Source: Copranaerobaculum intestinale (GTDB taxonomy: Bacteria > Bacillota_I > Bacilli_A > Erysipelotrichales > Erysipelotrichaceae). Taken from it: a stretch of DNA of 12,695 bases. Within the stretch, counting starts at the first letter, position 1. Every line of letters begins with the position of its first letter. This document shows, piece by piece, positions 1 to 12,695 of the stretch. The notes beneath the pieces were generated by a model. The model saw nothing but the letters and a program-made list of their open reading frames with translations. It ran no database searches and was not told the origin of the DNA. The DNA is taken from positions 1 to 12,695 of the forward strand of contig NZ_WUUQ01000009.1 of the NCBI RefSeq assembly GCF_009831105.1. The letters run 5' to 3'. The position numbers were made by a program, and so were the translations under genes.

Positions 1-102
<102 letters not shown>

Positions 103-179
103 TTGTTTGTTTAGCTCTTCTTTACACTTTCACGTTTCTGTTTTCTTGAGTTTCTTTTGAATTGACGTATTCTGTTTAG

Positions 180-192
180 TTTTCAAAGATCG
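180..192 (-). promoter_or_regulatory. boxA-like antitermination element in the rRNA leader
   Basis: The minus strand reads CGATCTTTGAAAA followed by CTAAACA. This resembles the E. coli boxA TGCTCTTTAACAA and the CTTTGAAAACTAAACA leader motif I recall from Bacillus rrn operons. It lies between the promoter and the 16S start. Confidence 0.55.
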
Positions 193-216
193 TCGCCCTC
201 GCTTGAGCGCTTGTAT

Positions 217-246
217 ATAATAGCAAATCTCTTCTACCTATGTCAA
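217..246 (-). promoter_or_regulatory. sigma-A type rRNA operon promoter
   Basis: The minus strand reads TTGACA (241-246), an 18-nt spacer, then TGCTATTAT (extended -10, TATTAT at 217-222). An A/T-rich UP-like tract (aaaaaaataaaaaaggtaaagaaaagga) lies upstream at about 247-290. The promoter is about 115 nt upstream of the 16S start. Confidence 0.8.
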
Positions 247-315
247 TCCTTTTCTTTACCTTTTTTATTTTTTTAACTCCTGAATATATAAACCCTTGTA
301 ATGTTTCCTGATTTA

Positions 316-359
316 CGAAAAAAAGAAAAAAGAATTACTGCCGCGAAGCGCGTAATTCT
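316..359 (-). terminator. Rho-independent terminator of the DUF402 gene
   Basis: Perfect 8-bp stem agaattac (331-338) / gtaattct (352-359) with extra GC pairs inside. On the minus strand it is followed by TTTTTCTTTTTTTCG (316-330). The stem overlaps the TAA stop at 335-337. Confidence 0.8.
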
Positions 360-883
360 TTCAGTAATTGCTGATATTTTTCATAAAACTGATAAATTTC
401 ATCGGGATCGAACGGAGATCGGTGATGACGAATATCATTCAGTAAGAAACGCAGCTGCGAGCGAATCACCTGATCGAGCTCTTTGGAATATCCCATCTTA
501 GCTCCATGCTCCTGATACTCATCTTCGTCCAGAATAATCCATTTGCCGTTGGGAGATACCTTGACATCCAGATCATAATCAATATTTTTAATTGCCTCTC
601 CATCATATAAGGAAGGAGAAGCGAGATTACAGTAATAATGAATTCCGGATTTACGGATCATTGAAATTACATTATACCATTTATCCGGATAAAAGAAACA
701 GATCGCCGGCTCCCTAGTCAGCCACTTCCGCCCGTCTGATTCTACAACCCAAGCTCGGTCGGTAACCGCTACGATTCGCTGTTCGCTCGCTTCGATCACA
801 AAGCCTTTGATCCAGGTGCGGTGGAGACTTCCGTCATGCTTGAAGCTTTGAATATATACCATGTCTTTTTCCTTTAACTGCAT
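335..883 (-). CDS. ntdP: DUF402/UPF0374 family nucleoside tri-/diphosphate phosphatase (YgaC/Ntdp-like)
   Basis: 182-aa ORF with family-typical motifs (IQSFKHDGSLHRTW, WYNVI, HYYCNLASP, IDYDLDVKV). RBS GGAGGTG lies 7 nt before the ATG. Confidence 0.85.
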   Translation of the reverse strand: MQLKEKDMVYIQSFKHDGSLHRTWIKGFVIEASEQRIVAVTDRAWVVESDGRKWLTREPAICFFYPDKWYNVISMIRKSGIHYYCNLASPSLYDGEAIKNIDYDLDVKVSPNGKWIILDEDEYQEHGAKMGYSKELDQVIRSQLRFLLNDIRHHRSPFDPDEIYQFYEKYQQLLKELRASRQ

Positions 884-906
884 GATTTCACCTCCGCATA
901 CGCAGT

Positions 907-915
907 ATTATAACA
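907..915 (-). promoter_or_regulatory. candidate extended -10 promoter for ntdP
   Basis: The minus strand reads TGTTATAAT about 25 nt upstream of the RBS. The -35 is weak (TGGTGA at 17-nt spacing). Confidence 0.45.
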
Positions 916-991
916 AATTTTTTTCTCATTCACCACACATGTATAAGAAATTTACCCTTGCCCATACTACCATTAGAAAGGAGATATCACG

Positions 992-1195
992 ATGAAAGAT
1001 GAATTTATGATTACCGGAAAAGATTTGCTGTACATGGAAGACTTAATGGATCAGTCTTTGATGCTCGACAAGCGTTTAAACCATGAAATGTCCATTCTGC
1101 AGGATAAAGCATGTATCGATCAGGCGAAATGCGTACAGAAGATGATCAAGGAATACTATGCAAACGTTCTGCAACTGATCAAACAGGAGGTGTAA
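992..1195 (+). CDS. small helical hypothetical protein, translationally linked partner of the Coat F gene
   Basis: 67-aa ORF with RBS AAAGGAG 7 nt upstream. Its stop lies 3 nt before the next ATG. I recognise no family. Confidence 0.6.
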   Translation: MKDEFMITGKDLLYMEDLMDQSLMLDKRLNHEMSILQDKACIDQAKCVQKMIKEYYANVLQLIKQEV

Positions 1196-1198
1196 AAC

Positions 1199-1480
1199 AT
1201 GGCAGAAAACAAAAAAGCATACTGCGAACAGGATGTTATGACTGAGCTGTTGGTCTCTCTCAAGCATCTGAAAGCACTAACCAATACATTCACTCAGGAA
1301 TGCAGTAATGAATTGCTGTATAAGGAAATTGATGCGATCTACCAGCAGATCTCTACGGAACAGCGCAATACCTTTGAATTGATGAAATCTAAAGGCTGGT
1401 ATGTCATGGAGCCGGAAAAAGGAACGAAATTATCCAAGACATATACAAAATTCTCTAATAAGGAAGCTGAATTATCATAA
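1199..1480 (+). CDS. Coat F domain spore coat protein
   Basis: 93 aa. It shows the Coat F pattern: DVMTELLVSLKHL...TQECSN.ELY...I....EQ...FELMKSKGWY. RBS AGGAGG lies 7 nt upstream and overlaps the end of the preceding ORF. Confidence 0.8.
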   Translation: MAENKKAYCEQDVMTELLVSLKHLKALTNTFTQECSNELLYKEIDAIYQQISTEQRNTFELMKSKGWYVMEPEKGTKLSKTYTKFSNKEAELS

Positions 1481-1503
1481 GACGGAACTTCCGTCTTTTT
1501 TTG
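1479..1503 (+). terminator. Rho-independent terminator
   Basis: Hairpin aagacgga-act-tccgtctt followed by tttttt, immediately after the TAA stop. Confidence 0.85.
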
Positions 1504-1561
1504 TTTCATGACAAATAACCACTTTTATGATAGAGTTTTATTAAAGAAAGCCGGTGTATGC

Positions 1562-2026
1562 ATGAACCAAGAAGAACAATATGAAATACTTTTAAAACAG
1601 GCTGAGTTACTGATTGAAAATGAGACCGATCAAATCGCGAATATGGCCAATCTCAGTGCCCTGCTGATGATGAGCCTGGAAAACATCAACTGGGCAGGCT
1701 TCTATCTTTATAAAGAAGATCAGTTGATCCTCGGTCCGTTCCAGGGTAAGCCAGCCTGTATACGTATCCCATTGGGAAGCGGAGTATGCGGAACAGCTGC
1801 CGCTACCAAGCGAGCACAATGCGTCAAGGATGTACATCAGTTCCCCGGTCATATCGCATGTGACAGCGCCAGCCGCAGTGAAATCGTAGTGCCGATTCTG
1901 ACAGCGGATAATCGCTTGATCGGAGTACTTGATATTGACGCTCCGATACCGGATCGTTTTGAAGAAACCGATATTCCCTTCTTCACCAAGCTGGCTGAGC
2001 TGATCGGCAGACATTCCGGTAAATAA
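1562..2026 (+). CDS. msrC: GAF domain protein, free methionine-(R)-sulfoxide reductase family (YtsP/YebR-like)
   Basis: Strong resemblance to YtsP/YebR: ETDQIANMANLSALL, NWAGFY, LGPFQGKPACIRIPLGSGVCGTAA, FPGHIACDSASRSEIVVPI. I prefer the ATG at 1562 (MNQEEQYEILLKQ...). The 1508 ATG abuts the upstream terminator and adds a non-conserved N-terminal extension. Confidence 0.85.
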   Translation: MNQEEQYEILLKQAELLIENETDQIANMANLSALLMMSLENINWAGFYLYKEDQLILGPFQGKPACIRIPLGSGVCGTAAATKRAQCVKDVHQFPGHIACDSASRSEIVVPILTADNRLIGVLDIDAPIPDRFEETDIPFFTKLAELIGRHSGK

Positions 2027-2048
2027 TAAAAAAGTGCTTTCAGCACTT
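2025..2048. terminator. hairpin terminator between convergent genes (best on minus strand)
   Basis: Hairpin aagtgct-ttc-agcactt (2032-2048) preceded by an A-tract. The minus-strand reading gives the hairpin plus TTTTTTATTATTT. The plus-strand reading lacks a good U-tract. Confidence 0.65.
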
Positions 2049-2148
2049 GATATATGTATATAAAAAAGTAGATAGTGACATAGACCCAATTTGAAGTGAA
2101 CCCCCAAAATTTGGACAACCAAATAAACGAGGTTCACCTTTTATATGG

Positions 2149-2931
2149 TTAAATCCAGCCTTGTTCTTTCATAAAAATTAAAATACCATCTTCATCAATA
2201 TGACCGCAGACCGCATCTGCCGCATCCTTCAGCTGCTGCTTTCCATTTCCCATCGCAACTCCCAAACCAGCTATTTTTAACATTTCAATATCGTTTAATC
2301 CATCACCAAAGCAGACGATATCCCGTATGTCCATATTCCAATGCTTTGCCATAGCCAGAACTCCATCGCCCTTTTCCACTCCCGGTGCAGTTAATTCCCA
2401 TACCCGGTTGTAATGTACGATGTTGCAGCCTTGCGATGCCTGTTCGATCTGATCATCGATATCCGTCCGCTCGCTTTGAATCAGAATATTAAAAACCGGT
2501 TCTTCTTCATATGGTTTTTCAAGCGGCATATTCAAATATAAATGGAAGAACACGTCCAGATACCAGTCCGATATCTTGCCATGTGAATAATCACCCGCAG
2601 CACAGGAATAGCGAAGATCCATGCCAGTCTGCTTCTGTACTTCGATCAGCTTTTCCATGACCCCCTTAGGGATCGGTTTATCTTGTATACCCTCACCTTT
2701 TGAAACAACATGAGCCCCGCCGTCATAAATATAGGCATCAAAAGGAAAGTTTCGATAAAAAGACGGCAGCTGTTTTGTCTCATCCGCACAGCGGCTGGTG
2801 GCGATTCCCAGCTTCCAGCCGTTTTCCTTTAATGCCAATAGAGCATTTTGAGCAGATACCGGGATATCTTGGTAACTGTGTGAATACAGTGTTCCGTCAA
2901 TATCGAAGAAACATGCTTTATAGTTTGTCAT
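2149..2931 (-). CDS. Cof-type HAD-IIB family hydrolase/sugar phosphatase
   Basis: 260 aa with HAD motifs FFDIDGTL (motif I), ATSR (motif II) and GDGLNDIEML (motif IV). Confidence 0.85.
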   Translation of the reverse strand: MTNYKACFFDIDGTLYSHSYQDIPVSAQNALLALKENGWKLGIATSRCADETKQLPSFYRNFPFDAYIYDGGAHVVSKGEGIQDKPIPKGVMEKLIEVQKQTGMDLRYSCAAGDYSHGKISDWYLDVFFHLYLNMPLEKPYEEEPVFNILIQSERTDIDDQIEQASQGCNIVHYNRVWELTAPGVEKGDGVLAMAKHWNMDIRDIVCFGDGLNDIEMLKIAGLGVAMGNGKQQLKDAADAVCGHIDEDGILIFMKEQGWI

Positions 2932-2989
2932 TTTCGTACCTCACATGAACCATTTTACCATTCTCAATAAGAAAACGGTACTCTTTACA

Positions 2990-3020
2990 TAAAAAAACGC
3001 ATGCTCATCCATGCGTTTTT
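2990..3020 (-). terminator. Rho-independent terminator of nagA
   Basis: Hairpin acgcatg-ctcatc-catgcgt flanked by a 7-A tract and a T tract. On the minus strand it follows the nagA TAA (3025-3027) and ends in TTTTTTT. Confidence 0.85.
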
Positions 3021-3024
3021 ATAC

Positions 3025-4164
3025 TTATAAGCTTGCTTTTCCCATGCAGTAAGTCTGGGCAACGGAATAGTCATCGTTCAAAACGACAATATCCGCATCT
3101 TTTCCTGCCTGCAAAGATCCCTTGCGGTCATCAACATGCAAACAGCGTGCCGGATTGATCGTGCAGGAATTTATAGCGCTGTCAAATGGAACCAAAGCTT
3201 TTTCAACCAGTATTTTCAATCCCTCGTTCACTCTCAAAGTTGAACCGGCAAGCCCCTTTGTTGCTGTCAAATGTGCGCTGCCATCAGGATAAATTTCAAT
3301 TTCATTACCGCCGAAAATATACTTTCCGCCAATCGGCAATCCTTTTGCCATCAGCGCGTCAGTGATCATAATCGTATAATCACGGCCTTTTACCGTGAAC
3401 AGATCATTCAGCGCGGCCAAGGTGGAATGGTTTCCGTCACAGATCACTTCGCCGTATACATCGCGGTTACGCATTGCTGCGCCTACCAGACCCGGTTTAC
3501 GATGCTGAAATGGGGTCATACCATTGAAAATATGTGTCATACTGCGAGCCCCATTGGCAATGGCCATTTCTGCTTCCTCATAGGTTGCGGCAGAATGTCC
3601 GATGCTTACCACGACTCCGTTCTGGGCACAATAGCGAGTTAACTCCAAATTCTCATCCTGCTCCGTAGCCATGGTGATGACTTTGATCAAACCATTTGCA
3701 GCCTTCTGATATTTTTTAAACTGTTCAACGCTCGGCTTAACAATGTACTGCTCCGGCTGTGCTCCTTTGTAGACCATATCCAGATACGGTCCTTCAAAAT
3801 GAACACCCAAAATTTCAGCACCTTCATAGCCGTCCTCAACGACCTTTGCTACATTTTTCAAAGCCTTAGTCAGCACTTCCTCCGATTGTGTAATCGTGGT
3901 TGGGCAAATGCCGGTAACACCTTCTTCGGGAATGCGCTTCATCCAGTTGCGCAGACCGTCTTCTGCCGCATCATTGGTATCAAAACCATATGAGCCATGT
4001 GTATGCATATCGATAAATCCCGGAACAATACGTTTGTCTCCGTAATCTTCGTCAACCTTTTTACTGCCGTATTCATATACAGCCGCAATTTTTCCGTCAG
4101 CGATTTCCAATTGAGCTTCTAAAAACTGCCCTAATACCCATACTCGTTTACTTTGAATTATCAT
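3025..4164 (-). CDS. nagA: N-acetylglucosamine-6-phosphate deacetylase
   Basis: 379 aa with amidohydrolase/NagA motifs GFIDMHTHGSYGFD, HFEGPY, SIGHSAATYEEA, THIFNGM, CDGNH and ITDA. RBS AGGAGG lies 8 nt upstream. Confidence 0.93.
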   Translation of the reverse strand: MIIQSKRVWVLGQFLEAQLEIADGKIAAVYEYGSKKVDEDYGDKRIVPGFIDMHTHGSYGFDTNDAAEDGLRNWMKRIPEEGVTGICPTTITQSEEVLTKALKNVAKVVEDGYEGAEILGVHFEGPYLDMVYKGAQPEQYIVKPSVEQFKKYQKAANGLIKVITMATEQDENLELTRYCAQNGVVVSIGHSAATYEEAEMAIANGARSMTHIFNGMTPFQHRKPGLVGAAMRNRDVYGEVICDGNHSTLAALNDLFTVKGRDYTIMITDALMAKGLPIGGKYIFGGNEIEIYPDGSAHLTATKGLAGSTLRVNEGLKILVEKALVPFDSAINSCTINPARCLHVDDRKGSLQAGKDADIVVLNDDYSVAQTYCMGKASL

Positions 4165-4192
4165 TGCATTTTCCTCCTTGATGCATACTCAT

Positions 4193-4228
4193 ATTATACT
4201 ATCATTCCTTTGAATTTGAAACCAAATT
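4193..4228 (-). promoter_or_regulatory. candidate nagA promoter with overlapping 16-bp palindrome (possible operator)
   Basis: The minus strand has TATAAT at 4193-4198 and TTCAAA/TTTCAA at 16-17 nt spacing. The palindrome AATTTG-N4-CAAATT (4213-4228) covers the -35 region. Confidence 0.45.
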
Positions 4229-4230
4229 AC

Positions 4231-4470
4231 TCATAAGAAAAAATAGCCCCCGGCAAGCAGATACATGCTCAGCAGCATTAGGTCAAATGTCGCAAAGCTA
4301 AGATAGGTACGTTTTATCAGTTTTGGAATGCACAGTGCTGCTACTCCTAAAAACGGCAGCCAAAACCACACATTGCGAAAAGCGCTCATCATAATTAAAA
4401 GAATATTGATGATCAACGCGGTCATAAAAACGATCTGAATCGAACGTATTTCTTTTTCTAGGGAAAACAT
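4231..4470 (-). CDS. small hydrophobic membrane protein (2-3 predicted TM segments), hypothetical
   Basis: 79-aa ORF with a very strong RBS (AAAAAGGAGGAAGGCT then ATG) and hydrophobic stretches. I recognise no family. Confidence 0.6.
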   Translation of the reverse strand: MFSLEKEIRSIQIVFMTALIINILLIMMSAFRNVWFWLPFLGVAALCIPKLIKRTYLSFATFDLMLLSMYLLAGGYFFL

Positions 4471-4581
4471 AGCCTTCCTCCTTTTTATTTAGTATGAACA
4501 CGATATGTGAAAAAATATGCAAAAGGATGGAAAAAAAGAGCAAGCGAGGGTAAAATATAAACATTATGGAGGGTTATGGAT

Positions 4582-5784
4582 ATGAAAAAAGCTATACAGA
4601 TCAAAGATCAAATATACTGGGTTGGCGTCCAGGATTTTAATTTACGGCATTTTCACGGATCACTGTATCCGATTGAGGAAGGCACAACTTATAATGCCTA
4701 TTTAATTGTAGATGAACAGGTAACGCTGATTGATACGGTTGAAGAGGAATTCACGCCGGTACTGTTAGAACGTATCCGTTCTGTGATCGGTGATCGTCCG
4801 GTCGATAACATCATTGTTCAGCATGCCGAGCCGGATCACTCCGGAGGTTTTGAAAAAGTCATGCAGGCTTATCCAAATGCGGTCCCTTATGCATCCAATG
4901 CCGGTGTTCAAATCATGATGAAGCAGTACTTTCATGACTATCATTATCAAAAAGTAAAGACTGGTGATACTCTGTCAACCGGTGTTAACACATTAACCTT
5001 TGTAGAAATGCCGTTGATTCACTGGCCTGATAATATGCTGACCTATGTGGATCAGGCAAAAATCTTATTCTCCAATGATGCGTTCGGTCAGCACATCGCC
5101 GGATATGAATTGTTTGATGAAGCTTACGCTTTAAATTTCTGTCTGGACAAAGCAAAGGAGTATTATGCTAATATTGTAATGCCGTATGGCATGCAGGTTG
5201 CTAATAAGCTGAAGGCACTGAAAGACATGAATCTGGATATTGATATGATCGCTCCGGCACATGGCATTATCTGGAAACAATACATAAATGCGATCTGGAA
5301 TGCCTATGAAGGATTTGCGAGCTTTCGCAGTGAGGCAAAAGCAGTGATCGTGTATGACAGTGTATGGCACCACACGCAGATGATGGCCGAAGCTTTAGCG
5401 GAAGGGCTTGGTCAAAACGGTGTTAAAGTGAAGGTGTATAAATATTCTGAAACGATGAGCTGCATCATTATGAAAGAATTACTGGATGCGAAAGCGATCT
5501 TCGTCGGCAGCGGCTGCTACAACAATACAATGTCTTCCGAGATCGCCGGTTTTCTGGATCGCCTGATCAGCTGTAAAGTAAAAGGCAAGGTCGGTTTAGG
5601 ATTTGGTTCCTGGGGTTGGTTCAATCAGGTTCCGGGACGGATTAACGATAAACTAAAGGAAGCCGGTATTACATTGCTTCAGGAAGGAGCTGCTATCACT
5701 CAGAATTATACGCCCTCTGAATCTGATCTTTCTGTGATTGAAGCGAAGGCTGCGGAAATGGCAGAAACAATAAAATCCCTCTAA
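4582..5784 (+). CDS. fprA: flavodiiron protein (type A flavoprotein, O2/NO reductase): metallo-beta-lactamase-like plus flavodoxin domains
   Basis: Diiron motif QHAEPDHSGG, a WPDNM region, and the flavodoxin-like C-terminus VIVYDSVWHHTQMMAEAL. The ORF opens at 4576, but GGAGG (4568-4572) has better spacing to the ATG at 4582. Confidence 0.9.
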   Translation: MKKAIQIKDQIYWVGVQDFNLRHFHGSLYPIEEGTTYNAYLIVDEQVTLIDTVEEEFTPVLLERIRSVIGDRPVDNIIVQHAEPDHSGGFEKVMQAYPNAVPYASNAGVQIMMKQYFHDYHYQKVKTGDTLSTGVNTLTFVEMPLIHWPDNMLTYVDQAKILFSNDAFGQHIAGYELFDEAYALNFCLDKAKEYYANIVMPYGMQVANKLKALKDMNLDIDMIAPAHGIIWKQYINAIWNAYEGFASFRSEAKAVIVYDSVWHHTQMMAEALAEGLGQNGVKVKVYKYSETMSCIIMKELLDAKAIFVGSGCYNNTMSSEIAGFLDRLISCKVKGKVGLGFGSWGWFNQVPGRINDKLKEAGITLLQEGAAITQNYTPSESDLSVIEAKAAEMAETIKSL

Positions 5785-5806
5785 ACTCCCGATTGGGAGT
5801 TTTATT
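5784..5806 (+). terminator. Rho-independent terminator
   Basis: Hairpin aactccc-gatt-gggagtt followed by ttatt, immediately after the stop. Confidence 0.8.
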
Positions 5807-5811
5807 ATGTA

Positions 5812-5839
5812 ACCATAGCCAAATATCCCTCATAAAATA
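5812..5839 (+). promoter_or_regulatory. candidate mother-cell (sigma-K-like) promoter upstream of ytaF
   Basis: AC (5812-5813), a 17-nt spacer, then CATAAAATA (5831-5839). This matches the AC-N16/17-CATAnnnTA consensus I recall for sigma-K. Pattern match only. Confidence 0.3.
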
Positions 5840-5863
5840 ACCTGTACGGGAGGGGGTATATCA

Positions 5864-6505
5864 ATGCTTTCATTGACATCCATTCTGGAAGCGTTATTTT
5901 TAGTCATTGCCCTGTCAATAGATGCGTTTGTGGCAAGCTTTGCCTACGGCAGCGACCGTATTCATATACCATATGTATCTGTCTTTATCATAAGCGGTAT
6001 TTGCAGTCTTGTATTGGGAATCTCTTTATTTATCGGGGTCATGGTCAAGCCATGGGTTCCGGCCTCACTGATCACCGGGATTTGTTTTCTATTGCTGTTT
6101 GCACTGGGCGCTTTTAAAATATTCGACAGCTCCGTGAAACGACTGATCCGCAAATATCATAAGGTTCGTCGGCAGGTTTCCTTTTCCATTTTTCAGCTTC
6201 ATTTTCTGCTTCAAGTATATGCTGATCCGCAATCAGCCGACTACGATCATTCGCGCATACTGAATCCGAGCGAAGCTACTCTTTTGGCAATTTCCCTGTC
6301 TATCGATGGACTGGCCGCGGGATTTTCCGCCGGATTAACCAATCTCAATCCATGGCTGGTGCTGCTGCTCTCCTTCGGCTGCGGCGCCGTCATGGTCATC
6401 AGCGGCAGTAAGCTTGGAAAACTGATGGCTGATAAAAGCCGTTTTGATTTATCTTGGATGGGCGGCTGCATTCTGCTCGTACTAGCTTTTTTTAAATTGA
6501 TGTAA
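5864..6505 (+). CDS. ytaF: YtaF/MntP (DUF204) family membrane protein: putative sporulation membrane protein YtaF or Mn efflux-like
   Basis: 213 aa, polytopic. It has two DUF204-type repeats, each with the SIDAF/SIDGL motif (LSIDAFVASFAYG and LSIDGLAAGFSAG). RBS GGGAGGGGG. Confidence 0.7.
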   Translation: MLSLTSILEALFLVIALSIDAFVASFAYGSDRIHIPYVSVFIISGICSLVLGISLFIGVMVKPWVPASLITGICFLLLFALGAFKIFDSSVKRLIRKYHKVRRQVSFSIFQLHFLLQVYADPQSADYDHSRILNPSEATLLAISLSIDGLAAGFSAGLTNLNPWLVLLLSFGCGAVMVISGSKLGKLMADKSRFDLSWMGGCILLVLAFFKLM

Positions 6506-6516
6506 CAGATTGCATT

Positions 6517-6600
6517 AAAAAAGATATCGTCAATTATGAAGCAAGCTCCTATTACCGGCAACAGCTTTAGGATTTCTTCATGAAGACGATATCTATTTTT
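6517..6600. terminator. long imperfect hairpin, bidirectional terminator between convergent ytaF and the pilT-like gene
   Basis: 10-bp stem (6522-6531 with 6585-6594) plus an 8-bp stem (6534-6541 with 6576-6583, one G-U pair) around a 34-nt loop that has its own 5-bp stem. An A-tract (6517-6522) lies on one side and a T-tract (6596-6600) on the other. Confidence 0.6.
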
Positions 6601-7678
6601 ATTGAGGGAGCAAAGCAATTCGCCGCTGCATGGCATCCGGATTGGTACTGTAGGTAATGGCGGTCGCTTTGGAGATTTTCCCCTCCTGTAACAGCAGGAT
6701 CAGACTTTCATCCATGGTGATCATGCCCGATGCGCGGTTGGAATAAATCGTATTATCAATCTGGTGAGTCTTTGCTTCACGAATTTGCGAGCGGATCGCT
6801 TGATTGGCAATCATGATCTCAAATGCCGGAATCAGGGTACCGTCCACACAAGGAACCAGCTGCTGGGATATAACGGCATGCAGAACCATTGATAATTGAA
6901 TGCGAATCTGCTGCTGCTGATTCGGCGGGAAAACGTCAAGGATTCGATCAATGGTATTGGCTGCGCCGATGGTATGCACAGTTGATAAAATCAAATGTCC
7001 GGTTTCCGCTGCGGTTACCGCTGTTTCGATGGTCTCCAGATCGCGCATCTCGCCTAGCAGAATCACTTCCGGAGCCTGTCTTAAGGCAGAACGCAGAGCA
7101 CTGATATAATCCGTTGTATCATGATCGATTTCCCGCTGAGATACAATGCTTTTTTTATGACGATGCAAAAATTCAATCGGATCCTCAATCGTAACAATAT
7201 GGGTACTGCGCTCTTTATTGATGCGTTCAATGATGCAGGACAAAGTTGTAGATTTACCGCTGCCCGCCGATCCGGTTACCAGAATCAAGCCTTTTTTGAT
7301 CGCATACATATCGGTGATAATTTCCGGTATGTGAAGCTTTTGGGGATCTGGCAAATCAAAAGAAACGACACGAAGCGCAGCAGCTTGAGAATTTCGCTGT
7401 AAATAAGTATTGACACGAAACCTTCCGATCCCCGCCACTGAAAAAGAAAAATCATTGTCGCCATTTTCCAGAAACCGCTCATAGTAAGGATTTTCACCCA
7501 TTTCATATAACAGCTGTACCATCTGGGCAGTGTCAGCCGGTTTCAGCATCTTATCATCCATATATTGAATGGTACCGTTTACCTTCATCGCACACGGACA
7601 GCCGACGACAATAAATAAGTCACTCGCTTCTGCATTTACAGCTTGTTTTAATAAATTTTCCATCATTTCTCTGTTCAT
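6599..7678 (-). CDS. pilT: PilT-family type IV pilus (retraction-type) hexameric ATPase
   Basis: 359 aa. Motifs present: Walker A GSAGSGKST, Asp box IVTIEDPIEF, Walker B ILLGEMRD, His box TGHLILSTVHT, and the PilT-signature helix AIRSQIREAKTHQI (compare AIRNLIRE). The N-terminus ASDLFI...FSFSVAGIGRFRVN parallels PilT. RBS GAGGAGG. ATGA overlap with the upstream ORF. Confidence 0.9.
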   Translation of the reverse strand: MNREMMENLLKQAVNAEASDLFIVVGCPCAMKVNGTIQYMDDKMLKPADTAQMVQLLYEMGENPYYERFLENGDNDFSFSVAGIGRFRVNTYLQRNSQAAALRVVSFDLPDPQKLHIPEIITDMYAIKKGLILVTGSAGSGKSTTLSCIIERINKERSTHIVTIEDPIEFLHRHKKSIVSQREIDHDTTDYISALRSALRQAPEVILLGEMRDLETIETAVTAAETGHLILSTVHTIGAANTIDRILDVFPPNQQQQIRIQLSMVLHAVISQQLVPCVDGTLIPAFEIMIANQAIRSQIREAKTHQIDNTIYSNRASGMITMDESLILLLQEGKISKATAITYSTNPDAMQRRIALLPQ

Positions 7679-8076
7679 TTTGTCGCCTCCTCGCCGGAAA
7701 TGGTTTTCCAGCTGATTACTTGAAGTTTCTTTCCATTTATCTGTAACGTTACCGACAGCCTTTGTTTAGTATTGATTTTAATTTGATATTGGAGCTGATC
7801 ATCCTGCAGTGTGACTTGGCTATCCTTCAGCACCTTCATCGCTTTTTCACTCTTGAAATTACCGTTTAGCTCCATGATATCCTGTAGGATTGACCGCGCT
7901 TCACCATCTGCTTTGTAATATTCCTTTACATACGCTTCCTGCTGTTTTATCCGTTCATTATCATCCGCTGCTTTCATATAGGATAAACAGGACAGAATGG
8001 TGAAGCACATTACCACAAAGACCATAAAAATGGAAATGATTCCGATTCCAAAGCGAAAATGCCCCTGCTTATTCAT
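7675..8076 (-). CDS. small N-terminally anchored protein, pilin-like/ComGG-like or PilN/O-like (hypothetical)
   Basis: 133 aa. It begins MNKQGHFRFG-IGIISIFMVFVV: a basic leader ending in Gly, then a hydrophobic helix with no Glu at +5. A coiled-coil-like segment and a beta-rich C-terminus follow. RBS GAGGGGGGAG. ATGA overlaps at both ends. Confidence 0.65.
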   Translation of the reverse strand: MNKQGHFRFGIGIISIFMVFVVMCFTILSCLSYMKAADDNERIKQQEAYVKEYYKADGEARSILQDIMELNGNFKSEKAMKVLKDSQVTLQDDQLQYQIKINTKQRLSVTLQINGKKLQVISWKTISGEEATK

Positions 8077-8462
8077 GATACTCCCCCCTCACACAAAACC
8101 GTAAACTCCAGCGTCAAAATCGATTTACCGCTTTTGCGCATCTGTAATTCATAGGTAAACAGCTTTTTATCAGCCGCTCGTTCCCGGATCGAAATACGAT
8201 ACTCACTTCTGATGTCGGTCGGCTGCCATTTCGCATTTGCATTCCAGGTACCCACAGGCACTCGATCCTTTGAAGCAATCGCCTGTTCAGCCATCGACTG
8301 TGCTGCCTCCAGCGCTGCGGAGCGCTCTTCGCTCTCGATGCTGCGCTGATTCGCCTGATAGAAGATATTTACGCAGATCACTGCCGCAGCCGCAAAAAAG
8401 AGAATGGCCACGGCCAGTTCAATGAGATAGCTGATAGATGGTGAAATGCGTTCTTTTCTCAT
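8073..8462 (-). CDS. small N-terminally anchored pilin-like protein with degenerate class III signal (hypothetical)
   Basis: 129 aa. The N-terminus MRKERISPSISYLIELAVAILFFAAAAV contains S-Y-L-I-E, resembling the F-T-L-I-E pilin core, but has no Gly at -1. RBS AAGGAG. ATGA overlaps at both ends. Confidence 0.65.
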   Translation of the reverse strand: MRKERISPSISYLIELAVAILFFAAAAVICVNIFYQANQRSIESEERSAALEAAQSMAEQAIASKDRVPVGTWNANAKWQPTDIRSEYRISIRERAADKKLFTYELQMRKSGKSILTLEFTVLCEGGVS

Positions 8463-8935
8463 ACGGACTCCTTATCGCTGCTTCGCAAAATGACCTGCTG
8501 CTTATAATATGTATCCTTATGCTTGATCGTAAAGGTGATTTTGTTTTGTTCCTGCTTCATATCCAGTTGGGATACATTCATGACCAGAGTCCCTTCGCTG
8601 AAATTCACTTCCCGCGCCGCCGGGATCAAGAGCTCATAGAGCTTGTGATCCTGAAAATAAATCAATGTACGGTAAGCTTCCTCCTCCTGTGAGGTCAGCA
8701 CCAGACATGTTTTTCCCTGAATATTTTCTATCCGTACCCCTTTTGATTCATCCTGGCTGCGGACTTTATTCGTTAAATACGCGAGCGGTGTAGACTTTGC
8801 AAAATTATCATCGGCTCGCTGTTCAATTGTTTGATAGGCATCGATCCCATAGAGGATTGCCAGAAAGGAACCGCATGCAAACACGCAGAATAAAACCATC
8901 GGAAAAAGTATCGTATTTCCTTTGCGCAGCTTCAT
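8459..8935 (-). CDS. small N-terminally anchored pilin-like protein (hypothetical, possibly DUF4860/ComGF/ComGG-like)
   Basis: The ORF opens with GTG at 8944 (161 aa), but the RBS AAAGGGAG is well spaced only for the ATG at 8935 (158 aa, MKLRKG-NTILFPMVLFCVFA). It has a short basic leader ending in Gly and a hydrophobic helix without Glu5. Confidence 0.65.
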   Translation of the reverse strand: MKLRKGNTILFPMVLFCVFACGSFLAILYGIDAYQTIEQRADDNFAKSTPLAYLTNKVRSQDESKGVRIENIQGKTCLVLTSQEEEAYRTLIYFQDHKLYELLIPAAREVNFSEGTLVMNVSQLDMKQEQNKITFTIKHKDTYYKQQVILRSSDKESV

Positions 8936-8940
8936 TTGCC

Positions 8941-9237
8941 TCACTCCCTTTCGATTACATAGATTGAAGGCATGATATTACCTCCGTTATAGTCATAAAA
9001 GATCCGATAATCCTTTTGATTGAGATGAAGCGTATATTGAGCCAGCAGTTCTTCTAGTGTTTTGGGATAAATTCCATGCATCGCATAGCACTGTACCGCT
9101 GCCTTCTCAACACTTTCCTGAATGCGTGACGCTTCTTCCCGATGGCTGCTTGCTTCACTTATCGATATTCCATACAGAAAGCCTATCAGCACCACCAGTA
9201 AAAGTACCAGCGCAAGCAGCTTTTTTATCTTTTTCAT
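8941..9237 (-). CDS. 98-aa pilin-like protein with GspG/ComGC-like head but no prepilin cleavage motif
   Basis: MKKIKK followed by a 20-residue hydrophobic helix. Then EKAAVQCYAMHGIYPKTLEELLAQ, which resembles the conserved Y..(D/N)G.YP..L..L segment of T2SS/Com major pseudopilins. It is the same length as ComGC. It has no obvious SD, and its start lies 1 nt after the platform gene stop (TGAtATG). Confidence 0.6.
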   Translation of the reverse strand: MKKIKKLLALVLLLVVLIGFLYGISISEASSHREEASRIQESVEKAAVQCYAMHGIYPKTLEELLAQYTLHLNQKDYRIFYDYNGGNIMPSIYVIERE

Positions 9238-9238
9238 A

Positions 9239-10273
9239 TCAGCTGATCGTCGACATGATGCTGAGCAGCGGAAGCATCACGCTCATCAAAATGATTCCTA
9301 CCACGACTGACAGAGTAATGACAACCGCCGGCTCTACGATATTCAAATAATGTGTGACTGCACGATCGATGTCCTGATCACACAGCTCGGCAATTTCTTT
9401 TAAAACTTTTTCACCGCTGCCGCTGCGAAATCCCATATACAGCATTTTTGCGTACAATCCTTCATATAACTGACTTTCCATCAGCGCATCCTCGAGACGT
9501 TCCCCTTTGGCTAACAGCTGCTGACAGGCCTCCAGCCGCTGAAGGGTTTTGGGATGATCGACCAGTCCGGGCAGCAAAGCCATCGCGCCCTGCATATCAC
9601 AACCGCTGCTTAACAGCAGATTCAAAGCATATGTCAAACGACCTACCGCAATCTTATCGCCGATCCCCCGAAAGAAAATCGATTGCAGCGGATCATGATA
9701 ACCGTGTTTTCTATGCTGATAATATCGATACACCAAAAAGAAGCCAATCAATCCAATAAGAACACAGAGAATGTAGAAGCCATACTGCCCGATCGCCGTA
9801 CCGACAGTAAGCAGTGTAAGCGCCAGCGGTGATAGCTCCGTTCCCAAAGCATGAAGCACATTTTGAAAAATCGGCAGTACTTTTATGACAATGACTCCGA
9901 TCACCACAATCATGATCAATAATAAGAACAGCGGATAGCTTACAACCTCTTTGATTTTTTCTCGAATTTCCATGTTTTGTTTAAAATAGCTGCTCAATGC
10001 ATCCATGACCTCATCCAGATTACCGCTTCGCTCACCGATTTCAATCATCGACAGAACATAGTGATCAAAACAGTTCAGTTCTTCCAATGCCTTTGACAAT
10101 GTACCATGCAGAATCAATGATTCTTTGATTTGATGAATCAGCTGAGAATCCATATCTCCCTGATCCATCACCTGAAGACCATCGATGATCGGAATACCAG
10201 TATGCAGAATCAGCGCCAGCTGTGAGCAAAATGCGTATGCTTCCTGATCATGCATTTTCTTTCCTGCTTTCAT
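9239..10273 (-). CDS. type II secretion system F family platform protein (PilC/ComGB-like, two T2SSF domains)
   Basis: 344 aa. Two repeats of the T2SSF pattern are present: FCSQLALILHTGIPIIDGL...GERSGNLDEVM...SYPLFLL...VLPIF, and LTYALNLLLSSGCDMQGAM...GFRSGSGEKVL...IVEPAVVI...MLPLLSIM. RBS AAGGAGG overlaps the upstream stop. Confidence 0.88.
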   Translation of the reverse strand: MKAGKKMHDQEAYAFCSQLALILHTGIPIIDGLQVMDQGDMDSQLIHQIKESLILHGTLSKALEELNCFDHYVLSMIEIGERSGNLDEVMDALSSYFKQNMEIREKIKEVVSYPLFLLLIMIVVIGVIVIKVLPIFQNVLHALGTELSPLALTLLTVGTAIGQYGFYILCVLIGLIGFFLVYRYYQHRKHGYHDPLQSIFFRGIGDKIAVGRLTYALNLLLSSGCDMQGAMALLPGLVDHPKTLQRLEACQQLLAKGERLEDALMESQLYEGLYAKMLYMGFRSGSGEKVLKEIAELCDQDIDRAVTHYLNIVEPAVVITLSVVVGIILMSVMLPLLSIMSTIS

Positions 10274-10285
10274 CCTTATTCCTCC

Positions 10286-11185
10286 TTAATAGACATAACG
10301 GTTCTTATACTCACCGTCATACTCTTCACCCTGTGCCGCAAATGTCGGATCGATGCGGTTCCAGATCTTCTTTTTAAAATATACCTGAGGATTGATCCAG
10401 CCCTTTTCTTTAACCCATACTTCAATCCAGGAATGATACTCCTTGCTGGTATAGCCGGTAATCATCCGGGTCGGAATCTGTTGTGAGCGCAGCATTGCCG
10501 CTAAAAGCGCGGTGTAATCAAAACAGATACCTTTATTTGTGACATATGTTTCATCAATGATCGGAAGGACAAACTTATCGGCAACATCCTTAGCTTTTTG
10601 ATCATCGTATTTCACATGAGAAATTACATAATTATAAATATGATAAATGCGGGAAAGATCGGTTTTATCATTCTTTACCAAAGCAAATGCTTTTTTTACC
10701 GCTTTGCTTTCCGGTGTGTAATCAATATATTGACTCGGATAAAGATACGGCAGTTTAGCATCCGCCAACTTCACATCTACGTCCACAGAATGCATGACCG
10801 CATATTGATCACCCTGCTTCTGTTTCAGAATCCGAAATTGATACATGCCGTTTCCCATCTGTAAAGGAAAGCTTTCATAGTCTGTCTTTTTTAGATCATA
10901 ATAATAGACTTCTTTTCCCTTGCTTACCGCCAGTTTCAAAACATCCGGTGAATCCGTGATCCGCTTTGCACAGATATAGCCCTGATCGGTATTGCTGTAA
11001 TCGATCATCGCTAATCCGGTCGGGTCCTGAGCAATCAGAGTCCCGGGACTGCTTGGCATATACATATCTTCTATTTTAGCGGCCGGTGTTTCTACCCCTT
11101 TGCTGGGATATTCTTTGTTTGCGCTTGTCGAACAGGCAGTCGTGAATGCGAGCAGAAAAACCAGTACTATACAGATTCGTTTCAT
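10286..11185 (-). CDS. transglutaminase-like cysteine protease domain lipoprotein
   Basis: 299 aa. Signal peptide with a lipobox-like FTTAC. The C-terminal transglutaminase core carries the Cys-His-Asp triad context: KGICFDYTALLAAMLRSQQIPTRMITGY, YHSWIEVW, GWINPQ...RIDPT. Confidence 0.85.
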   Translation of the reverse strand: MKRICIVLVFLLAFTTACSTSANKEYPSKGVETPAAKIEDMYMPSSPGTLIAQDPTGLAMIDYSNTDQGYICAKRITDSPDVLKLAVSKGKEVYYYDLKKTDYESFPLQMGNGMYQFRILKQKQGDQYAVMHSVDVDVKLADAKLPYLYPSQYIDYTPESKAVKKAFALVKNDKTDLSRIYHIYNYVISHVKYDDQKAKDVADKFVLPIIDETYVTNKGICFDYTALLAAMLRSQQIPTRMITGYTSKEYHSWIEVWVKEKGWINPQVYFKKKIWNRIDPTFAAQGEEYDGEYKNRYVY

Positions 11186-11210
11186 ATGCCCGCCTCACTT
11201 TCTTCCTCTA

Positions 11211-12077
11211 TTATAAGTTCTTTAACCACTCCAACGCAATCGTTTCAGACACGATCCGCGTACCGTTGTCTCCATGCCCCAAGCCGTGCTCCACTTTATG
11301 CAGATCACTGCCGCCGCTTTTATACAGATGATGCCGATCACAATAGTCCAGCAGCTGTTCACTGTTTGTCCAGCTATGCCGCCGGTGCAGACATTCTATT
11401 CCATCCAGCAGCTGTTCATCAACAAGCTGATCGATTAACTTCCATGTATCTGATACATCATAGACAAACGGGTGAGCCAAAAACGTTAAACCGCCGCTGG
11501 CGTGAATTGCATCAGCAACCTGTTTCATCCCCGGTGCATGTTTCTCCTGTTCCATATAAAACGGACTTTTTGGATTCAGATAATGATTACGGTAAAAAGT
11601 TGTGCGATTTTTAATATGCATTTCATCCAGCCGTATTTTATTTTCGGGATACGCCATCAGCTGATCACACAGCACATCATTTGCCCGTTCATAGCTTGCT
11701 TTGATCCGTACTTGCCGATTTATCTTCAATCCCAGCCCTTCACATATTGTGAAAAGTGAATCCAAGCGGCTTTGTTCCCGACGCATAATCTTTGCTTCGT
11801 CGTGGTGGTGAAGTAATCCGCTTGCTTCCATGCGTTTTCGATCTACCCCATATCCTAACATATCCATTGTTAAGCCTCGATAAGAAAAAGTCATTTCAAT
11901 ACCGGGCACCAGCGTTCCATGAAAAAGCTGCTGCTCTTCCATATGCTGATAAGCCTCCATATTGTCATGATCAGTAATCGCAAAATAGCAAAGCTTATGA
12001 TCCTCGGCGAGCTTCAGCAGTTGGTTTGGCGTACAGATGCCGTCTGAATAGCTGCTGTGTGTGTGCAGATCCATCAT
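11211..12077 (-). CDS. PHP domain metal-dependent phosphoesterase (TrpH/YciV-like)
   Basis: 288 aa. Motifs MDLHTHSSYSDG, AITDHD, GIE, LAHPF and GGSDLH. RBS AAAGGAG 7 nt upstream. Its stop lies 25 nt before the lipoprotein gene, with no terminator between them. Confidence 0.85.
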   Translation of the reverse strand: MMDLHTHSSYSDGICTPNQLLKLAEDHKLCYFAITDHDNMEAYQHMEEQQLFHGTLVPGIEMTFSYRGLTMDMLGYGVDRKRMEASGLLHHHDEAKIMRREQSRLDSLFTICEGLGLKINRQVRIKASYERANDVLCDQLMAYPENKIRLDEMHIKNRTTFYRNHYLNPKSPFYMEQEKHAPGMKQVADAIHASGGLTFLAHPFVYDVSDTWKLIDQLVDEQLLDGIECLHRRHSWTNSEQLLDYCDRHHLYKSGGSDLHKVEHGLGHGDNGTRIVSETIALEWLKNL

Positions 12078-12114
12078 AAAGTAGCTCCTTTCGGATGAAA
12101 TAGTATCATAGATA

Positions 12115-12123
12115 TGATATAAT
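12115..12123 (+). promoter_or_regulatory. candidate extended -10 promoter of the VOC gene
   Basis: The plus strand reads TGATATAAT. Its TATAAT (12118-12123) overlaps the minus-strand TATAAT (12122-12127) by 2 nt. Confidence 0.45.
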
Positions 12124-12150
12124 TATACCATAAAGAGAAACCTGTTTCTC
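12122..12150 (-). promoter_or_regulatory. candidate extended -10 promoter of the PHP-to-pilT operon, with palindrome over the -35 region
   Basis: The minus strand reads TGGTATAAT (12122-12130). The best -35-like hexamer, TTGAGA, sits at a suboptimal 19-nt spacing. The perfect inverted repeat GAGAAAC-CT-GTTTCTC (12135-12150) covers that region. Confidence 0.5.
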
Positions 12151-12198
12151 AAACCATAACACCGAAAAATGATTCATTCAAAGTCTGGAGGGAAGTTT

Positions 12199-12558
12199 AT
12201 GAATTCATTCGTCGCTTTTTATCCCTGCCGGGATATTGAGGAAACCAAGACCTTCTATACCAATGTCCTGCATTTCCCGATCTGGCATGAACAATACAAG
12301 GCCGTTATCTTTGATACCGGATACGGCTATCTGGGATTTGCCCAGTATGCAGATAAACCTCTGGCTACATCAGTCATTATCTCGTTCAACTGTCAGGATG
12401 AGGTAGAAGTAGATGCCATGTATAAGCGTTTCTATGAAATGGATGAGATTCATCTGCTGTCATATCCGAAGCGGCAGGATGGATTCGATGTTTACTCGTT
12501 CTTCATTGAAGATCCAAATGGTTATCAGTTGGAATTTCAGAAAATTTTAGGATTATAA
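12199..12558 (+). CDS. VOC (glyoxalase/bleomycin resistance/dioxygenase fold) family protein
   Basis: About 119 aa, small beta-alpha-beta-beta-beta fold pattern ending FFIEDPNGYQLEFQ. The ORF opens at 12169, but GGAGGG (12187-12192) is correctly spaced for the ATG at 12199. Confidence 0.75.
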   Translation: MNSFVAFYPCRDIEETKTFYTNVLHFPIWHEQYKAVIFDTGYGYLGFAQYADKPLATSVIISFNCQDEVEVDAMYKRFYEMDEIHLLSYPKRQDGFDVYSFFIEDPNGYQLEFQKILGL

Positions 12559-12585
12559 AAAAAGCTCTGACGAGCTTTTTCTTTA
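12559..12585. terminator. bidirectional Rho-independent terminator
   Basis: Hairpin aaaaagctc-tgac-gagcttttt with flanking A and T tracts. It sits between the VOC stop (12556-12558) and the convergent transposase stop (12587-12589). Confidence 0.8.
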
Positions 12586-12586
12586 T

Positions 12587-12695
12587 TCAAATCTCAACCG
12601 CACCAAATTGTAATTTATGAAATTCTACCTCATAAGGAGTTTTAAAGTCAAACATTTTACGAGGCATTGAATTGATTTTAAATGCTATATCATCT
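12587..12695 (-). mobile_element. IS30-family transposase, C-terminal 35 codons only (truncated by window edge)
   Basis: The minus-strand frame reads DDIAFKINSMPRKMFDFKTPYEVEFHKLQFGAVEI-stop. N..PRK...F.TP.E.F is the characteristic C-terminal motif of IS30 DDE transposases. It is absent from the ORF track because it is under 60 aa. Confidence 0.7.

Follow-up and report, generated by a model that had tools for sequence, protein, structure and literature searches.

A PilT-type ATPase as the probable dedicated motor of a seven-gene type IV filament-like machine in gut Firmicutes

A PilT-clade hexameric ATPase of Copranaerobaculum intestinale probably (at a probability of about 0.6) serves a hitherto undescribed type IV filament-like machine as its dedicated motor and has no partner ATPase there. 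Its gene is the last of a seven-gene cassette that encodes, in order, a transglutaminase-like lipoprotein, a GspF-like platform protein, four small membrane-anchored or pilin-like proteins (p1 to p4) and the ATPase. The cassette lies within a window of 12,695 nucleotides, the whole stretch of DNA that was analysed (contig NZ_WUUQ01000009.1). It exemplifies a small pilus-like gene set that is widespread in gut Firmicutes and has apparently gone unstudied; a literature search on DUF4860 (the family of p2), on PilT together with transglutaminase-like proteins and on PilT in the Erysipelotrichaceae found nothing relevant to it.

The ATPase gene lies on the minus strand at 6599..7678 and encodes 359 amino acids, and a plus-strand translation of 6599-7678 is riddled with stops. 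Its start codon (ATG, at 7678) and the TGA stop of p4, the gene before it, share a 4-nt overlap (ATGA), a GGAGG ribosome-binding site is found about 8 nt upstream of the start, and the TAA stop occupies 6601-6599. The gene is the terminal member of a tightly packed, same-strand set, in agreement with an initial annotation that had placed it last in its operon. A scan of positions 6300-12400 for promoters and terminators returned counts no higher than those of shuffled sequences, and was hence uninformative.

The translation contains all of the catalytic elements that had been described as intact, namely a Walker A motif (VTGSAGSGKSTT), an Asp box (IVTIEDPIEF), a Walker B motif (VILLGEMRD), a His box (TGHLILSTVHT) and the C-terminal helix motif (AIRSQIREAKTHQI). 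This helix is of the AIRNLIRE type, and reads AIRSQIRE in C. intestinale and AIRNLIRE in the consensus. Among 23 orthologues, the catalytic residues K142, E165/D166/E169, E210/D213 and H228/H235 are invariant or nearly so, as is the arginine-rich N2D stretch (R86/R88/R95/R103). Judged by its sequence, the cassette ATPase is catalytically intact. The protein has the two-domain (N2D and CTD) length of a PilT, typically about 345 aa, and residues 8-354 align end to end on residues 17-362 of the Aquifex enzyme. The translation carries neither an N1D/MshEN-type N-terminal extension nor a CxxC...CxxC zinc motif (its whole set of cysteines is C27, C29, C148 and C277), and so agrees with the earlier description of a protein of PilT length that lacks PilB-type N-terminal domains and the zinc motif.

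Family models and phylogeny both place the ATPase inside PilT and not inside ComGA or PilB; a position inside either of the latter had been named beforehand as evidence against the PilT reading. The score against TIGR01420, the PilT/PilU family model, is 413.9 bits (cut-off 319.1) with model positions 2-342 of 343 covered, and scores against the ComGA, GspE and PilB models are 128, 121 and 115 bits (cut-offs 300, 630 and 676). The TadA/CpaF model TIGR03819 gives 44.2 bits for a cut-off of 373, placing the protein outside that clade. Matches among proteins of the PDB are led by the PilTs of Aquifex (330 bits), Geobacter (PilT4, 306) and Pseudomonas aeruginosa (268); PilU (247 bits), DotB (129) and PilB (at most 89) are further off. 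In a maximum-likelihood tree of 67 rows, the ATPase falls within a PilT clade that is split from PilB/GspE/ComGA at 100/100, and the cassette ATPases are monophyletic (100/100) on a stem of 0.56, with the P. aeruginosa, Aquifex, Geobacter and Thermus PilTs branching outside their subclade. The tree does not include PilU, whose lower score (247 versus 330 bits) puts it at a greater distance from the ATPase than PilT. In a tree of 129 rows, a single clade (SH-aLRT 99) contains 39 ATPases of Erysipelotrichales and Clostridia cassettes together with one orphan, and the sister group of the cassette ATPases (support 98) comprises eight clostridial PilTs, five of which are encoded beside pilB. The cassette ATPase is, on these comparisons, a genuine member of the PilT clade, and the cassette ATPases together are a distinct clade derived from clostridial PilTs. 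Several changes are specific to this clade: SDxH has become SDxF (His to Phe; 23/23 versus 0/19), the Walker A motif GPTGSGKST has become GPAGSGKST (Thr to Ala), the equivalent of R123 of P. aeruginosa PilT is a Lys in place of Arg, and three residues are inserted. Binding of PilC is lowered in an R123D mutant of P. aeruginosa PilT (PMC6858323).

The other cassette genes lie on the same strand as the ATPase. The first conserved gene (10286..11185, minus strand) encodes the lipoprotein, which has a transglutaminase-like, cysteine-protease fold (PF01841, 77.3 bits) and whose top PDB match is 3isr, a 'transglutaminase-like putative cysteine protease'. It was found by BLAST in 21 of the 22 loci of the Erysipelotrichales set and in 14/16 clostridial loci, and could not be scored in the remaining two of the 16, where the contig breaks off inside the platform gene or a short way upstream of it. 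A co-oriented gene for a PHP-family phosphoesterase (11211..12077, minus strand; PF02811, 33.2 bits) was considered as an eighth member and ruled out, as BLAST homologues stand beside none of 22 related cassettes. The platform gene (9239..10273, minus strand), which immediately precedes p1 in every cassette, encodes a GspF/PilC-family protein of 344 aa with two T2SSF domains (PF00482, 116.5 bits, in two stretches) that is 24% identical to the PilC of C. intestinale. It had been described as ComGB-like, which proves not to be specifically so: the GspF (168 bits) and PilC (158 bits) models outscore that of ComGB (121 bits), all three scores being under the cut-off.

Four small proteins are encoded between the platform and the ATPase. 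The 98-aa p1 (8941..9237, minus strand) consists of a transmembrane helix followed by the motif CYA-x-EG-x-YP-x-x-L, and belongs to a family of at least 671 members, every one of them named 'hypothetical', for which there is no Pfam model. It has neither the Gly at position -1 nor the Glu5 of pilins. Its AlphaFold2 model (pLDDT 87.4) has a helix over residues 2-54, a short helix and a beta hairpin. The p2 gene (8459..8944, minus strand) encodes a DUF4860 protein (PF16152, 79.2 bits) of 161 aa from a GTG, or of 158 aa from the alternative ATG at 8935 used in database entry P0121; its model (pLDDT 88.7) has a helix over residues 9-67 followed by eight strands. The 129-aa pilin-like p3 (8073..8462, minus strand) has an N-terminal hydrophobic helix that includes a Glu (..FLMELII..), and this residue, Glu15, is invariant in 23 sequences, with no Gly at -1. 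The membrane-anchored p4 (133 aa; 7675..8076, minus strand), found at the same place in 22/22 fetched cassettes, begins with G-x-G-x-x-S-x-F-M-I-F-V-I-L, which by eye resembles PilX_N/ComGG, and has no Pfam or NCBIfam match.

These proteins may be kin to pilins. The p1 and p2 models (pLDDT 87-89) share the layout of a pilin, an extended N-terminal helix (53-59 residues) leading into a beta domain, and Foldseek and profile matches to pilins and pseudopilins are not significant. In Foldseek searches of the PDB no match reached E <=0.001 for either model; the matches to pilins and pseudopilins are leads only, and for p2 the most probable of its non-significant matches were EpsJ and XcpW, both minor pseudopilins. 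Profile searches of PDB sequences with p1 and p3 gave matches at E 0.4-1, the top ones for p1 being TcpA and gonococcal pilin at the same Y..G.YP stretch, and those for p3 being type IV pilins with its Glu aligned on pilin Glu5. Alignments made with hhalign, p1 to ComGC and p3 to ComGF (the latter on the GFTLIEM segment), are in a sensible register at a probability below 4%. No class III signal is apparent, since a conserved Gly-1 is absent from all four families and the pilin Glu occurs only in p3. The cassette has no prepilin peptidase gene, and one is present elsewhere in the genomes. Because p1, p2 and p4 lack Glu5 and all four proteins lack Gly-1, a true filament may not form.

These features could also mean that there is no polymer at all, and that the pair of platform and ATPase extracts or inserts the four anchored proteins or the lipoprotein in the membrane, the 'pull-down' chemistry of PilT being put to a non-pilus use. 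Such a role would account for the loss of Glu5 from three of the four proteins, for a prepilin-peptidase site in none of the four and for the weak structural matches to pilins, and no abundant subunit resembling a major pilin can be picked out. It is nevertheless quite unlikely, given the pilin layout of the p1 and p2 models, the invariant Glu of p3 at the pilin position and the placement of four such subunits beside a platform, which is the layout of GspH-K and of ComGD-G.

The cassette can be compared with both of these systems. Like the ComG pseudopilus (ComGA to ComGG with ComC), it belongs to monoderms and combines a platform of ComGB length with one subunit of about 100 aa and three of 130-160 aa. 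Unlike in comG, of which the C. intestinale operon was compared, the ATPase gene is not the first and not of the extension clade, as comGA is, the small proteins are without the GFTLxE signals of Com pilins, and a transglutaminase-like lipoprotein is added. Type II secretion (GspE/GspF, GspG and GspH-K) likewise unites a platform with a small GspG-like subunit and several subunits of the minor-pseudopilin type, and the EpsJ and XcpW that lead the non-significant fold matches of DUF4860 are GspJ-family proteins of that pathway. It differs from the cassette in its extension-clade, zinc-motif ATPase GspE, its peptidase-processed subunits and its outer-membrane secretin. Type IV filaments at large share a core of pilins with a class III signal, a prepilin peptidase, an extension ATPase and a platform (PMC10191384); of this core the cassette encodes the platform, and class III signals, the peptidase and an extension-clade ATPase are absent from it.

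Gene order is constant in all 38 loci compared, 22/22 from the Erysipelotrichales set and 16/16 from Clostridia. DUF4860, used as a marker, is found in 66 of 199 Erysipelotrichales genomes (a third of the sample), and the cassette is also present in many Lachnospiraceae and Oscillospiraceae. Sequences of the marker fall into about 3,300 clusters at 50% identity. An exhaustive profile search was needed to recover them, as a single-sequence search of a word-indexed database returned only four relatives. A sporulation channel of the SpoIIIAA/AB type was dropped as an identity for the cassette, whose genes are arranged in another order and whose ATPase scores above the cut-off of the PilT model.

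The setting of the ATPase departs from that of the canonical type IVa PilTs, such as those of P. aeruginosa (3JVU), Aquifex (2EWV) and Geobacter metallireducens (6OJX), with which it shares the family model, length, catalytic boxes and AIRNLIRE-like helix. In monoderms such as Streptococcus sanguinis and Clostridia, canonical PilTs are encoded in a pilB-pilT-pilC arrangement, whereas the cassette ATPase never adjoins pilB and is always encoded last, behind four pilin-like genes and a platform gene of the cassette's own. SDxF, GPAGSGKST, the Lys at the R123 position and the three-residue insertion further set it apart, and it occurs in genomes that lack PilB, PilC or PilA. The usual context of a PilT, with a PilB partner, a PilC platform and a type IVa pilus, is thus not that of the cassette enzyme. 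It might still serve a canonical type IVa pilus as a spare or specialised PilT, in the manner of PilU or of the extra PilTs of Myxococcus, Geobacter and cyanobacteria, with its neighbours as accessories. PilT paralogues are common (PMC6668835), and the cassette ATPase falls under the same family model as the canonical PilT of C. intestinale and is 42% identical to it. Against this, the cassette is found in genomes without PilB, canonical PilT and PilC, including the closed genome G025, and translational coupling ties the ATPase to a platform and pilin-like set of its own, whose order is fixed across two bacterial classes. We regard a spare PilT as highly improbable.

The description of the enzyme as a sole motor holds for the operon, which encodes no other ATPase, and fails for the genome. 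A search for PilB and ComGA paralogues in the rest of the C. intestinale genome found both, outside the operon and on other contigs: a canonical type IVa pilus locus encodes PilB (557 aa) and a canonical PilT (349 aa), a ComG operon encodes ComGA (332 aa), and a weak TadA/VirB11-like ATPase is also present. As PilB, a second PilT and ComGA are all encoded there, cross-talk is possible in this species. Elsewhere in the order, a PilB-type match is missing from about 19 of 65 other cassette-bearing genomes, a soft count, since two genomes first scored as lacking PilB have fragments of it at contig ends. Five genomes of at least 99% completeness, one of them closed, have a ComGA-like protein and the cassette ATPase as their sole ATPases of this kind. 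Almost all cassette-bearing genomes examined encode another secretion-type ATPase, which is ComGA in Erysipelotrichales and TadA-like in Pseudobutyrivibrio ruminis; in P. ruminis AD2017, which has neither PilB nor ComGA, the cassette ATPase is accompanied by a TadA/VirB11-like ATPase only. The cassette ATPase stands alone in two genomes only, both fragmented drafts of 92-95% completeness.

An extension ATPase acting in trans would turn the cassette enzyme into a retraction-only motor, with an outside PilB or ComGA assembling the filament or pseudopilus and the PilT paralogue dismantling it. This fits the textbook role of PilT (PMC10191384), and candidate partners exist, both in C. intestinale and in the well-assembled Erysipelotrichales genomes checked, all of which encode ComGA and a prepilin peptidase at the least. 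The candidate partner varies, however, from PilB with ComGA, to ComGA only (in the 19 or so of 65 genomes), to a TadA/VirB11-like ATPase only (P. ruminis AD2017). PilB and ComGA each adjoin a platform of their own (PilC and ComGB), and that of the cassette is a third and divergent one. Moreover, no gene for PilB or ComGA was found within 5-9 kb of the cassette in any of the 38 related loci, and consistent co-localisation of a PilB-type gene had been named as the observation that would speak against an own motor. In-trans retraction is accordingly unlikely. Of the two options first offered, a PilT-like enzyme serving as the cassette's own motor gains and reliance on an extension ATPase encoded elsewhere loses, because the cassette persists in PilB-less genomes, one of them closed, and in one isolate without both PilB and ComGA.

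As the cassette's own motor, the ATPase probably arose when a clostridial PilT was duplicated and the copy recruited as the only motor of a compact seven-gene machine. The hexamer would dock on the cassette's platform, and ATP hydrolysis would turn or lift that platform, its motion shifting p1 to p4 from the membrane into a short pseudopilus-like stack and back. The four proteins would be held by uncleaved N-terminal helices, with the pilin Glu kept in p3 only. If no extension ATPase is needed, the motor would be bidirectional, as is CpaF in Tad pili, or else one direction would be powered and the other spontaneous. It may assemble, retract or do both. CpaF is the only established lone motor for both extension and retraction (PMC12019362). 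The Tad (type IVc) system resembles the cassette in having one ATPase for each platform and filament set, without an antagonist, and differs in that its ATPase is of another clade, its pilins are Flp pilins, it has a dedicated peptidase (TadV) and its platform proteins are two. The MSHA pilus of Vibrio cholerae requires PilT in order to extend (Hughes et al. 2022, PMC9815625), which shows that a motor of this clade can act in extension and not in retraction alone. Unlike the cassette, to which no extension ATPase belongs, that pilus has an extension ATPase of its own, MshE.

The most plausible output of the machine, although a speculative one, would be a piston or short fibre that carries a cargo (the lipoprotein enzyme, say, or surface proteins in its neighbourhood) across the Gram-positive wall; a piston-type function in such a wall is conceivable as a hypothesis (PMC11580942). 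A more specific proposal can be offered tentatively, with the odds against it. A PilT-clade motor with changed or lost directionality would alone assemble, and perhaps retract, a prepilin-peptidase-independent pseudopilus of four uncleaved pilin-like proteins, and this would constitute a new class of type IV filament machine, a piston or short fibre across the wall that gut Clostridia and Erysipelotrichales would use together with a surface enzyme of transglutaminase fold.

In the accepted model, PilT only depolymerises (PMC10191384, PMC6858323), and extension and retraction are assigned to the PilB-like and PilT-like clades, direction being attributed to the conformations that each clade prefers (PMC6858323). 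A conserved machine with a PilT-clade protein as its only motor would offer a natural experiment: it could reveal whether clade membership dictates direction or whether a small number of substitutions suffices to change it, and whether a PilT-type motor can drive a filament machine by itself. For the organisms themselves, this reading would give abundant gut commensals a further envelope machine, one that has gone unstudied, and could explain families that have been without a function, DUF4860 as well as the families of p1, p3 and p4, for which there is no Pfam model.

The ATPase gene at 6599-7678 encodes 359 aa on the minus strand, which the initial annotation had left unstated, and the plus strand there is interrupted by stops. 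Its ATG start at 7678 follows a GGAGG ribosome-binding site and shares an ATGA overlap with the stop codon of the gene before it (133 aa), and its TAA stop occupies 6601-6599. The reading frame and all motifs previously quoted from it were recovered in translation, including Walker A, the Asp box, Walker B, the His box and the AIRSQIRE helix; an N-terminal extension and a tetracysteine motif were both absent. None of the catalytic or arginine-rich positions varies across 23 orthologues, a pattern indicating that the enzyme is very probably active.

By every sequence criterion the protein belongs to the PilT family. It scores 413.9 bits against the PilT/PilU model of NCBIfam (TIGR01420, cut-off 319.1) over the full model length, with the ComGA (128 bits), GspE (121), PilB (115), FlaI (60) and TadA (44) models all far under their cut-offs. 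Among solved structures the best match is Aquifex PilT (330 bits), followed by Geobacter PilT4 (306), G. metallireducens PilT (295), Thermus PilT (270), P. aeruginosa PilT (268) and PilU (247), and at lower scores by DotB (129), PilB (at most 89), GspE (84) and FlaI (46). A maximum-likelihood tree (LG+C20, 67 rows) combined 23 cassette ATPases with Erysipelotrichales paralogues of PilT, PilB and ComGA type; PilT was further represented by five sequences taken from PDB alignments, and E. coli contributed YggR, GspE and HofB. PilT was split from PilB/GspE/ComGA with support of 100/100, and the cassette ATPases formed their own clade (100/100, stem 0.56). The window ATPase falls inside PilT as the initial annotation had proposed, and the ComGA/PilB placement that would have counted against it was not recovered. 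The context that also characterizes the PilT family, partnership with PilB within a type IVa pilus, does not extend to this ATPase.

The gene is the last member of a conserved unit. Close-packed and co-oriented upstream of it lie four small proteins of 98, 161 (DUF4860), 129 and 133 aa (p1 to p4), a two-domain GspF-family platform, a transglutaminase-like lipoprotein and a PHP phosphoesterase. Relatives of the ATPase with about 60-66% identity, annotated as PilT, occur in Thomasclavelia, Amedibacillus, Longicatena and 'Clostridium minihomine', on contigs with the order transglutaminase-like, T2SSF, ~100 aa, DUF4860, ~120 aa, ~125-160 aa and T2SSE. The seven cassette genes were found in unchanged order at all 22 fetched loci, and a scan of named genomes added 16 complete cassettes from Clostridia (Acetivibrio, Ruminococcus, Lachnospiraceae, Faecalicatena contorta, Oscillospiraceae, Pilosibacter, Pseudobutyrivibrio ruminis AD2017, Limivicinus and Ruminiclostridium); canonical PilTs from the same scan were located in pilB-pilT-pilC. 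Of 199 genomes sampled from the order, 66 (in 32 of 77 genera) encode DUF4860, and a PilT-type match lies about 1 kb downstream of it in all 37 genomes where both coordinates were visible. In an exhaustive library the DUF4860 profile retrieved 3,329 clusters at 50% identity, and the p1 family, for which there is no Pfam model, numbers 671 members or more, none of them named. The PHP gene (11211-12077), 25 nt upstream of the lipoprotein gene, adjoined the cassette at none of 22 related loci and is probably a local neighbour outside the operon.

Several other genes accompany some cassettes. A regulator of about 400 aa, combining a BTAD (SARP-type) domain with a weakly GGDEF-like C-terminus, is an immediate neighbour of the cassette at 15 of the 38 loci, where it either precedes the lipoprotein gene or follows the ATPase (for example at loci L085, 3488-4879; L017, 2825-4039; and L015, 9230-10408); it is missing from the short contig that forms the window. 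A sortase lies near the cassette at L017 (9168-10160), L040 and L073, a weak S26 signal-peptidase match at L037 (9686-10204) and three other loci, and a 1002-aa VWA protein at L017 (1-2456). The recurrence of sortase, SipW-like peptidase and VWA genes would be consistent with the idea of a machine that serves surface or matrix proteins. A genome of the same family, G136, has two separate DUF4860 matches (contig C7, 5012-5299; contig C3, 154174-154440) and may carry two cassette copies. One complete Firmicutes-type cassette (L074) lies on an 11.9-kb contig binned as Prevotella sp., a label that most likely reflects a binning error and not transfer to Bacteroidota.

The initial annotation regarded the ATPase as a sole motor, which is accurate for the operon and not for the genome. 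The assembly (2.3 Mb, 98.9% complete, the window being an entire 12.7-kb contig) also encodes two conventional systems elsewhere, both complete, so that three separate platform-containing systems are present. A canonical monoderm type IVa pilus locus (contig C9, L012 3809-13659) comprises PilA (KGFTLVE), PilD, PilC, PilM/N/O, three minor pilins, PilB (557 aa, 412 bits to Geobacter PilB) and a canonical PilT of 349 aa. Its PilM-like frame seems broken into two ORFs (L012 6314-6910 and 6944-7195), perhaps through a frameshift or misassembly. A full comGA-comGG operon, with pilins bearing canonical GFTLxE signals, lies on the minus strand of contig C4 (L013 5966-9471). The window ATPase shares 42% identity with the canonical PilT, and the cassette platform 24% with PilC.

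Extension could depend on an ATPase encoded elsewhere, an alternative the initial annotation had allowed. No PilB or ComGA gene was found at any of 38 cassette loci, contrary to the consistent PilB co-localisation that would have spoken against the initial annotation. Apart from this genome, 65 genomes of the order are DUF4860-positive, and about 19 of them gave no PilB-type match; the count is soft, as two genomes first scored in this way hold PilB fragments at contig ends. Absence calls rest partly on drafts. Of the PilB-less genomes, five with completeness of at least 99% were re-examined, one of them a closed chromosome of 2.66 Mb; each encodes exactly two real T2SSE-family ATPases, one ComGA-like and the cassette's own, together with a prepilin peptidase. 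In P. ruminis AD2017 the sole other family ATPase is TadA/VirB11-like (TIGR03819 271 bits, ComGA 68, PilB 55), and the cassette ATPase is the lone family member in only two genomes, both fragmented drafts. The putative partner therefore varies between hosts, and PilB and ComGA each already adjoin a platform of their own; for these reasons a self-sufficient cassette motor is favoured over a partner encoded elsewhere, though not proven.

A larger tree (129 rows) groups all 39 cassette ATPases in one clade (SH-aLRT 99), joined by one Ruthenibacterium orphan that shares their SDIF motif. The orphan (L090 8926-11005, from a MAG) has neither a platform nor p1-p4 nearby; a two-component system precedes it, and the protein encoded after it (321 aa) bears a canonical GFTLIE prepilin signal. 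The sister group (support 98) is made up of eight clostridial PilTs, and pilB adjoins five of these. Erysipelotrichales and Clostridia sequences are interleaved within the cassette clade, which suggests that the cassette was transferred between the two classes. Scored against 19 canonical PilTs, the His of the N-terminal SDxH motif is Phe in 23 of 23 cassette ATPases versus 0 of 19; also fixed in the clade are Lys in place of Arg at residue 32 of the window ATPase, Ala in place of the Walker A Thr (GPAGSGKST), Lys at the position corresponding to R123 of P. aeruginosa PilT, where canonical PilTs have Arg, and a three-residue insertion near residues 55-60. McCallum et al. reported that R123D, aimed at the all-closed hexamer, reduces PilC binding, and that the hexamer conformations favoured by PilB-like and by PilT-like enzymes are conserved inside each subfamily and not across the two (PMC6858323).

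The candidate substrates, p1 to p4, may have pilin-like architecture. The N-terminal helix of p1 is hydrophobic, and a Y..G.YP motif is invariant in this protein; in its AF2 model (pLDDT 87) a helix of 53 residues is followed by a short one and a beta hairpin, and that of p2 (pLDDT 89) has a 59-residue helix followed by eight strands. In p3 an invariant Glu within ..FLMELII.. is set on pilin Glu5 by profile and hhalign alignments, and the p4 N-terminus, G.G..S.FMIFVIL, is PilX/ComGG-like by eye. A conserved Gly at -1 was absent from all four families, and the Glu occurs in p3 only. The best-probability matches of the set were pilins (TcpA, PilE and a Shewanella pilin) and the minor pseudopilins EpsJ and XcpW, none of them significant. 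The four proteins are interpreted as diverged pilin-like subunits that probably remain uncleaved.

Three of the four core features of type IV filament machines (PMC10191384) are lacking from the cassette, namely class III signals, its own peptidase and an extension ATPase. A PilT-only system does not feature in Denise et al. (PMC6668835), and literature searches on DUF4860, on PilT with transglutaminase-like proteins and on PilT with Erysipelotrichaceae found nothing relevant. A PilT-clade ATPase is here linked genetically to a platform of its own and to four pilin-like proteins, in a set that persists without PilB. The ATPase hexamer would drive the platform and shift p1-p4 into or out of a short stack, and the motor would either be bidirectional or power one direction, with the other spontaneous. 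A parallel for a bidirectional motor is CpaF of Tad pili, which acts in both directions (PMC12019362). PilT also promotes extension of the V. cholerae MSHA pilus, which differs in that an extension ATPase is present as well (PMC9815625). For the type IV pilus genes of C. perfringens a wall-crossing role resembling type II secretion has been proposed (PMC11580942), and such a role is conceivable for the cassette.
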